From positions 1,838 to 65,837 of the forward strand of contig JAJEGM010000028.1 of assembly GCA_022819825.1 (NCBI GenBank): DNA of 64,000 nucleotides, in the 5' to 3' direction. The translations under genes were made by a program, and so were the position numbers. Below the pieces are notes generated by a model. The model saw nothing but the letters and a program-made list of their open reading frames with translations. It searched no databases and was not told the DNA's origin. Positions within the stretch are counted from its first letter, which is position 1. Each line of letters begins with the position of its first letter. Positions 1-64,000 of this stretch are shown here, piece by piece. Source of the stretch: Acidimicrobiia bacterium. GTDB taxonomy: Bacteria > Actinomycetota > Acidimicrobiia > Acidimicrobiales > Bin134.

Positions 1-278
1 GGCTTCTGGTGATTGGCTTCACCAGCGGGCGAATCGCCGATGCCCCCACCAACCACATCTTGTTGAAGAACTACTCCGTGGTCGGCGTCCACTGGGGCGC
101 CTCGGTGGGTCGCAATCCCGAGCCGTCAGAGCGAGCCCGACAAGAGATATTCGCCCTCCTTGAAGAAGGCAGCCTCGATCCCCCGGTATTTCCCCCGTAC
201 GCCTTCGATGATGTCCCCACCGCCCTCGACGCCATCTACCAGCGCCGCACTTGGGGCAAGGTCATCGTGGAGCTATAA
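1..278 (+). CDS. 3' end of a zinc-type alcohol dehydrogenase / NADPH:quinone oxidoreductase (MDR superfamily) gene, truncated by the window edge
   Basis: The frame is open from the window edge to TAA at 276-278. The tail ..KNYSVVGVHWG..RRTWGKVIVEL resembles MDR/quinone-oxidoreductase C-termini. Confidence 0.6.
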   Translation, partial: LLVIGFTSGRIADAPTNHILLKNYSVVGVHWGASVGRNPEPSERARQEIFALLEEGSLDPPVFPPYAFDDVPTALDAIYQRRTWGKVIVEL

Positions 279-312
279 GCGGTCTCCGAAAGAAGCGGCG
301 GCTGAGTACGGT

Positions 313-780
313 CTACGTCGGCAGGTCGGGGCGGACGATTACCACGGGGCAGCTGCCGTGCTGGGCGATCTGCTGGCTGACCGACCCCAGCAGCAGGCCC
401 CGGAAACCACCCCGGCCCCGTGAGCCGACCACCAGCATGGCGGCGTTGTCCGACTCGGCGATCAGGGTGTCCGCGGCGCGGCCTCGAATCATGCGGCGCC
501 TGATCTCCACCCCTTGGGCGTCCACTTCGGCCAATACCTCGTCGATGATGCTGTCCTGCATCCGCTTCACCTCGGCCTCCAAATCGATGGGGTCCAGCGG
601 CACATAGTTGAAGTCGGGGGAGGCAGGCACGTAGGTGGTGGAGTAGGCGGTCACCACGTCCACGAAGGCGTTGCGGTGCCGAGCTTCTTTGATTGCCCAG
701 CGGAGTGCGGCGCGGGCTCCACCCGAACCCTCCACTCCGACGACGATCCGATTCTCCGGCTCGTTCAGGTCAGCCACCAT
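313..780 (-). CDS. universal stress protein (UspA family)
   Basis: 155-aa ORF. It has ..RIVVGVEGSGGARAAL.. at the N-terminus and the USP ATP-binding tail MLVVGSRGRGGFRGLLLGSVSQQIAQHGSCPVVIVRP. Confidence 0.85.
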   Translation of the reverse strand: MVADLNEPENRIVVGVEGSGGARAALRWAIKEARHRNAFVDVVTAYSTTYVPASPDFNYVPLDPIDLEAEVKRMQDSIIDEVLAEVDAQGVEIRRRMIRGRAADTLIAESDNAAMLVVGSRGRGGFRGLLLGSVSQQIAQHGSCPVVIVRPDLPT

Positions 781-801
781 GGGAACAGTGTAGCTACGCC
801 T

Positions 802-1590
802 CTACATCGGATCGTAGGGAAAGTCGGCATCCACTCCCCCATCCACCACCAAGGTGCGACCGGAAATGAAACCGGAGATGGGCGCCGAGAGGAAGAGCAC
901 TGCCCCCGCGATGTCCGACGGCACTCCCATGTGCCCCATCGGCACTGCGGCATCGTTGATCGCCTTCCGCTCCTCGTCGAACAACGCCTCCATGCGGGGG
1001 GTCAGGATCGTTCCGGGGGCCACGCAGTTTGCCCGGATCCCATGGGGGGCCAACTCGATGGCCACCGACTGCATCCACGCCATCAGCCCGGCTTTGGCCG
1101 CCCCGTAGTGGGCGTGGTTGGGGGCCGCAGTCAGCCCGCTCACCGAGGCGATGAACACCATCGTGCCACCGCCGGTCTCCTTCATGGCCCGACCGGCGAT
1201 CTGAGAGATGAGGTAGGCGTGGCGCAGCACCATGTCGAATTGCCAGTCCCACTCGGCATCATCGATGTCCAGCACCCCGGACCATCCGGAAACCCCCACG
1301 ATGTCGACGATTCCGTCAATCGATCCCATGGCCTGACCGGCTTCGTCCACCAAGTCCTGAACGTCCTCCCGCTTGGTGATGTCGGCCACCCTGGCGATGC
1401 CGTTCACCTCGTTGGCCACCTGCTCAGCCCGATCCTGCTCAAGGTCTACGCAGAACACCTTGGCCCCCATCTGGGCCAGCGCATGGGATGACTGGCGACC
1501 CATTCCCTGCCCGGCACCGAGCACAATGAAGCCTTTGCCGTCGAGCCTCATGAGCTGGGCGTAGTCGGGGACGGGTGAGGTATCGGACAT
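802..1590 (-). CDS. short-chain dehydrogenase/reductase (SDR)
   Basis: Gly-rich dinucleotide motif VLGAGQGMG and catalytic YGAAK (YxxxK). ATG at 1590 has GGAGG 7 nt upstream, whereas the track start at 1596 is TTG. Confidence 0.85.
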   Translation of the reverse strand: MSDTSPVPDYAQLMRLDGKGFIVLGAGQGMGRQSSHALAQMGAKVFCVDLEQDRAEQVANEVNGIARVADITKREDVQDLVDEAGQAMGSIDGIVDIVGVSGWSGVLDIDDAEWDWQFDMVLRHAYLISQIAGRAMKETGGGTMVFIASVSGLTAAPNHAHYGAAKAGLMAWMQSVAIELAPHGIRANCVAPGTILTPRMEALFDEERKAINDAAVPMGHMGVPSDIAGAVLFLSAPISGFISGRTLVVDGGVDADFPYDPM

Positions 1591-1592
1591 TG

Positions 1593-2048
1593 TCAAGCCT
1601 CCAGTTCAGACTGCTGTTCGGACTGCGACGCCGCCACTTTACGGAGGTGTCGCACCACATCGGCAAAATCGGAATAGCCCCATTGCTCGGTGATCTTGCC
1701 ATCGGCCAGGCGCACCATTTCGATCATTCCCCACTGGACTGCTTCACCAGTGGGTTCGATTCCCAACAGAGGACCGTTGTGAGTGCCTCGGGCTGTGATC
1801 TTGAGCACCACCAAGTCGCCTTCGGCCACAATCTCGTCGATGTGGTCTTGCCAATCGGGGAATGCCGTTCGCCATGTGGCAATCAGACGGCGCATCCCAT
1901 CAGGACCCGCTGGCCCCGGTCCCACTCCGTGGGCAACGAAGTCAGCGGCCAGCACTTCGTCGAGCAGGTCCACCTGCCCGCCATTAACGATGTCGCGCAC
2001 CAACCGCTCAACCACAGCCTTATTGGTTGCCTCAAGGCTGCTGGTCAT
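1593..2048 (-). CDS. SnoaL-like / ester-cyclase NTF2-fold protein
   Basis: The N-terminus NKAVVERLVRDIVNGGQVDLLDEVLAADFVAHG is typical of the ester-cyclase family. ATG 2048 forms an ATGA overlap with the upstream stop at 2045-2047. Confidence 0.75.
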   Translation of the reverse strand: MTSSLEATNKAVVERLVRDIVNGGQVDLLDEVLAADFVAHGVGPGPAGPDGMRRLIATWRTAFPDWQDHIDEIVAEGDLVVLKITARGTHNGPLLGIEPTGEAVQWGMIEMVRLADGKITEQWGYSDFADVVRHLRKVAASQSEQQSELEA

Positions 2049-2674
2049 GCCCATCGGGCCACAATGTCGTCCACGGTGACCATGGTGGTGAGAAAGGCCA
2101 TGGTGTTGTCCATCACCGCGTCGCCGTAGTCGGCTGGGATGCCGGCTACTGCATCGCCGGCCAGCACCACCTGATAGCCAAGGTCAACGGCGTTGATCAC
2201 GAGGCCCATCACCCCTACGTTGAGTGACACCCCGGCGGCCACCACCGTGGTGACCCCGAGATTGCGCAGGGTTTGGTCGAGCGAGGTCCCCATGAACGGC
2301 GACATCCCGTGCCAGCGGGCGATCTCGATGTCGGATGGTTGCGGGTCGAACTCCTGGATGACTTGGGCCGACTCCGACCCGATCAGCAGTCCGCCGGTCT
2401 GCTCGCTCATCTTGGCCGAAGCCGCCAGCATCCGGCAGTTGGCCACGCTCCCCGCTCGATCTTCCCGGAAATGGGTCAGGCAGTGCACCACCGGCACCTC
2501 GGCGGATCGGGCCCCGGCGCACAATCGGGCCCCGGCGTCGATAGCGCCCCGGTCGAGCATCACATCCCGCAAGCCCCCCATGGAGGCCATATCGCCGATC
2601 ACCCCCCGCTGGCATTCCATAGTGACCACTGCGGTGTGCGTTGGTGACAGAAGCTCGTCCAAGTCCACAGGCAT
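2045..2674 (-). CDS. isochorismatase-family hydrolase
   Basis: 209-aa ORF with ..HTAVVTMECQRGV.. and ..GVTTVVAAGVSLNVGV.. blocks characteristic of the isochorismatase/cysteine-hydrolase fold. The usual Cys position reads Gly (NVGV). Confidence 0.75.
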   Translation of the reverse strand: MPVDLDELLSPTHTAVVTMECQRGVIGDMASMGGLRDVMLDRGAIDAGARLCAGARSAEVPVVHCLTHFREDRAGSVANCRMLAASAKMSEQTGGLLIGSESAQVIQEFDPQPSDIEIARWHGMSPFMGTSLDQTLRNLGVTTVVAAGVSLNVGVMGLVINAVDLGYQVVLAGDAVAGIPADYGDAVMDNTMAFLTTMVTVDDIVARWA

Positions 2675-2702
2675 CGAATGAGACTAGCCCCTGGGGTCGT
2701 CC

Positions 2703-3497
2703 CTAGAGAGTCCGACAGGGCGGGGTCGGGATTGGCTCTCGGTTGAACTCAGCAAGAAGCTCGGCGATCTCAACCACATCGAGCCCCTGCCACGGGAACA
2801 GGCTCGGCAGAGTCTCGTTCTCGGCAAGGAACTCGGCGATCTCAACCACATCGAGGGCGTAGCCCTGGTCGCGCTCTCCCCGGGCGACGGCGAACACCAT
2901 TCCCCACACCTGGCCGTCCACGTTCACCAGCGCGGCCCCCGAATCTCCCGCAGCCAACAAAGAGCGAACTTCGAGTACTCGGCGGTTCTCTGCTTCTTGC
3001 CCGTAGAAGTCGCGTCCCTTGGCCCAGATCCTGCGTTTTACCGTGAAGGGAACGAACTCCAAGCCATCGTCGCGATCAACGGTGGCGGCATCACCCACGT
3101 CGGCCTCAGCGGCAACCATCGGCGCCAGCACAATCGGTGAGACATCCAGACCCGACACGGAGATCGCGGCAATGTCCCGGCCAGCGTCGAATCCCACCAG
3201 CTCCCCGACTACTGCCTCGCCGTCAGGCCCGGTCACAGTGATCTCCTCAACCCCGGCAACCACATGGGCGTTGGTGAGCACCAAGCCGGTTTCGGCGACA
3301 AACCCGCTTCCTTCACTGAACTGGCCGCAGGCCGTGCCTTTGATGTGAACCGCGGCGGATCGGATCTGCTCGCGCTCAGCCAGCACCGGCCGCTGCGGTG
3401 CATCCAGCGCCCATGTGAGACTCCAACCCAGCAGCAGCCCGAGCGCAGCCAGCCACAGCAGCCACCGCCGCCATTTCTTCAACTGGTCAAACAGCAC
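2703..3497 (-). CDS. membrane-anchored trypsin-like serine protease (S1 family, MarP-like catalytic domain)
   Basis: Catalytic triad contexts TNAHVV, GRDIAAI and GDSGAALV. N-terminal anchor KKWRRWLLWLAALGLLLGW. The start was moved to GTG 3497 (TTG 3482 is an alternative) because the track's 3635 start would overlap the upstream gene by about 150 nt. Confidence 0.75.
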   Translation of the reverse strand: MLFDQLKKWRRWLLWLAALGLLLGWSLTWALDAPQRPVLAEREQIRSAAVHIKGTACGQFSEGSGFVAETGLVLTNAHVVAGVEEITVTGPDGEAVVGELVGFDAGRDIAAISVSGLDVSPIVLAPMVAAEADVGDAATVDRDDGLEFVPFTVKRRIWAKGRDFYGQEAENRRVLEVRSLLAAGDSGAALVNVDGQVWGMVFAVARGERDQGYALDVVEIAEFLAENETLPSLFPWQGLDVVEIAELLAEFNREPIPTPPCRTL

Positions 3498-3858
3498 GCA
3501 GATCGTCGAGCGAGTAGTACGCCCGCAGCGAGGCCAGCAGGCCGTCGTCGTTGAACACGGCCACATCCACCACATCGAGTTCGTAGTCCACCCCATCGAA
3601 GCAGACCTGGGCCACCATCGGTACCGCTGCCTCATTGCCCGCCACCCGAACCGGCCCGGTCAACACCAGGGTCTCGGCCAGCTCGTTGCCCTCATAGAAG
3701 GCCCGTACGGCGTCGATGCCCTGGTGTACCGGCCCGCCCACCGGCACTTGGCACGAGCCGTCGGGGGCATAGAACGACACAATGGCCTCCTTGTCACCGG
3801 CACTCACGGCGGCGGCGTACCGCTCCATCACTTGGCGCATGTGCTGGGCTTCAACCAT
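3487..3858 (-). CDS. NTF2/SnoaL-like protein (ketosteroid-isomerase-like fold)
   Basis: 123-aa ORF. ..MERYAAAVSAGDKEAIVSFYAPDG..AVRAFYEGN.. is the typical SnoaL_2/KSI-like N-terminal pattern. Confidence 0.7.
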   Translation of the reverse strand: MVEAQHMRQVMERYAAAVSAGDKEAIVSFYAPDGSCQVPVGGPVHQGIDAVRAFYEGNELAETLVLTGPVRVAGNEAAVPMVAQVCFDGVDYELDVVDVAVFNDDGLLASLRAYYSLDDLRAV

Positions 3859-3880
3859 CGGGCACTCTCATTCTTTAAAT

Positions 3881-3931
3881 GGCATTCCTTTGCTGGCATT
3901 CTTTTGCTGGCTTTCAGCTACCGGCTTTCAG
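3881..3931. repeat. intergenic tandem direct repeats (2 x 14-mer, then 2 x 9-mer)
   Basis: GGCATTCCTTTGCT/GGCATTCTTTTGCT at 3881-3908, then GGCTTTCAG-N5-GGCTTTCAG at 3909-3931. The stretch is noticeably AT-richer than its flanks. Confidence 0.6.
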
Positions 3932-5151
3932 TTGCGGGGAATCTCGCTCCACGGGGTGTTCTTGTCCACTCCGGGTTCCTTGGGCAAGCCCAGCACCCGC
4001 TCGCCCAGGATGTTGCGCATCACCTCGGACGTGCCGCCCTCGATGGTGTTGGCCCGCGACCGCAGGAAGCCCTTGACTGGCGATGGATCGCGATAGGAAG
4101 CGCTACCTGACTGATCGGGTCTTGACATCGGATAGCCCTGCGGGAACAGCATGGCTTCCGACCCCATCACATCGATCAGGCACTCATAGATCCGCTGATT
4201 CAACTCGGCCGACACTGCCTTGCCCACCGATCCCTCCGGACCGGGCGTGCCCGCCGACGACAGGGTGCGAGCACGCCAGTTGGTCAACCGCAAGACCTCG
4301 GCCTCGGTCCACAATCGCACCACTCGATCCCGCAGCACCTGGCGACTGGCAGGATCCCGGCCATCGGCTTCGTCCCTCAGGCGCTCCCAAGCCGACACCA
4401 AGATGCCGATGAGCCCGCTGCCCCGCTCGGGAACCCCGCCGCCGAGCGCCACTCTCTCGTTCATAAGGGTGGTAATGGCCACATTCCACCCCTGGCCCCG
4501 CTCTCCCAGCCGCATGGAGTCGGGAATGCGAACCTCGTTCAGGAAAATCTCGTTGAATTCGGCCTCGCCGGTGATCTGGTAAAGAGGACGAACCTCCACT
4601 CCCGATAGCGTCATGTCGAGCACGAAATAAGTGAGGCCCCGGTGTTTGGGAGCGTCGGGGTCGGTGCGAGCCACCAGCATCCCCCATCGGGAACGATGGG
4701 CCAGCGAGGTCCACACCTTTTGGCCATTCACCACCCATTCATCTCCGTCGAGCTCGGCCCGGGAGGCCAAACCAGCCACATCGGAGCCCGCGCCCGGCTC
4801 GCTGAACATCTGGCACCAGATCTCCTCACCGGTGTAGAGCGGCCGCAGCAGGCGGTGGTGCATCTCCTCGGTGCCGTGGGCCAACACGGTGGGAGCACCC
4901 ATGCCAATGCCGATGGGGTTGACGTTCAGATCGTGCCAATACCGGCTGCCCTTGCGCAGCTCCTCGTCCACCACGGTCTGGGCCTTGGGCGACAGGCCGA
5001 GCCCGCCTTTGCCTTCAGGAAAGTCAACCCGGGAGAGGCCCCGGTCGAATTGAGCACCCCGAAACTCGTATTGCGTGGCCACCGCGGGGTCGACGTCGGC
5101 TAGGAGGTCTCGCACCTTCTGGCGAAGCTGATCCTCAGATATCTCGGCCAC
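3928..5151 (-). CDS. acyl-CoA dehydrogenase
   Basis: 407-aa ORF with ACAD blocks ..WCQMFSEPGAGSD.., ..GQKVWTS.. and the C-terminal ..TIEGGTSEVMRNILGERVLGLPKEP. Confidence 0.9.
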   Translation of the reverse strand: MAEISEDQLRQKVRDLLADVDPAVATQYEFRGAQFDRGLSRVDFPEGKGGLGLSPKAQTVVDEELRKGSRYWHDLNVNPIGIGMGAPTVLAHGTEEMHHRLLRPLYTGEEIWCQMFSEPGAGSDVAGLASRAELDGDEWVVNGQKVWTSLAHRSRWGMLVARTDPDAPKHRGLTYFVLDMTLSGVEVRPLYQITGEAEFNEIFLNEVRIPDSMRLGERGQGWNVAITTLMNERVALGGGVPERGSGLIGILVSAWERLRDEADGRDPASRQVLRDRVVRLWTEAEVLRLTNWRARTLSSAGTPGPEGSVGKAVSAELNQRIYECLIDVMGSEAMLFPQGYPMSRPDQSGSASYRDPSPVKGFLRSRANTIEGGTSEVMRNILGERVLGLPKEPGVDKNTPWSEIPRN

Positions 5152-5162
5152 CGTTTGTCCTC

Positions 5163-6314
5163 TCAGGAATACCGATCGCGCAACTGCCGGGCGATCACCA
5201 TCTTTTGGATTTCGCTGGTTCCCTCACCGATGATCATGAGGGGCGTGTCGCGAAAGTAGCGCTCCACCGGATATTCCTCGGTATAACCGTTGCCCCCGTG
5301 GATGCGCAGCGCATCGGAGGCGATCTCAAAGGCGGCCTCAGAAGCGAACAGCTTGGCCATGCCCGCTTCCAAGTCGATGCGCTCCCCAGAGTCATAGCGG
5401 CGGGCAGCGTCATAGGTCATGAGCCGGGCCGCGTGGAGCTTAGTAGCCATCTCGGCCAGCTTGAACCCGATGGCCTGGTGGTCGTAGATGGGCCGCCCGA
5501 ACGTCTCCCGCTCCTGGGCGTACTTCATGGCTGCTTCCAGGGCGGCTTGCGCCACCCCAACTGCTCGGGCAGCGATATTGATCCGGCCTAGCTCCAAGGC
5601 CGACAGGGCATAGCCCAGTCCGTGGCCCACGCCATCGGGACCGCCGAGCACGTTGGCGTCGGGCACCCGGAAGTCGGAGTAGGCCATCTCCACGGTCTCT
5701 ACACCCTTGTATCCCAGCTTGGGGATGGTGCGCGACACGGTGAGGCCGTCGGCACTCGGTCCCGGCTCCTTCTCCACGATGAAGCAGGTGATGCGCTCGT
5801 CGGGGGTTCGGGCCAAAAGCATTACCATCTGGGCTCGCATGCCGTTGGTCACCCACATTTTGGTGCCGTTGATGATCCACTCTTCGCCGTCGGGCACCGC
5901 CCGGCAGCGGATATTGCGGGTGTCGCTGCCCGCGTCGGGCTCTGACAGCGAGAAGGCCGATCGCACCGATCCATCGCACATGCGGGGCAAGAAACGATCC
6001 CGCTGCTCGTCGGTGCCGTAGCGCCCGATCATGGTGGCCGCGATCTTGTGGGTGTTGAGGATGCCAGCCAGCGACATCCATCCCCGGGAGAGCTCCTCGA
6101 TGATCCGGGCATAGGTGGTGGCGTCCAGTCCCAAGCCGCCGTAGGACTCATCGATGGTGGCCCCGAACAGGCCGAATTCGCACATCTGGGCGAACATCGC
6201 CTCGGGAAACTCGTCGGCGTGCTCGAGATCAGAAGCGTTGGGGATGACCTCCCGATCCACCCAGGTTCGGATCGCGCCGACCAACTCGTCGGCCAAGCCG
6301 GGGTCGGTGGGCAT
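5163..6314 (-). CDS. acyl-CoA dehydrogenase
   Basis: ACAD blocks ..FSLSEPDAGSD.., ..GTKMWVTNG.. and ..IGEGTSEIQKMVIARQL. ATG 6314 shares one nt with the thiolase stop (TGATG). The track's 6521 start is an Arg/Pro-rich extension overlapping the thiolase. Confidence 0.9.
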   Translation of the reverse strand: MPTDPGLADELVGAIRTWVDREVIPNASDLEHADEFPEAMFAQMCEFGLFGATIDESYGGLGLDATTYARIIEELSRGWMSLAGILNTHKIAATMIGRYGTDEQRDRFLPRMCDGSVRSAFSLSEPDAGSDTRNIRCRAVPDGEEWIINGTKMWVTNGMRAQMVMLLARTPDERITCFIVEKEPGPSADGLTVSRTIPKLGYKGVETVEMAYSDFRVPDANVLGGPDGVGHGLGYALSALELGRINIAARAVGVAQAALEAAMKYAQERETFGRPIYDHQAIGFKLAEMATKLHAARLMTYDAARRYDSGERIDLEAGMAKLFASEAAFEIASDALRIHGGNGYTEEYPVERYFRDTPLMIIGEGTSEIQKMVIARQLRDRYS

Positions 6315-7489
6315 CAGAGCCTTTCGATGAGAGTTCCGGTGCCCAGGCCGCCTCCGCAGCACATGGTGATGAGCCCCCACTGGCCGTCGGTGCGCTCCAG
6401 CTCGTGCAGGGCCTTGGTTACCAGGATCGACCCGGTTCCCCCGAGCGGGTGGCCCAGCGCGATGGCCCCGCCGTTGGGGTTCACCCTCTCCATATCGGGC
6501 TCGTGCTCGGCAGCCCAGCACAGCACCACCGAGGCGAATGCCTCGTTGATCTCCACCACGTCGATGTCGTCCATGGCAAGCCCGCTTCGCTCAAGCAGTC
6601 GGTGGGTGGCCGGGATCGGCCCTTCCAGCATCAACACCGGATCACACCCCACCAAGCAGGTCTCGGCCACCCGGGCCCTGGGGGTGAGCCCGAGATCTTC
6701 GGCCCGATCGGCGGTCATCATGAGCACCGCGCCGGCTCCGTCGGAAATCTGCGACGACGACCCCGCGGTGTGGACACCCTCGGGTCGGGCTACTGGCTTG
6801 AGGCCGGCCAGACCTTCCAGGGTGGTCTCCCGCAGGCCCTCGTCCACGCTCACAGTGGCTGTTTCATCGGTCTTCTTGCCGTCCTCATCCAGCACTGGGG
6901 CCTCAATGGACACGATCTGGGTCTCAAATCGGCCCTCGTCCCAGGCCCGGGCGGCCCGCTGCTGGGAGGACAGCCCGAAGCGATCGCAGTCTTCCCGAGT
7001 GACGCCCCACTTGTCGGCCATCCGCTCCGCACCCTCGAACTGGGAGGTGAACTCGTAGTTGGCAAAGTAGTCGCGGGTCACCGGTCGGCCCACCCCATCG
7101 GCGGTGGCGTTCGACCCGATCGGCACGATGCTCATGCTCTCCACACCGCAGGCCATCACCGCGTCTTCCACGCCGGACTTCACCAGGCTGTAGGCCAGGT
7201 TCACCGCATGCTGCGACGAGCCGCACTGGGAGTCCACCGTGCTGCACGCCGCTTCCTCGGGCAACCCAGCAGTGAGCCACGCGGTGCGGGTCACGTTCAT
7301 GGCCTGGGCTCCGATCTGGTCAACGCAGCCACCTACCACCTGGCCAATGGCAGTGGGGTCGATGCCCGATCGCTCGACCGCAGCCGACTGCACCTGGCTG
7401 AGCAAAGAAGTGGGATGGACGGAAGACAAACCGCCGTTTCGCTTGCCCACCGGGGAGCGAACGGCCTCAACAATCACGACTTCGGTCAT
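6314..7489 (-). CDS. acetyl-CoA C-acyltransferase (thiolase)
   Basis: N-terminus MTEVVIVEAVRSPVGKRNGGL, active-site contexts ..VDSQCGSSQ.. and ..NPNGGAIALGHPLGGTG.. ..CCGGGLGTG. ATG 7489 is chosen as the family-typical start. Confidence 0.9.
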   Translation of the reverse strand: MTEVVIVEAVRSPVGKRNGGLSSVHPTSLLSQVQSAAVERSGIDPTAIGQVVGGCVDQIGAQAMNVTRTAWLTAGLPEEAACSTVDSQCGSSQHAVNLAYSLVKSGVEDAVMACGVESMSIVPIGSNATADGVGRPVTRDYFANYEFTSQFEGAERMADKWGVTREDCDRFGLSSQQRAARAWDEGRFETQIVSIEAPVLDEDGKKTDETATVSVDEGLRETTLEGLAGLKPVARPEGVHTAGSSSQISDGAGAVLMMTADRAEDLGLTPRARVAETCLVGCDPVLMLEGPIPATHRLLERSGLAMDDIDVVEINEAFASVVLCWAAEHEPDMERVNPNGGAIALGHPLGGTGSILVTKALHELERTDGQWGLITMCCGGGLGTGTLIERL

Positions 7490-7569
7490 GGACCCACGAT
7501 AGAGCCTCAGGCCCTTATTCAACCCGTCGAAGTCGGTCGAACACCAGCAAGTGGTTAGGGTCTTGAGCC

Positions 7570-9237
7570 GTGGGTGTTCGAGACGACGTGATTCAAGAGC
7601 TGACTGGACCGGAGGGGTTGTTCGAGCTGACCACCGAGGAGGTCTTGGGGCAGCCGGCGGCGGTTTTTGCCAGCCGGATGCGCTCGCTGCGGGAAATGGT
7701 GGCCAACACCGCCAACTTCGGCGACCGGGAGTTCTTGGTACTGGAAGACCAGCGCCACACCTTCAACGACTTCATCGCCCAAGTGGCGGCCGCGGCCACA
7801 GCCTTGCAGCAGCGGGGTATTGGCCACGGCGACCGGGTGGCCATCTTCGCGGCCAACTGCCCCGAGTGGGTGGTGTCGTTCTTCGCCGCCACGAGCATCG
7901 GCACCATCGTGTCGGCCTACAACGGCTGGTGGACCGCCGACGAGGTGGACTACGCCACCACGCTGGGCGCACCGGCGCTAGTGATTGCCGACCGCCCCCG
8001 TCTGGAGCGGTCGGGCAAGGGCGAAACCGACGCCCCGTGCCTGGTGATCGAGGACGACTGGGCCGAATTTATGGATGCTGGTGCCGGAGCCGCTCTTGAC
8101 GACATCGATGTCCCACTAGCCGAGGACGATCCGGCGGTGATCCTGTTCACCAGCGGCACCACCGGTCGCCCGAAGGGGGCGATGGCGTCGCATCGAGGGC
8201 TGATCGGGTTTGTGCAGTCCACGATGATGAACGGTGCGGTGCGGGTATTCACCGAGAAGCGAACCAACCCACCGGCCGACGGGGGTACCGCGCCCAGCCC
8301 GCCAACCCAGTCGGTGACCTTGGGCACATCGCCGCTGTTCCACGTTTCGGGGCTCTACGGCACCGCGCTCATCAGCATGGTCACCGGGGGCAAGATCGTG
8401 TACCGCCGAGGCCGCTTCGACCCCGAGGCGGTGCTCCAACTCATCCAAGACGAGGGGGTCACCACCTTCGCCGCTCTGGGCAGCATCGGCCCCCGAATTG
8501 TGAACCACCCCCGCTTCGGAGAGTTCGACACCTCCAGCGTGGTCAACGTGGGCTTCGGCGGGGCGCCGGCCAGCCCGGCAGTGCAAGACCTGATGCGCCA
8601 GGCCTTTCCCAACGCCGCGCCCTCGGTGGGCATGGGCTACGGCTCGTCGGAGTCGGTGGCGGTCATCGCCGGCATCGGCGGTGCCGAGTATCGGGAGCGG
8701 CCCACGTCGTGCGGCCAGGTGGCAATCGGGTTCGAAGCCGAGGTCCGCGGCCCCGACGGCCAGGCGCTGCCCACCGGGCAAGAGGGCGACATCTGGTGCC
8801 GCAGCGCCTACACCATGCTCGAGTACTGGAACGACCCCGAGGCCACTGCGGCGACCATCGATGAGGACCGATGGCTCAACACCGGCGACATCGGATGCTT
8901 CGACGACGACGGCTACCTCTACATCAACTCCCGAGCCCGGGACATGATCCTGCGCAACGCCGAGAACATCTACCCCATCGAGATCGAGTACCGCCTCGAC
9001 GCCCACCCGTCGGTCTCGGAGTCAGCGGTGTACGGCGTTGAGCATCCCGAGATGGGCCAAGAGGTGAAAGCCGTAGTGGTTCCCACCCACGGGGCTGCGG
9101 TGAACCCTGAAGATCTAGCCCAATGGTGCCAAGAAGTACTCGCCCCCTACAAGATCCCCACCCTTTGGGAGATCCGTCCCGACCCTCTCCCCCGGAACGC
9201 CGCCGGCAAGGTGGTCAAGCGGGAGTTGTACGCCTAG
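7570..9237 (+). CDS. AMP-dependent acyl-CoA synthetase/ligase
   Basis: 555-aa ORF with the AMP-binding signature ILFTSGTTGRPKGAM and ..TGDIGCFDDDGYLYINSRARDMI.. ..GKVVKREL. It is divergent from the thiolase operon. Confidence 0.9.
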   Translation: MGVRDDVIQELTGPEGLFELTTEEVLGQPAAVFASRMRSLREMVANTANFGDREFLVLEDQRHTFNDFIAQVAAAATALQQRGIGHGDRVAIFAANCPEWVVSFFAATSIGTIVSAYNGWWTADEVDYATTLGAPALVIADRPRLERSGKGETDAPCLVIEDDWAEFMDAGAGAALDDIDVPLAEDDPAVILFTSGTTGRPKGAMASHRGLIGFVQSTMMNGAVRVFTEKRTNPPADGGTAPSPPTQSVTLGTSPLFHVSGLYGTALISMVTGGKIVYRRGRFDPEAVLQLIQDEGVTTFAALGSIGPRIVNHPRFGEFDTSSVVNVGFGGAPASPAVQDLMRQAFPNAAPSVGMGYGSSESVAVIAGIGGAEYRERPTSCGQVAIGFEAEVRGPDGQALPTGQEGDIWCRSAYTMLEYWNDPEATAATIDEDRWLNTGDIGCFDDDGYLYINSRARDMILRNAENIYPIEIEYRLDAHPSVSESAVYGVEHPEMGQEVKAVVVPTHGAAVNPEDLAQWCQEVLAPYKIPTLWEIRPDPLPRNAAGKVVKRELYA

Positions 9238-9249
9238 GCGCAACCCCTC

Positions 9250-10638
9250 CTACCAGACGGGGAACTTGGCCTTGTCGGGGAGGCCCGAGCGCCCCACGAC
9301 GGCTTCTCCGGCTTGCTGGCAGCGGTTGTAGAAGGATTCCTCGTCGATGGTGGTCATGCGGCCACCCTCCACCACTTTCTGCCCGTCCACGAACACGGTG
9401 TGAACACCTCGGCCGTCGGCCGACCACACCAGCTGGTTCATCACGTTCAACAGCGGCCGCCATTCGGGTCGGTCCGTGTCGTGCATCACTACATCGGCCA
9501 GCTTGCCGGGCTCCAGCGAGCCGATCTTGTCTTGCATCAGCATGGTCCGGGCCCCGTCCAACGTCGCCATCTCGTAGGCCTTCTCGGCTGGGAACATCTG
9601 AGGATCCATGCGGGCGTCTTTGAACAGCCCGGCCACCAGGTAAGTGGCCCGCATCAGGTCGGAGTAGTTGGAGGCGTTGTTGCCATCAGTGCCCAGGCTC
9701 ACGTTCGCCCCGGCGGTGACCATCTCGGGGATCTTGCCGATTTGGGTCACGCCGTAGCTCACCTTCAGCGCGGTTGTGGGACAGTGGACCACCGACGTTC
9801 CGGCCTCGGCCAGCAGCGCGATCTCCTGGTCGTCGACGTGGACGCAGTGGGTGATGGCGGTGTCGTCGCCCAGCACACCCAGTTCTCCCAGGTGCACCAT
9901 CGGGCGCTGGCCGAACGCCGCAATGAAGGTGTCGGGATCCAATGCGGCCGGGGACATGTGGAAGCTGAGCCCCACGCCGTACTCGTCGGCGGCGGCCCGA
10001 GCGGCCTGCCACAAGGGGTCGGAGCAGGTGGTGTGGCCCACCACCATCGACCACGCCCCCAGCCGCCCGCCGGCGGTGCCTTGGAACCGCTCGACGGTGT
10101 CGCGCAGGTTGGCGATGGCCTCGTCGGTGTCTTGGCGGTACACGCTGGGCTCGGGAGGCAGATCCCACACCCATTTACCGATCCGGCCCCGGATGCCGGA
10201 TTCGACCAGGCCGTCCATCACCTCGTCGACAAATCGGATAGTGCCCGCTTCTAAGAAGCAGGTGGTGCCCGACTTGAGCATCTCCACCGCGGCCAACTGC
10301 CCCGATAGGCGCTCCTCCTCGGCGGTGTATACCGAATAGAGGGGGCACAGCCATTGGAACACGTTCTCCTCAAACGGGGTGTCGTCGGGCACATAGCCCC
10401 GGGTGAGGGGCTCGCCGGTGATGTGGATATGGGTGTTGACCAGCCCCGGCGTGATCACGAATCGGTCACCGCCCACCGTCTCCGCGGCCTGGTAGCGGCC
10501 CTCCAGGTCCGATGCCTTGCCCACATCGACAATCTGGTTGCCTCTGATGGCTACTGCGCCTTGGTGAATCATGTCGCGGGTCGGGTTCATGGTGACGACG
10601 TACCAGCCCTTGATGAGGGTGTCGATCTGTTCCGTCAT
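9250..10638 (-). CDS. metal-dependent amidohydrolase (TRZ/ATZ / deaminase-chlorohydrolase-like)
   Basis: ..VITPGLVNTHIHITGEP.. metal-binding HxH, ..VHCPT.. and ..LGTDG.. blocks. Its ATG forms an ATGA overlap with the upstream stop at 10635-10638. Confidence 0.85.
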   Translation of the reverse strand: MTEQIDTLIKGWYVVTMNPTRDMIHQGAVAIRGNQIVDVGKASDLEGRYQAAETVGGDRFVITPGLVNTHIHITGEPLTRGYVPDDTPFEENVFQWLCPLYSVYTAEEERLSGQLAAVEMLKSGTTCFLEAGTIRFVDEVMDGLVESGIRGRIGKWVWDLPPEPSVYRQDTDEAIANLRDTVERFQGTAGGRLGAWSMVVGHTTCSDPLWQAARAAADEYGVGLSFHMSPAALDPDTFIAAFGQRPMVHLGELGVLGDDTAITHCVHVDDQEIALLAEAGTSVVHCPTTALKVSYGVTQIGKIPEMVTAGANVSLGTDGNNASNYSDLMRATYLVAGLFKDARMDPQMFPAEKAYEMATLDGARTMLMQDKIGSLEPGKLADVVMHDTDRPEWRPLLNVMNQLVWSADGRGVHTVFVDGQKVVEGGRMTTIDEESFYNRCQQAGEAVVGRSGLPDKAKFPVW

Positions 10639-11747
10639 TGCTCTCCTCCTGGTAAATTTCGAGGCTTAGTGGCGACGTAGGCGTATTGGTGGCCTATGGG
10701 CTCGATGAGGCGGAGATGTTCGAATCCGGCGTCTTTGAGCCATTCGGCGACCTGCGAGGCGGTGATGGGGAAGCCGTTTGTGGTGCTGGCCATCATGGTC
10801 ATGCCCATCAGCGTGCTGTGGGGGCTCCATTGGGGCTCGGGGGCCACGAAGTAGTCGGCCAATAGGAGGCGGCCTTCGGGGCGCAGTGCCTCGTGCGCTC
10901 GGATGATGAGGCGTTGAGCGCCTTCGGGGCCCTCGGTACGACAAACGTGGCCCAGCACTGCGATGTCGTAGCTCTCGGGTTCGATGTCGATGGTGTGGAA
11001 GTCGCCGGGGCGGAATTCGCAGCGGTCGGCCACGCCATGTTCGGCGGTGGTGCGCTGGGCCACTTCGATTATTCCGTCGAGGTCGTTGATCACCGCGGTG
11101 GCTTCCGGGCAGGCCTTGAGCACGGCAATGGCCCAGGGGGCGCCGCCCGCCCCCAGATCCAGAACTCGGGGGGCGGTCATGGCGCTGTAGCGCAGTTGGA
11201 GGTCGGCGCGGGTGGCGGCTCGGAGCATGGTGGTGAAAGTGCCCTCGACCAGAGGGCCATAGAACTCGGCCGGGTCGTCGTCAATGGGCTCGGCGGGCCG
11301 CCCGGCTCGGATGGTGTCGGCCAGCCGCGACCAGTTGTCCAGCGGGCCGGGTGCCACCGGCACCAGCGAGGCCATCGATGCCGCTCCGTCGGTGGTGAGG
11401 TAGCGGGCGGCGGTGTCGTTCAGGCCGTAGCGACCACCCACTCGCTCCAGCAGCCCGAGCACCGCCAGGGAGTCGAGCAGCGCCCCGAGGTGGGGAGCCG
11501 ACACCCCGAGTGCGCCAGCTAAGTCTGCGGCGGTCACTTCTGGGGGGGTTACAGGATTGGCGCCCCGGTCGGACAGGGCGTCGAACACGCCCAGTTCAAG
11601 GGCAGCCACCAGCACGTGGAACGAGCCGAGGCCTCCGATCACGGCCCACACCGGAGCCGACGGCGGGGGTTTGTGGTCGGTCCAGGGACGGCCTACCCGC
11701 TCGGGGACGTGGGATTTCTTCAGTTCGGGATACGGGGAATCAGCCAC
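10635..11747 (-). CDS. class I SAM-dependent O-methyltransferase (dimerisation wHTH plus MT domain)
   Basis: ..VLVAALELGVFDAL.. N-terminal domain and SAM motif VLDLGAGGAPWAIAVL ..VINDL.. ..GDFH... The track ORF (to 12428) is an Arg/Gly-rich extension overlapping the upstream gene. GTG 11747 is chosen and the start is uncertain. Confidence 0.7.
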   Translation of the reverse strand: MADSPYPELKKSHVPERVGRPWTDHKPPPSAPVWAVIGGLGSFHVLVAALELGVFDALSDRGANPVTPPEVTAADLAGALGVSAPHLGALLDSLAVLGLLERVGGRYGLNDTAARYLTTDGAASMASLVPVAPGPLDNWSRLADTIRAGRPAEPIDDDPAEFYGPLVEGTFTTMLRAATRADLQLRYSAMTAPRVLDLGAGGAPWAIAVLKACPEATAVINDLDGIIEVAQRTTAEHGVADRCEFRPGDFHTIDIEPESYDIAVLGHVCRTEGPEGAQRLIIRAHEALRPEGRLLLADYFVAPEPQWSPHSTLMGMTMMASTTNGFPITASQVAEWLKDAGFEHLRLIEPIGHQYAYVATKPRNLPGGEQ

Positions 11748-11767
11748 TCGTTCTCCCGAAATCCATG

Positions 11768-12802
11768 TCAGGGCTTCAGCAGGATTTTGCCGAAGAAGTC
11801 GCTGGCCAGCATCTTGGCCTGGGCATCGGCCGCATCGGCCAAGTCGAACACCGAGTCGACCGCGGCGGTGAAGCCGTCGCCGCAGAAGATTTCCCACGCC
11901 GGGGCGAACTCCTCGGGGCGGTACGGGTCGGAACCCAGGATCTTGATGCCGGAGTGGAATACATAGCCCAGCGACGGGATGACCGCCTCGTCGCCGGAGG
12001 AGTTGCCGCAGTTCACCAACCGTCCGCCGATGCCCAATGCGAATAGAGACGGGCCGAAAAGGGCAGTGCCCACATGGTCGAAAACCATGTCCACCCCCGC
12101 TCCGGCGGTCAGCTCCCGGGCCCAGGCGGCCACGTCGTCGGTTCGATTGTTGAGCACATGGGATGCCCCCAACTCCAGTGCCCGCTGGCACTTCTCGTCG
12201 GTGCCCGCGGTGGCCAGCACGGTGGCCCCGGCGTTCACCGCAAACTGGATGGCGGCCACCGATACCCCCGACCCGGCGGCGTGGATCATCACCGTCTCGC
12301 CCGCGGTGAGCCCGCCTACTTCGAACAGCCCATGGGCGGCGGTGAGGTAGCAGGTGGGGAAAGTGGCGGCAGTCTCCAACGACATGGCGTGGGGTACTGG
12401 GTAAACATGTGAGGCCGGCACCAGGCACCGCTCGGCATACCCGCCGTCGATGGTGGCGCCGATGATGCCCAGTTCCCCATACAGGTCGCCCCGGCCTCCC
12501 AGCTTGGAGCGGTCGTCCACCCCGGCCAGCGACGGGTCTACCACCACCCTGTCGCCAACGGCCACCCCGTCGACCTCGGAACCAATCTCCGATACCACTC
12601 CGGCCACATCCATGCCGGCGATGTGGGGCAGCGTGAAGCCGGGCATGGCGAACCAGCCATTGCGCTGCACTACGTCCAATCGGTTCAGGGCAGTGACCAC
12701 CACGTCGACCACCACATCCACCGGACCTGGCTCGGGATCGGGCACCTCTTCGTAACGAAGCACGTCGGGGCCACCGGGCTCGTGGTATCGCATCGCCTTC
12801 AT
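11768..12802 (-). CDS. NADPH:quinone oxidoreductase / zinc-binding alcohol dehydrogenase family
   Basis: MKAMRYHEPGGPDVLRYEEVPDPEPGP.. N-terminus and nucleotide motif ..IHAAGSGVSVAAIQFA.. Confidence 0.85.
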   Translation of the reverse strand: MKAMRYHEPGGPDVLRYEEVPDPEPGPVDVVVDVVVTALNRLDVVQRNGWFAMPGFTLPHIAGMDVAGVVSEIGSEVDGVAVGDRVVVDPSLAGVDDRSKLGGRGDLYGELGIIGATIDGGYAERCLVPASHVYPVPHAMSLETAATFPTCYLTAAHGLFEVGGLTAGETVMIHAAGSGVSVAAIQFAVNAGATVLATAGTDEKCQRALELGASHVLNNRTDDVAAWARELTAGAGVDMVFDHVGTALFGPSLFALGIGGRLVNCGNSSGDEAVIPSLGYVFHSGIKILGSDPYRPEEFAPAWEIFCGDGFTAAVDSVFDLADAADAQAKMLASDFFGKILLKP

Positions 12803-12828
12803 CGCCGCTCCCCTTTGTCTCAGCCCGA

Positions 12829-13767
12829 CTATTTCAGACCGCGGATGAACGGTTGAGCCAAGGCGGCGGGCGAGCGAACCCTACGGGCAAAAATGGCCAT
12901 GGTCCCGATGGTCACCAGATAGGGCAGGGCTTGCAACAACTCGGTGTTGAGCTCGTAGCCCAGACCTTGCAGCGACAACTGGAACGACAAGGCCCCGGCG
13001 AACACGACGCAGCCCCCCATGGTGCCCCACAGCGTCCAGCCGCCGAAGATCACCGCGGCGATGGCAATAAAGCCCTGACCTCTGATTATGGAATCATCAA
13101 AGGCGGCGATTTGAGCGAACAGGAAGTAGGCCCCGCCCAAGCCAGAGGTCAACCCGGCGTAGTAGATGGACTGTCGGCGACGGAGGTTCACATCGATGCC
13201 GCTCACGTCGGCCGACTGGGGGTTCTCCCCCGCGGCCCGTAGCTCCAACCCCCACCGGGTTCGATACACCAGCCACCACGACAGGGGAACCAACCCATAG
13301 AGGAGGTAGAACGGCCACGGCTCTCCGAAGAGCGCTTGCCCGAAAAGAGGGATGTCCACCAGCACCGGGATCTCCACTGTTGAGGCTCTATCGGCCCGGG
13401 GATCGATCTCTCGATCCAAGAACCCGGTGAGTCCAACGATCAAGATGTTGAGGGTGAGGCCGACCACGAACTGGTCGGCGGTGAGGCGATGGCTCATCTG
13501 GGCCTGCACGACCGCGATAATCAGACCGCCGAATGCCCCGAACACCAAGCCCACCGCCACCGAATCGGCGAGGTGATATCCGAGTGCCCCGGCAAAGGCC
13601 CCGCTCAGGAGCATCCCCTCCACTGAGATGTTCAAGGTGCCCGAACGCTCGGCCACCCACTCTCCGGTGGCCGCAAAGGCCAGCAGCGCGGCAAAGAGCG
13701 CGCCATTGATGTAGGTGGACTCGCTGGACAACACGTCGCCCACGGCGGAGAAGAAGTCGATCAGCAC
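12829..13767 (-). CDS. ABC transporter permease (BMP/nucleoside-type, second permease)
   Basis: 312-aa multi-pass hydrophobic ORF. ..AERSGTLNISVEGMLLSGAF.. is the signature block of the Bmp-family/simple-sugar permeases. Confidence 0.85.
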   Translation of the reverse strand: MLIDFFSAVGDVLSSESTYINGALFAALLAFAATGEWVAERSGTLNISVEGMLLSGAFAGALGYHLADSVAVGLVFGAFGGLIIAVVQAQMSHRLTADQFVVGLTLNILIVGLTGFLDREIDPRADRASTVEIPVLVDIPLFGQALFGEPWPFYLLYGLVPLSWWLVYRTRWGLELRAAGENPQSADVSGIDVNLRRRQSIYYAGLTSGLGGAYFLFAQIAAFDDSIIRGQGFIAIAAVIFGGWTLWGTMGGCVVFAGALSFQLSLQGLGYELNTELLQALPYLVTIGTMAIFARRVRSPAALAQPFIRGLK

Positions 13768-13771
13768 GGCA

Positions 13772-14863
13772 TCACACCCTCTCCGTTGCCGCAGCTCGAG
13801 CCCGGCGACGATCCCTCAGGAAGACCACCGCGGGTGGGACCAGCAAGGCCAGCACCAACAGCCCCTGCACCACGTCGGTGATGCGGCTCTCCACCCCGGT
13901 GCTGTTCACGAAGCCCGCACCCGTGCGCAGCATGGCGAACACGAAGGCGGCCACCACCGCAGGCAGCGCCCGCTCTCGGGCCATCAAGGCCACCAGCAGG
14001 CCGGTCCAGCCGATGTTGTCGGAGAAGCCGGGCACCAGCCGGTAGTTGCCGAAAGAGAAACCGCCGCCGGCGAACATGGCCGCCCCGGCCAGACCGGCGA
14101 AGGCCCCGCCGATGGCCAGTGCGGTGGCGCCATAGACGGTGGACGACACCCCGGATCGCTGGGCGGCCCGGGGATTGTGGCCCAGCATCCTCAGCCGAAA
14201 GCCCCATACCGTGCGGGCCAGCACATAGGCCACCGCCAAGGCCAGCGCCAACGCCACGTAGACGGTGATGGGGAACTCGTTGCCGAATATGTCGGGACGG
14301 GGAATCCGGTTGTTCTTGGCCAGTTGCTCGCTCACCAGGTTGCGGTTGCCCCGGCTGGCCTCGTCAGCCAGCAGCAGCCATTGCCACTTCAAGCCGTATC
14401 CCACCGCCTGAATGGCCACAAACACCAACAGCAGGGTGCTCAGCACTTCGGGCACCCCCCGCCAATAGCGCAGCAGCCCAGCGGCCGAGGCCCACACTGC
14501 CCCGCCCAACGCGCCGAACAGCAATAGCAGCACCACGTTCAGCGGGCCGGGGCCGCCGATACGAAAGCTGAAGAACACCGCAAACGCCGCTCCCATCAGC
14601 AACTGCCCCTCTTGGCCGATGTTGATCAGGCCCGCCTTCGCCGAGATCACCGTGCCCAGCGCCACCAACAGCAGGGGTGCGGCCACGCCCAGGGTCTCCC
14701 CCCAGCGCCCGGACGCCTTGATGCTGCCGTCCACCAATGCCTCGAGTACCGGCCACCAGTCACCGCCGGTGGCCTCCACGATCACGCTGGAAATGGCCAG
14801 GGCCACGGCCACGCTGAGGGCGTAGAGCACCACCCACTCGGCGACCCGGGCGCCCCGCGTCAT
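13772..14863 (-). CDS. ABC transporter permease (BMP/nucleoside-type, first permease)
   Basis: 363-aa multi-pass ORF with ..AKAGLINIGQEGQLLMGA... Its start has a 4-nt overlap with the ATPase stop. Confidence 0.85.
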   Translation of the reverse strand: MTRGARVAEWVVLYALSVAVALAISSVIVEATGGDWWPVLEALVDGSIKASGRWGETLGVAAPLLLVALGTVISAKAGLINIGQEGQLLMGAAFAVFFSFRIGGPGPLNVVLLLLFGALGGAVWASAAGLLRYWRGVPEVLSTLLLVFVAIQAVGYGLKWQWLLLADEASRGNRNLVSEQLAKNNRIPRPDIFGNEFPITVYVALALALAVAYVLARTVWGFRLRMLGHNPRAAQRSGVSSTVYGATALAIGGAFAGLAGAAMFAGGGFSFGNYRLVPGFSDNIGWTGLLVALMARERALPAVVAAFVFAMLRTGAGFVNSTGVESRITDVVQGLLVLALLVPPAVVFLRDRRRARAAATERV

Positions 14864-16476
14864 TCGGTGCTTCCCCCCATCATCAAACCCAGGGTTTCGA
14901 GGTTGGCGTCGGCCTGGGAAAGCTCGCCGACAATTCGGCCTCGAGACATGACCACAATCCGGTCGGCCAATTCCAGGATCTCCTCCAGCTCGCTGGAGAT
15001 CAGCAGCACGGCCACACCGTCAATCGCAGTTTGCCGCAGCCGATCGGTCATGTACTCAATCGCCCCCACATCCAGCCCGCGTGTGGGCTGGGCCGCCACC
15101 AGAACATCGGGCTCGGCAGCCAGTTCGCGGGCCAGCACCACCCGCTGCTGGTTACCGCCCGATAGCGACCACAGCGGGGCGTCGGGCCCTGAACAGCCGA
15201 TGTCGAATTCCTCGATCATCTGCTGGGCGGTCTCGGTGGCCCGGGCCTTGTCCAGTACCCCGTGGCGGGCCACCCGATGAGGGTCCACCATGAGCAGGTT
15301 CTCCACGACCGTCATGTCCAATACCACGCCGGAGTCATGGCGGTCTTCGGGGATCACCGCCACTCCGGCCCTGGCCATGGCACCGGGCGAGCCGGTCGGC
15401 ACCTCTTTGTCGTTGACCACCACTCGGCCGGCATCCAGCGGAACGAGGCTGGACAGCAGGTCGCCCAGGGTCCGCTGACCGTTTCCCTCCACACCGGCCA
15501 CACCCACGATCTCGCCCGCTCGAAGATCCAGGCTGATGTCGTCCAGCAGTCGCGCCCCACCCCGCCCCTTGACCGTGACTCCTTCGATCCGCAGCACCGG
15601 CTCATCCGATGGCGTCGTTTCCGCAAGCTGCCTGTTCTCACCGTTGCCACTCGGTTCCTGGTCGGGGTCCTCGATTTCAGCGAGGCCGAAAGCGGCTCGC
15701 TCCGAGCGCAGCGATACTTCCCGCCCCACCATGGCCCGGGCCAGACTGCGAGCGACGGCCTCCCGGGTGGGCAGGTGGTCCACAACCCGTCCCTGGCGCA
15801 TAATGGTGATCTCGTCGGTGGCGTGCAGCACCTCGTCCAGCTTGTGGCTGACCAGCACGACGGCTCGGCCTTCAGCTGCGACCACCTCTCGCAGCGTGCT
15901 GAACAGCTGCTCCGACTCCTCAGGAGTGAGCACCGAGGTGGGCTCGTCGAACACCAGAATGTGGGGGTTCCGGCGCAGGCACTTGATGATCTCCACTCTT
16001 TGGCGCAGGCCGGCGGTCAGTTCGCCCACTCGGGCATCGGGATCGATGTCGAGGCCGTACTGCTGGCTGATGGCTGCCACCCGGTCGCGCACTCCCGCCG
16101 ATTTCAGCCGACCCTCCTCACCGAGGGCGACGTTCTCCCAGACGGAGAGCTGATCAACCAAGCTGAAGTGCTGGTGGACCATGGCAATGCCTAGGGCGGC
16201 GGCGGCCAGCGGATCGTGAATGGTACAGGGCTGACCGTCGATTCGGATTGAACCCGCATCGGGCAGCACCAGCCCGATGAGCACCTTCATCAGGGTCGAC
16301 TTGCCGGCCCCGTTCTCGCCCAGGATTCCGTGGACACGGCCTCGGTGCAGGGTCAGGTCCACCTGGTCGCAGGCGACGATCCCCCCGAAGCGCTTGGTTA
16401 TTCCGGTGAGCTCGACCGCAGGCGCCGAGGGGTCAGGCCCCCCGGCGCCTGTCATTTCGGTCGTTGCGTCCGTCAC
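14860..16476 (-). CDS. ABC transporter ATP-binding protein with duplicated ATPase domains
   Basis: Walker A GENGAGKST and a second P-loop GVEGNGQ, signature LSGGNQQR, Walker B ILVFDEPT. The GTG start forms a GTGA overlap with the upstream stop at 16473-16476. Confidence 0.9.
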   Translation of the reverse strand: MTDATTEMTGAGGPDPSAPAVELTGITKRFGGIVACDQVDLTLHRGRVHGILGENGAGKSTLMKVLIGLVLPDAGSIRIDGQPCTIHDPLAAAALGIAMVHQHFSLVDQLSVWENVALGEEGRLKSAGVRDRVAAISQQYGLDIDPDARVGELTAGLRQRVEIIKCLRRNPHILVFDEPTSVLTPEESEQLFSTLREVVAAEGRAVVLVSHKLDEVLHATDEITIMRQGRVVDHLPTREAVARSLARAMVGREVSLRSERAAFGLAEIEDPDQEPSGNGENRQLAETTPSDEPVLRIEGVTVKGRGGARLLDDISLDLRAGEIVGVAGVEGNGQRTLGDLLSSLVPLDAGRVVVNDKEVPTGSPGAMARAGVAVIPEDRHDSGVVLDMTVVENLLMVDPHRVARHGVLDKARATETAQQMIEEFDIGCSGPDAPLWSLSGGNQQRVVLARELAAEPDVLVAAQPTRGLDVGAIEYMTDRLRQTAIDGVAVLLISSELEEILELADRIVVMSRGRIVGELSQADANLETLGLMMGGSTE

Positions 16477-17777
16477 CCGCCGCCGTAGGCCTCGCCGGAG
16501 ATTCCGCCGAGCACGCCGAGCAACTCGCCGTCGGTGGCGACAGCTTCGAAGGCATCGGCCAGCAGCGCCTCAGCCTCTGCCGACGGGTCGCACAGCTCGC
16601 CGCCATTGAGACCTTGCAGAGTCGGGAACTGGTAGGTAGAGCCTTCGGTCAGGTCTCCGGAGATGATGCGCGGCAGCGCTTGCTGGGCATATCGACCTCC
16701 GTCGAACACGATGGCGCCGGTCCATGCGATCCCGTCGTCGCGGGAGCAGATGTCTCCGGGACCGGCGGCGAACACCGCAATCCCCTCATCGGTGGCCAAC
16801 TGGCCGACCGGGTTCAGCGCCCCGCCCAAGTAGGCGTAGGCCAGCGTGGCGCCCTCAGCAATGGCGTTGGTGAGCGCCGCAGTGGCGTTGGCCGAGTTGT
16901 CGAAGTCGAACGGGAAGGCGCCGGTGGCGACGTATTCCATGGTGAACGACGGGTCGACTGTCTGGAGCCCGTACACGGTGGCGTTGTAGGCCTCCTTCTC
17001 GAAGCCGAGATCACAGCAGCCCAGGAAAACGGCGGTATCGCCGCCATGGTCCTGCAACGCCGCACCCATGGCAACGCCCGCGGTGTAGTGGATGGGCGAA
17101 CCCCAGTCAGTGGCTTGGGCCAAGCCGGGGATCTCCGGGAATCCGGCACCACAGTTGCAGTACCAGAAGATGTCGGGATACTGCTCGGTGAGGTCGGCCA
17201 ACGGCTCGGCGATCTCGCTGGCACCCACCAAGATCACATCCACGCCTTGGGCGGCCAGATCGGACATGGCCTGGGCCGCTTCGGCGGCGCCGATGCTGTC
17301 GCTCACGATGGGCGGGGCGAACCCGTTTTCGGCGGAGAACTCCTCGGCGAAGTCCACCAGTGCCTGGTAGTAGCCCTGGTCGTCGCGAGGCCCGGCAGCC
17401 GCGACCCCGATGGTGAGGGTGCCGTCGCCGTTAGCGTCGAACGTGTCCAGAATCGCTTGCAGTTCCATGTCCATGGGCGGCTCGGTGGGCTCAGGTTCCG
17501 GCTCGGGCTCATCGTCCATCGGCTCGGGATCGGGTTCGGGCTCGTCGTCCATGGGCTCGGGATCATCGTCCATCGGCTCGTCATCCATGGGCTCGGGCTC
17601 GGGTTCGGGCTCGTCGTCCATGGGCTCGGGATCAGGATCAGGCGCAGGCGCCTCGACGGCTGCGCCGCCGTCGTCATCGTCGTCGTTGCCGCAGCCGGCG
17701 GCCACCAGGGCCAGCACCGATAACAGCGCGGCCAACAGCATCAGTAGCCGAAGTCGGCCATCAATTCGCTTGGTCAT
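16473..17777 (-). CDS. BMP-family ABC substrate-binding lipoprotein with a long acidic repeat linker
   Basis: Signal peptide plus lipobox LVAAGC, then about 75 residues of D/E/P/M repeats, then a periplasmic-binding fold (..VDVILVGASE.., ..YLGGALNPVGQ..) as in Bmp/PnrA-type binding proteins. Confidence 0.8.
   Translation of the reverse strand: MTKRIDGRLRLLMLLAALLSVLALVAAGCGNDDDDDGGAAVEAPAPDPDPEPMDDEPEPEPEPMDDEPMDDDPEPMDDEPEPDPEPMDDEPEPEPEPTEPPMDMELQAILDTFDANGDGTLTIGVAAAGPRDDQGYYQALVDFAEEFSAENGFAPPIVSDSIGAAEAAQAMSDLAAQGVDVILVGASEIAEPLADLTEQYPDIFWYCNCGAGFPEIPGLAQATDWGSPIHYTAGVAMGAALQDHGGDTAVFLGCCDLGFEKEAYNATVYGLQTVDPSFTMEYVATGAFPFDFDNSANATAALTNAIAEGATLAYAYLGGALNPVGQLATDEGIAVFAAGPGDICSRDDGIAWTGAIVFDGGRYAQQALPRIISGDLTEGSTYQFPTLQGLNGGELCDPSAEAEALLADAFEAVATDGELLGVLGGISGEAYGGG
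17466..17687 (-). repeat. coding low-complexity tandem repeat (PEPMDDE/PEPEPE units)
   Basis: The protein reads NDDDDDGG..PDPDPEPMDDEPEPEPEPMDDEPMDDDPEPMDDEPEPDPEPMDDEPEPEPEPTEPP. At DNA level a roughly 34-nt unit (GGGTTCGGGCTCGTCGTCCATGGGCTCGGGATCA) recurs near 17532 and 17600. Confidence 0.85.
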
Positions 17778-17827
17778 GGATTCCCCTCCTGTATGGGCGA
17801 TCTGTTTCGGTCACACCAGGGCCTTAA

Positions 17828-19015
17828 TCATGCCCCGTCAGAAGACTCTGTGCTTGCGGGCCAGTGTTGGCGGTAACGCTGCACCAACCAGCGGTTGAAT
17901 TGCACGTGGGTTTCCTCCTGCCAGGAGTACCGGCCCCGCACCGCGAAGCGGGACCGCAGGCCCCGCTGAACCTTGGTGGTGGCGTCTTGGTCTTGGGCCA
18001 CGAACACCTGCACTCCCTCGTCGCTGGCTTGGAAGAGGTGGTCGAACATGGGGTGCTCCAGCGCGCTGGGATGCAGCAGGTAGCCGATCTCCACGTCGAT
18101 GGTCTCGGCCGATGTGGGTCGCACGATGAAGAAGAATGCCTGGTCGGGGGCGGTGCCGAAGCACAGGGAGGGCGGGATCAGGGCGAACGTCGACCGCCAC
18201 CGCTCCTCCTCAGTGAGCTTGGGGAACACCGGCAACAGGGCTTTCCGGGTGGCGTTGAACCCGCCGTCGATGTGGGTGTAGCCGTTCTCCCGGAAGATCA
18301 CATTGGAGTCGTCCGACCACGGCACCGGGAACCGGGCCATCTCTGAGGGGCAGAAGTCTTGGATCACCTGGTGGAGGCGGTTGGCGTGGTATCCGTCGTT
18401 GAAGTTCTCGAACATCACCTTCCAGTTCCAGGGCAGGTCTTCGAGCGTGAAGGTGCCCGGGCACACACAGTTGTCGAGTTCATAGTTGGTTAGGTACGAC
18501 TCGTACCGCTCCAGGGTGGGGGCCAGGGGCGGGGCGTGGGGATTGAAGTTGACGAAGATGAACCCGTGCCAGAGCTCCACCGCCAGATTGGGCAGGCCCC
18601 AGTCGTCATTGTCGAAGCCCTCGGTTTGCTCCATGGCCGGGGCGCCCATCAGTCGGCCGTCTAGCCGGTAGCTCCAATGGTGGTAGGGACACCGGAAGGA
18701 GCGGCTGTTGCCCTCCCCCTCCACCACCTGCATGCCCCGATGCCGGCAGATGGCCGAGAACGCCCCGATGCTGCCGTCTCTCTGGCGAGCCACGATGACG
18801 GGCTCGGTGCTCACCGTGGTGGTGAACCAGTCGCCGGTCTCGGGGATGCGGCTGGCCACCCCCACGCAGCACCACTCTTGCTCGAACAGCGTCCGGCGCT
18901 CGAAGGCCAAGAACTCCTCGGAGGTGTAGATCTCGGGGGGAAGGGTGACCGCGGTGGCGACATCGGTGATGGAGTCGTCAAACGACGCCAGCAAATCGTT
19001 GGTCAACATGGTCAT
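17828..19015 (-). CDS. Rieske [2Fe-2S] aromatic-ring-hydroxylating oxygenase, alpha subunit
   Basis: Rieske motif CRHRGMQV..-17-..CPYHHWSY and mononuclear-iron motif NFNDGYHANRLH. Confidence 0.85.
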   Translation of the reverse strand: MTMLTNDLLASFDDSITDVATAVTLPPEIYTSEEFLAFERRTLFEQEWCCVGVASRIPETGDWFTTTVSTEPVIVARQRDGSIGAFSAICRHRGMQVVEGEGNSRSFRCPYHHWSYRLDGRLMGAPAMEQTEGFDNDDWGLPNLAVELWHGFIFVNFNPHAPPLAPTLERYESYLTNYELDNCVCPGTFTLEDLPWNWKVMFENFNDGYHANRLHQVIQDFCPSEMARFPVPWSDDSNVIFRENGYTHIDGGFNATRKALLPVFPKLTEEERWRSTFALIPPSLCFGTAPDQAFFFIVRPTSAETIDVEIGYLLHPSALEHPMFDHLFQASDEGVQVFVAQDQDATTKVQRGLRSRFAVRGRYSWQEETHVQFNRWLVQRYRQHWPASTESSDGA

Positions 19016-19019
19016 GTGG

Positions 19020-20519
19020 TCACCCCCTTGTCGCCTCTGCCTCTTGTCGTAGCAGGAATTTGCGGATCTTGCCGACGCTGGTGCGTGGCAGCTCGCCCAT
19101 CAGCGTAAACGACCGGGGCAGTTTGGCCTTGGCCAGCCGCTCCTGGCACCACGAGGACAGCTCATCATCGGACGGAGGCGCAGCTGAGTCGGCCGGGACC
19201 ACAAACGCCACCGGCACCTCGTCGCGCACCGGGTCGGGCGCCCCCACCACCGCGGCCTCCAATACCGCGGGGTGGCTGGCCAGCACCGACTCCACCTCCA
19301 CGATGGACACGTTCTCCCCGGCCACCTTGAGCACGTCGGAGTGGCGGCCGTCGAAGTAGTGGCGACCGTCATCTTCGACGTGGGCTCGATCGCCGGTGCG
19401 GAACCATCCGTCGTCGGTAAACGAGGCTTCGGTGGTGGCGGGGTCGTCCAGGTAACCGGCGAACAGCGTCGACCCGGGTTCTCCCCCAACCAGCACTTCG
19501 CCGTCGCGCACCACCACCTGGCAGCCGGGGGTGACCTGGCCCATGGACGACGGCACGGGATTCTCGGCTGGCTCGGTGAGCACGGCGGGGATGGTCTCGG
19601 TCATGCCATAGAGCTGGCGGGGCCGGCAGCCGAGCCAGCCGGCCAGGGTTTCGTACTGGTCGTCGGCGATGTTCTGGGCGTACCAGCAGTGGCGCAGCTC
19701 TACGCCGTCGACCGGTGCGCCCCGGGCCAGGATCATCCGCATCGGGGCGGCGAACAGGCTGGCACAAGTGGCCTGGTGACGGGCGGCTTGGGCCAAGAAG
19801 CCGCTGGCGGAGAAGGCGGGCATCAGCGCCACCGATGCTCCGGTCCAGATGGCGGAGGCGAAGGAGTAGTACTGGGCGTTGGCGTGGAACAAGGGCAGCA
19901 CCACTAGCTGGCGGTCTTCAGGGGTCAAATCGGCCCGCTCGGCCATGACCTGTCCGCAAAAGGCGTAGTTGGCCTGGGTGATCTCCACCCCCTTGGGCCG
20001 CCCGGTGGTCCCCGAAGTGAACATCACCGCAGCCCGGTCCCGAAGACCAATTGTGGGCCAGTCCACTTGAGCGGTTCCTACTAGCGCGTCAAGGCTGCCG
20101 CTGGCTTCGTCCACCTCGGTGATGGCCAACTGGGAGCTGACTTCCGCAGCCCCGCGGTAGACCTCGGCCCGATCGGTGGCGCAAAAGCCCGCCTTCGGCC
20201 GTGTGCGCTCAATGTGGTCGGCCAGCTCCGGCATCTTGCCCATGGGGTCGGATGGCACAACCCACGCCCCTAGCCGATTGGCGGCCAACCACAGGGCCAC
20301 GAAGGCCGGGGTGTTGGTCAGCGCCAGATGCACCGAATCGCCCGGTGCCACCCCTCGTTGGATCAACCCGGCAGCGACATCGGTGATGGCGGCATTGAAC
20401 TGCTCGTACGTCCAGGTAGCGGTGGTCCCGTCAGGCCGCTGGAAGATCAAGAAGACGGCTTCGCCGCCATGTTCGACTGCTCGCTCCCAAACGGACGAGA
20501 AAGTGACCGAATCAGCCAT
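19020..20519 (-). CDS. AMP-dependent synthetase/ligase (acyl/aryl-CoA ligase)
   Basis: AMP motif MFTSGTTGRPKGVE, ..TGDRAHVEDDGRHYFDGRHSDVLK.. ..GKIRKF... ATG 20519 (MADSVTF..) overlaps the upstream stop by 8 nt. Confidence 0.85.
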   Translation of the reverse strand: MADSVTFSSVWERAVEHGGEAVFLIFQRPDGTTATWTYEQFNAAITDVAAGLIQRGVAPGDSVHLALTNTPAFVALWLAANRLGAWVVPSDPMGKMPELADHIERTRPKAGFCATDRAEVYRGAAEVSSQLAITEVDEASGSLDALVGTAQVDWPTIGLRDRAAVMFTSGTTGRPKGVEITQANYAFCGQVMAERADLTPEDRQLVVLPLFHANAQYYSFASAIWTGASVALMPAFSASGFLAQAARHQATCASLFAAPMRMILARGAPVDGVELRHCWYAQNIADDQYETLAGWLGCRPRQLYGMTETIPAVLTEPAENPVPSSMGQVTPGCQVVVRDGEVLVGGEPGSTLFAGYLDDPATTEASFTDDGWFRTGDRAHVEDDGRHYFDGRHSDVLKVAGENVSIVEVESVLASHPAVLEAAVVGAPDPVRDEVPVAFVVPADSAAPPSDDELSSWCQERLAKAKLPRSFTLMGELPRTSVGKIRKFLLRQEAEATRG

Positions 20520-22155
20520 CGGGCGGCCCGTAGCCTCCGCCGCCAGGTAATTCGAGGCGCACCACGTCATCGGGGTCGAGGATGACCCGGCTCTGGGTGG
20601 TAACCGGCTCGCCGTTGACTTGGAATGAACCTGCCTCGCCGGGGCCGCCGCCGAATATGCCTTGCGGCGGGTCGGACAGGCGGCTGGTCACCGCATTCAG
20701 CAGCCAAGGACGGGAGGTGTCCACGCTGAACTCGATGGTCTGGCCCTTGCCGCCGGGCTGGGCTCCCGGCCCCTCGGAGCCGGGGCGCAGGGCCTTGCGG
20801 GTGAAGCGCACCGGCGCAGAGGCTTCCACTACCTCGATGGGCACCGCGCTCACTCCGGTGGGATAGGAGCAAGCGTCCAAACCCGGCTTGGATGCCCGGG
20901 CGCCCACCCCTCCGGCGTAGGTGAACATCGCGGTGATGAACGGGGTGCCGTCGTCGTGGTTGCCGCTCACCTGCATGGTCCAGACCGCCCCCGCCCCCTC
21001 GGCCATGGACTCCTCCGGCTTGACCTGGGCCAGGGCCTTGAGCAGGGCGTTCGGCAAGAACATCCCCACCACATGGCGGGCGGTGCCCGGCTGGGGCAGC
21101 ACTGCATTCACGATGGACCCCTCGGGGGCGGCCATCTTGATTGGGGCCAGGCTGCCGTGGTTGTTGGGAATTTCTGGATTCAGCACCGAGCGCACGGTGA
21201 ACGTGGTGTAAGCGTGGGTGTAGTTGCGGACCACGTTGATGCCCCACGGGCTGGCCTCCGACGTGCCGGCGTAGTCCACCATGATCTCCCCAGCATCGGG
21301 ATCCACCCGCAGCGAGCACACGATGTCGATGCGGCTGCCGTCGGCCAAGTCCAGCACCGCGTCGGCCTGGTACTCACCGGCGGGCAGTTCGGCGATGCTG
21401 GCCCGGGTGGCCGCTTCAGACCGGTCGATGATCTCGTCGGCCAACTCCTCGATGTCATCGAGGTCGTAGGCGTCGCACAGAGCGGCCAGCCGCTGGGCAC
21501 CCACCTCCCCCGATGCCATCTGGGCATGCAGGTCGCCGGCCATGTGGTCGGGCTGGCGGACATTGGACAAGATGAATTTCCACACATCCTCGTTGCGCTC
21601 GCCGCGCCTCATGAGCTTGCAGATAGGGATCCACAGGCCCTCTTCAAAGCAGTCCCGGGCCCCCGCCCCGATGCCGTAGCCCCCCACGTCGGTGTGGTGG
21701 ATGGTGGAGCCGAAGTAGGCGATGGGCACGGGGTCGCCCCCGGCAGCCGGGGCGCGCCACACCGGCACCAACACGGTCACGTCCAGCAACTGGCCCGCGG
21801 TGAGATAGGGGTCGTTGGTAACCAACACGTCTCCAGGCTCGAGAGCCTCGGGGGGGAATTCGTCAAGCATGTTGGCCGCCCCGATGGCCAGGGAGTTGAT
21901 GTGTCCCGGCGTGCCGGTAACCGCCTGGGCCACCATGCGGCCCCGCTTGTCGAACACGGCGTTAGCCAGGTCGCCGGCCTCGCGCACGATGGGGCTGAAT
22001 GCGGCCCGCTGGAGCGCCCGAGCCTGCTCGTTCACCACCGAGATGAGCGACTGCCACAGGATTTCCAGTTGAATAGGGTCGTAGGAGGAGGCCTCCTTAG
22101 GACTTGTCTTGATTTGGGTCATAGAACTGCTCTGGTTTCTCGCTGAGATCGTCAT
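20512..22155 (-). CDS. hyuB: hydantoinase B / oxoprolinase family protein
   Basis: ..DPIQLEILWQSLISVVNEQARALQRAAFSPIVREAGDL.. is the canonical HyuB N-terminus. ATG 22155 forms an ATGA overlap with the hyuA stop (ATG 22122 is an alternative). Confidence 0.85.
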   Translation of the reverse strand: MTISARNQSSSMTQIKTSPKEASSYDPIQLEILWQSLISVVNEQARALQRAAFSPIVREAGDLANAVFDKRGRMVAQAVTGTPGHINSLAIGAANMLDEFPPEALEPGDVLVTNDPYLTAGQLLDVTVLVPVWRAPAAGGDPVPIAYFGSTIHHTDVGGYGIGAGARDCFEEGLWIPICKLMRRGERNEDVWKFILSNVRQPDHMAGDLHAQMASGEVGAQRLAALCDAYDLDDIEELADEIIDRSEAATRASIAELPAGEYQADAVLDLADGSRIDIVCSLRVDPDAGEIMVDYAGTSEASPWGINVVRNYTHAYTTFTVRSVLNPEIPNNHGSLAPIKMAAPEGSIVNAVLPQPGTARHVVGMFLPNALLKALAQVKPEESMAEGAGAVWTMQVSGNHDDGTPFITAMFTYAGGVGARASKPGLDACSYPTGVSAVPIEVVEASAPVRFTRKALRPGSEGPGAQPGGKGQTIEFSVDTSRPWLLNAVTSRLSDPPQGIFGGGPGEAGSFQVNGEPVTTQSRVILDPDDVVRLELPGGGGYGPPDG

Positions 22156-24251
22156 TTTTGAGTCGGTATTTGATCGCGAACCGCGACGAGACAAGCGTCG
22201 TAAGAAACCGATACCTCCCATCCGGGACGAATGATCGACGTCGTCTCCCGCTCCTCCACCAGGGCCGGGCCGGCAAAGGACATGCCGACCGCCAGATCTG
22301 CCCGTCGGTAGACCGGGACTTCGATCGCGTCTTCCTCTCGGCCGAATACCGCAGTACGGGTGGATACTGGCTCGGGAGAGCGGTCGGCGGCGGTTGGCGG
22401 CAATTCGGAATCAGCGATCTCGGCCGGGTCGGCTCTGGCCGACAGGCGCCAGGTGACCACTTCGATAGGCACGTCGTCGATGGTCATGCCGTAGATGCGG
22501 CGGTATTCGGCCTCGAACGCCCCCACCACGTCGGCGTCAGCGGCCTCCCAGGCATCCCCTTCTCCCACCCAGACGGTGATCTCATTGCCTTGGCCGGTGT
22601 AGCGGGCATCGATGCCGTAGCGGAACCTGATGTCGGCTTCGGGCACTCCGGCGCTGAGCAGCACCCGGCGGCCTTCTTCCCGCAGCTCGTCCAGCAGACC
22701 GTCCCGGTCCGCGGCCGCCACCTCAGCCAGCTTCACCGGCATGGAGCGGGCCAGGTCGATGCGCACCGGCGACACCAGGGTCCCGAACGCCGATAGCACG
22801 CTGGCGTTGACAGGGAACACCACCCGATCCGAATCAAGCAGTTCGGCCACTCGGCAGGCGTGGGGCGGCCCGGCCCCGCCAAAGGCCAACACGGTGACCC
22901 CCCGCAGATCCACCCCCCGCTCCACCGCGTGCATGCGGGCGGCGGCGGCCATGTTCTGGCTGACCACCTCGTACATCCCCGCCGCGGTGTCGGCGATCGA
23001 GAGGCCCAGACCGTCGGCCAAGGGCTCGACGGCGGACTGCGCCAGCCCGGCATCCAAGGGCATGTCGCCACCCAGGAAGGCATCGGGGTCTAGCAGGCCC
23101 AACACCACGTCGGCGTCGGTCACCGCCGGTTGATCGCCGCCCTGGCCGTAGCACGCCGGACCAGGATCGGCCCCTGACGACTCAGGACCCACCTTGAGCA
23201 GGCCGAACTGGTCGAGGTGGGCCAGGCTGCCGCCCCCCGCGCCGATCTCCACCAAGTCGACCGAAGGCACCGACACCGGAAAGCCCGACCCCTTCTTGAA
23301 CCGGTACCTCCGGGCCACCTCGAAGGTGTTGGTGAGCGCCGGCTCGCCTTCCTCTACCAGGGTGGCCTTGGCGGTAGTGCCCCCCATGTCGAAGGCCAGC
23401 AATCTCTCCTCCCCCATGCGGCGGGCGAACCACCGGGCGGCCAGAGCGCCGGCGGCCGGTCCTGATTCCACCAGCCGGATCGGGGCGGCGGCCGCGTCGT
23501 CGGCCGACACCACCCCGCCGTTGGACAGCATCATCAGCACCGAACCGCCGAACCCCTCGGCCGACAGCCACTTCTGAAGCTCGTCCAGATACGGCCCAAT
23601 GATGGGCATGGTGGCTGCGTTGCAGGCCGCGGTGATCATGCGGGGGTACTCCCTGATCTGCGGCGAGATGTCGGCCGAGGCGCACACCGGCATCCCCAGC
23701 TCCCGGCGCAGCTCGCTTGCCAGCAGCCGCTCGTTGGCCGGGTTGACGTAGGAGTTGAGCAGGCAAACCGCCACCGACTCGACGCCGGCCGCCTCCAGCT
23801 CTTGCACCAGCGCAGCGATGGCCTCGCCCGAAGGAACGGTCAACACCTCTCCGGCGGCCGCGGTGCGCTCGTCGATCTCAAAGGTGAGGTCCCGGCTGAT
23901 GGGCGGATCGGGAAACTCGATCTGGAGGTCGTACATGTCGTAGCGGTGCTCGTCGCGGATCAACAGGGTGTCGCCGAAACCGGTGGTGGTGACCAGGGCG
24001 GCCCGACCGGTCTTGTTCTCGATGAGGGCATTGGTGATGAGCGTGGTGGCGTGGACGATGGGAGCAGTGATCTCTCCGGGAGCCACCTCAGCTCGCCGCA
24101 AGAGCTGGCCCACCGCCGCTTGCACCCCTTCGAGGGGGGCGGCCGGGGTAGTTAGAGCCTTGTTAACGGTTACCTCACCGGTGGCGGCGTCCAACAGCAC
24201 CGCATCGGTGAACGTGCCTCCGATGTCAACGGCCAGCCGCCAGTCGGACAT
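22152..24251 (-). CDS. hyuA: hydantoinase A / oxoprolinase family protein
   Basis: MSDWRLAVDIGGTFTDAVLLD.. (ASKHA-fold N-terminus) and ..AFDMGGTTAK... 699 aa. Confidence 0.9.
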   Translation of the reverse strand: MSDWRLAVDIGGTFTDAVLLDAATGEVTVNKALTTPAAPLEGVQAAVGQLLRRAEVAPGEITAPIVHATTLITNALIENKTGRAALVTTTGFGDTLLIRDEHRYDMYDLQIEFPDPPISRDLTFEIDERTAAAGEVLTVPSGEAIAALVQELEAAGVESVAVCLLNSYVNPANERLLASELRRELGMPVCASADISPQIREYPRMITAACNAATMPIIGPYLDELQKWLSAEGFGGSVLMMLSNGGVVSADDAAAAPIRLVESGPAAGALAARWFARRMGEERLLAFDMGGTTAKATLVEEGEPALTNTFEVARRYRFKKGSGFPVSVPSVDLVEIGAGGGSLAHLDQFGLLKVGPESSGADPGPACYGQGGDQPAVTDADVVLGLLDPDAFLGGDMPLDAGLAQSAVEPLADGLGLSIADTAAGMYEVVSQNMAAAARMHAVERGVDLRGVTVLAFGGAGPPHACRVAELLDSDRVVFPVNASVLSAFGTLVSPVRIDLARSMPVKLAEVAAADRDGLLDELREEGRRVLLSAGVPEADIRFRYGIDARYTGQGNEITVWVGEGDAWEAADADVVGAFEAEYRRIYGMTIDDVPIEVVTWRLSARADPAEIADSELPPTAADRSPEPVSTRTAVFGREEDAIEVPVYRRADLAVGMSFAGPALVEERETTSIIRPGWEVSVSYDACLVAVRDQIPTQK

Positions 24252-24254
24252 TGA

Positions 24255-24638
24255 TTAGCCTGCGAGAAGGTCGTCGCGGGGTGGGGCGAATACGTCGAGG
24301 ATCCAGCACTCCCCATACTCGTCGTCGCCGATGAACACCGAGTCGCCATGCCACACCCCCTTGGGCGCGATATATGCCTCGCCCTCGCCCAACACCACCC
24401 GCTCGGTGCTATCGGGGTCGTCGTTGATACGGAAGTCAAGCTTGCCCCGCACGACGATGCCGAGTTGCTCGTGGTGCTCGTGGCGGTGCAGGAACGATCC
24501 GGTGGCACCCCCGGCGATGCGCCAGAAGCAGAGCTGGAGCCCGTCGCCGGTGATGACACGACGGCGGAAGCCCTCCCGATCAGTGTCGGTGAAAAGGTCT
24601 TCGTCGTAGAAGTAGCAATACTGGTTGGTGAAGTTCAT
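24255..24638 (-). CDS. cupin-domain protein
   Basis: 127-aa ORF with cupin motif 1-like GSFLHRHEHHEQLGIVVRG and motif 2-like ..APKGVWHGD.. Confidence 0.7.
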   Translation of the reverse strand: MNFTNQYCYFYDEDLFTDTDREGFRRRVITGDGLQLCFWRIAGGATGSFLHRHEHHEQLGIVVRGKLDFRINDDPDSTERVVLGEGEAYIAPKGVWHGDSVFIGDDEYGECWILDVFAPPRDDLLAG

Positions 24639-24652
24639 GGAGTCGGCTTTGA

Positions 24653-25135
24653 TTAGTCGTCAGCAGCGAGCGCGGCAAACCGCTGCTGCTCCTGAGTGAG
24701 ATCTAGGGGCCGGATGATGGCCTGATTCTCTTCGTCGCCCCAGTGCTCGGCGGGAACCAGCCACATCACCTCGAATTCCAGACCGTCGGGGTCTTTGGCA
24801 TACAGGCTCTTGTTAGCCCCGTGGTCGCTCTCGCCGTAGAGGGCATTTGCGTCCACCAGCCGCTGGCGAATGGCGGCCAGCTCGTCCAGGGTGGGCACCT
24901 CCCAGGCGATGTGGTACATCCCCACTGATCGTCGGCCGGCCGCGGACGGCTCGGCCCCGTCGCCGATGGAGAAGAAGGCAATGTCGTGGTGGTTCTCCGA
25001 CGCCGGCGCCCTCATGAACACAAACTGCCCTGGCTCGTCGATGATGGTCTCGAACCCGAGCACGTCGGCATAGAACTGCTGCTGGCGCCGGGCATCACGC
25101 ACATACAGCACCGCATGGTTCATCCCGGTGATCAT
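24653..25135 (-). CDS. VOC-family protein (glyoxalase / extradiol-dioxygenase fold)
   Basis: ..MNHAVLYVRDARRQQQFYADVLGFE.. ..HHDIAFF.. ..MYHIAWEV.. ..DPDGLEFEV... Its ATG forms an ATGA overlap with the upstream stop. Confidence 0.8.
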   Translation of the reverse strand: MITGMNHAVLYVRDARRQQQFYADVLGFETIIDEPGQFVFMRAPASENHHDIAFFSIGDGAEPSAAGRRSVGMYHIAWEVPTLDELAAIRQRLVDANALYGESDHGANKSLYAKDPDGLEFEVMWLVPAEHWGDEENQAIIRPLDLTQEQQRFAALAADD

Positions 25136-26397
25136 GATGTGATCACCGATTCGAGGGCGGGATCGGTGTTGAAGGAGAGGCTCTTGGATGCGGGGAGCTC
25201 GTCCAGGGGGGTGTGGACCTCAGCTACGGGAGGGCCGATGCGGGCGGTGATGGAGGCGAGGGTGTCGGTGTCGAAGTTGTAGAGGTCAGCGGCCACGTCG
25301 GTGAGCATCTTCTGGCACTCCTCGGTGGGCACGTCCCACATGGTGGCGGCCAGAGCTTCGGTGGTGTAGCCGATGGAGCCCTCGTCGTGGGGGAAGTCGG
25401 CGCCCCACATGATGGTGTCCAGCCCCACCGCGTGGCGGTATTGGACCTCGGAGCGGGGCAGCATGGAGGCGCCGATGCGGCAGTTGCGCTGCCAGTACTC
25501 GATGGGCGAGAGGGACAGGCTGTCTACCGTGTCGGATCCGAAGGTGGGGGCGTAGTTGAGGGTGCGGGGGTCGCCGGCGTACTTGCTCTGGATGTTGCGG
25601 AGCCGCTGGTCGATGCGGTTCAGTTCTTCGAGGATCCACCGCATTCCCCACATCTCGGTCCACACCACCCGCAGGTCGGGGAAGCGCTCGAACACCCCGC
25701 CCAAGATGAGGTGGATGAGGGTGCGCTTGGGCCACAGCTCGTACTCCGTGAACGTCACTCCCCAGGCCACGGGATCGTCGCCCAGGTCGGGGCAGCCCGA
25801 GCCCATGTGCTGGTGGACGGGCATGGCCAGCGAGCTGCACACGTCCCACAGCGGGTCGTAGCGGGGATGGAAGAACGGCTCAACGGTGTGGTTGGGGGGG
25901 ATAGCCGGGATCATCACCCCGCCGATCACCCCAGTCTCGGCCGCCCAGCGCACCTCGGCGATGGCGTCATCCAGGTCGTTGGGCAAGAGCTGGATGAGGC
26001 CCTTGCGTCGCTTGGGCTCGTAAGAGCAGAACTCCACCAACCAGCGGTTGTGGGCTTGCAGCCCGGCCCATCGCCGGGCATAGGCGGCCGGGGTGTCGGG
26101 CACGCCGGAGAGGTGGACCAGGATGTCGTAGAACGGGGTGAGCGTGTTGGGAAACAACACCTCGCCGGTGATGCCCTCGGAGTTGCAGGCCGCGGTGCGG
26201 GCATCGCTGTCCCAGTTGACCTTGGCTGACTCCATGTCCCGCAAGTCGATCCACGGGTTGGTGATGGCCGCCTCCCAGGCGTCGAACTCGTCGTGCCAGG
26301 CGGGATCCAGGAACTCCCGGTAGGTGCGAGTCTGGGCCCCGGCGTGGGTGTCCGACGACAGGATCATGTACCGATCGCCGGTTTGGTTTTGGACCAT
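25132..26397 (-). CDS. amidohydrolase-2 family metal-dependent hydrolase/decarboxylase
   Basis: ..YMILSSDTHAG.. N-terminal metal ligand block and ..IMWGADFPHDEGS.. C-terminal block. ATG 26397 is chosen because the track's upstream 92 residues are Arg/Pro-rich and overlap the neighbouring gene. Confidence 0.75.
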   Translation of the reverse strand: MVQNQTGDRYMILSSDTHAGAQTRTYREFLDPAWHDEFDAWEAAITNPWIDLRDMESAKVNWDSDARTAACNSEGITGEVLFPNTLTPFYDILVHLSGVPDTPAAYARRWAGLQAHNRWLVEFCSYEPKRRKGLIQLLPNDLDDAIAEVRWAAETGVIGGVMIPAIPPNHTVEPFFHPRYDPLWDVCSSLAMPVHQHMGSGCPDLGDDPVAWGVTFTEYELWPKRTLIHLILGGVFERFPDLRVVWTEMWGMRWILEELNRIDQRLRNIQSKYAGDPRTLNYAPTFGSDTVDSLSLSPIEYWQRNCRIGASMLPRSEVQYRHAVGLDTIMWGADFPHDEGSIGYTTEALAATMWDVPTEECQKMLTDVAADLYNFDTDTLASITARIGPPVAEVHTPLDELPASKSLSFNTDPALESVITS

Positions 26398-26447
26398 GCC
26401 CCAGCCTATTGCACTCCTTGTCGGAGATTCCCGGCGGCGAAGGGCGA

Positions 26448-27404
26448 CTACAGCTCGAACACCTGGAGGTCGGGGCGATCTTCGAGGAGATAGTCGTTGG
26501 CCAGGTCCTCGGTGAGGTGGCGCCCGGAGAACGCGTCGAGGGCGTCGAGGGTGAGGCCGTCGTCTTGGTACACGGCCACCTCTCGTTGAGGCTCGCTCAA
26601 GCGGCTCACGATGTCGCCGGAGATGTGGAAGGTACGCCCGGTCACGTGGCGGGCAGCGTCGGTACACAGCCACACCACCATCGGGGCGATCTTGCGAGGG
26701 GCGAACGCCTCATCGGTGTCATCGGGAACCGGGGCAGCTCCTCCCCGGGGGGCCATGGTGATGGCCATGAGGTCGGTCCACCGGGCGGTGCGGATGGCGT
26801 ACTCCGCGGTGGACGCCCCCACGGCCCGGGGCCGGATGGCGTTGCAGCGCACGCCGAAACGGCCCAATTCCCGAGCCGCGGTGCGGGTCAGGCCGATCAC
26901 GCCCTCTTTGGCCGCCGAATAGGCGCAGTGCGACGGGTGGCCGAAACCCGATCCCGAGCTGGTGTTGATGATCACGCTGGTGTCCTGTTGCACCAGATGG
27001 GGCACGGCGTGCTTGATCATGGCGAAGTAGCCCTTGAGGTTGACGTTCACGGTGAGATCCCACTCCTCCTCGGTGAAGCGCCAGATGTCGTTGTTGCGCC
27101 CGGCGGTGGCGTTGTTGATCAGGATGTCGAGGCGGCCGAAGGCGTCCACCGCCTGCTGCACGATCTCGGCTGTACCGTCCCAGGTGGCCGAGGTGCTGCT
27201 GGCCACCGCCTCGCCCCCGGCATCGTTGATCTCACCAGCCACCCGCTCGGCGTTGGCTGCCACCCCTTCAGGGGTCTTGCGTATGCCCAGGTCGTTGACC
27301 AGCACTCTGGCCCCCTCGGAGGCCAGCAGATGGGCATGCTCGCGCCCGATGCCACCCCCCGATCCGGTCACGATTGCCACTTTGCCTTCAAGACGGTTCC
27401 CCAT
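26448..27404 (-). CDS. short-chain dehydrogenase/reductase with C-terminal extension
   Basis: MGNRLEGKVAIVTGSGGGIGREHAHLLASEGARVLVNDLG.. (TGxxxGxG) and YSAAK catalytic motif. The start was trimmed from the track's 27611. Confidence 0.85.
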   Translation of the reverse strand: MGNRLEGKVAIVTGSGGGIGREHAHLLASEGARVLVNDLGIRKTPEGVAANAERVAGEINDAGGEAVASSTSATWDGTAEIVQQAVDAFGRLDILINNATAGRNNDIWRFTEEEWDLTVNVNLKGYFAMIKHAVPHLVQQDTSVIINTSSGSGFGHPSHCAYSAAKEGVIGLTRTAARELGRFGVRCNAIRPRAVGASTAEYAIRTARWTDLMAITMAPRGGAAPVPDDTDEAFAPRKIAPMVVWLCTDAARHVTGRTFHISGDIVSRLSEPQREVAVYQDDGLTLDALDAFSGRHLTEDLANDYLLEDRPDLQVFEL

Positions 27405-27438
27405 GGCGGGCACCCTAGTGGCCGGTAGCGAGCCGCCT

Positions 27439-27843
27439 TCAGGACTGGTTGAACGATGCTGCCGCGTCGCCGGGGCGCAGCACGAAGAACTCCATGCCGT
27501 CGGGTCCGCAGGTGAAGGAGTACTCGTGGTTGGCGGCCAAGATGACCGAGTCCTTGGCCCCCAGTTCCATAGATGGCCCTTCGGCGCCGCTGGGCCACAC
27601 CTCGCACCCACCCGACACCACGATCAGCAACTCGTTCTGATCGTGGCTGTGGGGAGGGACGTGGTAGCCAGCGGGCATGGTGGTGTACTGGCACCAAAAC
27701 CCTCCTTCCCCCCGGGCTACGTGTTTGCGCCCGGCGCCGAGCTCCCTGGCCTTCTCGATCAGCTCTTTGGGGGCGTTGGGGTTCTTGGACTCATCAACCC
27801 ACTCGATGTCATCGAACATCAGCACCCTTGGCTCTGTGCTCAT
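27439..27843 (-). CDS. cupin-domain protein
   Basis: 134-aa ORF. ..GYHVPPHSHDQNELLIVVSGG.. is cupin motif 1 (G-x5-H-x-H-x3,4-E). Confidence 0.7.
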   Translation of the reverse strand: MSTEPRVLMFDDIEWVDESKNPNAPKELIEKARELGAGRKHVARGEGGFWCQYTTMPAGYHVPPHSHDQNELLIVVSGGCEVWPSGAEGPSMELGAKDSVILAANHEYSFTCGPDGMEFFVLRPGDAAASFNQS

Positions 27844-27855
27844 TTTCTTCCTCCG

Positions 27856-28833
27856 TTACTGGGCTGGGGGCCCGTGGACGAGTTTGGCGAACTCAGTGGC
27901 GAACAGCTCCGAGGTGCCCGACTGATGGGTGGCCCGCCACTGGCGCCACGGGCACACGTCGTCCCAGCGGTGCAACACCTCGAAGTCCAAGTCGGCGACC
28001 ACCAGCCCCTCAGTGTCGCTCCCCTCGGCGTAGATGTGGCTGAAATCGGGGAAGTCGGGACCGCAGATGAGGCTGTGCCCGGCGTAGTTGGCGGGCAGCG
28101 CCCCCTCAAAACTGTCCTCCAGGCTCTCGCCGAGGTCGATGCCGCCTACCTGGTTCGCCGAGATGGTGAAGACGAAGTTCTCCTGCCCCCGGGTGGCGGC
28201 CACCCGACGCATGGATTCCACCTTGTCCGGCCCGCCCGCGAATGCCGCGGTGGGATTGACGATGATCCTGGCCCCTTGGAGGGCCAGAAGGCGGCTGCCC
28301 TCGGGGTTAAGCCAGAAGTCGTAGCAGATCTGAACCCCGATGGGGCCGTAACGGGTCTCGAAGGCGTCCAGGCTGGTTCCGGGCCGAAACGACACCCCCT
28401 CAGTCACGAACGGGAGCGAGCCCAGGTGCAGTTTGCGATAGGTCCCGAGGATTCCCTCGGGGCCGATCACTGCGGCGGCGTTGTAGAGGGCGTCAGGATC
28501 GTCGGGATCCTGTTCGATCATTCCCACCACCAGGTACATGTCGTGGTCGTCAGCCAAACGGGCGAGGGCTTCAGTCGACGGCCCGGGCACGGTCTCAGCC
28601 AGTGACCGGTGCAGGCCACACGGCCCGCCCAGACGTTCGCATTCGTCGCAATGGATCGCCCCGGTCAGCGCCTCTTCAGGGAAGACCAGCAAGCCCACCC
28701 CCGCCTCGGCGGCCTCGGCAATCCAATCGGTGATCTTGTCCAGGTTGGCGGCCACATTGCCGGGCACCGGTGTGAAGTCCACCGCACCCGCCCGCAGCCG
28801 GGTCTCGTAGGGGGAATAGCGCTCTGGGATCAC
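27856..28833 (-). CDS. carbon-nitrogen hydrolase (nitrilase superfamily)
   Basis: E-K-C triad contexts LLVFPEEALTG, TYRKLHL and GVQICYDFW. GTG 28833 has AGGAG 11 nt upstream, and the track's longer start overlaps the upstream gene. Confidence 0.8.
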   Translation of the reverse strand: MIPERYSPYETRLRAGAVDFTPVPGNVAANLDKITDWIAEAAEAGVGLLVFPEEALTGAIHCDECERLGGPCGLHRSLAETVPGPSTEALARLADDHDMYLVVGMIEQDPDDPDALYNAAAVIGPEGILGTYRKLHLGSLPFVTEGVSFRPGTSLDAFETRYGPIGVQICYDFWLNPEGSRLLALQGARIIVNPTAAFAGGPDKVESMRRVAATRGQENFVFTISANQVGGIDLGESLEDSFEGALPANYAGHSLICGPDFPDFSHIYAEGSDTEGLVVADLDFEVLHRWDDVCPWRQWRATHQSGTSELFATEFAKLVHGPPAQ

Positions 28834-28859
28834 AGTCGTATTATCTCCTGATTGCCCGG

Positions 28860-29762
28860 TCAGCCGCCGCCGGGCGAGGTCTTGGCCGCCGGTTGGACTT
28901 TGGGGGCGTTTTTCCAGTGGGGCACGCCATGCTCCTCGGTTGCGATCCACCACTCGCCGTTGGTGATGGAGGCCCAGTGGGAGTGGTTGAGCTGGTGAAG
29001 GGTGAAACACGCCGACAAGGCGGTATTGAAGCCTTGAGCGTCCATGGTCTGGTTAACCGCCTCCTTGATCAACAGCGCGGCCATGGTGGGCACCGCGGCG
29101 ATGCGCTGGGCGAATTCCAGGGTCTGCTCGTTTAGGGTCTCGTTAGGGAACACCTTGGACACCATGCCCATGGCATGGGCCTCGTGGACGTCGATGGAGT
29201 CGCCGGTGAGCAGTAGCTCCTTGGTCTTGCGGGGGCCGAACTCCCAGGGATGGGCGAAATACTCCACGCCCATCATGCCCAGCCGGGTGCCCACCACATC
29301 AGCGAAGCTGGCGTCCTCGGCGCCCACGATCAGATCGCACGACCACATGAGCATCAGCCCGGCGGCCAGCACCGGCCCTTGCACCTGGGCGATGGTGATC
29401 TTGCGGAGGTTGCGCCACCGCTTGGTGTTCTCGAAGAAGTAGTGCCATTCCTGGAGCATCAGCTTCTCCGAGCCCCGGCGCTGCCCGCCGTTGACCTGCC
29501 AGGTGGGGTGCTGGTTGGGGCCGGGCATGCGCTCCTCGATGCTCTCTTTGGTGCCCATGTCGTGGCCGGCCGAGAACATCGGTCCGACTCCGCCCAGGAT
29601 CACCACCCGCACGTCGTCGTCGGCTTCGGCCACCAGGAATGCCTCGTTGAGCTCCACCAGCATTCCCCGGTTCTGGGCGTTGCGGGCCTCAGGCCGATTC
29701 AGCATGATGCGGGCGACCTTCCCGTCGTCCAGCGTCTCGTAGGTCAGGTACTGGTAGTCCAT
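28860..29762 (-). CDS. enoyl-CoA hydratase/isomerase (crotonase) family protein
   Basis: ..ARIMLNRPEARNAQNRGMLVELNEAF.. ..VVILGGVGPMFSAGHD.. oxyanion-hole blocks. ATG 29762 (MDYQYLTYE..) is chosen and ATG 29780 is possible. Confidence 0.85.
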   Translation of the reverse strand: MDYQYLTYETLDDGKVARIMLNRPEARNAQNRGMLVELNEAFLVAEADDDVRVVILGGVGPMFSAGHDMGTKESIEERMPGPNQHPTWQVNGGQRRGSEKLMLQEWHYFFENTKRWRNLRKITIAQVQGPVLAAGLMLMWSCDLIVGAEDASFADVVGTRLGMMGVEYFAHPWEFGPRKTKELLLTGDSIDVHEAHAMGMVSKVFPNETLNEQTLEFAQRIAAVPTMAALLIKEAVNQTMDAQGFNTALSACFTLHQLNHSHWASITNGEWWIATEEHGVPHWKNAPKVQPAAKTSPGGG

Positions 29763-29866
29763 TTCCCTAGTCTCGCCCATCGGAAGATGCGGTGCGCTGC
29801 CGGGCTCGGCTCTAGGGTCCCTGGTTCTATTGTCACTGTTGGCGTCCCCCAACCCGCGGAGCACCT

Positions 29867-30946
29867 ATGGCTGAGCAAACCAGCATCGAGTCCCACCACA
29901 TCGACACCGCCGGTCTGCGGTTCCACTATCTGGCCGCGGGCGACGAGGAGGCTCCGCCGGTGGTGCTGTTGCACGGCTTCCCCCAGACCTCGCACATGTG
30001 GCGCCACCAGATCCCGGTGCTGGCCGAGCGCTACCGAGTCTATGCCCCCGACACCCGGGGCTACGGCGGCACCGACAAGCCCCGCGTCCGGGTCACCCGC
30101 GATCTGCTGGCCCGCGACATCGTGGACTTTATCGACGCCTTGGGCATTGAGCAGTGCTCGCTGGTGGGCCACGACTGGGGCGGGGTGATCGCCTTCAAGG
30201 CGGCCTTGGAGTACCCCGACCGTTTCACGCGGCTGGGGCTGGTGGACACGCTGTGTACGGTGTGGATCCCGTGGGGCATCCACGGCTACTGGTTCAAATG
30301 CGAGCCCGAGGCCGAGCAGTTCTGGGAACGCTACGCCAGCGAGTTCATCAACTCGATCTTCGGCGGCATCGAAGGCAGCTACGGCCCGCCTCCCCACTCC
30401 CCGTGGAAGGCCCCGGTGGTCGACGGCGAGGCCCAAGACCCCGGCGGGGCCATGTCCGACTGGGACCCTTCCAAGCATTGGAATGCCGACGACGTGGAGC
30501 ACTACCGGGCGGCCTTCGACCAGCCCGGAGCGCACTTCCACGCCGTGTCGTACTACCGGGACGCCCTGCCGTTCCACTTCCCCGATGCCGACGGCAATCT
30601 GGTGTATCGAACCCCGGCCCAGGTGGCCGAGATGTGGAACCATCCCGGCCTGCTCTTCAGCCACCCCGACTTCGGCGTGTTCCCGGTGTACGGACCCGAG
30701 GACCTCGGCCGCACCTACCCCCATCCCGCGCTGTACTTGTACTCGGCGTTCTTGATGCCCCAGGCCTTCGAAGACGGGTTTCCTGCCGACGACCACATCC
30801 CCCACGGCAACCCCTACGCCGACTCCTTCATCGACCACTTCCCCGACTACCGGGCCCGCCCCGCCGCCAGCGGCCACTTCATCCCCGAAGAAGACCCCGA
30901 GCGCACCAACGAGGTGCTCTTGGCCTTTTTGGCTGGCGAGATCTGA
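29867..30946 (+). CDS. alpha/beta-hydrolase (epoxide hydrolase / haloacetate-dehalogenase-like, Asp nucleophile)
   Basis: ..VVLLHGFPQTSHMWRHQ.. (HGxP oxyanion motif) and nucleophile elbow VGHDWGG. The longer antisense ORF 29744-30949 has no motifs. Confidence 0.85.
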   Translation: MAEQTSIESHHIDTAGLRFHYLAAGDEEAPPVVLLHGFPQTSHMWRHQIPVLAERYRVYAPDTRGYGGTDKPRVRVTRDLLARDIVDFIDALGIEQCSLVGHDWGGVIAFKAALEYPDRFTRLGLVDTLCTVWIPWGIHGYWFKCEPEAEQFWERYASEFINSIFGGIEGSYGPPPHSPWKAPVVDGEAQDPGGAMSDWDPSKHWNADDVEHYRAAFDQPGAHFHAVSYYRDALPFHFPDADGNLVYRTPAQVAEMWNHPGLLFSHPDFGVFPVYGPEDLGRTYPHPALYLYSAFLMPQAFEDGFPADDHIPHGNPYADSFIDHFPDYRARPAASGHFIPEEDPERTNEVLLAFLAGEI

Positions 30947-30969
30947 CAAAGACCGCGGCCACTCTTGCG

Positions 30970-33099
30970 CTAGGCGCCCCTGAAGCGGCGCAGGCGCAGG
31001 CTGTTGGTGACTACGAACAACGAAGAGCCAACCATGGCTGCGGCAGCGACAATGGGCTCCAGCACCCCGGCGACAGCCAGGGGAATGGCCGCGGTGTTGT
31101 AGACGAAGGCCCAGAAATAGTTGCCCCGGATGGTGTTCATAGTCCGGCGGCTCAGAGCGATGGCGTCGGCCACCGCGCTCAGATCGGACGACATGATGGT
31201 GATGTCGGCGGCCTCGGCGGCCACATCGGCCCCGGTGCCGATGGCGATGCCGATGTCGGCTTGGCTGAGGGCAGGAGCGTCGTTGATGCCGTCACCCACC
31301 ATGGCCACCCGGCGGCCCTCGGCTTGGAGGCGGGCAATCTCGGCGGCCTTGCCGTCGGGTCCCACGCCGGCCACCACCCGGTCGATGCCCAGCTCGTCGC
31401 CCGCGGCCTGGGCCCGGCGGGGATGATCGCCGGTCAAAAGCACGGTGTCGAGTCCCAGGGACTTGAGCGCGGCCACCGCCGGAGGGGCGGTGGCCCGCAG
31501 TCGGTCGTCCACGGTGATCACCGCTTCGGCCACCGAATCCCGGCCCACCAGCACCGCCACCCGGCCCATGGCCTCGACCGCGGCGGCGGCTCCGTCCACG
31601 GCCTCGGGCACCTGATCGAAGAGCGCCCGCTTGCCCACCCGGACCTCGCTGCCATCCACCGTGGCGACCGCCCCGGTGCCGGGGTGATTCTCAAAGCCGG
31701 ACACAGCCTTTCCGTTTTCTGCCGCCGAGGCGATGGCCCGACCGATGGGGTGCTCCGATCGGGACTCCACCGCGGCGGCCAAAGCCAGCAACGCGTCGGG
31801 GTCGCGGCCGGGGGCGACAATCTCCACCACCTCCATGCGGGCCTCGGTGACTGTTCCCGTCTTGTCGAACACCACGGTGTCGAGCTGTCGGGTGTCTTCC
31901 AGCATCTCGCCGCCTTTGACGATGATCCCGAGCTGCGATCCCCGCCCGGTGCCCACCATCACCGCCAATGGCGTGGCCAGCCCCAACGCGCAGGGACAGG
32001 CCACGATCAACACCGCCACCGCTGCGGTGAACGCCTCCGATGCCGGCTGTCCGGCGGCCAACCAGCCGATAAGCGTCCCTACCGCGATCGCCACCGCGGC
32101 GGGCACGAACACCGCCGAGATCCGGTCGGCCAACCGCTGGATGCGGGTGCGGTTGGTCTGGGCCTGCTCCACCAGCCGCATGATCCGAGCCAGGACGGTG
32201 TCGGCTCCCACGCTGGTGGCCTCTACCACCAGAGATCCGTTGGAATTGACCGAGGCCCCCAGCACGGCATCACCCGGCCCGACCTCTTCGGGGACCGGCT
32301 CGCCGGTGACCATGGAGATATCCACCGCCGAAGCACCGTCAACCACTACTCCGTCGGTGGCGATCCTCTCGCCTGGTCGCACCACGAATCTGGTGCCCAC
32401 TTGGAGGCTGGCCACCGGCACATCGGATCCATCCTCCAACCGGGCCACCGGTGCCACCAGCACGGCCAATGCCCGCAGGGCGTCTCCCGACCGGCGCCGG
32501 GCCCGTTCTTCCAGATAGCGGCCGAGCAGGATCAGCACCACGATCACCGCGCCGGTCTCGAAATAGAGGTGGCCGTCGCCGATCTGGGCGGCCAGCACCA
32601 CCGTCGACCAGATCCACGCTGCGGCGGTGCCCAACGCCACCAACGTGTCCATGGTGGCGGTCCGGTGCTTGAGCTGGGCCCACGCCCGTCGGTGGAATCC
32701 CCAGCCCGACCCGAATACCACACCGGCCGCTAACACCGCGGCCAGCCAGTCCGACGCCTGAAAACCCAGGTCGAAGGCCAAGGCGTCCACCATCGTCAGC
32801 AGTGCCACGAGGGCGCCAATCACTGCCGCGAGAATCAGCCGGTGCATACGGGTGGGCTCCGCTGAGTGCCCATCGCTGAAGCCCTCGGGCAAGCGGGCGC
32901 CGTATCCGGCGGCAATGACCGCGCCTTGCAATTCGGCATCGTCGACGCTGTCACGACAGGCCACCGAAGCCCGGCCTGAGGCGTAGTTAACTCGGGCTTC
33001 GACAACACCATCGACCGCGTTCAGGCTGCGCTCAATCTGCGCGACGCACGCCGAGCAAGTCATGCCGTCTACCAGCAGCGTCGCCCGGCGCATCGCCAT
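30970..33099 (-). CDS. copA: copper-translocating P1B-type ATPase
   Basis: N-terminal HMA domain GMTCSACVAQIE, membrane CPC motif (IVACPCALGLATP), phosphorylation site DKTGTVT and hinge GDGINDAPAL. Confidence 0.92.
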   Translation of the reverse strand: MAMRRATLLVDGMTCSACVAQIERSLNAVDGVVEARVNYASGRASVACRDSVDDAELQGAVIAAGYGARLPEGFSDGHSAEPTRMHRLILAAVIGALVALLTMVDALAFDLGFQASDWLAAVLAAGVVFGSGWGFHRRAWAQLKHRTATMDTLVALGTAAAWIWSTVVLAAQIGDGHLYFETGAVIVVLILLGRYLEERARRRSGDALRALAVLVAPVARLEDGSDVPVASLQVGTRFVVRPGERIATDGVVVDGASAVDISMVTGEPVPEEVGPGDAVLGASVNSNGSLVVEATSVGADTVLARIMRLVEQAQTNRTRIQRLADRISAVFVPAAVAIAVGTLIGWLAAGQPASEAFTAAVAVLIVACPCALGLATPLAVMVGTGRGSQLGIIVKGGEMLEDTRQLDTVVFDKTGTVTEARMEVVEIVAPGRDPDALLALAAAVESRSEHPIGRAIASAAENGKAVSGFENHPGTGAVATVDGSEVRVGKRALFDQVPEAVDGAAAAVEAMGRVAVLVGRDSVAEAVITVDDRLRATAPPAVAALKSLGLDTVLLTGDHPRRAQAAGDELGIDRVVAGVGPDGKAAEIARLQAEGRRVAMVGDGINDAPALSQADIGIAIGTGADVAAEAADITIMSSDLSAVADAIALSRRTMNTIRGNYFWAFVYNTAAIPLAVAGVLEPIVAAAAMVGSSLFVVTNSLRLRRFRGA

Positions 33100-33128
33100 G
33101 GGCTCAGTCTACGGAATGGGAGAGAAGA

Positions 33129-33530
33129 CTATTCCTGAACCAGCTCGATGAGGGTGCCGAAGGCGCCTTTGGGATGGATGAAGGCGACGGTGGTTCCCCG
33201 AGAGCCGGGGCGGGGCTCGGCATCGATGGGAGTGGCCCCGGCAGCAACCATGGCCTCCAGCGCGGCGGCGCAGTCGTCCACCCGATAGCCGACGTGGTGA
33301 ATGCCCTCGCCCCGCTTGGCCAGGAACTTGGCGATGGGCGAATCTTCCCTGGTGGCCGTAGTGAGCTGCACATACGAGTCGGCCACTTTGATCAGGGCCT
33401 CTTCTACCCCGTCGTTTTCCACGACCTCGCGATGCGCCACCGAGGCGCCAAAGGCCTTCTCGTAGAACGAAATGGCCTGCTCCAGGTCGTGGACTGCGAT
33501 GGCGACATGGTCGATCTCAGTGAGAAGCAT
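33129..33530 (-). CDS. mce: methylmalonyl-CoA epimerase (VOC family)
   Basis: MLLTEIDHVAIAVHDLEQAISFYEKAFG.. ..GEGIHHVGYRVDD.. ..AFIHPKGAFGTLIELVQE matches the epimerase family end to end. The track's 239-aa version is an N-terminal over-extension. Confidence 0.85.
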   Translation of the reverse strand: MLLTEIDHVAIAVHDLEQAISFYEKAFGASVAHREVVENDGVEEALIKVADSYVQLTTATREDSPIAKFLAKRGEGIHHVGYRVDDCAAALEAMVAAGATPIDAEPRPGSRGTTVAFIHPKGAFGTLIELVQE

Positions 33531-33650
33531 GGCCTTGCTATCGTAGGCCGACCTCCAGCCAAAGGCGCTGTCGAGAGCCGAAGGGGAACTCTGAAGGAGA
33601 TTGCCGTTTAGCTCCATCACGAGGACAAGACCATCATCTACGTTTGAGCG

Positions 33651-34610
33651 ATGAAGTTTGGGCCCATTCACGTGATCCGCGACCGGACCTATTCCTCGCT
33701 GCTGCGCCAAATTGACGCCACCAAGCCATCCAACGAAACCCAACGTCTGCAAGAGGCACTTGACCGGGCTCGTCAGGAGCTCCAACTTCTTGGGGTCGAT
33801 GTGGAAAGCGACGACCGCTTTGGACCTGAGATACCGAAGCAACTCCACTTGACCCCTCGACTAGGCGGAGAGGGCCACGAATATGTTGAACCCCCCACTC
33901 CGGCGCCTTCACCGCTCGCCTCCTTCAATGTTCTCGATGGATGGATCAGCCAGTTTGAGATTGACGGGGAGAAGGTGGGAGGGGCCGTTGGCCTGTCCAC
34001 CGACGAGCGCATTGAGTGGCTAATGAACTCCATCGGAGGAGTGGCGGGCAAGAGGCTGCTTGAACTCGGGCCGCTTGAAGGTGCCCATACCAAAATGCTC
34101 TGCGATGCCGACGCGGCATCGGTGGTCGCGGTGGAGGGGTCCAGGGCGCTATGGCTTCATTGCCTGGTCATAAAGGAGATCTTCCACCTCGATCAGGCGC
34201 GATTCATTTACGGGGACTTCAATCATTACGTCGCCGACTACGACGGACCCCCCTTCGATGCCGTGCTGGCCTGCGGGATGCTCTACCACCAATTCGACCC
34301 TGTAACGCTGATCGCAAAGCTCAGCAGCCTCACCGACACGGTTATGGTTTGGACCCATGTGGCGGACGATGACTACCCGCCCAACGGAGTACCCACTGAA
34401 GTCAGCGGATACAAGGGCCGTCGCATGGACTATGGCGATGCTCGCAACGAGTTTCGGAACTACTGCGGAGGCACAGCCCAAGAAGCCGTCTGGCTCTACC
34501 ACGATGACTTGATTTGCTGCTTTACCGACAACGGGTTTGCCCGTATCGAGTCGCGCGGTGTGAGCCCAACCCCCGCGGGCCCCGCCGTATTGTTCGCAGC
34601 GTCCCGCTAG
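33651..34610 (+). CDS. class I SAM-dependent methyltransferase-like protein with about 110-aa N-terminal extension
   Basis: Motif I-like ..KRLLELGPLEGAHTKML.., ..VVAVEGS.. and ..FDAVLACGMLYHQFDP.. (motif post-II/III as in the CmoB/DUF1698-type family). The region is visibly less G+C-rich than its flanks. Confidence 0.55.
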   Translation: MKFGPIHVIRDRTYSSLLRQIDATKPSNETQRLQEALDRARQELQLLGVDVESDDRFGPEIPKQLHLTPRLGGEGHEYVEPPTPAPSPLASFNVLDGWISQFEIDGEKVGGAVGLSTDERIEWLMNSIGGVAGKRLLELGPLEGAHTKMLCDADAASVVAVEGSRALWLHCLVIKEIFHLDQARFIYGDFNHYVADYDGPPFDAVLACGMLYHQFDPVTLIAKLSSLTDTVMVWTHVADDDYPPNGVPTEVSGYKGRRMDYGDARNEFRNYCGGTAQEAVWLYHDDLICCFTDNGFARIESRGVSPTPAGPAVLFAASR

Positions 34611-34622
34611 TCAGACCGGCCC

Positions 34623-35030
34623 TTAGGCCGCTTCTCGCCGGGCTGATTCGCCTTCCAACGACTCCCAGAGCTGGTCGCGCAGAACTTCGGCGTCGATGCC
34701 GTCCAACTGGTTGGCCGCAACCACGCCCTCGATCATGTCGGCCAGCACTGCTTCCCAGATGCGGTTCCGGACCATGACCGAAACCGTGACTGAGCCGTCG
34801 CCATGGCGGGCCAGCGTGCGGCGGCGACCAACCTCCCGGGGCGGGCTGCGAAAGCTGGGCACAACCAGCTCCTGTCCTCGCACCGCCATCCCCAATTGGC
34901 GGGCTGCCTCGGCAAAGGCCAGGCACCGGCCAGTTCTGCTCTCTTGCGGCCGGTTATCGCCGTAAATGACCCGCATTCCCTGGGGCTCTCCCTCCTGGCC
35001 CTCCTGGCTTTTCTCATTGATTTCTCTCAT
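34623..35030 (-). CDS. hypothetical protein
   Basis: 135-aa ORF with balanced composition, unlike the competing Arg/Gly/Pro-rich frames. I recognised no family. ATG 34976 (MRVIYGDN..) is an alternative start. Confidence 0.4.
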   Translation of the reverse strand: MREINEKSQEGQEGEPQGMRVIYGDNRPQESRTGRCLAFAEAARQLGMAVRGQELVVPSFRSPPREVGRRRTLARHGDGSVTVSVMVRNRIWEAVLADMIEGVVAANQLDGIDAEVLRDQLWESLEGESARREAA

Positions 35031-35073
35031 ACACCCAGTATCCCGACAGGAGTGACAGTTTCTGCTTTGAGCC

Positions 35074-36306
35074 CTAATTCAGATCGAGGACCTTGGTTCG
35101 GCCGCTGATCACCCACCACAGAGCAGTGGCGGCCAAGAGAACACCGGCCCCGCCTACGGCAATCCGGGGCCCGATCACATCGGCCAGAAAACCCTGAAGC
35201 TGAGCGCCGAGGGGCAGCCCGGCCAGGAGGGTGATGAGGTAAAGGGCCAACACCTTGGCCCGGAGAGCCTCCTCCACCTGAAGCTGGATCACGGTGTTGA
35301 GAGTGGCGGCAGTAGCTATGTGCGATGCTCCCAATACAGCCAGAGCCACCACCGCCAACCAGTAGTAGGGCGAAAGCGCGAATCCCAACAGCGCGATGCC
35401 ATAAATCGGCCAGCCGAATCCCACGAGACGGCTGCGGGGCACGCGACTTCCCCTGCCGGCCACAAACGGAGTGTTGAGCATCGCTCCCACTCCGGTGGCC
35501 GCAGCCAAAATGCCGTATTGGGTCTCACCCACCTTGAACACGTCATTGGCAAAGATCACCACCAAGTGGATGATCGGCTGGCCGAAGAAGGCGATCACCC
35601 CGGCAACCAGGATGGACAAGCGAATGCCGGGATTGTCGGCGGCGTAGCGCACGGCGGCCGCGGCATCTCTGAATACGTTGGGCCTGTCACCACCCTCCGG
35701 AGCCAGTCGGGGCACCCGGATGAGGATCAGAGCCAAAACCGCGGGCAAATACGTGAGCGAGTTGGTGAAGAAGCACCAACCAGGACCGCCTACCGCCAGC
35801 ACGATCCCACCGATCATGGGCCCGACTGCTCGAGAGGCGTTGAACTGAGCCGAGTTCAAAGTGACGGCGTTCAAGAGAGCGCCGCGGGGCACCAGCTCGG
35901 CGACGAATGCCTGCCAGGCGGGGAGCTGGATGCCGTTCATGCACCCGTTCACCACTCCAAGGGCGATGTAGGCCAGCGGGCGGTCGACGCCTGCGGCCCA
36001 CATGGCCGCGAAACCCAGCGCTATAAGCGCTTGGGCCGAGTTGGTGAACGTCAGCATGATTCGCCGAGGGAATCGATCGGCCAGCGCCCCGCCGACCATC
36101 CCCAAGAACACCGCTGGCAGCGTCTGCATCATGGCGGCCAATCCCACCCAGGTCCCGCTTTCGGTGAGGTCTTCGATCACAAAGGCCAGCGCGATCATCT
36201 GCACCCAAACACCGGAGTTCGAGATGAGGGCTCCGGAGATGAACAGGCGATAATTCCGGTACGACAGCGCTTGCCGCGCGCGTCGAGGATTCCGGGAATC
36301 GGTCAC
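35074..36306 (-). CDS. MFS transporter
   Basis: 410-aa, about 12 hydrophobic segments. N-terminus ..YRNYRLFISGALISNSGVWVQMIALAFV.. and ..GGALADRFPRR.. (MFS motif A) as in EntS/MFS_3-type exporters. Confidence 0.85.
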   Translation of the reverse strand: MTDSRNPRRARQALSYRNYRLFISGALISNSGVWVQMIALAFVIEDLTESGTWVGLAAMMQTLPAVFLGMVGGALADRFPRRIMLTFTNSAQALIALGFAAMWAAGVDRPLAYIALGVVNGCMNGIQLPAWQAFVAELVPRGALLNAVTLNSAQFNASRAVGPMIGGIVLAVGGPGWCFFTNSLTYLPAVLALILIRVPRLAPEGGDRPNVFRDAAAAVRYAADNPGIRLSILVAGVIAFFGQPIIHLVVIFANDVFKVGETQYGILAAATGVGAMLNTPFVAGRGSRVPRSRLVGFGWPIYGIALLGFALSPYYWLAVVALAVLGASHIATAATLNTVIQLQVEEALRAKVLALYLITLLAGLPLGAQLQGFLADVIGPRIAVGGAGVLLAATALWWVISGRTKVLDLN

Positions 36307-36343
36307 TGCGCCAACTTATTCGCTGCACCCCTATTGTCATGAC

Positions 36344-37102
36344 ATGGCTCTTGTGCTCTGCGAGATCGAAGATGGCGTTGCCACCGTGACCCTCAACCAC
36401 CCTGAGGTGCGAAATGCGGTCAGCTTGGAGATGAACGGGGAACTCGACGCGGTGTTCGACCACGTGGAGGCCGATGAGTCGGTGGGAGCGGTGGTCCTTA
36501 CCGGTGCGCCGCCAGCGTTCTCGGCGGGCGCGAACTTGGACGAGTTGCTGGCCGCTGACGACCCCAAGAGCCTGAGCTCCATTTACGCCGGGTTCCTGCG
36601 GGTGGCCCACACCCCGCTCCCCACGGTGGCCGCAGTGAACGGCCCGGCAGTTGGGGCGGGTATGAACTTCGCGCTGGCCTGCGACGTGATCCTGGCCGGA
36701 CACAGTGCGATGTTCGAGAGCCGGTTCCTTCAGATAGCCATCCACCCTGGCGGAGGCCACACCTGGCGTTTGCGCAACATCTGCGACCGCCAGACGGCCA
36801 TGGCCATGGTGCTGTTCGGCGAGCGGCTCGACGGATTGCGGGCCGCCGAGATCGGACTGGCCTGGAAATGCGTGGACGATGATGCCCTGCTGGACGAGGC
36901 CCGTCGCATGGCCCGACGTCCGGCCCGGGCCCCCCGAGGACTCACCAAGGCCATGAAGCAGACCATCCTCGATATGGGTGGGATCACCGACAGTGCGGCG
37001 GCGGTAGCCCGAGAAGTCGATCCCCAGGCGTGGTCGATGACCCAGCCCGAATTCAAAGAGCGGGTGGCGACCCTCAAGGAGGCCATCAGCAAGTCGGACT
37101 AG
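36344..37102 (+). CDS. enoyl-CoA hydratase/isomerase
   Basis: ..VATVTLNHPEVRNAVS.. ..VVLTGAPPAFSAGANLDEL.. ..VAAVNGPAVGAGMNFALACD.. classic crotonase blocks. Confidence 0.85.
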   Translation: MALVLCEIEDGVATVTLNHPEVRNAVSLEMNGELDAVFDHVEADESVGAVVLTGAPPAFSAGANLDELLAADDPKSLSSIYAGFLRVAHTPLPTVAAVNGPAVGAGMNFALACDVILAGHSAMFESRFLQIAIHPGGGHTWRLRNICDRQTAMAMVLFGERLDGLRAAEIGLAWKCVDDDALLDEARRMARRPARAPRGLTKAMKQTILDMGGITDSAAAVAREVDPQAWSMTQPEFKERVATLKEAISKSD

Positions 37103-37106
37103 CCGG

Positions 37107-37742
37107 CTAGCTCATCCAGCCGGCCACCAGCTCCGGTCCCCGCACCTGCCACTCCTCTGCGGTGATGCCATAGCGAACGTGGTCTTCCCAACTGCCGTTG
37201 ATCTCCAGGTAGCGCAGAGCGATGCCCTCGTTTCGGATGCCCAGCTTCTCCACCACACGACGACTGGCCTGGTTGCGGGGGATGATATTGATCTGCACCC
37301 GGTGCAATCCCAGCGTCTCGAAGGCGTAGTCGAGCACCACCACCAGAGCCTCGGGGGCGTACTCCCGCCCGGCGTGGCGGTGGTCGATCCAGTACCCCAC
37401 ATGACCGCTTTGGAAGGGTCCCCGCTGCACCCCCGACAGGTTCATCTCCCCCACCAGCCGACCGTCGGCGAACACTCCGAACCCATAGCCAGCATCCATC
37501 TGGCGCTCCCGGTCGCGAGCGCTGCACCGGGCGGCGAAGGCCAAGCGGTCTTCCACCACGTCGGGCTGGGTGCTGGGCGGCTTTGGTTCCCACGGGGTGA
37601 GCCACTCCCGGTTGGCCCGGCGCACCGCCTGCCATTCGGCGAAGTCGCTCTCCACCAGCGGGCGCAACTCCACCCGAGCCCCGCGAAGCACATCCCCCTC
37701 CCGAACCCCCCGCAACCTCCCCCAAGCCCGCACAACCCGCAA
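37107..37742 (-). CDS. GNAT N-acetyltransferase (RimJ/RimL-like)
   Basis: ..VELRPLVESDFAEWQAVRRANREWLTPWEP.. and ..HRVQINIIPRNQASRRVVEKLGIRNEG.. are typical of RimJ-like acetyltransferases. The exact start is uncertain. Confidence 0.8.
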   Translation of the reverse strand: MRVVRAWGRLRGVREGDVLRGARVELRPLVESDFAEWQAVRRANREWLTPWEPKPPSTQPDVVEDRLAFAARCSARDRERQMDAGYGFGVFADGRLVGEMNLSGVQRGPFQSGHVGYWIDHRHAGREYAPEALVVVLDYAFETLGLHRVQINIIPRNQASRRVVEKLGIRNEGIALRYLEINGSWEDHVRYGITAEEWQVRGPELVAGWMS

Positions 37743-37815
37743 ACCTACTCCTTCTTTCAGAAAAAGGTGGGGGGTAAGAGGGGTAGGTGTGGTGGTGGGT
37801 GGCCCGGCTCAGGGC

Positions 37816-37849
37816 GCCCGCCGCCCGCAGCCCTGCGAGGACGGCGGGC
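37816..37849 (-). terminator. GC-rich hairpin downstream of ppx (candidate terminator)
   Basis: GCCCGCCG..CGCAG-CC-CTGCG..CGGCGGGC nested inverted repeats lie in the 154-nt gap after the ppx stop. There is no U-tract. Confidence 0.3.
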
Positions 37850-37896
37850 TGGGCCGGGACAGGACCCGCCACCACGCCGGTTCGCTAACCAGACAG

Positions 37897-38811
37897 TCAG
37901 TCCAACAAGCTCAAAACCATCCCATCCAAGATGTCCGACTCCGACACCAAACAAGATTCAAACCCAAAATGCCGCATGATCTTCACCAGCACCGCCATCC
38001 CCCCCACGATCACATCCACCCGCCCCAGCTCCAACCCTGGATTGAAAGCCCGATCATCCCGAGACTCAGTGGCCAGCGTCCGGAACACGTCCTCAGCCGC
38101 CGCCTTGGTCAGCTCAAAGTGGTGGATCTTGTCCCGGTCGTATTCATGCAACCCCTGTTCCACCGCCGCGGCGGTGGAAATGGTGCCGGCCAACCCCACG
38201 AACGTCCGGGCCTGTCGGGCGGCGGGCATCTCCCGGTCGACATCGTCGAGATGGGCACCGGTCACCGATATACAGGCATGCAACTCCTCAGGAAGCGGCG
38301 GGTCGCCGTGCAGGTATTTCTCGGTGAGCCGCACACAGCCCACATCCAAAGACATGGCCGCCTCGCAAGCGGTGGTGCCCACGCTCAGTTCGGTGGACCC
38401 GCCTCCCAAGTCCACCACCAAGAACGGCCCCAAGGCAGGGTCCAGCTCGGCGGTGGCACCCCGAAAGGAGAGCTGCCCCTCAGCCAATCCGCTCAACAGC
38501 TCGGGGCGGGTACCGATCACCGCCTCGGCGGCGTCAAAAAAATCATTGCGGTTGGCGGCATCCCGGGCCGCAGACGTGGCGGTGATCCGCACCGCTTCCA
38601 CCTCGTGTCGATCCATCACCTCTCGGTAGCGACGCAAACAGTCCAACGTGCGTTCGATGGCCCCCGGGGCCAAACGGCCGGTCTCATCCACCCCCTCCCC
38701 CAAGCGGGTGATGGTCATGAGCCGTTCTAGCGACTCGGTGCCGCCCCGGCTGACCAGCAGGCGGGTGGAGTTTGTGCCGCAGTCGATGGCCGCCACCACC
38801 GGGGATCTCAC
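37897..38811 (-). CDS. ppx: Ppx/GppA-family exopolyphosphatase
   Basis: ..VAAIDCGTNSTRLLV.. ..VVDLGGGSTEL.. ASKHA phosphatase motifs. GTG 38811 forms a GTGA overlap with the DUF501 stop. Confidence 0.85.
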   Translation of the reverse strand: MRSPVVAAIDCGTNSTRLLVSRGGTESLERLMTITRLGEGVDETGRLAPGAIERTLDCLRRYREVMDRHEVEAVRITATSAARDAANRNDFFDAAEAVIGTRPELLSGLAEGQLSFRGATAELDPALGPFLVVDLGGGSTELSVGTTACEAAMSLDVGCVRLTEKYLHGDPPLPEELHACISVTGAHLDDVDREMPAARQARTFVGLAGTISTAAAVEQGLHEYDRDKIHHFELTKAAAEDVFRTLATESRDDRAFNPGLELGRVDVIVGGMAVLVKIMRHFGFESCLVSESDILDGMVLSLLD

Positions 38812-39311
38812 GCCGAATCCTCGGCTTCCAAATGGTTGGCTACCCAGCGCCCTACCGGGTCGTCGCCCCCGGCCAGATGCCAGGCGTAGTGGGCGTGGAG
38901 GCACTTGACCCCCCGGCGGGTGCCTCCCACCCCAGCCGAGGGACGGTGTCCGGCATAGCCGTCGGGGATGGCAGCGTCCCGCTCGGCGGCGTAGCGGCGG
39001 TGGGCGTCGGCAAGCTCGTCGGGATCGACGGCTGCTTCGGCCCGGCCCACTCCCCCGGCCGACTCCAGCCGGCTCACCCGCAGCACATCATCGGGGCCAA
39101 CCAGCCAGTATCGGGTGGGCATTGGGGTGCCGTCGTCCAAGAAAGGAGCGTTCCGCAGCACCCGGGGGGTGCCGTCATCGGCTCTGACAACTATCTCGCA
39201 GGGACCCCGGGGAGCACGGCCCAGCAGGGCCTCGACTTGCTCGGCGTCGCTTCGGTTCAGCGTCAGCCCTTTTTCTTCTTCCTTCTCTTGAACAGCTTCC
39301 TGATGATCCAC
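38808..39311 (-). CDS. DUF501-domain protein
   Basis: ..FLDDGTPMPTRYWLV.. ..VKCLHAHYAWHLAGGDDPVGRWV.. is the DUF501 signature, and the gene occupies the conserved actinobacterial position upstream of ppx. The ATG 39311 start overlaps the preceding gene by 49 nt, so the start is uncertain. Confidence 0.75.
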   Translation of the reverse strand: MDHQEAVQEKEEEKGLTLNRSDAEQVEALLGRAPRGPCEIVVRADDGTPRVLRNAPFLDDGTPMPTRYWLVGPDDVLRVSRLESAGGVGRAEAAVDPDELADAHRRYAAERDAAIPDGYAGHRPSAGVGGTRRGVKCLHAHYAWHLAGGDDPVGRWVANHLEAEDSA

Positions 39312-39916
39312 AGCACGGCGATGAGCCCGGCGATGGGCCCGAACTTCTTGGCCGCCGGCGGGCCGGCGACATCCAGCAGGTCTACTGCTTCGGGCTCGGG
39401 ACTGGACACGGGCCTAACGCCGGAGTCGTCGGCGGAAGCGTCCGGCTCGGAGGAGGCATCATCGGATGAGGAGTCTGAAAGCATGGTCTCCAGATTATCG
39501 GCAAACTGATCCATGATCTTGGCGCTCACATCGGGGATCAGGTTGCGGCCGATCTGAGCCACCTTGCCGGTGATTTTGAGGTCGGTGGTAACCCCGACTT
39601 TGGTCCGATCGTCACCCAGCGCCTCCACCGTGGCGGTGATTGTTGCGCTGGCATTCCCCTGTCCCCGGGTCTCGCGGCCCTCGGCCAGAATGACCACCTG
39701 CATGGCGTCTTGATTGCGTTCGGTGAACGTGGCCTTCCCCTTGTACTGGGCGTTGACCGGCCCGACCTTGACCTTGACCACGCCTCGGTATTCCTCACCC
39801 TCAATCTCGGTGAGCTGGGCACCGGGCAAACAGGGGGCAATTCGCTCCACATCATTGAATGCGGCCCAAACATCGCTGGCCGAGGCGTTGACCTCGATCT
39901 CGTTGCTCATTTCCAT
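39263..39916 (-). CDS. coxG: CoxG-like SRPBCC protein with acidic linker and C-terminal membrane anchor
   Basis: MEMSNEIEVNASASDVWAAFNDVERIAPCLPGAQL.. ..KITGKVAQIGRNLI.. (CoxG family), then an S/D/P-rich linker, the hydrophobic segment FGPIAGLIAVLWII and the tail RKLFKRRKKKKG. Confidence 0.75.
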   Translation of the reverse strand: MEMSNEIEVNASASDVWAAFNDVERIAPCLPGAQLTEIEGEEYRGVVKVKVGPVNAQYKGKATFTERNQDAMQVVILAEGRETRGQGNASATITATVEALGDDRTKVGVTTDLKITGKVAQIGRNLIPDVSAKIMDQFADNLETMLSDSSSDDASSEPDASADDSGVRPVSSPEPEAVDLLDVAGPPAAKKFGPIAGLIAVLWIIRKLFKRRKKKKG

Positions 39917-39955
39917 GCTTGAAAGTCCTCCACAGTCACATCGATTCCGCACACT

Positions 39956-40513
39956 TCAAGACCATGCTTGCAAGTCCTGAACAGTGTCAAAATCCACCGG
40001 TTCTCCGGCACAGGATACTTCCGTAACCTGCTCGGGCCTCATTTGGATGAGCATTCTGGCCCCCACATCCCCGCTGGTGGGCAGCAGCGGCCAGACCGCC
40101 GCCCCCAGCTTCACCGGGGGGCTGCGGCGCCCCTTATAAACGGCGGTTACCAGATCGCCCTCGACCTCAGCCACCACCCGCCACGACTCAGCCCCCACGA
40201 GGGGCTGGTCGCCCAACCCGATCACCACCGCGTCGTGACCGTCATTCTCGGCGGTGAACACCCCAGCCCGCAGCGAGGTGGCTTGGCCCAGTTCCCAGGA
40301 GTGGTTCTCCACCAGCACCACCCCGTCGGGGATCAGGTCGCGCAACTCCACCGCCCCGGTCACGATGTACACCGCGTCGAGCCCGGCCTCCAGCGCGGCA
40401 TCGAGGGCGTGTTGCACCACGGTCTTGCCCCGAAACGGAGCTCGCAGCTTGTGGGTGTCTCCCCCGAAACGGGTGCCAGCACCCGCGGCCAACACAATGG
40501 CGGCGGTGGTCAT
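39956..40513 (-). CDS. mocA: MobA-like nucleotidyltransferase (molybdenum cofactor cytidylyltransferase-like)
   Basis: MTTAAIVLAAGAGTRFGG.K.. and ..GLGDQP.. motifs of the MocA/CoxC-adjacent NTP-transferase family. Confidence 0.75.
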   Translation of the reverse strand: MTTAAIVLAAGAGTRFGGDTHKLRAPFRGKTVVQHALDAALEAGLDAVYIVTGAVELRDLIPDGVVLVENHSWELGQATSLRAGVFTAENDGHDAVVIGLGDQPLVGAESWRVVAEVEGDLVTAVYKGRRSPPVKLGAAVWPLLPTSGDVGARMLIQMRPEQVTEVSCAGEPVDFDTVQDLQAWS

Positions 40514-40547
40514 AGCCGCGCCCCCTCAAACAGATTGGTTTCGATGG

Positions 40548-41723
40548 TCATGGTCCGAACACCTCGCCGTTGGGGTGGAATGCCGACCAGGCGAACCAGA
40601 ACTCGTTGGTGTGTACTACCGGGGCGAGGGTGGTCCCGGCCAACTCCCCTTCGACCGCTTGGCCGAGCACGTTCCAGGTCGAGCCGGTGCGGTTGTCGGT
40701 GAAGCGTCCGTTGCCTAGGGGTGAGAACTCGAGCGGCTCGCCGTCGACCCGCCGGTCGAAGGCCAGGGCCGCCCCCACGTCCGCGCCGCCCGCAGTGACG
40801 GGGGAATCCAGCGCATCGGCGGTGCCCGGCGACCACAGCACCACCACTGGAACCCCGACCACGGTGTCGTTCACCGCTTCGTTGGCCTGCACCACGCTGA
40901 ACGGGTAGGCCTTGTCATGGTCGTTCACCGTCACCCCGACGGTGCGCTCCAGCGCAGGGTAGCGATCATCCAGGATGGTGGAGTCGAAGAACCCGGGAAT
41001 GGGCGCTGACCGAGAGGTGTACTGCACATAGGGATTGCGGCCATAACTGCTGGCGGGACGGCCGGGCGGCGCCAGCACCACCCCGTCGGGATAGCCGGCT
41101 TTGAAGTCGCTCCACGACACGATGGCCGACGGGATCACGTCCAGGCGGTGGCCGGCGAAGGCCCCCACCAGGCCTTCGCCACCGATCTGCTGCCACAACG
41201 ACTCGGTGGCGTCGTCCCACATCACCAGGTCGCTATTGCGGAGCAGCCCGGAGGTGCCAAAGCGAAGGCGCTGGCCGTTTACCACCGGGTCGAACACCAA
41301 AGCGCTGTTGCACAACGGGCAGTAGGTGACCAGCACCGGTCGGCCATCGATCTCATCGTTGACGATCTCGTGGACGATGAGCATGGCCAGCGGATAGAAG
41401 CGGGCGGTATCCCCCACAACCAGCAGCAGGCCAGGTTCAGGGTCGGACCAACCGGCCTCTGATGCCGGGGCAAACTCGGGATTGTCGATGGGCGGGATGC
41501 GGTCGCGGATGGGAATCACCTGGATACCGATGCGCAGCTCGTTTAGGTCGATGGTGCGGGTGGACCAGTCGGTGGCCCAATCACCCGACACGAAGGCCAG
41601 ATCCCCAGTGGGGCCGTCGCCCCCGGTGACCACCTGAGGGGTGGGAAGGGCAGGAACCGAGGCAGAGCTGCCACAGGCCGAGAGCACCAGCGCCGCCGCT
41701 ACCAGCGGGGCGAGATGCTTCAT
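40548..41723 (-). CDS. DUF3179-domain lipoprotein
   Basis: Lipobox LVLSAC. ..RDRIPPIDNPEF.. ..RPVLVTYCPLCNSALVF.. ..FGTSGLLRNSDLVMWD.. are the DUF3179 hallmark blocks. Its ATG forms an ATGA overlap with the XdhC stop. Confidence 0.8.
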   Translation of the reverse strand: MKHLAPLVAAALVLSACGSSASVPALPTPQVVTGGDGPTGDLAFVSGDWATDWSTRTIDLNELRIGIQVIPIRDRIPPIDNPEFAPASEAGWSDPEPGLLLVVGDTARFYPLAMLIVHEIVNDEIDGRPVLVTYCPLCNSALVFDPVVNGQRLRFGTSGLLRNSDLVMWDDATESLWQQIGGEGLVGAFAGHRLDVIPSAIVSWSDFKAGYPDGVVLAPPGRPASSYGRNPYVQYTSRSAPIPGFFDSTILDDRYPALERTVGVTVNDHDKAYPFSVVQANEAVNDTVVGVPVVVLWSPGTADALDSPVTAGGADVGAALAFDRRVDGEPLEFSPLGNGRFTDNRTGSTWNVLGQAVEGELAGTTLAPVVHTNEFWFAWSAFHPNGEVFGP

Positions 41724-42520
41724 CCCTCAGCCGGTGGGCGGTGGATGGGGCCTTCGCTGTCGCGCAGCGACGGAGCGGCGTGGCCAGTGCGGTTGGCGAT
41801 GATCTCGGCGCACACCGAGATGGCGGTCTCTTCGGGGGTGCGGGAGCCGATGTCCAGCCCGATGGGAGCCATGAGCCGGTCGATTCCCTTCTGGTCTACC
41901 CCCACCTCGTGCAACCGCTCCAAGCGGGTGGCGTGGGTCCGGCGGCTGCCCATGACCCCGATGTAGCCCACGTCGGTGGCCACGGCCCGCTGCACGGCGG
42001 GCACGTCGAATTTGGGGTCGTGGGTGAGGATGCACACCGCGTCGTGGGGGCCAAGCCGGTCGCCGTAATGGTCAAACACCTCGTCGGGCCAGGCAACCAT
42101 CACCCGGTCGGCCATGGGGAACCGCTTGACGGTGGCGAACACCGAGCGGGCGTCGGCCACGATCACGTTGAACCCCAGCAGCTTGCCGGCCCGGGCCAGC
42201 GCGGCAGTGAAGTCCACCGCCCCGAAGACGAGCATGATCGGCGGGGGCGAGAACGACTCAATGAACACCGACACATCGGTCTCGCGGGCCTGCCCCTCGG
42301 CGCCATAGTGGCGCACGCCGGTGCGGCCGGCGGCCAACTCCCCTACCGCGTCCCGGCTCACGATCCGGTCGAGCTCGGGATGGCCCAGCGTGCCGAGGAC
42401 GTAGCCGTCGGGCTCCACCACCAGCTTGGCCCCGGCGTTGTGGCCCTCGATGACGGTGGCCAGCGCCACCGGCCGCTCGTCCACGATGGCCTCCCGAAGC
42501 CGGTCGTAGAGTTCAGACAC
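41720..42520 (-). CDS. XdhC/CoxI-family molybdo-enzyme maturation protein (N-terminal plus Rossmann domains)
   Basis: ..RPVALATVIEGHNAGAKLVV.. and ..IMLVFGAVDFTAALARAGKLLGFNVIVADAR.. ..YIGVMGSRR.. Confidence 0.8.
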   Translation of the reverse strand: MSELYDRLREAIVDERPVALATVIEGHNAGAKLVVEPDGYVLGTLGHPELDRIVSRDAVGELAAGRTGVRHYGAEGQARETDVSVFIESFSPPPIMLVFGAVDFTAALARAGKLLGFNVIVADARSVFATVKRFPMADRVMVAWPDEVFDHYGDRLGPHDAVCILTHDPKFDVPAVQRAVATDVGYIGVMGSRRTHATRLERLHEVGVDQKGIDRLMAPIGLDIGSRTPEETAISVCAEIIANRTGHAAPSLRDSEGPIHRPPAEG

Positions 42521-42522
42521 CG

Positions 42523-42837
42523 CTACCAGTCCAGAGGCTCGATGAACAGGTGGATGGTGCCTCCGCAGGTGAGCCCTACTGCGAAAGCCTCGTCGTCGCT
42601 GTAGCCGAAGCTGACCATCCGCCGCTCACCAGTTTCGAGGATGTCGAGGGCCTCGGCCACTACCGCGCCCTCCACGCAACCCCCCGACACCGACCCGATC
42701 ACGTCGCCGTTGTCGCTGACGGCCATGGCCGCGCCGGGGTCTCGGGGGCCGGATCCCTCCACGTTGACCACCCGGGCCAGCGCCACTTGCCGGCCTTCGG
42801 CCCGCCAAGTGTTCAAGTCGGCCAAGATCTCTTTCAT
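42523..42837 (-). CDS. XdhC/CoxI N-terminal-domain-only protein
   Basis: 104 aa. ..VALARVVNVEGSGPRDPGAAMAV..GSVSGGCVE.. ..GLTCGGTIHLFIEP is the XdhC_CoxI domain. Confidence 0.75.
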   Translation of the reverse strand: MKEILADLNTWRAEGRQVALARVVNVEGSGPRDPGAAMAVSDNGDVIGSVSGGCVEGAVVAEALDILETGERRMVSFGYSDDEAFAVGLTCGGTIHLFIEPLDW

Positions 42838-43988
42838 CCAGATGCTCCGATCAGAAGAGATGGTTCCGCCGGGGCCTGATCATCGGCCAGCACCGCGGCG
42901 AGGCGCTCCAACGAGTGCAGCGAATGGCCCTCGATGAAGTCGTCGATGTGGGGCAGGGCGGCGGCCATACCCTGGGCCAAGGGCTGGTAGCCGGGGGTGG
43001 CCTTCAGCGGATTCACCCACACGAGTCTATGGGTCACCCGGTGCAATCGGGCCATCTGCTCGGCCATCACCTCCGGGCTTCCCCGATCCCAGCCGTCGCT
43101 CAAGATGACCACGGTGGCCCCCCGGGCCATGCCCCGGATGCCCCACAGATCGTTGAACTCGGCCAGGGTGTCGCCCAGACGGGTGCCGCCCGACCAATCG
43201 CTTACCGCATCGGCTGCCTCGCCCAGCGCCCGGTCGGGGTCCCGTGATGACAACTCCCGGGTGATGCGGGTCAGCCGAGTGCCGATGGTGAACACCTCCA
43301 CCCGGCGCCGGCCCACCACCGCGGCGTGGACAAAGCGGATGAGGGCACGGGCGTACGACTCCATCGACCCGGAGATGTCCAGCAACAGCACCACCCGGCG
43401 AAGCCGCTCCCCTGGCTCGGTGTACCAGCGCCGCACCGGCTCCCCCCCACTGCGGATGGCGGCCCGCACCGTGCGGCGCAGCTCGGGATGCCCGGCGGTG
43501 CGGTGGGTGCGGCGGCGACGACGGGATCGGCGGGTGCCGCCGATGCGGGCCATGGCCGCCATGAGCCGGTGGGCCTCGTCGAGCTCGTCGTCGGTGAAAT
43601 CGGCGAAGTCCTTGTCGCGCAGCACCTCGTGGCGGCTCCAGCGCAGGGTGAGGGTGGGATCACCGGGGTCTTCGTCGCCCCCGTCATCTTCACCGTCATC
43701 ATCGCCGTCGTCGTCCACCACCAGGGTGATGGGCTGGGTGACCTCAACTACCGGGGTGGCCACCAGCTGCTGGCCGCCGTAGTAGGCGTCGAAGATCTTG
43801 TCGTAGAGCTCGATGTCGTCGGGCTCGGTCACCAGGGTGGCCCGACCGGCCCAGTACACCGCGCTGCGCTGGTCCAGGCCCACCGCGCCGAGCGCCTGGT
43901 AGTAGTTCACCGACGACCCCACGGCCACGTCAATGCCCGCGCCTCGAAGGGCGTTTACGAAACCGACCGCGACTTCGTCAGCCCGCAC
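42834..43988 (-). CDS. coxE: VWA-domain protein, CoxE-like
   Basis: ..VVLLLDISGSM.. MIDAS motif and ..VVILSDGWDRG... The CoxE-type N-terminal region is present. There is a 4-nt overlap downstream and an 11-nt overlap upstream. Confidence 0.8.
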   Translation of the reverse strand: MRADEVAVGFVNALRGAGIDVAVGSSVNYYQALGAVGLDQRSAVYWAGRATLVTEPDDIELYDKIFDAYYGGQQLVATPVVEVTQPITLVVDDDGDDDGEDDGGDEDPGDPTLTLRWSRHEVLRDKDFADFTDDELDEAHRLMAAMARIGGTRRSRRRRRTHRTAGHPELRRTVRAAIRSGGEPVRRWYTEPGERLRRVVLLLDISGSMESYARALIRFVHAAVVGRRRVEVFTIGTRLTRITRELSSRDPDRALGEAADAVSDWSGGTRLGDTLAEFNDLWGIRGMARGATVVILSDGWDRGSPEVMAEQMARLHRVTHRLVWVNPLKATPGYQPLAQGMAAALPHIDDFIEGHSLHSLERLAAVLADDQAPAEPSLLIGASG

Positions 43989-44892
43989 GGGCGATGGCCT
44001 GCTCGATCAGGCCGCCGATGCCCTGGTCAACAACCCGCTGCTGGTCTTCTCGGTACTTGAGTACCGATCCCAGGCTGGCCTGGGTGATCTCAGGAGTCAG
44101 CTCGGCGGCGCCGAGTCGGCCCAACGCCAGACTCCAATCGATGCTCTCGGCCACGCCAGGAGGTTTGTACAGGCCCAGCTCTCGGAAGGTGGCCACCGCA
44201 GCGGCCACCTGTCGGGCCAACAGCTCGCTCACTCCGGGCGCCCGCCGGCCGATGATGGCCACCTCCCGTTCGAAGCCGGGATGCTCCACCCAGTGGTACA
44301 GGCACCGGCGCTTGAGCGCGTCGTGGACATCCCGGGTGCGGTTGGAGGTGATGATGACTCGGGGGGGCGTGGTGGCCGCGAACCGGCCGATCTCGGGCAC
44401 GGTCACCGCATAGTCCGACAGGATCTCCAGCAGGAACGCCTCAAACTCGTCGTCGGCCCGGTCTACCTCGTCGATCAACAGCACCGGGGGCGGGCCCTCG
44501 ACACCGGCGATGGCCCGCAGCAGGGGACGACGAATGAGGAAGCGCTCAGAGTAGAGCTCGTCTTCCAGGGCGTCGGCTGTTTCCCGGGTGGCGCCTCCGG
44601 TGGCCTCTGCGGTGCGCAGGTGCAGGAGCTGGCGGGAGTAGTCCCACTCGTACACCGCCTGGGCCACGTCGATTCCCTCGTAGCACTGGAGGCGGATCAG
44701 CTCCCCGCCGGTCCAGGCGGCCAGGGCATTGGCCGTCTCGGTCTTACCCACGCCTGGTTCGCCCTCCAAGAGCAGGGGGCGGTTCAGGGTCATGGCCAAG
44801 AAAACGGCGGTGGCCAACCCCTCGTCGGCCAGGTAGTCACAGCCCGCCAGCCCGTCGGCCACTTCGGCAGCCGTTACGGGCTCAGAACTCAT
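43978..44892 (-). CDS. coxD: MoxR-like AAA+ ATPase, CoxD-like
   Basis: Walker A LLLEGEPGVGKTE, Walker B VLLIDEVDRA and ..VIITSNRTR.. Confidence 0.88.
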   Translation of the reverse strand: MSSEPVTAAEVADGLAGCDYLADEGLATAVFLAMTLNRPLLLEGEPGVGKTETANALAAWTGGELIRLQCYEGIDVAQAVYEWDYSRQLLHLRTAEATGGATRETADALEDELYSERFLIRRPLLRAIAGVEGPPPVLLIDEVDRADDEFEAFLLEILSDYAVTVPEIGRFAATTPPRVIITSNRTRDVHDALKRRCLYHWVEHPGFEREVAIIGRRAPGVSELLARQVAAAVATFRELGLYKPPGVAESIDWSLALGRLGAAELTPEITQASLGSVLKYREDQQRVVDQGIGGLIEQAIARAG

Positions 44893-44939
44893 AGCCCACC
44901 TCGGCGGCCGAAGAAGGCTGAGGGCCCAAAGGCTGGGCG

Positions 44940-45764
44940 TTAGCGTCCAGCGGCTTCGAGCGCCCGGCGGGTGAGCACCCGGGCGAGGTGCTCCCGGTAC
45001 TCGGGCCCGGCGTTCAGGTCAGATGGCGGGTTGGTGCCCTCGGCCGCAGCTTCGGCCGCGTCGGAGGCCGACGCGCCTCCGGCTAGGGCGGCTTCCACAC
45101 CGGCGGCCCGGACAGGGATGCTGTCCATGTTCACCAGGCCCACGCCGGAGTTGCCGTTGGCCACGATGGCCGAAACGCCCACGATGGCCCAATCTTGGGC
45201 TCGGCGGTTGAACTTCTGGAAGCCCCACGTGGCGTCGGGCATCTTGGGCACCCGGATCTCGGTGAGCAACTCGTCGTCGCCCAGAGCGGTCTCCAGGAAA
45301 CCGGTGAAGAAGTCGTCGATGGCGATCTCCCGCTCGCCGCCCGGCCCCCGCGCTACCAAGGTGGCCCGCATGGCCAGCATCACCGACGGCAGGTCGGATG
45401 CCGGATCGCCGTGAGCGATGGAACCACCGATGGTGCCCCGGTGGCGCACTTGGGGATCGCCCACGTGACTGGTGGCCTCGGCCAAGAGCCCGGCCTGCGA
45501 CTGCACCAGCTCGCTGGTCTCCACGTCGCGGTGGCGGGTGAGGACGCCGATGGCCAAGTGGTCGCCGGCGTCGTTGATGTAGCTGAGGTCGTCGAGGCGG
45601 CCGATGTCCACCAGCACTGCGGGGGTGGCCAGCCGCAGCTTCATGAGCGGCAGCAGGGAGTGGCCGCCGGCCAGCAGCTTGGCCTCGTCGCCGTGCTCGG
45701 CGAGCGCAGCAAGCGCCTCTTCAGCCGATCCGGCCCGGATGTAGTCGAATGCCGCAGGAATCAT
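44940..45764 (-). CDS. coxM: FAD-binding medium subunit of a xanthine-oxidase-family molybdo-hydroxylase (CoxM/CutM-like)
   Basis: [21 protein letters not shown].. ..[17 protein letters not shown].. ..[12 protein letters not shown]... ATG 45764 forms an ATGA overlap with the coxS stop. Confidence 0.88.
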
Positions 45765-46222
45765 GACGAGGCCTCCGCACAGTGCAAAACCGCTTTGACG
45801 ATGTTGTGGTACCCGGTGCAGCGACAAAGGTTGCCCTCGAGGCCGATGCGAACTTCTCGCTCGGTGGGGTCGGGATTCTCATCCAGCAGCGAGACAGCGG
45901 CCATGACCATGCCCGGCGTGCAGTAACCGCACTGGAGGGCGTGGCACTGGCGGAACGACTCCTGCATGGGGTGGAGCACGTCGCCGTCGGCCAGGCCTTC
46001 GATGGTCAAGAGGTCTTGCCCGTCGGCCTGCACAGCCAGCATGGTGCAGGATTTCACCGACTCGCCGTTCACATGGATGGTGCAGGCACCGCACGAGGAG
46101 GTGTCGCACCCGATGTTGGTGCCGGTGAGCCCAACCACGTCGCGGATGTAATGAACCAGCAGCGTGCGCGGCTCCACATCATGCGAATGGCTGTCCCCAT
46201 TGATGGTGACCGTTACTTCCAC
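45761..46222 (-). CDS. coxS: [2Fe-2S] small subunit of a xanthine-oxidase-family molybdo-hydroxylase (CoxS/CutS-like)
   Basis: Two cluster motifs: [12 protein letters not shown]..-..C and CGYCTPGM..-..CRCTGY. Confidence 0.9.
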
Positions 46223-46324
46223 GGCATCTCCCTAATCGTCTTCCGGGTCCGCGAGGAAATCTAGTACACCCACCCCCCCTCAGGTCACCCCGAACGGCAA
46301 GCCAAGCCATTGGCCGCCGGCAGC

Positions 46325-46756
46325 TCAGGCGGGGCGCCAGGCAAGGAGGGTAAAGTGGCCTTCGTCGTCGGTGTGGTCTTCGAAGGCCACTTCGATGGGC
46401 TGGCCGCTGACAGGCTCGTCGTCGCCTTGCCAGGTGGCGGGTAGGCACAGGTCTTCTTGTTCGTCGAGTCGTCCCAGCACCACGGTGTAGGGGGAGGCGA
46501 ACCCGGGGAGGAAGGCGTGGTGGTTCACCACCCAGCTCTCCACCGTGGCCCGGCTCGACAGCAGCGTCCACGTGAACTCGAAAGAGGCGCAGCGACCGCA
46601 CATGGCCCGTGGTGGCCACCGCCATGCCCCACAATCGTCGCAGCGCTGCAACTCGAAGCGGTGCTGGTTGACCCGCTCCCACCATGGGGCCGAGTCCCGC
46701 TCGGGGTAGGGCCGGGGCTTGGGGGCTTGCTCGGCCGGGTGGTCAACGGCGGTCAT
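46325..46756 (-). CDS. Zn-ribbon / OB-fold DUF35 protein (thiolase-associated)
   Basis: ..PWWERVNQHRFELQRCDDCGAWRWPPRAMCGRCAS.. rubredoxin-like CxxC..CxxC followed by an OB-fold region. ATG 46756 is chosen. Confidence 0.8.
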   Translation of the reverse strand: MTAVDHPAEQAPKPRPYPERDSAPWWERVNQHRFELQRCDDCGAWRWPPRAMCGRCASFEFTWTLLSSRATVESWVVNHHAFLPGFASPYTVVLGRLDEQEDLCLPATWQGDDEPVSGQPIEVAFEDHTDDEGHFTLLAWRPA

Positions 46757-46860
46757 CGTTCCCAGACTGCCACAGTCCCGACCTAGAGTGGGCCGAGCCC
46801 AGCCAAGAGCGCTGGAAAGCACCCTTTTCGAAAGACCCAGAACAAACCAGTTGCCCTGAG

Positions 46861-46902
46861 ATGACGGTAGAGCGATGACGGCAAAGCCATGACGGTAGAG
46901 CG
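46861..46902 (+). repeat. 14-bp x 3 tandem repeat spanning the MFS start codon
   Basis: ATGACGGTAGAGCG / ATGACGGCAAAGCC / ATGACGGTAGAGCG. Units 1 and 3 are identical. Each unit starts with ATG, and each short frame stops in the ATGA of the next unit. Confidence 0.9.
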
Positions 46903-48145
46903 AACAGTGGCCTATCAGCGGGCGTCTCGGACGCTGATGGCCTCGGTGGTCCCCACCTCGGCGGCCATGGCTTCGGGGTTCGCGGCGGCTGCGGTGCTGG
47001 CCAAGGAGATCACCGACAGCGAGACGCTGGCCGGGGTGGCCGCCGCCATGATGCAGGTGGGCAGCGTGGCGATGACCGTCCCCTTGGCTCGCCGAATGGC
47101 CCGACTCGGCCGCCGCCGGGGCTTGGTGGCCGGGTGGTCCATTGGAACGGTTGGAGCCACCCTTGCCTTTCTGGCCGCGGTGGCCGACTTCTATCCACTG
47201 TTGGTGGTGGGGATTGTCGGAATCGGCGCGGGCAACGCCACCAACTTGGCGGCCCGATTCGCCTCCGCCGACCTGGCCCCCGACGACCGGCGGGCCCGAG
47301 CCATCGGAATGCTGGTGTGGTCGACGACGTTCGGTGCGGCCCTAGGACCCACCATTGCGCTGGGTCCCGCGTCGGCGGTGGCCGGGTTCTTCGGTCTGCC
47401 GGAGCTGTCCGGCCCCTATCTGCTTGGCATGGTCCTCTTCGTCATCGGGCTCACCGTTACCCATATGTGGCTGCGCCCCGACCCGTTGGAAGTGCTGGGC
47501 ACAGTGGGCAAAGCCGCGGCCCGGCCGGCACCGCTGCGGGTGGTGGGACGGCGAATCGCCACCGTGCCGGCTGCCCGGCTGGCGGTGATCGCCATGCTCA
47601 CCGGCCAAGCCGTGATGGTGGGGGTGATGACCATGACCCCGCTGCACATGGACAACGGCGACCACCATCTCCGGGTGATCGGCTGGGTGATCTCAGTACA
47701 TGTCATCGGGATGTTCGCCTTCTCCCCCATCGTGGGCTGGCTCGTCGACCGCATCGGCCCCTATCTCATGGTGGCGTTGGGCGGGGTGATCCTGTGCATT
47801 GGCGCGGAGACTGCGGCCCACAACAGCGCCGAGGACAGCGCTGGGATGTTCGCCGGCCTCCTGCTGGTGGGTTTGGGCTGGAGTTTCGGGCTGATCGCGG
47901 GGAGCGCGCTGCTCACCTCGGCGTTCCCGGTGGTCCAGCGGGTGGAAATGCAGGGAGGCGCTGATCTATTGATGACCGGTGGCGGTGCGATCGCCGGTTT
48001 GTCTTCCGGCGTGGCCATGGAACACTTCGGCTTTCACTCGCTGAGCCACTGGGCTGGGCTGGCGGCGTTGGTACTGGTGGCTGCCGCAGCCGCCGCTTGG
48101 TACGCCGCTCGCCAGGAGCGAGCCGAACCGGTTCCCACTGGGTAA
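46889..48145 (+). CDS. MFS transporter
   Basis: 418-aa ORF with about 12 hydrophobic segments and ..LARRMARLGRRRGL.. (motif A-like loop). Confidence 0.8.
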   Translation: MTVERTVAYQRASRTLMASVVPTSAAMASGFAAAAVLAKEITDSETLAGVAAAMMQVGSVAMTVPLARRMARLGRRRGLVAGWSIGTVGATLAFLAAVADFYPLLVVGIVGIGAGNATNLAARFASADLAPDDRRARAIGMLVWSTTFGAALGPTIALGPASAVAGFFGLPELSGPYLLGMVLFVIGLTVTHMWLRPDPLEVLGTVGKAAARPAPLRVVGRRIATVPAARLAVIAMLTGQAVMVGVMTMTPLHMDNGDHHLRVIGWVISVHVIGMFAFSPIVGWLVDRIGPYLMVALGGVILCIGAETAAHNSAEDSAGMFAGLLLVGLGWSFGLIAGSALLTSAFPVVQRVEMQGGADLLMTGGGAIAGLSSGVAMEHFGFHSLSHWAGLAALVLVAAAAAAWYAARQERAEPVPTG

Positions 48146-48168
48146 CCAACCCCTTCGCCGGCAATCAG

Positions 48169-49338
48169 TCAGCCATCGCGGCGCAGGATGACGGCCGAGG
48201 AATTGCCGGCCACATAGCCGGGCTGGCCGGTGGACAGGGCCACCTCGGCGCCGGGGACTTGGAACCGTCCGGCAGTGCCCCTCACTTGGCGGACAGCCTC
48301 GTGCAGGTTGTTGAGGCCATGCACATAGCCCTCCGACAAGAACCCGCCGTGGGTGTTCACCGGTACCCGTCCTCCGGGAGCGGTTCCCCCCTCGGCAATG
48401 AAGGCGGCCGCCTCGCCTTTGGGGGCGAACCCGTAATCCTCAACTTGGACCAACACGAGGTGGGTGAAGGCGTCGTACAGAGAGGCGTACTGGATGTCGT
48501 CGGGGCCGACCCCGGCCATCTCGTACAGCCGACGGGCCATCTTGGCGGCAATCGAGGTGGTCCAGTCGGCCTGCACCCGGTTACTGTGCATCATGTGGCC
48601 TCCGCCCCAGGTCATCCCCGAGACCAGCACCGGGGGCTGGCGCAGATCCCGGGCTCGCTCCGCGGTAGTGATCACCACTGCGGCGGCCGCGTCGGTCTCC
48701 AAACAGCAGTCGAATAGCCGGAACGGCTCCACGATCCAGCGGGAGGCCAGGTAGTCGTCCATGGTCATGGGGGCCCGCATCATGGCCCGTTCGTTGTGGA
48801 CAGCGTTGGCCCGCTGTTGCACGGCGATGCGCCCTAGATCCTCAGAGGTGGTGCCCCACTGGCTCATGTGGGAGCGGGCGAACATGGCATACCACTGCGG
48901 CGGGGTCACCCAGCCGATGGGGTGCTGGTACTGGGTTTCCACGATGGCCGGCGGCGGGCGGCCCGTGCCGCCCATGCGGTGCTCGGAGCGGGCGTTGATG
49001 GATCGCCACACCACGATATGGCGGGCATGGCCCAAAGCGGCGGCACTGGCGGCGTGACCCACCACCGAGTGGGAGGTGGACCCGCCCCCGAACTGGTCGC
49101 AATACCAAGACAGGTCTTCCACCCCCAGGCACTGGGCCACTATGGAGGCGGTGATGGAGTCCTGCACCTGGTGGCAGGCCACACCGTCGATGTCCTCCCG
49201 GCGCAGCCCGGCGTCCTCGATGGCGGCCATGATGGCCCGCAACGCCAGCGTGAGGGTGCTCACCCCCGAGTTCTTCGACAGCTCGGTGATGCCGATGCCC
49301 GCGATGGCGGCTTTGTCGCGGAAGGGGTGTTGGCTCAC
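48169..49338 (-). CDS. thiolase-like protein (SCP-x / lipid-transfer-type, usual partner of DUF35)
   Basis: ..KAAIAGIGITE.. ..LRREDIDGV.. ..NTHGGFLSEGYVHGLN.. typical of non-condensing SCP2-type thiolases. Confidence 0.85.
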   Translation of the reverse strand: MSQHPFRDKAAIAGIGITELSKNSGVSTLTLALRAIMAAIEDAGLRREDIDGVACHQVQDSITASIVAQCLGVEDLSWYCDQFGGGSTSHSVVGHAASAAALGHARHIVVWRSINARSEHRMGGTGRPPPAIVETQYQHPIGWVTPPQWYAMFARSHMSQWGTTSEDLGRIAVQQRANAVHNERAMMRAPMTMDDYLASRWIVEPFRLFDCCLETDAAAAVVITTAERARDLRQPPVLVSGMTWGGGHMMHSNRVQADWTTSIAAKMARRLYEMAGVGPDDIQYASLYDAFTHLVLVQVEDYGFAPKGEAAAFIAEGGTAPGGRVPVNTHGGFLSEGYVHGLNNLHEAVRQVRGTAGRFQVPGAEVALSTGQPGYVAGNSSAVILRRDG

Positions 49339-49376
49339 TGTGACGACACTAGAGCGCAGCCGCTAGGTTCAGCGGC

Positions 49377-50171
49377 GTGAACGACTATCCCATCCACGTT
49401 GGCAGCATGCTCTTCACCCTGGTGGACCCCAACCCGGGCCATGAGAAGGAGTACAACCGCTGGTACGAGCGAGACCACTTCTACGCCGGGTGCATGATCG
49501 GGCCCTGGATGTTTGCCGGGTCCCGCTGGGTGGCACCCCGGGCGCTGAAGGACATGCGCATCACCGACGGCAGCGGCGAGGTATCGCAGGCTGGCCACGG
49601 CTCGTTCCTGGCGGTGTACTGGGTGCTCGACGGCCACGACGAGGAGCACTGGGAGTGGGCTGGCGAGCAGGTGCACTGGTTGTACACCAACGATCGGGGG
49701 TTCGCCGAGCGCACCCACCGCCACACCATCTTGGCCGACGTGGGCTGGGCCGCCTACCGCGACGACGATCCCGTGCCGCTGGAACTGGCTCTCGACCACG
49801 GCTACGCCGGCATCGGTGTCGTGGCCATGGACCGGGCCGAAGGTGTGAGCGAGGACGAGCTCCACACGTTTCTGCGAGACAAGGCCATGCCCGAGATGAT
49901 GGCCGGCTCCCCGGTGGCCATCGGATCCACCTGGAAGCCCCGCCAGCGCGATGAGATCACCTCCAACTCCCCCATGGACCTGGGATCGGGCACCGGAACC
50001 GAGGCCCGCACCCTCCAGATCTTCTTCTGCGATGAGCAGCCCGACGGCTGCTGGGACTCGTTCCAGGGCTATGTGGACGCCATCAATGGCTCGGGATTGG
50101 CCAACGTCTGCTGGGCCGGCCCGTTCTACAAGACGGTGGTGGGCACCGACACCTACGTCGACCAGCTCTAG
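49377..50171 (+). CDS. conserved hypothetical protein
   Basis: 264-aa ORF with a GTG start. ..MLFTLVDPNPGHEKEYNRWYERDHFYAGCMIGPWMFAG.. resembles a family I recall as common in actinobacterial lipid/steroid catabolic loci, with no assigned function. Confidence 0.6.
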   Translation: MNDYPIHVGSMLFTLVDPNPGHEKEYNRWYERDHFYAGCMIGPWMFAGSRWVAPRALKDMRITDGSGEVSQAGHGSFLAVYWVLDGHDEEHWEWAGEQVHWLYTNDRGFAERTHRHTILADVGWAAYRDDDPVPLELALDHGYAGIGVVAMDRAEGVSEDELHTFLRDKAMPEMMAGSPVAIGSTWKPRQRDEITSNSPMDLGSGTGTEARTLQIFFCDEQPDGCWDSFQGYVDAINGSGLANVCWAGPFYKTVVGTDTYVDQL

Positions 50172-50187
50172 GACTGGTTCCCCAGTT

Positions 50188-51900
50188 CTACTGGTACGAC
50201 ACGAACGCCGGGTAGGGGGAGAGCGCCAGCACCTGCTCGGCGGTCGGGGTGGGGATGTCCTCGTCGTAGAAGTTCTTCCAGCCCCAATGGAATTGGTCGG
50301 CATCGAACTCCCTGGTCAAGACATTCCAGGTGTTGTACTTGGAAGTCAGCGGACCTTGGCCGTCCATCTGGATCAACACCGCCAGCTCTGGAGGAGTTTC
50401 GATCTGGTGGCGGTTGGAGATCATGTCCAGCCGGAACTGGTGGACGATCAGAAGCTTCTGAGGCAGCGCCTCTTCCCTAACGATCCCGGCTAGCCACTGC
50501 ACAACCCGGTTGATCTCTGCGGCATCGACGGTGCCTATCTGCTCTAGGTGGACCTGGTGGGGTTTGAGCCTCCACTCGGGGTCGAGAGCCAGGCCGACAT
50601 GGGGCAGGCGGAGGAACTCCTCGTAGTACCTGGCCTGGGCGAGGAAGTCGGTTCGCCCTGGTTGGAGGTCCAGCACTACATACATGTCGTTGGCCGCCGC
50701 AGTCTCGATCCAGGGTCTGATCACATCCCGAGCGGTCTCAGCCGAATAGTCGCCGTCGCTGCCGGCACCCGCCGAGGCGACGGTGGCGATTATCTCGAAG
50801 GTGGGCAGCACCACCGAGCCATCGGCGTCGTAGCCCTCGGAAATGGATCGGAGGCGCTCCACGCCTTCCTCAGCGCTTTGCTCCCCCAGCACCCCGAGGG
50901 CCGACCCCGACGGATGGCCGTAGATGGCCACCAGGCGGCGGTCGAAACCCGCATCGAACATGAGCAGCCCACCACCAGGCAGTTCATCACCCCGGCGGAT
51001 TACCTCCATCTGCCAGCGGGCATCCCCGCCGAACTCCTCTAAGAATAATGCCCAATCGGGGGCGCTGGAGATCGCGTTGCGAATCTCCGGGGACATGGCT
51101 CGGAGGTCGCCGGACACGATGAACACCTCAGCTCCGACTTGGTGGCCGAGGGCTGCCAACGGCACGCCCTCCTCGGCATTCTCAACGAGCCACACGGGGC
51201 CATCGGACAGCCCTTCTGAGGAAAAGGTGGCCTGCTGATCAACCGCAATCTGTTCGAAAGCGAAGTCAGACAGGGCATATCGAAGGACCGGGGCGTCGAA
51301 TCCGGCTGTCACGACCAGCTCCGGAGCAAGACGCCCAAGCTCACCCATCAATTGGAGATCAAACCAAGGAGCAACCAGCAGCAGGGGGCCTCGAATCCCG
51401 CGCGACATCAGCGTGGAAATCGCCGCAGGATCGTCAGCGAACGCCAGACCCACCTCGTGGGCGCATTCGTATATGACTTTCGATATCTCAATACTGGTCA
51501 CCGCAAGAGCTCTGGGGGATAAGAGACGATGGCCGGCATCGGCAGCCGAAGGAGGGTCAAACGAATCAAGCAGTGGCGTCGTCACGGGGGATATCTGGAG
51601 ATCGTCGGGGATCACTGGCGAGCAGTCGCGCTCAGGCTCAGCAGGCACCGCGGTTGCGGTGGGCTCAGGAGACGGCGTGGGTTCGGGAGTAGCGGCGGGC
51701 TCAGCGGTCGCAGTGGGCTCTGGTGGCGGCATCGGCCCGGCAGACGGCGTGGCGGATGCAGCGGGGGTGGGGTTCGATTGGGAGGGTGTTGGCATCACAA
51801 CAGCACCTTTTGGCTGAGAATCTGACACCACCGCCGAGCTTTCAGAGCAGGACGACGCCAGCAGCAAGACGGCCAAGAAAACAACGAATCTACCGGGCAA
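50188..51900 (-). CDS. secreted lipoprotein with Pro/Thr/Ala-rich linker and a C-terminal domain of unknown function (possibly glycoside-hydrolase-like)
   Basis: Signal plus Cys (VLLLASSC), a PTPSQSNPTPAASATPS..PEPTATAEPAATPEPTPSPEPTATA linker, and a conserved-looking C-terminus ..YVVLDLQPGRTDFL..GLALDPEW..LLIVHQF... TTG start at 51900. Confidence 0.6.
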   Translation of the reverse strand: MPGRFVVFLAVLLLASSCSESSAVVSDSQPKGAVVMPTPSQSNPTPAASATPSAGPMPPPEPTATAEPAATPEPTPSPEPTATAVPAEPERDCSPVIPDDLQISPVTTPLLDSFDPPSAADAGHRLLSPRALAVTSIEISKVIYECAHEVGLAFADDPAAISTLMSRGIRGPLLLVAPWFDLQLMGELGRLAPELVVTAGFDAPVLRYALSDFAFEQIAVDQQATFSSEGLSDGPVWLVENAEEGVPLAALGHQVGAEVFIVSGDLRAMSPEIRNAISSAPDWALFLEEFGGDARWQMEVIRRGDELPGGGLLMFDAGFDRRLVAIYGHPSGSALGVLGEQSAEEGVERLRSISEGYDADGSVVLPTFEIIATVASAGAGSDGDYSAETARDVIRPWIETAAANDMYVVLDLQPGRTDFLAQARYYEEFLRLPHVGLALDPEWRLKPHQVHLEQIGTVDAAEINRVVQWLAGIVREEALPQKLLIVHQFRLDMISNRHQIETPPELAVLIQMDGQGPLTSKYNTWNVLTREFDADQFHWGWKNFYDEDIPTPTAEQVLALSPYPAFVSYQ

Positions 51901-51968
51901 TTGAGAACTCCCAGTCGGAGGCTAGCCCGACCGCAACTCTCTGTGGTGTCAGCCTCTGACCTGGTAAA

Positions 51969-52613
51969 TTACCTCTGTTCAGCCCACCATTTATCGAGCC
52001 TTGCCTCGGTGTCGGCCCGGTCCAACTCGGGCTCGGCCCGCTTCAGCTCCAAAAGGAACTTGAGCGCCGCGCCCACTTCGGGGCCAGGACCGATGCCGTA
52101 GCGCTCCATCACCTCGTTGCCGTCGATCAGCGGACGCTCGGCGGCCCGGCGCTCCTCCTCGGCCAGTCGGGCGATTCGGGCCTCCAAATCGTCCACGTGG
52201 TGCTGGAGATCGGCGGCCTTTTGGCGATTCCGGGTGGTGCAGTCGGCCCTCACCAACTCGTTGAGATAGCCCAGCAGGGATCCGGCCTCCCGGGCATAAC
52301 GGCGAACGGCAGCGTCGCTCCAACCGTCGGCGTAGCCCTTGAACCGGCCCGACAGGCGCACCAGTTCGCTCACGTCGTCCACCACATCCTCGGGATAGCC
52401 CAACTGGGTGAGCCGCTTGCGGGTCATCCGGGCCCCCACCGCCTCGTGGTGGTAGAAGGTGACCGTCCCCCGCTCATAAGAGCGGGTGCGGGGCTTGCCC
52501 ACGTCGTGGAACAGGGTGGCCAGCCGCAGAACCAGATCAGCCCGGGTCTTGGCCACAACCGCGATGGTGTGGGCCAGCACGTCCTTGTGGCGGTGGATCG
52601 GGTCTTGCTCCAA
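51969..52613 (-). CDS. cca: HD-domain protein equal to the C-terminal half of an actinobacterial CCA-adding enzyme. The nucleotidyltransferase head is absent, so it may be a pseudogene.
   Basis: ..EQDPIHRHKDV.. ..LFHDVGKP.. ..FYHHEAVGARM.. ..LVRADCTTRN.. match the PcnA/CCA C-terminus. Family-like sequence (..LVDSGLADEIVPELPALR) continues upstream in frame to about 52733 without any ATG, GTG or TTG, and it abuts the rpmG stop. Confidence 0.65.
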   Translation of the reverse strand: MEQDPIHRHKDVLAHTIAVVAKTRADLVLRLATLFHDVGKPRTRSYERGTVTFYHHEAVGARMTRKRLTQLGYPEDVVDDVSELVRLSGRFKGYADGWSDAAVRRYAREAGSLLGYLNELVRADCTTRNRQKAADLQHHVDDLEARIARLAEEERRAAERPLIDGNEVMERYGIGPGPEVGAALKFLLELKRAEPELDRADTEARLDKWWAEQR

Positions 52614-52744
52614 ACGGAGCGCGGGAAGTTCGGGAACGATCTCGTCGGCGAGGCCGGAGTCAACCAGATGCCACAGCGGCGGGGCAGGGTCTTCAGCCAG
52701 CAGCGCGGCTGTCAGGAGCTCCCTGCGCTCGTCGACGTTGGTGG

Positions 52745-52906
52745 CTACCGCTCCTCCTTGAACACAACGTGCTTGCGAGCCACCGGGTCGTACTTCTTCA
52801 GCTCGATCCGCTCCCGGTCGTTGATGCGGTTCTTGGTGGTCACGTAGGTGTAGCCGGTGCCCGCAGTGGACTTCAGCTTGATGATGGGGCGCTTGTCACT
52901 AGCCAT
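52745..52906 (-). CDS. rpmG: 50S ribosomal protein L33
   Basis: Not in the ORF track because it is under 60 aa. I translated [53 protein letters not shown], which is full-length L33 of the Cys-less type. Confidence 0.92.
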
Positions 52907-52968
52907 GGCTCAGAACTTCTCCAGATTCGACTGTGGCAATTGGCCGCTCTTTTGGATAGCCATCGCAA

Positions 52969-53205
52969 TCAGAACTTCTCCCCGCGCTGGCGCATTTGGG
53001 CCACCACTTTGTCGATGCCGTGCTTGTTGATGGTCTTGAGGCCTTTGGCCGACACGTTGAGGGTGATCCACCGCTTCTCCGACGGCACCCAGAAGCGGTG
53101 CTTGTGGACGTTCGGGTTCCACCGGCGCCGCGTCTTGCGGTGCGAGTGGGACACGTTATTGCCGAACGACGGGCGACGACCGGTCACCTGGCAGACCTTG
53201 GACAT
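52969..53205 (-). CDS. rpmB: 50S ribosomal protein L28
   Basis: [34 protein letters not shown].. is the canonical L28 N-terminus. The track ORF is over-extended by 25 codons. Confidence 0.92.
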
Positions 53206-53312
53206 AGGGAACCATGTTACCGGCCCCGCCACCGGCACCGGCAAGCGGATAGCCGCAGACGCGCCCAATCTCGACAACAATCTCTGTTAGCAGGCGGGAT
53301 AGGGTCGCCGCC

Positions 53313-54335
53313 ATGAAACTCGGACTGGTCTGGGGATATTGGAGCCGCGGGATGCCCGAGGGCTTCGTGCCGCTCACCCAGGAGGCAGAGCGGCTCGGCT
53401 ACGACTCGGTGTGGACGGCCGAATCGTGGGGCTCCGATGCCTTCTCTCCGCTGGTGTGGCTGGCCGCCCACACCGAGCGCATCCGCCTGGGCACCGGCAT
53501 CGTGCAACTGGCCGCCCGCACCCCCACCGCCACCGCAATGCATGCGGTGACCGCCGACCACCTGTCCAACCAGCGCCTCATCTTGGGACTGGGCGTGTCC
53601 GGCCCCCAAGTGGTGGAGGGGTGGTACGGCCAGCCCGGCAACCGCCCACTGGCCCGCACCCGGGAATACGTGGAGATCCTGCGGCGGGTGTTCGCCCGAG
53701 ACGGTTATCTCACGTTCGAGGGCGACTACTACAACCATCCCTACAAGGGGGAGGGCGACACCGGGCTGGGCAAGCCGCTCAAGATCATGACCCATCCCCC
53801 CCGGGCCGACATCCCCATCTTCATCGGCGCCGAAGGCCCCAAGAACGTCGCCCAGACGGTGGAGATCGCCGACGGCTGGCTGCCGCTGTACTACTCCCCG
53901 TTCCGCCCCGAGGTGTACGCCGAGTCGATCGCGGGGCGCTCCGACGACTTCGAGATCACCGTCCACACCACCATCAAGGTCACCGGCGACTCCGACGAGG
54001 AGTTGGCCGAGGCGCTGTTCCCCACCAAGGCCTCGCTGGGCTTCTACATCGGGGGGATGGGGGCCAAGGGCCAGAACTACCACACCAAGCTCATGGCCCG
54101 GATGGGCTTCGAGGAGGAGGCCCATCACATCCAAGACCTGTTCTTCGAAGGTCGCCGGGAGGAGGCCATCGCCGCAGTGCCCGACCAATTCGCCGATGAG
54201 ATCTCCCTGGTGGGATCGCCGGAGCGGATCCGCGACCGACTGGCGGCCTGGAGAGAGAGCCCGGTAACCGGCATCAACGTGGGGGCCCGAAGCGCTGAGG
54301 AACTGCGCACAATCGCCGAGGTCATCCTCGGTTAG
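53313..54335 (+). CDS. LLM-class (luciferase-like) F420-dependent oxidoreductase
   Basis: MKLGLVWGYW.. ..GYDSVWTAESWGSDAFSPL.. ..IRLGTGIVQLAARTP.. ..LGLGVSGPQVVEGWYG.. matches the TIGR03559-like LLM family pattern. Confidence 0.88.
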   Translation: MKLGLVWGYWSRGMPEGFVPLTQEAERLGYDSVWTAESWGSDAFSPLVWLAAHTERIRLGTGIVQLAARTPTATAMHAVTADHLSNQRLILGLGVSGPQVVEGWYGQPGNRPLARTREYVEILRRVFARDGYLTFEGDYYNHPYKGEGDTGLGKPLKIMTHPPRADIPIFIGAEGPKNVAQTVEIADGWLPLYYSPFRPEVYAESIAGRSDDFEITVHTTIKVTGDSDEELAEALFPTKASLGFYIGGMGAKGQNYHTKLMARMGFEEEAHHIQDLFFEGRREEAIAAVPDQFADEISLVGSPERIRDRLAAWRESPVTGINVGARSAEELRTIAEVILG

Positions 54336-54358
54336 CCCAAGACTGGAATAATGACCCC

Positions 54359-55000
54359 ATGACTGAGCCAATCACCTTTTACTTCGACCCGCTTTGACCA
54401 TGGTGCTGGCAGACAGCCCGTTGGGTTCGTCAGATCGAAGACACCGGTGAGGTGAGCGTCACCTGGGGTCTGTTCTCGTTGGCCATCGTCAACTTCGACA
54501 AGCCCATGGACGAGTTCGACCCCGACCGGGGCGCGGGGGTGCGCTCGCTGCGCACCGCGGTGAAGGCCCGCGAGGTGGGCGGCAACGACGGCATCGGCGC
54601 CTACTACCAGGCCATCGGCCACCGGGTGTTCGACTTGGTGGAGTCGGTGGACGAGCTCGACACCATCCGGGCCGCCGCGGTGGACGCCGGTTTCGACGCC
54701 AGCCTGGTGGACGACGCTCTGGCCGACGACAGCACCTGGGAAACGCTGAAGTCCGAGCACACCATCTTGTGCGACGAGACCCGCAGCTTCGGCGTGCCCA
54801 CCATCCGCCTCGACGGCGGCCAAGGCCCGGCCCTGTTCGGCCCGGTGATCAGCAACCCGGCCGAGACCACCGAAGAGGCGGTGGAGCTATGGCGCCATGT
54901 GCGCTGGCTAACTGCCTACGACAACTTCGCCGAGCTCAAGCGCGACCGCCTGCCGCCCGATCTGGAGGCCTACAAGCGAAGGTATGGCGACGACGGCTGA
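54359..55000 (+). CDS. DsbA-like / Rv2466c-like thiol oxidoreductase with in-frame TGA (54395-54397) at the first position of the CPWC motif. Candidate selenoprotein (UPWC).
   Basis: From ATG 54359 the frame reads MTEPITFYFDPL-TGA-PWCWQTARWVRQIE..SLAIVN..FGVPTIRLDG..ALFGPVIS..FAELKR. It is collinear with the CPWC mycothiol-dependent reductase family over its whole length. The track only reports the part from GTG 54452. Confidence 0.65.
54412..54431 (+). promoter_or_regulatory. candidate bacterial SECIS hairpin
   Basis: GACAGCCC-GUU-GGGUUCGUC: 8 bp with one bulged C. The apical loop begins with G, 23 nt after the UGA. An alternative fold, CUGGC.GAC/GUU.GUCAG, uses the same region. Confidence 0.35.
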
Positions 55001-55490
55001 CGCTGTCGCCGAATCGACTGCCCCCCAATCCGGGGCGCATCGGCCCCTGTGGCGTCGGCGGGGCGCCCGGTGGTTTGCCGCCGCGGTGGTGGTCGCCCAA
55101 CTCGCGCTGGTGGCCAACGGCTACCGGGATGCGCACAACTACTTCGCCTTCCAGCCGTTCAATGAGTCGAGCACCTACGCGATGGAGCTGGTACGGGTGT
55201 TGGACGACGGCCAGCGAGTGCCGGTGCCCAACGGCCGCTGGGAGGGCTACGACTGGAACGAGCTGATCGATTGGGGGCCGCTGCGGTCCCCCTGGCACCA
55301 GCGCCACGCCTTCTCCGGGATAGACGCGGTGGTGGACTTCTTGGACCACGCCCTGGACTGGATGGCCGACAACACCCCCGGTGACACCGAAACCCGCTAT
55401 TGGGAGGCCACCGTCACCTACTACCGCAACGCCCGCGGCCCCCATGTCACGGTGATCCGCAGCCACGACCGGGAAGTGGGCGACCCATGA
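54984..55490 (+). CDS. single-pass membrane-anchored protein of unknown function
   Basis: 168-aa ORF. RRRGARW followed by FAAAVVVAQLALVANGY (TM), then a soluble domain. It overlaps the upstream gene by 17 nt, and its stop forms an ATGA overlap with the HTTM start. Confidence 0.6.
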   Translation: MATTADAVAESTAPQSGAHRPLWRRRGARWFAAAVVVAQLALVANGYRDAHNYFAFQPFNESSTYAMELVRVLDDGQRVPVPNGRWEGYDWNELIDWGPLRSPWHQRHAFSGIDAVVDFLDHALDWMADNTPGDTETRYWEATVTYYRNARGPHVTVIRSHDREVGDP

Positions 55491-56566
55491 CGGCCACGGT
55501 TTCTTCGGCTTCGGACACCCAATGGCGGGACCAGTTCCGCCGCTGGCTGGACGAGGTGTTCTACGAACCGGCCAGCGTGCGGGGGGCAGCAGTGCTGCGC
55601 ATCGTGCTGGGTCCGTGCGTGATCTGGCACCTGCGGCCGTTTCTGGCCGACGCGCTGGATGGCATCACCTACCACGACCGCTTCCAGCAGCCGTGGTGGG
55701 CGTGGTATCCCAATGCGCCCGAAGGGCTGTACGTAGCGCTGCTGTGGATCGGAGTGGCCGCCGCCGTGCTGATGACCGTGGGCTGGTGGTCGCGCATCGC
55801 CACTGGGTCCGCCTTCGCGGTGGTGGCCTACAACCTCTTCTTGTCGCAGACCCACTTCCACCACAACCGGGCGTTCCTGGTGATCCTTTTGGCCGGGGTG
55901 GCCCTGTGCGACAACGGCCGGGCGCTGTCGCTGGACGCCCTTCGCCGACCTCCGCCCGATGACCGGGCCTTGGTGTGGCCGATATGGCTGCTTCGGTTCG
56001 AGGCTGCCGCCGTCTATTTCGCCTCGGGGTTCTCCAAGCTGATCGACCCTGACTGGGTGGGCGGCCGGGTGCTCCACGACCGCTCTGTCCGCTACCAGAA
56101 CGAGGTGCGCGACGCCATAGGCGACACGCTGGCCGACCCGGTGCTGGAGGTGGTGACTGCTCGGGCGTTCCACTGGGTGCTGTCGCCCGCCGCGGTGGCC
56201 ACCGAGCTGTTCATCGCCTTCGGTCTTTGGTTCCGCCGCACCCGGCTGGTGGCGGTATGGGTGGCGGTGGCCTTCCACGTGGGCATCGAGGTGACCTCCC
56301 ACGTGCAGGTGTTCAGCGTGATCGGCATCGGCGCTTTGGCCCTGTGGGCGGTTCCGTCTACCCGCGACCGCACCCTGGTCACTCCCAGCCGCTGGGTGGG
56401 GTGGCTGGACTGGATGGCCCGGTTCGACATCACCGTGGCGCCAGGGGCATCGTGGTGCATGGTGGATCGCGACGGCACGGTGCTGGAAGGGCGAGAGGCC
56501 CGGCAGTTCGTGCGGACCCGGTTGCCGGCCGCCTTCCTGTTCTCCCGGTTCTGGCGGTACCGGTGA
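55487..56566 (+). CDS. HTTM-domain membrane protein (vitamin K-dependent gamma-carboxylase-like)
   Basis: ..FRRWLDEVFYEPASVRGAAVLRIVLGPCVIWHL.. ..FLSQTHFHHNRAFLVILLAGVAL.. ..FASGFSKL.. are HTTM hallmark blocks. ATG 55487 is chosen (ATGA overlap). Confidence 0.8.
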   Translation: MTATVSSASDTQWRDQFRRWLDEVFYEPASVRGAAVLRIVLGPCVIWHLRPFLADALDGITYHDRFQQPWWAWYPNAPEGLYVALLWIGVAAAVLMTVGWWSRIATGSAFAVVAYNLFLSQTHFHHNRAFLVILLAGVALCDNGRALSLDALRRPPPDDRALVWPIWLLRFEAAAVYFASGFSKLIDPDWVGGRVLHDRSVRYQNEVRDAIGDTLADPVLEVVTARAFHWVLSPAAVATELFIAFGLWFRRTRLVAVWVAVAFHVGIEVTSHVQVFSVIGIGALALWAVPSTRDRTLVTPSRWVGWLDWMARFDITVAPGASWCMVDRDGTVLEGREARQFVRTRLPAAFLFSRFWRYR

Positions 56567-57747
56567 GCGCTCTGACGTCTGTTCGACGGATTTGGTCTTG
56601 TCGAGCCTCGCGTCGGCTCATCGCCTGGGCGGTGGTGTGGGTGTTGCTAGCCGGTCTGCTGCGGACCACGCTGGCCGCACCCGAGGTGTGCCCGCAATAT
56701 TCCCCCGGCGACGGCCAACCAGCCATCGACGCCGGGGCCGACTGGATCGTCCGCACCCAGGAGCCCAGCGGGCGGTACCTGTACGAGTACGACCGGCGCA
56801 CCGAGTCGGCAGTGCCGGGTTACAACCTGGTCCGCCACGCCGGGGGCACCATGTCGCTCTACCAGTTGGCAATCGCGCAGGAGGGCCAAAACCACCAGGT
56901 AGTGGAGGCCGCCGACCGGGGCATGAACTACCTGCTGGAGCGGGCGGTGGACACCGGCAATGGGGGTATGGGGCCGGCGCTGTCGCCCCGAGGGCCGGTG
57001 AAGACGGGGACGGCTTCGCTGACACTGGTGTCGCTGGCCCATCGGCGCATCCTCACCGGCGACCCTCGCTACGACGGCGAGATGCGGGCGCTGGGCCGGT
57101 TCCTGATGGGCCAGCAGCTGCCCGACGGGGGGATGCTCAACTTCTGGGATCCCAAGACAGGCGCACCGGTGCCCGGGGAGCGGTCTCGGTTCGCCACCGG
57201 GGAGGCCGCCTGGGGTCTGGCCCTGATGCACGAGGCTTTCCCCGGCGAGGGCTGGGACGCCCCGGTGTGGGCCATCATGGACTACCTGTCCACCGAGCGC
57301 GACGAGCTGGAAGAGCTGTGGCCCCCGCCATGGCCCGATCAGTGGGCGGCCTACACCCTGGGCGAGATGGCCGAGTGGGGCTTGGAAGACCACCACCTGG
57401 AATACGCCCAGCGCTTGGCCGGGCGATTCGGCCAGATGATCCGCTGGGACGCTCAGCGGGAGGGTGTGGCCGAGCTCTCCCACCTGCCCATGCCCCGCGG
57501 CGGCGGCTACGGGACCATCCTGGAGGGCCTAGGCGCGCTGGAGTGGCTGTGGCTCAACGAGCCCCGGCTCGCCGAAGCTCCGCTACGGGATCGTCTGGAG
57601 TGCGGGGCGGCCCGCCTGGCCGAAGCCCAAGCCACCGACGGCGCTTGGTACTACGACGACCTAACCAGGGTGGACGACCAGCAGCACGCCGTCTCGGGCC
57701 TGTTGCTGGCCGACGTCAGTTTCAACCTCGGAGGAAACAAGCCATGA
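56563..57747 (+). CDS. alpha/alpha-toroid repeat protein (prenyltransferase / squalene-cyclase-like) with N-terminal anchor
   Basis: Three Q-x2,3-(D/S)G(G/A/R) repeats: IVRTQEPSGRY, LMGQQLPDGGM and LAEAQATDGAWYY. N-terminal hydrophobic segment LIAWAVVWVLLAGLL. GTG 56563 forms a GTGA overlap with the HTTM stop. Confidence 0.55.
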   Translation: MSALTSVRRIWSCRASRRLIAWAVVWVLLAGLLRTTLAAPEVCPQYSPGDGQPAIDAGADWIVRTQEPSGRYLYEYDRRTESAVPGYNLVRHAGGTMSLYQLAIAQEGQNHQVVEAADRGMNYLLERAVDTGNGGMGPALSPRGPVKTGTASLTLVSLAHRRILTGDPRYDGEMRALGRFLMGQQLPDGGMLNFWDPKTGAPVPGERSRFATGEAAWGLALMHEAFPGEGWDAPVWAIMDYLSTERDELEELWPPPWPDQWAAYTLGEMAEWGLEDHHLEYAQRLAGRFGQMIRWDAQREGVAELSHLPMPRGGGYGTILEGLGALEWLWLNEPRLAEAPLRDRLECGAARLAEAQATDGAWYYDDLTRVDDQQHAVSGLLLADVSFNLGGNKP

Positions 57748-57760
57748 AGGAAGTGAGACC

Positions 57761-58312
57761 ATGAGTGGGCTCGGACCGGTGATGTTGATGGTGCTGGCCG
57801 CGGCCAACCCGGCCGCAGGCGCACTGAGCCTGGCCTGGCGGCCATCGAACAGGGATCAGTGGCGCCCCCGAGTGGCGCTGGCCGTCGCCGCCGCGGTGGG
57901 CGCGCTATGGGTGATCGCCGCGCTGGCCGACCCCATCCTCGACGGCCTGTCGGTGACGACAGGAACCTGGCGCTTGGCCACCGCGGTGCCCTTCGCAGTG
58001 GCCGGACTCCGCTGGATGTTATGGCCCGCCCGTCCCATCCACGACGAACCGCGAGCCGGTACCCAAGTGGCGCTCATCGCCCTCACCGTGTTGTTCACCC
58101 CCCAACTGGTCGCCGTGGTCCTGGCCACCGCCGCCCACGACGGCACCCTACGCACCATGGCCGGCGTAGTCCTCGCCGCCGCCCTCACCGCCGCCCTCCT
58201 CTGGTTCCGAGCCACCCCCACCCCCCTGCTATCAGTGATCGCCCGCCTCCTGGGCGGCATCGCCATAGTCCTAGCCATAGCCCTAGGAGTAGACGGCACC
58301 CAAACCATCTGA
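57761..58312 (+). CDS. multi-pass membrane protein (weak MarC/UPF0056-like N-terminal NP motif)
   Basis: 183-aa ORF with about 5-6 hydrophobic segments, lying 13 nt after the preceding gene. The family assignment is weak. Confidence 0.55.
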   Translation: MSGLGPVMLMVLAAANPAAGALSLAWRPSNRDQWRPRVALAVAAAVGALWVIAALADPILDGLSVTTGTWRLATAVPFAVAGLRWMLWPARPIHDEPRAGTQVALIALTVLFTPQLVAVVLATAAHDGTLRTMAGVVLAAALTAALLWFRATPTPLLSVIARLLGGIAIVLAIALGVDGTQTI

Positions 58313-58514
58313 ACGGCTCGTCCGACACTGGTTTGCCCAGTTCACAGTAATCCTAGAATCTCCGCTGCCAAACCCGTTCGTGTGTAGACAGCCTCGTTCT
58401 AGATATTTATTTCCACAGTCTCTGCTCAACTAACAGCAAGGTCTGGGGCTGAGAACCGGATACGGCTCTAGTGGTGCGACTGACGTAAGCCGTCGCTCCG
58501 CGTATCTTCTTCAG

Positions 58515-58715
58515 TCATTGCGTCCCTCTTTCGCCTTCGTCTTCCAAGTTCTCGGTACCGCGGCGGGTATAGGGGCGGCGCGCACCTCCTGACGGCGCAT
58601 CGGGCTTCGGTATGTGACTCTCCTGGGTTTCCGCATGGTCCTCTCCGAGGATGCCTCCGAGAATTCGGTTGATCAACTCCCTGATCTTCGTGCCGTTGGC
58701 GGGCATGATTCTCAT
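58515..58715 (-). CDS. small hypothetical protein
   Basis: 66-aa ORF directly downstream of the membrane-protein gene. No recognisable family, and it may not be coding. Confidence 0.2.
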   Translation of the reverse strand: MRIMPANGTKIRELINRILGGILGEDHAETQESHIPKPDAPSGGARRPYTRRGTENLEDEGERGTQ

Positions 58716-58742
58716 CGGGGCTCTACCTCGGACTGCCTGCGT

Positions 58743-59210
58743 TCAAGGTTGGACTGCCCGGCGTTGTCGCAGCCTGAGCCTCCCAAGGCCCAGCAGAGTC
58801 CCCAGAAGGCCTGCCGCGAATACGGGGCCAACCCGACTCAGAACCGTTACAGGGGTCACATGCGTCCAGATGACCACCGCCGTCAAACAAAGCCCAATCA
58901 CAATCCCGCCGCAAATCGGCATTGCCCAGAGGCGCAATGCTCTGGGCGGTTCAGCCTGGGCCATGATTTCGCGCGTGAAGCGTCTGTTGTAGATCACGCA
59001 GAACACCGCTCCCAGGAGGACGCTCCCCAACCCCAGTACAGCGAGAGCCCCTGCGCGCTCGTCGTCCGACGCGTTGGCTGCGAGCGCGAACCACAGTATT
59101 GCGAATCCCATAGAGATAGCGGTAAGCCATGCCATCGACTTGCTGGTGTGGTTCTTGGCCACCTTGCGGGCAGAACCAGGCGGGAGCGTCTCAAGAGATT
59201 CCACTGTCAC
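58743..59210 (-). CDS. hypothetical membrane protein
   Basis: 155-aa ORF with four hydrophobic segments in an AT-richer segment. No family recognised. Confidence 0.5.
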   Translation of the reverse strand: MTVESLETLPPGSARKVAKNHTSKSMAWLTAISMGFAILWFALAANASDDERAGALAVLGLGSVLLGAVFCVIYNRRFTREIMAQAEPPRALRLWAMPICGGIVIGLCLTAVVIWTHVTPVTVLSRVGPVFAAGLLGTLLGLGRLRLRQRRAVQP

Positions 59211-59232
59211 TCTACGCTAGCTTCAGCGGCGG

Positions 59233-59358
59233 TCACGATGCCTTCCTGTCCATCTTCTCCACATGCATATGACTCTCAAACCGCAACTGAATCCGCTCGG
59301 CCAGGTCGGGGGCCTGCTCTTCAAACTGCCCCCAAGTGACCGCAGTCGAATCGCTCAC
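59233..59358 (-). pseudogene. N-terminal remnant of a pyridoxamine 5'-phosphate oxidase-family gene
   Basis: ..VTWGQFEEQAPDLAERIQLRFESH.. resembles the first roughly 35 residues of PNPOx-like proteins. It then diverges and stops, where full-length family members run about 150 aa. Confidence 0.3.
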
Positions 59359-59427
59359 CGGTGCCACACTAGATGGAGCTACCCTCAAGACCAGTACAAG
59401 CTGGTGGCGTGAAATCAACAATAAGAA

Positions 59428-59459
59428 TTGATATTTACTGATATATCAGTAAATATCAA
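59428..59459. promoter_or_regulatory. 32-bp perfect palindrome (candidate hicAB operator/promoter)
   Basis: TTGATATTTACTGATATATCAGTAAATATCAA equals its own reverse complement. Only 6 of 32 positions are G/C, and it ends 4 nt before the hicA GTG. Confidence 0.6.
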
Positions 59460-59463
59460 CAAC

Positions 59464-59667
59464 GTGAAGAGGGTGGACCTCTTGAAGGAACTCAGGCGCA
59501 TCGCGCAAAGCAAAGCGCTTATTCTTGAGTTGCGGCGCAAGGGCGCCAAACACGAGGTCTGGCGCTTGGGCAACACGACACTGACGATCCCCCGACACAG
59601 GGAGATTTCTCGGTTCACTGCCGAAGGGCTGATAAAGGACGCGAAGGAGGAACCGCCTTGTCGATAG
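59464..59667 (+). CDS. hicA: HicA-family toxin
   Basis: (M)KRVDLLKELRRIA..LRRKGAKHEVWRLGN..LTIPRHREISRFTAEGLIKDA matches the HicA/YcfA pattern (K-x-H-x3-..-PRH-x-EI). GTG 59464 is chosen because the track's TTG 59428 lies inside the palindrome. Confidence 0.7.
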   Translation: MKRVDLLKELRRIAQSKALILELRRKGAKHEVWRLGNTTLTIPRHREISRFTAEGLIKDAKEEPPCR

Positions 59668-59894
59668 CACACGGGACTGACGCCCAGCCCTTGGTGGGCG
59701 ACACCCACCACCTCACCGTCTTCCGCAGCGGCAGATGGTGGGCAATCAAGGCCGACAACCTGCCCGGCTGCCACTCACAGGCCAGACGCCGCGCCAAGAT
59801 CGAGGTAACCGCCCGCGATGCCATCGCCTTGTGGTTTGACGCCGACAAAGCTGAAGTAGGCCCCCTAGTCGTTAACTTCGCAAACCCAGACTGA
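59658..59894 (+). CDS. hicB: HicB-family antitoxin
   Basis: ..HHLTVFRSGRWWAIKADNLPGCHSQARRRAKIEVTARDAIALWFD.. is the typical HicB N-terminal domain pattern. It overlaps hicA by 10 nt. Confidence 0.7.
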   Translation: MSIAHGTDAQPLVGDTHHLTVFRSGRWWAIKADNLPGCHSQARRRAKIEVTARDAIALWFDADKAEVGPLVVNFANPD

Positions 59895-59900
59895 CCTAGC

Positions 59901-59920
59901 TTCGACCGGCTCCGGTCGAA
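59901..59920. promoter_or_regulatory. inverted repeat TTCGACCGG-CT-CCGGTCGAA between hicB and imuB (terminator or operator)
   Basis: 9-bp arms with a 2-nt spacer, starting 7 nt after the hicB stop. It is followed by TGTCACCG-N7-TAAGGT (59923-59943), about 40 nt before the imuB ATG. Confidence 0.35.
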
Positions 59921-59982
59921 TGTGTCACCGGCGTCAATAAGGTTGTCCTGTGTAGTTGTAGCGGCCTGCGGGGCTGGGGCCG

Positions 59983-61434
59983 ATGAGGGTTGGGTGTGTG
60001 CTGGTGACCCATTTGAGGGCGAAGGTGGAGATGGGGCGGCATGGACATCTGAAGGACAGCCCTGTGTTGATTGTCGATGGCAATGCGTCGAAGTCGAGGG
60101 CTCTCATCGTCGATCGCTTCCCCGCGGCCTGTGAGGTGAGGGAGGGCATGAGCTTGGCGGAGGCGATAACCCACCACGCGGACGCTGTCGTGCTGGATGC
60201 CGACGAGCCTTACTATCGCCAGGTTTTTGCCCGCGTGCTGGCCGCCTTGCAGGAAGTCAGCGACCGTGTGGAGGGGGCTGATCTGGGTATGGCCTACGTC
60301 CGATTGGATGGACTGGAGGGGCTCTACGGCGATGAAGAGGGCGCGGTCTCCGCGCTATTGGACGCGGTCCCCGCTTTTCTGAGCCCCCGCGTCGGGGTGG
60401 CAGACGCCAAGTTCCCCGCCTTCGTTGCCGCCCGGGCGCGCTCGGGTCCGGGCGCCTCCCAGGTCGACGACGATGTGGGGGCCTTCCTCGCCCCGCACAG
60501 CATCGACCTGCTTCCGGTCTCGGCCAGCGCGAGAAGCGAAATGCACCGCTTCGGCCTGCACACCATGGGTGCCGTCGCCTCGATGAGCAGACATGTGCTG
60601 GCCGACAGGTTCGGTCCCGAGGGCCAGCGGGCGTGGTCGCTGTGCCACGGCATCGACGACACCCCCGTGGTGCCCCTGGCCTCCGAGGAACCGGTGGTGG
60701 AGCGCATCTCGCTGTCTCTGCACTCCTCCTCCATCGAGGCCCTGCTGGTGGCGGTGGACGCCCTTCTGCGACGGGCATTCACACGGCCCGAGGTGAAGGG
60801 CCGGCACGCCGGGGTGGCACATCTGCTGGGCGCGGCGCCGGGCTGGCCGACGTGGGAGCGAAGTGTCCGGTTCAAGCAGCCCGTCGACGCGTGGGAGAGG
60901 GCCGCCGAAATCGTCCGGAGCCGGTTGGAGGCCGACCCGCCGTCCCATCCCGTCGAGGACGTGACGCTCACCCTGGCGGACTTCACCGGCCAGTCGATCG
61001 CTCAGCTGGCGCTGCTGAAGGACGCTCGGCGCGACCGGCTTCAGCGGCTCGTCGATGCCGATCGCAGGCTGCGGCCGCTGATGGGAGGCAGGCATGCCCT
61101 GTACCGAATCGCCGGCGTCGCACCCTGGCACCCCGTCCCGGAGATGCGATTCCTCCAGACGCCCATCGATCCGTCGGGACTAGACACCATCAGGCCATTG
61201 CTGGCCCCGAACCCCGTGGACGTGCGCGAGGACGCGGCGGGCGAGCCGCGGTCAGTTTGTGCGGACAGGCACTGGATGGAGGTGGTCCGCATCGACGACC
61301 GGTGGACAATCGACCTGTGGTGGCTTCCCAAGCCCATCACCCGCTCCTACTACCGGATCGATCCCGGCGACGGCAGGCTGATCACCCTGTTCCGAGACTG
61401 CGTTGACCACCGCTGGTACCGACAAAGCGCCTGA
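59983..61434 (+). CDS. imuB: ImuB-like Y-family DNA polymerase (mutasome accessory subunit)
   Basis: ..CVLVTHLRAKVE.. ..VLIVDG.. ..GMSLAEA.. ..ADLGMAYVRLDGLEGLYG.. Y-family palm/fingers layout, lying immediately upstream of dnaE2. Confidence 0.8.
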   Translation: MRVGCVLVTHLRAKVEMGRHGHLKDSPVLIVDGNASKSRALIVDRFPAACEVREGMSLAEAITHHADAVVLDADEPYYRQVFARVLAALQEVSDRVEGADLGMAYVRLDGLEGLYGDEEGAVSALLDAVPAFLSPRVGVADAKFPAFVAARARSGPGASQVDDDVGAFLAPHSIDLLPVSASARSEMHRFGLHTMGAVASMSRHVLADRFGPEGQRAWSLCHGIDDTPVVPLASEEPVVERISLSLHSSSIEALLVAVDALLRRAFTRPEVKGRHAGVAHLLGAAPGWPTWERSVRFKQPVDAWERAAEIVRSRLEADPPSHPVEDVTLTLADFTGQSIAQLALLKDARRDRLQRLVDADRRLRPLMGGRHALYRIAGVAPWHPVPEMRFLQTPIDPSGLDTIRPLLAPNPVDVREDAAGEPRSVCADRHWMEVVRIDDRWTIDLWWLPKPITRSYYRIDPGDGRLITLFRDCVDHRWYRQSA

Positions 61435-61487
61435 TAGCGGACTCTGATGGGAACTACTAGTGGCGAACTGCTGACGACAGGCTTCTG

Positions 61488-64000
61488 ATGACTGCCTGGG
61501 TGGAGCTTCGCACCAAGAGCTTCTACTCCTTCGGGGAGGGGGCGTCGCATGTCCACGAGCTGCTGGCGCAGGCCAAGCAGTTCGGCTATCCGGCGCTGGC
61601 CCTGACCGACACCAACCTGTGCGGCGCGCTGGAGTTCGCCCGGCTGGCCAAGAGCCTGGGCACCCAGCCCATCACCGGCGCAGAGCTGACGCTGACCGAC
61701 GGCTCGAGGATTGCCCTGCTGGCGAAGACACGGGCGGGATACTCCAACATCTCGCGCCTGTTCACCCTGGCCAATGCCTGCGACCGCCGGGATCCCAAGC
61801 TCGACCCCTCCCACCTGCCCGATCACTGCGAAGGCGTGGTTCTGCTGACCGGCGGGCGCGACGGGCTGCTCTCGCGGTTGGCGACCGACGACCGCGCCAG
61901 CGAGGCCCACGGCCTGCTGAAGCGATACTTCGACTGGTACGAGCCCGGCTCGGTGTATGTCGAGCTTCAGCAGAACTTCTTGCCCGGCGACACCGGCCGC
62001 AACCGCAAGCTGGCCGGGATCGCCGCCGAAGCCAGCGCCCAGGTCGTCGCCACCAACGACGTCCACTACCACACCCCGGACCGTGCCCGGCTCCAACACG
62101 CGCTGGTGGCCGCCAAGCTCAACACGACCATCGATCAGGCTCTGCCGCACTTGCGGCCCAACCATCATCTGCACTTGAAGCCCCCCGCGGAGATGGAGCA
62201 GCTCTTCAGCGATTGCCCGCAGGCCGTGTCCAACACTCTTCGCGTCGCCGAGCAGTGCTCCTTCGACCTCAGCACCGACCTCGGCTACGCCCTGCCCGAT
62301 GCCGCGGTGCCCTCCGGCTGCACGCCTCAGAGCTACCTGGAACAGCTCTGCCACGAGGCGGCCATCCGGCGCTACGGCGGCATCACCTCAGAGGTGGAGC
62401 AGCGCCTCGACGAGGAGTTCTGCTTGATCGAGCGCCTCAACCTCGCCGGCTTTTTGCTGCTGTACCGGCAGATCGCGCTGTTGGCCCAGCAGATCCTCGT
62501 GGAACGGGGTGCAGTCAGCCCCGAGACGCCGGTGGAGGAGAGGCCGCCGGGGCGAGGGCGCGGCTCGTCGGTCTCCCTGCTCGTCGGATACCTCATCGGC
62601 ATCAGCCACGTCGATCCCCTGAAGTGGAACCTCACCCTGGAGCGCTTCATCTCTGAGGACATGACCACGCTTCCCGACATCGACCTCGACTTCCCCCGGG
62701 AGCTGAGAGACGAGCTGATCGAGCGGGTCCACCGCCACTTCGGACCCGAGCACGCTGTTTTGGCCGGGGCCATCACCACCTACAAGATCAAGGGCATCAT
62801 CCAAGCCCTGGGCAAGGCCCTGGGACTGCCCCAAGAGCGCCTCGGGCTGCTGTCGAAGCGGCTGCACTCCCGCCACGCCGCCGACCTCCGCAGTGAGATG
62901 ACCCAGATGGCGGACTTCAAAGACAAGGTGGACGCTCCCCGATGGCGCGACCTGCTCGATCTCGCCCCGCAGCTCATGGGCGCTCCCCGGGGGCTGAGCC
63001 AGCACGTGGGCGGCATGGTGCTGAGCAGCTCGCCCATCTCGGAGATGGTCCCCATACGGGCCGGGGCCACCGAGGGCCGCTACATCATGGACTGGGACAA
63101 AGACAGCGTGGCCGACGCCAACTTCGCCAAGATCGACCTCCTCTCGCTACCGGTGCTCGACCAGGTTGAGGAGGCTCTCGACCTCGTGGAAGAGCGGGAG
63201 GGGCACCGGCCCGACCTGGGCCGGATCAACCTGGAGGATCCCGGTGTCTACGACATGATCAACGCCGGCCTGTGCAAGGGGGTGTTCTTGCTCCAGTCCC
63301 CCGCGCAGTTGAAGATGGCCCAGCGACTGAAGTCGCGCGACCTGCTCGACCTCGCCTATCAGGTGGCCCTCATCCGTCCCGGCGTGGGCACCCAGGGCAG
63401 CGCCGTCTCCCAGTTCGTGGAGCGCTACCGCCACGGTGCGGAGTGGGAGTACGACCACCCGCTTGAGAAGCGCGCCCTGGAGCGGGGGTACGGCATCATC
63501 GTCTGGCAGGAGCAGGTGGTGCAGCTCATCGAGGATGTGGCGGGCATGACGGCGGCCGAGGCCGACGAGGTGCGCCGCGCCTTTGCCCGGCCCAACAGCG
63601 AGCACCTGATCGACCTGTGGCGGATGAAATTCGCCGAGGGCGCCCGGCAGAACGGCGTCTCGGAAGAAGCCGCCGAGAAGATCTTCTCCAAGATCAACGG
63701 CCACTACATGTTCCCGGAGTCGCACTCCCATGCCTTTGCCGTGACCGCGTACCAGGCGGCCTGGCTCAAGCGCTACCACCCGGTGGAGTTCTTTGTGGCG
63801 CTGATGAACAACCAGCCGATGGGCTTCTACCCCATGGAGACGCTGAAGCAGGATGCCCGGCGCTTCGGGGCACGGTTTCTGAACCCGTGCGTCAACCGGA
63901 GCCGAGCGGTGTGCTCGCCAGAAGGCGGTTCGGTGCGGCTGGGGCTTCAGTTCATCACCGACGTGGGGGCGGAGTCGGCCAGGCTCATCACAGAGGAAAG
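61488..64000 (+). CDS. dnaE2: error-prone DNA polymerase III alpha subunit DnaE2 (3' end beyond the window)
   Basis: Not in the ORF track because there is no stop in the window. I translated MTAWVELRTKSFYSFGEGASHVHELL..ALALTDTNLCGALEF.. (PHP domain), ..LPDIDLDFPRE.., ..QHVGGMVLSS.. and ..FPESHSHAFAVTAYQAAWLK... Confidence 0.9.
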   Translation, partial: MTAWVELRTKSFYSFGEGASHVHELLAQAKQFGYPALALTDTNLCGALEFARLAKSLGTQPITGAELTLTDGSRIALLAKTRAGYSNISRLFTLANACDRRDPKLDPSHLPDHCEGVVLLTGGRDGLLSRLATDDRASEAHGLLKRYFDWYEPGSVYVELQQNFLPGDTGRNRKLAGIAAEASAQVVATNDVHYHTPDRARLQHALVAAKLNTTIDQALPHLRPNHHLHLKPPAEMEQLFSDCPQAVSNTLRVAEQCSFDLSTDLGYALPDAAVPSGCTPQSYLEQLCHEAAIRRYGGITSEVEQRLDEEFCLIERLNLAGFLLLYRQIALLAQQILVERGAVSPETPVEERPPGRGRGSSVSLLVGYLIGISHVDPLKWNLTLERFISEDMTTLPDIDLDFPRELRDELIERVHRHFGPEHAVLAGAITTYKIKGIIQALGKALGLPQERLGLLSKRLHSRHAADLRSEMTQMADFKDKVDAPRWRDLLDLAPQLMGAPRGLSQHVGGMVLSSSPISEMVPIRAGATEGRYIMDWDKDSVADANFAKIDLLSLPVLDQVEEALDLVEEREGHRPDLGRINLEDPGVYDMINAGLCKGVFLLQSPAQLKMAQRLKSRDLLDLAYQVALIRPGVGTQGSAVSQFVERYRHGAEWEYDHPLEKRALERGYGIIVWQEQVVQLIEDVAGMTAAEADEVRRAFARPNSEHLIDLWRMKFAEGARQNGVSEEAAEKIFSKINGHYMFPESHSHAFAVTAYQAAWLKRYHPVEFFVALMNNQPMGFYPMETLKQDARRFGARFLNPCVNRSRAVCSPEGGSVRLGLQFITDVGAESARLITEE

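Follow-up and report, generated by a model that had tools for sequence, protein, structure and literature searches.

A conserved HTTM module of two gene pairs and a lineage-specific, probable selenocysteine reductase in one acidimicrobial locus

When six genes of one direction lie end to end, do they encode a single machine or several? We address this question for a locus of an Acidimicrobiia bacterium (assembly GCA_022819825.1, contig JAJEGM010000028.1), within a stretch of 64,000 nucleotides hereafter called the window. A sequence-only reading had described six tightly spaced genes at 53313-58312 (+ strand) and proposed that they form a self-contained membrane quinone/thiol redox or lipid-modification module. 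The layout is matched exactly by the open reading frame and junction coordinates: a gene for an LLM-class F420-dependent oxidoreductase (53313-54335) is followed, after a 23-nt gap, by one for an Rv2466c-like DsbA-fold thiol reductase (54359-55000), which in the window overlaps by 17 nt the gene for a 168-aa single-pass protein of an unnamed family (54984-55490). An ATGA overlap (55487-55490) leads to the gene for a 359-aa HTTM multi-pass membrane protein (55487-56566), a GTGA overlap (56563-56566) to that for a 394-aa signal-anchored toroid protein (56563-57747), and a 13-nt gap with an AGGAAG motif to that for a 183-aa divergent MarC-family (UPF0056) multi-pass membrane protein (57761-58312). 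TGA is a genuine stop codon in all four downstream genes.

The two upstream genes encode soluble enzymes. The LLM protein scores 417.8 bits with TIGR03559 (F420_Rv3520c), whose cutoff is 335, and also matches PF00296 (E 1.4e-66); no transmembrane segment or signal peptide is predicted, placing it in the cytoplasm. The thiol reductase matches PF22234 (E 3e-27) and, by phmmer, the PDB entries 4zil, 4nxi, and 5xur (E about 2e-26), in which the U of its U-P-W-C active site aligns with the first Cys of CPWC. Its active site is residue 13, the translation around the in-frame TGA (54395-54397) being MTEPITFYFDPL*PWCW; since neither a signal peptide nor a transmembrane segment is predicted, this protein too should be cytoplasmic.

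Is the TGA read as selenocysteine? It occurs at the identical codon in 34 orthologous loci beyond the window (32 genome loci from different species and two metagenome loci), with the protein sequence conserved on both sides; one further orthologue (L035) has TGC, encoding Cys, in its place. A SECIS-like hairpin of 12 base pairs with the apical loop GCAGA (54396-54427) begins within the UGA codon—over 14 distinct sequences, 98.8% of the cells in its stem are paired, a share that falls to 18-57% once the 3' partners are shifted. Three substitutions in these sequences are one-sided and preserve pairing through wobble, and none is a double compensatory change; the fold z-score of the larger surrounding region does not reach significance. 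The 11 codons after the TGA have a GC3 of 0.55, compared with 0.90 elsewhere in the gene (P about 0.003), and the Cys orthologue retains the hairpin only in degraded form. The TGA is very probably a selenocysteine codon and the protein a probable cytoplasmic selenoprotein; the proposed UxxC (UPWC) DsbA-like reductase is thus upheld by PF22234, the PDB alignment, and TGA conservation.

Rv2466c-type proteins are known as mycothiol-dependent soluble reductases, not as quinone-epoxide reductases. The window protein shares fold and family (PF22234) with the mycothiol-dependent Rv2466c of M. tuberculosis, but carries a probable Sec where the CPWC motif of the latter has its nucleophilic first Cys. 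In 2005, DsbA-like selenoproteins with a UxxC motif were described from the Sargasso Sea, the marine family being placed in COG2761 (PMC1088965); the window reductase has the same UxxC and is of the Rv2466c-like subfamily. Its host belongs to an acidimicrobial sponge-symbiont lineage, unlike the hosts of either Rv2466c or the marine proteins.

Whether the upstream genes belong with the HTTM gene can be judged from two comparisons, one seeded with the HTTM protein (83 genome loci) and one with the toroid (33 loci). The Rv2466c-like gene adjoins HTTM in 33 of the 83 loci, all in the Candidatus Poriferisocius clade and all with an HTTM identity of at least 63%; no other locus, whether from Acidimicrobiia, Thermoleophilia, or a more distant group, has it within +/-8 kb, and some 50 further loci possess the same four downstream genes without it. 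A subclade (L004-L033, L087, L088) alone carries the LLM gene; L002, L034, and L035 lack it and keep the reductase gene. Within the clade the flanking rpmB and HD-domain genes are equally well conserved, which points to ordinary synteny. The spacing between reductase and partner genes also varies, from the 17-nt overlap of the window to a 40-nt gap in L002. Hence the six-gene operon of the sequence-only reading stands as a module for its four downstream genes only: the adjacency of the Sec-CxxC reductase and HTTM does not extend beyond one clade, and the proposed link of the F420 enzyme to HTTM is not supported. The 17-nt overlap also occurs in many close relatives, and there, as in the window, it could reflect real coupling; there is no convincing terminator between the two genes.

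The HTTM assignment itself is secure, with a match to PF05090 over residues 26-287 (E 2.5e-23; 83.4 bits, cutoff 27.7), and in a search of the PDB with the family profile the vitamin K-dependent gamma-carboxylase GGCX, to whose membrane domain the protein is related, is the only match (E 1e-5). The motif ASGFSKLIDPDW aligns with GVKKL-DADW of GGCX, and the invariant residues K184, W190, and N127 correspond to the catalytic K218, W223, and N159; the position of H160 is held by an invariant Arg (Arg128). The roles of the catalytic Lys, stacking Trp, and Asn have been described for GGCX, and an active site of this type sits on the extracytoplasmic side, at the membrane interface (PMC12647623); the same, lumen-equivalent location is expected for the window protein. 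However, GGCX has 758 residues, with its HTTM profile match ending near residue 228 (full-length chain numbering), whereas the window protein lacks the lumenal clamp domains and the C-terminal domain and has a separate small single-pass partner.

The gene for this small anchored partner lies directly upstream of HTTM in 83/83 HTTM-seeded loci, and the pair is also found, at 25-30% identity, where the surrounding genes are unrelated (L084-L086). From its positively charged N-terminus and single transmembrane helix, the partner is predicted to be N-in, C-out; the AlphaFold2 model (pLDDT 84) has the helix at residues 22-48, then an alpha/beta domain, with the motif F-x-F-Q-x-F-x-E-S just past the helix. 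The family is rare (227 representatives among 1.84 billion proteins), and the 53 members scanned match no Pfam family and show no detectable similarity to DUF5819 or SdpA. Neither similarity to the GGCX lumenal domain nor a PDB fold match was found for the partner, and no DCC1-like domain is detectable.

These placements bear on the proposal that the quinone or quinone epoxide used by HTTM is recharged by the Sec-CxxC reductase, perhaps with supply from the F420 enzyme, while the toroid binds the isoprenoid, completing a self-contained vitamin K-type cycle. Conservation of the catalytic Lys makes epoxide formation plausible, the six genes share one direction, with the overlap and lack of a convincing terminator already described, the reductase-HTTM arrangement has been kept throughout those 33 loci, and a lipid-soluble quinone could in principle reach an enzyme at the cytoplasmic face. 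Giant viruses offer a parallel—VKOR with a gamma-carboxylase-like epoxidase-desaturase, a proposed vitamin-K redox system for lipid modification—in which the HTTM-type protein keeps K218, lacks the carboxylase region, and adjoins a CxxC redox enzyme (PMC13486548). However, the viral CxxC enzyme is a membrane VKOR on the same side as HTTM, whereas that of the window is a soluble DsbA-fold protein predicted in the cytoplasm, in a separate compartment from the extracytoplasmic HTTM active face, and of a family that reduces by way of mycothiol. Reductase-HTTM adjacency is moreover confined to one clade with equally syntenic flanks, variable spacing, and many reductase-free modules elsewhere. Comparative evidence gives the quinone/thiol module no support, and we regard such a cycle as very unlikely.

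What, then, is the toroid? The protein has no Pfam match, but its AlphaFold2 model (pLDDT 91.9) is an (alpha/alpha)6 toroid, and Foldseek places it at TM scores of 0.5-0.62 to MmpH, GH76, AGE/YihS isomerases, and class II terpene cyclases. Repeats of the Q-x-x-D-G type known from terpene cyclases are present (QLPDGG, QATDGA, and the related QEPSG), SQHop_cyclase_C is weakly matched by 6 of 30 homologues, and the match to drimenyl-PP synthase is weak (E 0.16); in place of the cyclase DxDD motif, however, the sequence has R-V-D-D-Q-Q-H. The alpha/alpha-toroid fold is therefore confirmed and the isoprenoid binding attached to it is not, terpene cyclases being one of several equally good structural matches, sugar-acting enzymes among them. 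The fold is common to class II terpene cyclases and other six-hairpin enzymes (MstE, small SHC, drimenyl-PP synthase, MmpH, GH76, AGE/YihS), but the toroid family of the module differs in being signal-anchored and extracytoplasmic, and in always standing beside, or being fused to, a MarC-type membrane protein. A positive N-terminus followed by one transmembrane helix predicts an N-in, C-out anchor; Cys43 and Cys347 are invariant, and a P-E-x-C-P motif (invariant Glu41 and Cys43) lies a few residues outside the membrane anchor.

In an iterative profile search the gene after the toroid is MarC-like in all 69 testable genome loci and in 41 of the 42 testable metagenome loci, and in eight Thermoleophilia loci the two are fused. 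Homologues of the window protein score above the 23.9-bit gathering threshold that Pfam sets for MarC (L003, 25.8; L122, 33.3).

At about 50-55% protein identity, the four downstream genes are found again in unchanged order and with their 4-nt overlaps, which is not expected by chance. The toroid follows HTTM in 74/83 loci, and the close, recurrent linkage of HTTM to the anchored, toroid, and multi-pass proteins is borne out. Could the two pairs nonetheless be functionally unrelated neighbours, held together by inherited synteny and operon compaction? Each is found alone: in about half of the toroid-seeded loci (16-19/33) no HTTM gene adjoins toroid-MarC, L097 keeps L001-type flanks with only an HTTM remnant beside toroid-MarC, and nine of the 83 HTTM-seeded loci, like the distant L084-L086, have the HTTM pair but no toroid. 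The two pairs can thus work apart. However, HTTM-toroid adjacency spans Acidimicrobiia and Thermoleophilia at 40-55% identity with stop/start overlaps kept, and a second, distantly related HTTM subfamily (PF05090 E 6e-16), with its own, different small anchored protein, adjoins toroid-MarC divergently in seven metagenome loci. Such an association, independent and with another gene order, is hard to reconcile with inherited synteny, and we consider unrelated neighbours unlikely.

A small-protein gene directly upstream of HTTM is a recurring bacterial theme, seen in DUF5819 plus HTTM, in B. subtilis SdpA/SdpB, and in MloH of malonomycin biosynthesis; a 2026 preprint predicts that DUF5819 and HTTM together mimic whole GGCX and MloH. 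In the window too, the aromatic motif conserved in the partner comes just past its transmembrane helix. The window differs in lacking a toxin precursor and an NRPS/PKS context, and in its added toroid-MarC pair. The toroid might instead be the client of an SdpAB-like maturation, modified at P-E-x-C-P, rather than an enzyme: small protein, HTTM, and exported protein parallel the order of sdpABC, HTTM weakly matches the SdpB model TIGR04033 (E 7e-6), and Glu41 and Cys43 would sit at the interface where the GGCX active site lies. That SdpB match, however, reaches only 25.9 bits, far below the cutoff of 178, the partner does not resemble SdpA, P-E-x-C is also kept in toroids without an adjacent HTTM (e.g., L090, L092, L107), and the constant pairing with MarC suggests that the toroid has a function of its own; a client role seems quite unlikely.

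We therefore lean, with slightly better than even confidence, towards a composite locus: a conserved HTTM module (54984-58312) and, upstream, lineage-specific cytoplasmic redox genes (53313-55000). The latter, LLM and Sec reductase, are placed there only in the Candidatus Poriferisocius lineage, where they are probably co-transcribed; as far as sequence comparison can tell, they are recent neighbours outside the conserved machine. The HTTM module, previously undescribed, comprises two gene pairs, each obligate, that are linked through stop/start overlaps; neither a substrate nor a precursor peptide nor a Gla-type target could be found for it. All its soluble domains, like the HTTM active face, are predicted outside the cytoplasmic membrane. 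By homology to GGCX and MloH, HTTM and its partner would bind menaquinol in the outer leaflet, where Lys184 would deprotonate it; reaction with O2 would yield a very strong base able to abstract a proton from an anionic substrate, with the invariant Asn127-Arg128 placed where GGCX binds the Glu carboxylate. The outcome may be carboxylation or a related modification—carboxylation as such being uncertain given the His160 replacement and the absence of the CO2-pocket and lumenal regions. The membrane-tethered toroid, coupled or fused to its MarC-type protein, would most likely hold, process, or deliver the substrate.

Six co-directional genes were confirmed in the window from the ORF list and the sequence, and the overlaps and annotations given to them by the sequence-only reading proved right when ORFs, sequence, and profile searches were compared. 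On the forward strand, an LLM gene (53313-54335) is followed after a 23-nt gap by an Rv2466c-like reading frame (54359-55000) with one in-frame TGA at 54395-54397 (MTEPITFYFDPL*PWCW). A 17-nt overlap with this frame leads into the gene of a 168-aa partner (54984-55490), an ATGA overlap into the gene of a 359-aa HTTM protein (55487-56566), and a GTGA overlap into that of a 394-aa toroid protein (56563-57747); a 183-aa MarC-like gene (57761-58312) follows after a 13-nt gap that carries an AGGAAG motif. Because rpmB (ribosomal protein L28; 52969-53280, reverse strand) is divergent from the LLM gene, the run begins at a short divergent intergenic region; a promoter and terminator scan of 52600-59000 showed no difference from shuffled sequence. 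Best-match names place the organism in the Acidimicrobiia, in the sponge-associated lineage Candidatus Poriferisocius.

Directly 3' of the run, 58313-59900 has a lower G+C content (about 58-62%, against 66-70% around it) and holds a HicA-toxin-like ORF (59428-59667; PF07927, E 2e-4, below the cutoff) adjoined by a 78-aa ORF—this stretch is perhaps a small toxin-antitoxin insertion. Beyond it, at 59983-61434, lies the gene of a 483-aa protein with an N-terminal impB/mucB/samB domain (Y-family polymerase, ImuB-like; PF00817, E 1e-11). On the other side, 50188-51900 (reverse strand) encodes a 570-aa protein without a Pfam family that begins like a lipoprotein and contains a linker rich in Pro, Thr, Ala, and Glu; the GC3 of this gene (0.73) is below that of its neighbours, and the comparison locus L002 has an orthologue of about the same size in the corresponding place.

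The HTTM protein matches PF05090 (E 2.5e-23, 83.4 bits against a cutoff of 27.7), with residues 26-287 spanning profile positions 1-254 of 259. When a profile of 21 members of the HTTM family was searched against the PDB, vitamin K-dependent carboxylase was the sole match (E 1e-5), and the invariant S-K-L-I-D-P-D-W of the 21 sequences was aligned on K-K-L-D-A-D-W of the vertebrate gamma-carboxylase GGCX. From this alignment, the catalytic base Lys218, the stacking Trp223, and Asn159 of GGCX have invariant counterparts in K184, W190, and N127; the roles of these residues in GGCX, whose active site lies at the lumenal membrane interface, have been described (PMC12647623). The two proteins differ, however, at His160 of GGCX, a position held by an invariant Arg in the window HTTM family, and the lumenal clamp and carboxylase region of GGCX (about 374-418, Y395, F299 CO2 pocket) is absent, the window protein ending at residue 359. 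The PDB profile alignment extends over just the initial part of the membrane domain of GGCX, and in a search for equivalents of GGCX D263/N290, a profile built on the second half of the window family's HTTM domain matched nothing in the PDB. Since nothing beyond the membrane domain is present, the window protein is classified by its sequence as an HTTM enzyme but not as a GGCX orthologue. A DCC1-like (DUF393) domain lacking CxxC, suspected by eye in the last 70 residues, was dropped; no Pfam match to it was found in C-terminal segments or in five other HTTM proteins.

The 168-aa partner is predicted from sequence topology and structure modelling to be an N-in protein with a single TM helix and an alpha/beta domain. 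Its family is unnamed and has 227 representatives among 1.84 billion proteins; no Pfam family was found for the 53 members scanned. Membership in DUF5819 or SdpA was rejected on this basis (20 close members, E up to 10, and 33 distant members, E up to 1), and the idea that the partner is a piece of the GGCX lumenal domain was discarded after a Foldseek search against the PDB returned nothing below E 0.02 and no GGCX match. Pairing of a small protein with an HTTM protein is a bacterial theme already known, for example from SdpAB, and the 168-aa partner is analogous to DUF5819/SdpA-type partners in gene position and in its TM-plus-domain architecture, though not in sequence membership. A maturation system of the SdpAB type, acting on the toroid as its client, would be in keeping with this analogy; the window HTTM protein itself scores only 25.9 bits against the SdpB family cutoff of 178.4 (TIGR04033) and is not a member, and we regard such a system as distinctly unlikely.

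A neighbourhood test seeded on HTTM genes had been proposed by the sequence-only reading, and the set used here comprised 83 loci, of which 80 came from genome contigs, with each species represented once, and three from contigs reached through protein look-up. A small anchored gene lies directly upstream of HTTM in all 83 loci, and a toroid gene lies downstream in 74 of them; a MarC-like gene stands 3' of the toroid in every locus whose contig is long enough (69/69). The two redox genes are restricted to one lineage. The Rv2466c-like gene occurs only in the comparison loci L002 and L004-L035, which are Poriferisocius-type genomes with HTTM proteins at least 63% identical, and the LLM gene only in L004-L033. 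In L002, L034, and L035 no LLM gene intervenes: the rpmB intergenic region runs straight into the Rv2466c-like gene. Within the Poriferisocius-type clade rpmB, rpmG, an HD-domain gene, and other flanks are equally conserved, so that the adjacency of reductase and HTTM carries no more weight than ordinary synteny. Near other HTTM loci, thioredoxin-type genes are sporadic rather than conserved (AhpC/Redoxin in L001; a glutaredoxin-like ORF in L059). A search for further conserved neighbours of the module turned up only genes whose synteny is confined to particular lineages, namely alpha-amylase, MFS, a tRNA-synthetase-like gene and, in Thermoleophilia, a 260-aa membrane protein. The last of these, a conserved protein of about 260 aa without a Pfam family, may adjoin the module on either side (L049:6710-7501, L059:10915-11697, and five other Thermoleophilia loci).

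The partner and HTTM genes also hold together outside this set; among partner relatives at 25-30% identity, found in quite different contexts, an HTTM gene is still immediately downstream, and no toroid or thioredoxin-like gene was found near these loci. Seeding on the toroid instead gave a reverse set of 76 metagenome loci, in which a MarC-like gene stands 3' of the toroid in 41 of the 42 testable cases and an HTTM gene adjoins it in only 16-19 of the 33 loci whose upstream sequence spans 2.5 kb or more. The toroid-seeded locus L097 has the same flanks as L001—alpha-amylase upstream, a tRNA-synthetase-like gene downstream—and is without the partner-HTTM pair, which suggests that the pair was lost. 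A short HTTM-like remnant (L097:4717-5013, E 6e-6) was seen between the alpha-amylase gene and the toroid. Seven other toroid-seeded loci carry a second HTTM subfamily, less than 30% identical to the window HTTM (PF05090 E 6e-16 and 9e-11), with a different small anchored protein upstream and transcription divergent from the toroid-MarC pair. These loci are L117:3506-5004, L118:485-1944, L121, L123, L128, L135, and L140; their small anchored protein is unrelated to the window partner and has the motif DSFPLSTYPMF.

The organisation is modular: partner-HTTM and toroid-MarC are two obligate pairs, each able to stand alone. Such independence is compatible with the two pairs being unrelated neighbours; however, the pairs have repeatedly come to lie side by side, in two different gene orders and with HTTM proteins of two subfamilies. 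This speaks for a functional link, if not for an obligatory one, and we consider unrelated neighbours an unlikely explanation.

In the 394-aa protein, Arg residues precede a single TM helix at the N-terminus; Cys43 and Cys347 are invariant, and just beyond the anchor is a P-E-x-C-P motif. The AlphaFold2 model of the protein is an (alpha/alpha)6 toroid (pLDDT 91.9), which Foldseek matches at probability 1.0 to numerous proteins of the (alpha/alpha)6 fold, MstE and a small SHC among them. Matches with TM scores of 0.5-0.62 comprise methylmannose-polysaccharide hydrolase, GH76 mannanases, AGE/YihS isomerases, AprG, and class II terpene cyclases (MstE, small SHC, drimenyl-PP synthase). Six of 30 toroid homologues weakly match SQHop_cyclase_C (PF13243; best E 1e-5), and a toroid profile reaches drimenyl-PP synthase in the PDB at E 0.16; the window protein itself has no Pfam match and lacks the DxDD catalytic motif, with RVDDQQH present. 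The toroid fold proposed earlier is therefore upheld by AlphaFold2 and Foldseek, but a specific isoprenoid function is not, given the absent DxDD, the weak profile matches, and the mixed Foldseek set.

By sequence, the 183-aa protein appears to be a divergent member of MarC/UPF0056, although the window protein has no PF01914 match of its own. Orthologues in L003 (25.8 bits) and L122 (33.3 bits) exceed the cutoff of 23.9, others reach 20-21 bits, and an iterative profile search links the MarC orthologues to the window protein. In eight Thermoleophilia/Solirubrobacterales loci the toroid and the MarC-like domain form one reading frame, of 594 aa in L059; the window MarC-like protein was tied to this fusion by Pfam and iterative profile searches, its BLASTP comparison with the fusion being not significant. 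The fusions, of about 600 aa, are in L051, L055, L059 (9134-10918), L063, L067, L069, L070, and L076.

Beside the module, the LLM gene product belongs to TIGR03559 (F420-dependent, Rv3520c subfamily; 417.8 bits against a cutoff of 335), and the Rv2466c-like reductase matches PF22234 (E 3e-27, 96.3 bits against a cutoff of 27), both as first annotated. The U-P-W-C of the reductase aligns with C-P-W-C of PDB 4zil, the TGA standing at the first Cys of CPWC (Rv2466c; PDB 4zil, 4nxi, 5xur). This TGA is kept in 34 loci beyond the window (32 genome and two metagenome), with the protein sequence conserved on both sides, and TGC (Cys) replaces it in the L035 orthologue (L035:6752-7408, Ca. Poriferisocius sp., OZ244918.1), which occupies the corresponding place before the HTTM module. 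TGA is also the normal stop of neighbouring genes. It is very probable, from these comparisons, that the in-frame UGA encodes Sec. The window-type and L035 reductases form a natural Sec/Cys orthologue pair.

A conserved 12-bp hairpin with a G-containing apical loop, a candidate SECIS element, begins inside the UGA (54396-54427). Over 14 distinct sequences, pairing holds in 98.8% of cells; all three variable positions switch only between Watson-Crick and wobble pairs, with no double compensatory change. GC3 in the 11 codons after the TGA is 0.55, against 0.90 in the rest of the gene, and the hairpin is degraded in the L035 Cys orthologue; the fold z-score of the region is -0.46. In bacterial SECIS elements, the loop is typically farther from the UGA than in this hairpin. 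Searches of the window for selenocysteine machinery found no tRNA, Rfam family, or SelB-type GTPase motif, and no other convincing in-frame-TGA candidate was found there. Marine metagenomes yielded DsbA-like UxxC selenoproteins as early as 2005 (PMC1088965), and the reductase is a new member of a selenoprotein kind already known.

The sequence-only reading had joined reductase, F420 enzyme, and HTTM protein in a self-contained membrane quinone/thiol redox or lipid-modification module. Neither gene-neighbourhood conservation nor predicted topology supports it. The reductase, with its active site at residue 13, and the LLM protein have no predicted hydrophobic segment, and both are predicted to be cytoplasmic; in the partner and the toroid a single TM helix comes after a basic N-terminus, which would put their domains outside, and the HTTM active site is expected, from homology to GGCX, at the outer membrane interface. 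The CxxC protein and the HTTM active face are thus predicted to lie in incompatible compartments. A lipid-soluble quinone could in principle cross between leaflets, a caveat to this argument; even so, a thiol/quinone cycle of this kind seems very unlikely.

For the four-gene module (54984-58312), the HTTM protein and its partner may activate menaquinol with O2 to give a strong base, as in GGCX and in MloH of malonomycin biosynthesis, with an anionic substrate held close to Asn127-Arg128. That substrate would be supplied or processed by the toroid, either tethered to the MarC-type membrane protein or fused with it. A more far-reaching reading makes the module an undescribed menaquinol- and oxygen-dependent 'strong-base' modification system at the outer face of the actinobacterial membrane, for which the sponge-symbiont lineage would have recruited a cytoplasmic Sec DsbA-fold reductase, perhaps F420-fed, to re-reduce the menaquinone epoxide or quinone from the module in a VKOR-independent bacterial vitamin-K cycle; this further scheme, taken as a whole, is a long shot, and we give it very little credence.

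Among HTTM proteins, the animal carboxylase, MloH (malonomycin synthesis), and SdpB, defined genetically, are the known cases. We found no description in the literature of a recurrent coupling of HTTM to the toroid-MarC pair; DUF5819-HTTM pairs are the subject of a 2026 preprint. The original finding is partly supported, and a testable variant of HTTM systems remains. A tempting, weakly founded link between HTTM and a selenoprotein thiol reductase is removed, and the reductase gene itself stands as a well-supported new selenoprotein member. What is left is a compact, recurrent four-component module, with an obligate partner family, an HTTM protein with its catalytic Lys intact, an outward toroid, and a MarC-type protein sometimes fused to that toroid. 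The poorly understood MarC/UPF0056 family is thereby tied to a defined extracytoplasmic partner, and the module in Acidimicrobiia and Thermoleophilia offers concrete partners for tests of substrate and chemistry.

Follow-up and report, generated by a model that had tools for sequence, protein, structure and literature searches.

Rv2466c of Mycobacterium tuberculosis, a mycothiol-dependent reductase and the activator of the prodrug TP053, belongs to the Pfam family PF22234. For the signals that direct selenocysteine (Sec) insertion, the bSECIS model places an apical loop 16–37 nt downstream of the UGA and expects a G among the first two nucleotides of that loop. Among described selenoproteins, "DsbA-like" UxxC proteins with a UPWC motif identical to the one considered here have been catalogued since 2005 (PMC1088965, PMC13188914). 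DsbA-like form 1 (COG2761/PF01323; representative NIP15863.1; Sargasso Sea 2005) was counted at 45 proteins in 41 organisms (Peng et al. 2016). Nine Sargasso Sea sequences, AACY01178397 among them, carry the "DsbA-like" label.

The window analysed here, a stretch of 64,000 nt, derives from a sponge-associated Acidimicrobiia MAG near Candidatus Poriferisocius. Dozens of related genomes were compared with it, and they indicate that the UGA at 54395–54397 is decoded as Sec; it is almost certain that 54359–55000 is a genuine selenoprotein gene. Our literature search found no earlier description of a Sec form of Rv2466c or of selenoproteins from sponge Acidimicrobiia, Poriferisocius or Sva0996, and the Rv2466c-like family is absent from the main text of both the BSepDB and the deep-Sep paper.

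Reading frame, protein family and gene neighbourhood

The frame opened by ATG 54359 contains a single internal stop, the TGA at 54395–54397, before its terminal TGA (Table 1), and the peptide around the in-frame codon reads MTEPITFYFDPL*PWCWQTARWVRQIEDTGEVSVTWGLFSL..., as the initial annotation had claimed. That annotation also took TGA to be an ordinary stop elsewhere in the window. The gene calls bear this out, since TGA ends 27 of the 52 crude calls, several of them in 4-nt overlaps. Within the clade of the window (clade 1), 45 of 46 loci give a gap-free alignment over the 642 nt of the gene, with 38 distinct sequences.

Table 1. Features of the selenoprotein locus and its downstream neighbours (window coordinates).
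Feature	Position	Strand	Remarks
Extended −10-like element TGGAATAAT	54344–54352	+	Ends 6 nt before ATG 54359
Full selenoprotein ORF (predicted)	54359–55000	+	213 codons including Sec13, then stop TGA 54998–55000
12 codons before the UGA (MTEPITFYFDPL)	54359–54394	+	Translated; strand β1 leading into the active site
UGA, predicted selenocysteine U13	54395–54397	+	At the nucleophilic Cys position of CPWC
U-P-W-C redox motif	54395–54406	+	Aligned to FDPLCPWCW of the Rv2466c structures
Predicted SECIS stem-loop	54406–54433	+	11 bp; apical loop GUU 54420–54422; core 54412–54431
Truncated 182-aa ORF as reported by gene callers	54452–55000	+	Artefact of the UGA being read as stop
168-aa downstream gene	54984–55490	+	17-nt overlap with the selenoprotein stop; N-terminal hydrophobic segment
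HTTM-domain membrane protein	55487–56566	+	PF05090, 2.5e-23

The product is, as judged from profile and structure alignments, a predicted Rv2466c-like DsbA-fold thiol/selenol oxidoreductase. Family searches were run on the 213-aa product with Cys substituted at the in-frame stop, and returned the Rv2466c-like Pfam family PF22234 at 3.2e-27 (96.3 bits against a cutoff of 27) over profile positions 1–180 of 180. The crystal structures of Rv2466c (4zil, 4nxi and 5xur) match residues 6–200 at ~1e-26, and in these alignments the TGA column falls on the first Cys (Cys19) of the CPWC in FDPLCPWCW. Both the Pfam and the PDB alignments thus confirm that the TGA sits exactly at the first Cys of an Rv2466c-like CPWC. 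The N-terminal redox motif of the family is present as U-P-W-C, identical at all but the UGA position, with the resolving Cys16 encoded at 54404–54406. A product started at GTG 54452 would, as anticipated, have no active site, as it would lack both strand β1 and the entire CxxC motif. Public records hold the Sec-form gene solely as truncated "hypothetical protein" calls of 164–197 aa, and NCBIfam has no model for the Rv2466c-like family; because of these two circumstances, annotation pipelines will keep missing the Sec form.

Upstream sequences of clade 1 point to a conserved start at ATG 54359. Of 33 distinct upstream sequences, 29 have the motif [AG]ATAAT at a spacing of precisely 6 nt before the ATG, and the remaining four carry a Shine-Dalgarno-like GGGAGAG or AAAGGA before the same ATG. 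Given the position of the −10-like box, the mRNA may well be leaderless, with its 5′ end at the ATG. A generic sigma-70 promoter scan identified no full promoter.

The 168-aa gene downstream has no Pfam match. The HTTM gene that follows it also lies downstream of the reductase in L001, L005, L010 and L014, and the cluster to which it belongs is conserved in part together with the reductase. The 64-kb window was screened for a second in-frame-TGA selenoprotein gene by GC3-based read-through scans, by inspection of the intervals that the gene calls leave free and by extension of each gene in both directions; nothing convincing emerged. One candidate, 39263–39952 plus 39956–40513 in one frame across a TGA, was rejected, as the two parts look like ordinary adjacent genes.

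Conservation of the UGA and translation on both sides

TGA at the catalytic column is a clade-wide character of the sponge symbionts. It occurs in 52 of the 80 GTDB species representatives that encode the protein and in 7 of 80 metagenome loci, and all other loci having the catalytic column carry TGC or TGT. When the 160 scanned loci, the window and L001–L014 are tallied together, TGA is found in 73 fetched loci, including 52 different species-representative genomes, against ~100 with TGC/TGT. TGA is invariant among the 38 distinct genes of clade 1 and the 18 of the sister clade (clade 2), whereas homologues outside the sponge clades have TGC/TGT. The alignment of orthologues proposed in the initial annotation therefore gives a clear outcome: the column holds either TGA or a Cys codon, and TGA is conserved across the whole clade. 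TGA is kept in at least 52 species, down to 55% protein identity, and its recurrence at the same column in 73 loci is far beyond chance. A sequencing or assembly error that turned TGC/TGT into TGA has nothing in its favour except that the window is a MAG, and its probability is negligible given that the identical codon appears in independent assemblies of four kinds (Illumina MAGs, long-read complete chromosomes, Logan run assemblies and JGI metagenomes). The complete Poriferisocius chromosomes with the TGA form include NZ_OZ241977.1, OZ242355.1 and OZ220474.1. OZ244918.1 and the 2.75-Mb chromosome ERZ25070844 ctg10133 are of the Cys type, and would be expected to encode few selenoproteins or to have no Sec machinery left.

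Sec appears to have been gained a single time, by an ancestor common to the sponge-associated Acidimicrobiia (Poriferisocius and Spongiisocius groups). Independent origins in clades 1 and 2 were rejected because the neighbour-joining tree makes the sponge Sec forms monophyletic. In the same tree, the Cys forms L014 and L052 are nested beside the Sec form L010, and a Sec→Cys reversion with hairpin decay appears to have taken place in one Poriferisocius sublineage with low GC and small genomes.

The codons on either side of the TGA evolve as translated sequence. Among the 38 distinct clade-1 genes, codons 2–12 have a synonymous diversity of 0.27 and an amino-acid diversity of 0.059, compared with gene-wide values of 0.205 and 0.08. 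Just past the UGA, variation is likewise synonymous (CCA/CCG/CCC, TGC/TGT, ACA/ACG). Purifying selection thus acts on the 12 codons before the UGA and on the 18 codons between the UGA and GTG 54452. In clade 2, too, the protein sequence is conserved before and after the UGA, and other disabling mutations are absent.

These patterns effectively refute, as far as comparative data reach, the reading of the locus as a pseudogene or nonsense allele, that is, a dead gene or one yielding only the truncated GTG 54452 product without the active site. Gene callers do give only the truncated ORF, and one assembly (L008) has an extra TAG, but 45 of the 46 clade-1 genes are free of further stops and frameshifts, the same TGA persists over the species and identity range given above, selection is evident in both segments that the truncated product would lack, and that product would be deprived of β1 and the redox motif. 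The true pseudogenes of this family look different: in L171–173 a TAG falls on a residue outside the catalytic site and the C-terminus is scrambled, and L165 is likewise counted among them. The check for gene decay raised in the initial annotation came out in favour of Sec, and we consider a dead or truncated gene highly improbable.

The same data bear on a possible two-product arrangement, in which a 12-residue leader peptide precedes a separate downstream ORF and the hairpin acts as an attenuator-like regulator. A short upstream ORF followed by a stable hairpin would fit such an arrangement, yet the segment from the UGA to the downstream start is conserved in amino acids with synonymous changes, and it encodes PWC and helix α1 in a residue-for-residue match to Rv2466c. 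Cys-form orthologues are continuous ORFs, and a terminator scan found no terminator-like site. Regulation by a leader peptide is thus a very improbable account.

The predicted SECIS hairpin and the selenocysteine machinery

A hairpin is present downstream of the UGA in the Sec forms and missing from the Cys forms. The hairpin at 54412–54431 with a G-first loop, as originally described, exists and can be extended to 54406–54433. In clade 1 the first apical-loop nucleotide, a G, is 23 nt from the UGA, with 22 nt in between, and so lies within the bSECIS range (~16–37 nt from the UGA, early G). The mean folding energy of Sec forms is −9.6 kcal/mol (range −8 to −11.5), compared with means of +1.1 to +5.4 kcal/mol (overall about +1 to +6) for Cys forms, including the two Cys-type Poriferisocius genomes nested among Sec forms, in which the hairpin is gone. 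These clade-wise energies and a synonymous-site analysis replaced single-sequence minimum-free-energy folds, which were noisy with z-scores near 0. Synonymous diversity in the hairpin core (codons 20–25) is 0.02, the lowest of 197 windows along the gene, and the core uses rare codons, namely CGT (5.8% of Arg codons), GTT (8.1% of Val codons) and CGT again.

The exact pairing in clade 1 is ambiguous because an alternative, mutually exclusive fold at 54396–54427 (nt 2–33 after the UGA) is energetically as good; 54406–54433, with 98.3% of cells paired, is the best predicted clade-1 SECIS model beside it. The initial annotation had suggested that the downstream hairpin be examined for covariation, and the two clades answer differently. 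Clade 1 offers no covariation because its hairpin is invariant, while the clade-2 stem-loop is 98.3% paired with compensatory changes at three pairs, a covariation score reached by 0 of 500 shuffles. The clade-2 loop (CG…) begins 34 nt after the UGA, and the hairpins of the two clades are unlike in position and shape. An Rfam search at gathering and permissive thresholds returned no SECIS match.

Because selA and selB are usually neighbours, one missing contig could remove both genes in bin134 (MPNQ, locus L023), which carries the TGA gene, is ~90% complete in 224 contigs and is the sole TGA-gene genome with a published gene-content table. That COG table lists SelD = 1, SelA = 0 and SelB = 0. 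Searches by tblastn with E. coli SelA, SelB and SelD and by ARAGORN, covering the window and all fetched loci, detected no selA, selB, selD or tRNA-Sec in the window and ~0.99 Mb of fetched flanks; this null is weak because only ~2% of the genome of each lineage was covered and absence is expected by chance. SelA and SelB are enriched in sponge-symbiont bins, and another Acidimicrobiia, bin76, has the full Sec machinery (PMC5649159). The full machinery is also found in Actinomarina, other Acidimicrobiia, whose selB is present and scores under the KofamScan threshold (bioRxiv 10.64898/2026.04.03.716425), so SelB can escape profile-based annotation.

It is unlikely that the UGA is decoded outside SelA/SelB/SECIS, either through read-through stimulated by the hairpin or through a Cys, Trp or Gly suppressor tRNA, in SelD-only genomes. 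The SelD-only count in bin134, the "orphan SelD" genomes reported in Actinobacteria (PMC5029168) and the lack of machinery in the window and the fetched flanks speak for such decoding, but bin134 may have lost adjacent selA and selB with a single contig, and SelB can be missed by profiles, as in Actinomarina. The UGA moreover takes the place of the attacking Cys in a CxxC motif, where Sec is classically found. With Trp or Gly as residue 13 the enzyme would be inactive, and a Cys suppressor would do no better than a TGC codon, yet TGA is kept in at least 52 species. That Poriferisocius truly has SelD without SelA and SelB, with the UGA recoded by SelB-independent Sec insertion or a hairpin-stimulated suppressor, is a long shot; if true, it would be a new bacterial way of decoding UGA. 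Much more likely than non-canonical recoding is that the locus represents the first Sec form of the Rv2466c/mycothiol-type reductase family, widespread in sponge symbionts, with SECIS remodelling and Sec→Cys reversion.

Proposed mechanism, significance and comparison with known systems

The whole explanation that we consider very probable is a cytoplasmic 213-residue U13-P-W-C16 oxidoreductase of ~23 kDa with SECIS-directed Sec insertion. ATG 54359 would be the start codon of an mRNA that is probably leaderless. A stem-loop within the ~40 nt after the UGA would serve as a bacterial SECIS and recruit SelB·GTP·Sec-tRNA(Sec), whereupon Sec would be inserted and the ribosome would read on to the stop at 55000. 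If the enzyme works as Rv2466c does, the U13 selenolate may attack a disulfide or S-thiolated substrate, C16 may resolve the mixed intermediate to leave an intramolecular Se–S bond, and a low-molecular-weight thiol system may re-reduce the enzyme. SelB/SECIS-mediated insertion, that reductant and the physiological substrate are inferred.

With this locus, the Rv2466c-like family (PF22234) joins, with good support, the thiol-oxidoreductase selenoprotein families. Poriferisocius and Spongiisocius, a dominant group of symbionts of sponges with 52 species representatives in this analysis, would thereby use selenium in a cytoplasmic redox enzyme. The family provides a natural experiment that would comprise one Cys→Sec gain, divergence of an intra-coding SECIS, and a return from Sec to Cys in which the hairpin decayed and the genome shrank. 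It also ties selenium to a family that serves M. tuberculosis in mycothiol-dependent reduction and prodrug activation.

Compared with known systems, the hairpin resembles the SECIS of the E. coli fdhF type in being a stem-loop immediately 3′ of the UGA within the coding sequence, here only in Sec forms. It differs in having no primary-sequence similarity and, in clade 1, a loop of just 3 nt. Unlike bacterial SECIS elements, that of the window family shifts in position and shape between sister clades, and its binding by SelB is putative. The protein shares with Rv2466c the Pfam family, an N-terminal FDPL-C/U-PWCW, the GVPT cis-Pro loop region and the lack of a signal peptide. It differs in the UGA-encoded residue that replaces the nucleophilic Cys, in its host, a sponge-symbiont Acidimicrobiia rather than a mycobacterium, and in the clustering of its gene with that of an HTTM-domain membrane protein. 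The mycothiol dependence and substrates of Rv2466c may extend to it.

DsbA-like form 1 selenoproteins share the superfamily and fold class and also have the attacking Cys replaced by Sec, with UPWC in the first 20 residues (…FSDYI-U-PWCY… against …FYFDPL-U-PWCW… in the window protein). The initial claim that no Sec form of the Rv2466c family was known thus stands in part: the DsbA-like UPWC kind has a long record, but its representative belongs to PF01323 and not to PF22234. Because the catalogued representative lies in a different family, the window protein is a fresh member of a known selenoprotein kind. On PF01323, NIP15863.1 reaches 129 bits and a Desulfosarcina member 100 bits, and neither of them matches PF22234; the window protein has PF22234 as its best model (96 bits) and reaches 44 bits on PF01323. 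BLASTP aligns the window protein with NIP15863.1 over N-terminal residues 1–43 only (26% identity, E = 4e-5), so the two share neither full-length homology nor the best Pfam model. Their hosts differ as well, with DsbA-like form 1 found in deltaproteobacteria, clostridia and Asgard archaea and the window protein in Acidimicrobiia.

An in-frame UGA at the catalytic cysteine column

The gene at 54359-55000 occupies one frame, with a sole internal stop, TGA 54395-54397, and a terminal TGA at 54998-55000. When Cys was substituted at the internal TGA for the family searches, the 213-residue product matched the full PF22234 (Rv2466c-like) Pfam profile (3.2e-27, 96 bits) and, more weakly, PF01323 (DSBA; 44 bits); NCBIfam contained no model for the Rv2466c-like family. 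The crystal structures of Rv2466c (4zil, 4nxi, and 5xur; ~1e-26) aligned across residues 6-200 of the product, and the first Cys of their FDPLCPWCW motif falls on the TGA column, as expected from the initial annotation, which had read this UGA as replacing the nucleophilic Cys of a CPWC motif. Its premise that TGA is a normal stop elsewhere in the window also holds, with TGA terminating 27 of the 52 crude gene calls, several within 4-nt overlaps.

Features in and around the predicted selenoprotein gene (nt, RNA numbering with the U of UGA as 1; window coordinate = 54394 + n)
Feature	Position	Strand	Remarks
[AG]ATAAT element	54344-54352	+	reads TGGAATAAT; conserved spacing to ATG 54359
Hairpin of the initial annotation	nt 18-37 = 54412-54431	+	foldable in clade-1 sequence
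Extended hairpin	nt 12-39 = 54406-54433	+	11 bp; loop G26 U27 U28 = 54420-54422
Alternative fold	nt 2-33	+	mutually exclusive with extended hairpin
168-aa small membrane-anchored protein	from 54984	+	hydrophobic N-terminal segment; start overlaps selenoprotein stop by 17 nt
HTTM-domain membrane protein	within 54984-58312		PF05090; related to vitamin-K-dependent γ-carboxylase
394-aa and 183-aa proteins	within 54984-58312		without Pfam match

The truncated 182-aa ORF called when UGA is read as a stop also occurs on JAJDVE010000020.1 (616 kb; GCA_022826315.1) and in a number of run assemblies. In protein searches, close relatives (86-97% identity) were all N-terminally truncated calls of 164-191 aa, and full-length Cys proteins first appeared at ~73% identity and below. 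The DNA of every close relative carries TGA at the identical codon, with the peptide EPITFYFDPL-*-PWCWQTARWVRQ kept and flanking differences synonymous; more distant homologs (65% and 57% identity) also have TGA, and the nearest Cys form uses TGT. Scans with the family alignment, run over JGI metagenomes and GTDB species representatives, yielded 160 further loci, comprising 52 TGA and 28 Cys forms among 80 species representatives and 7 TGA and ~70 Cys forms among 80 metagenome loci. Hosts of the TGA form are sponge-associated Acidimicrobiia, including Candidatus Poriferisocius ("Sva0996 marine group"; many closed chromosomes of 3.0-4.06 Mb), Ca. Spongiisocius, and other Acidimicrobiales, while Cys is found in all soil, peat, groundwater, and saline-lake relatives (Ilumatobacteraceae, Nitriliruptorales, Egibacteraceae, Euzebyaceae, and others). 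The comparison of orthologs proposed initially separated sponge clades with conserved TGA from others with TGC/TGT. Public databases annotate TGA forms as truncated hypothetical proteins (e.g., MCY4136410.1 and MCY4162998.1).

Codon variation indicates translation on both sides of the UGA. TGA is invariant across 38 distinct 642-nt genes of the Poriferisocius clade (clade 1, including the window gene), which aligned without gaps. The 11 degenerate codons upstream of the UGA combine a synonymous diversity of 0.27 with an amino-acid diversity of 0.059 (0.205 and 0.08 in the remainder of the gene), and this segment is therefore coding sequence under purifying selection rather than a 5' UTR or part of a dead gene. 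Synonymous variation also occurs right after the UGA (CCA/CCG/CCC, TGC/TGT, and ACA/ACG), and 45 of 46 clade-1 genes have no further stop or indel. The start at ATG 54359 is independently supported by conserved upstream motifs. Of 33 distinct upstream sequences (L005-L050 and the window), 29 carry [AG]ATAAT at a spacing of exactly 6 nt from the ATG, which suggests a leaderless mRNA; a generic sigma-70 scan found no full promoter. In four lineages (L026, L040, L041, and L043), the upstream DNA is replaced, and an SD-like GGGAGAG or AAAGGA precedes the same ATG.

True pseudogenes of the family look unlike the TGA forms. In three peat contigs (L171:1525-2037, L172, and L173; Ga0302180_10003955, Ga0302325_10129123, and Ga0302324_100030563), a Cys-form homolog has CAG changed to TAG at a noncatalytic residue five codons past CPWC (CPWCY*TSRW), and its C-terminus is scrambled, identically in all three; this is a genuine decaying pseudogene of the Rv2466c-like family. 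At L165:1501-2085 (Ga0187893_10001364), a stop replaces the Trp codon of CPWC (HICP*CYQAARW), probably reflecting another pseudogene or a sequencing error.

Two further interrupted frames were observed. The TGA-form gene at L008:457-540 (ERZ23495468 scaffold_9851) carries an additional GAG-to-TAG change 13 codons after the UGA; GAG is kept in the near-identical assemblies L007 and L009, and the TAG is either an assembly error or a sign of gene loss in this strain. At window 39263-40513 (−), two coding-like ORFs of 185 and 229 aa share a frame, separated by TGA and one codon. Past an internal Met, the second ORF opens with an N-terminus of typical SRPBCC-like character, and the pair is probably two ordinary adjacent genes rather than a second in-frame-TGA gene.

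Stem-loops downstream of the UGA

The SECIS-like hairpin proposed initially is present in clade 1 as the core of the extended hairpin, and it is stable in Sec but not in Cys forms. Mean energies of the 18-37, 12-39, and 2-33 folds were −8.1, −9.6, and −11.5 kcal/mol across 28 distinct clade-1 sequences, compared with +4.6, +1.1, and +6.2 kcal/mol in two Cys-type Poriferisocius genes and +1.1, +5.4, and +2.5 kcal/mol in 53 other Cys forms. The 12-39 model is preferred because the invariant block (nt 13-39) matches its footprint and the only variable sites within it, nt 12 (C/U, both pairing with G39) and nt 21 (unpaired), are harmless to pairing. Its loop starts with G, 23 nt after the UGA, fitting the published bSECIS rule. 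In the hairpin region, 98.3% of cells are paired, and codons 20-25 (GCC CGT TGG GTT CGT CAG) have a synonymous diversity of 0.02, the lowest among 197 six-codon windows of the gene; they include codons rare in the genome (CGT, 5.8% of Arg codons; GTT, 8.1% of Val codons). No clade-1 pair changed on both sides, the region being too invariant to show covariation. Rfam contains no matching SECIS model, as is expected for bacterial SECIS elements.

The sister clade (clade 2, Spongiisocius and relatives), with the signature DP[TV]-U-PWCYQTFRW, has a bipartite stem-loop unlike that of clade 1, pairing nt 18-25 with 58-66 and 30-36 with 44-50. Pairing reaches 98.3%, with compensatory changes at three pairs and a covariation score attained by 0 of 500 shuffles; slid controls lowered pairing to 33-53%. 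L013, another sponge-associated Sec form, folds into an architecture similar to that of clade 2. Among Cys lineages, L169:549-1200 (Ga0136846_1004638, an unrelated metagenome) reads FWFDPL-U-PWCFVTSKW and has a hairpin of its own, CCAGCU-GGUCG-AGCUGG, starting ~33 nt after the UGA, and is an independent Sec form. The apical loop of E. coli fdhF is also GGUC.

Selenium machinery, probable gain and loss, and gene neighborhood

A search of the window and of 0.99 Mb of fetched DNA, a small part of each genome, found neither tRNA-Sec nor selA, selB, or selD. According to Slaby et al. 2017 (PMC5649159), most bins of Aplysina symbionts have SelA and SelB together. Table S4 of that paper, however, scores bin134 as SelD = 1, SelA = 0, and SelB = 0 and the other Acidimicrobiia bin, bin76, as having all three. 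Bin134 is MPNQ, an Sva0996 Acidimicrobiia genome and the source of L023, a TGA gene at 95% identity. Given its completeness of ~90%, its 224 contigs, and the usual adjacency of selA and selB, the likeliest explanation is a gap in binning. Actinomarina, of the class Acidimicrobiia, has the full machinery, with selB under the KofamScan threshold in 84 of 84 genomes (bioRxiv 10.64898/2026.04.03.716425). Decoding of the UGA by a non-canonical route is highly improbable.

A neighbor-joining tree built from 113 distinct proteins unites every sponge-associated Sec form (clade 1, clade 2, and L013) in a single clade. Nested within it, as sister to Sec-type L010, are L014 (ERZ25070844 ctg10133, 2.75 Mb) and L052 (OZ244918.1, 2.93 Mb), the sole Cys-type Poriferisocius genomes, in which the hairpin is lost. 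The simplest reading of the tree is one ancient Cys-to-Sec conversion, followed by SECIS divergence and one Sec-to-Cys reversion. The revertant genomes are small and of low GC (2.75-2.93 Mb, 49-50%) relative to Sec-type genomes (3.0-4.06 Mb, 64-66%), and Sec-type L010 and L051 are intermediate (56% GC), suggesting that Sec use was lost during genome reduction.

A partly conserved cluster begins with the predicted selenoprotein gene. The cluster accompanies both Sec and Cys forms but is variable, with no HTTM gene called in L006 and L007; the DsbA-fold reductase and the HTTM protein may work together as a functional module. In L010, a DUF3179 (PF11376) gene at 599-2002 (−) lies 8 kb away from the selenoprotein gene; its call is full length (467 aa), and for that reason it is presumably a Cys/Thr form. 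A 2026 review (PMC13188914) counts DUF3179 among the selenoprotein families (UxxC/T). Elsewhere in the window, 1.6 kb of 67% GC (20571-22151) lacks an ORF passing crude coding filters; its high GC at codon position 1 in a + strand frame suggests a − strand gene missed by the filter.

Proposed function and relation to known selenoproteins

Comparison establishes that the UGA sits at the catalytic column, that the codons on either side are translated, and that a stem-loop is specific to the Sec forms. Together these results support the initial selenocysteine interpretation, and 54359-55000 is very probably a real selenoprotein gene. By analogy with known bacterial Sec insertion, the hairpin would bind SelB·GTP·Sec-tRNA(Sec), placing Sec13 in the product. 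If the enzyme acts as Rv2466c does, the selenolate would attack a disulfide or S-thiolated substrate, Cys16 would resolve the intermediate into a Se-S bond, and a low-molecular-weight thiol system would regenerate the enzyme. The 213-residue product has no signal peptide, so the reductase should be cytoplasmic.

Ever since the Sargasso Sea study (PMC1088965), the catalogue of prokaryotic selenoprotein families has included the "DsbA-like protein" (UxxC; COG2761/PF01323). Peng et al. 2016 (PMC5029168) counted 45 such proteins from 41 organisms, and the 2026 review (PMC13188914) calls the family "form 1", represented by NIP15863.1. The NIP15863.1 sequence, taken from the deep-Sep supplement, shares U-P-W-C with the window protein at the same place (FSDYI-U-PWCY). 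However, it matches PF01323 (129 bits) and not PF22234, on which the window protein scores best, and BLASTP aligned only the first 43 residues of the two, at 26% identity. The window gene thus appears to work like known DsbA-like selenoproteins, but within the superfamily its product is a member of another family. The initial annotation knew of no described Sec form of its family; our literature search likewise found no paper tying Rv2466c-type proteins to selenocysteine, but the UPWC arrangement was already known in DsbA-like selenoproteins. Many Cys homologs bear the IMG name "predicted DsbA family dithiol-disulfide isomerase", which we take to be the COG2761 label, and some Rv2466c-type sequences may have been counted under "DsbA-like (COG2761)" in older metagenome surveys. 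The novelty is moderate: not a new principle, this is a new family member of a kind already well known, the thiol-oxidoreductase selenoproteins with a UxxC motif in the DsbA superfamily.
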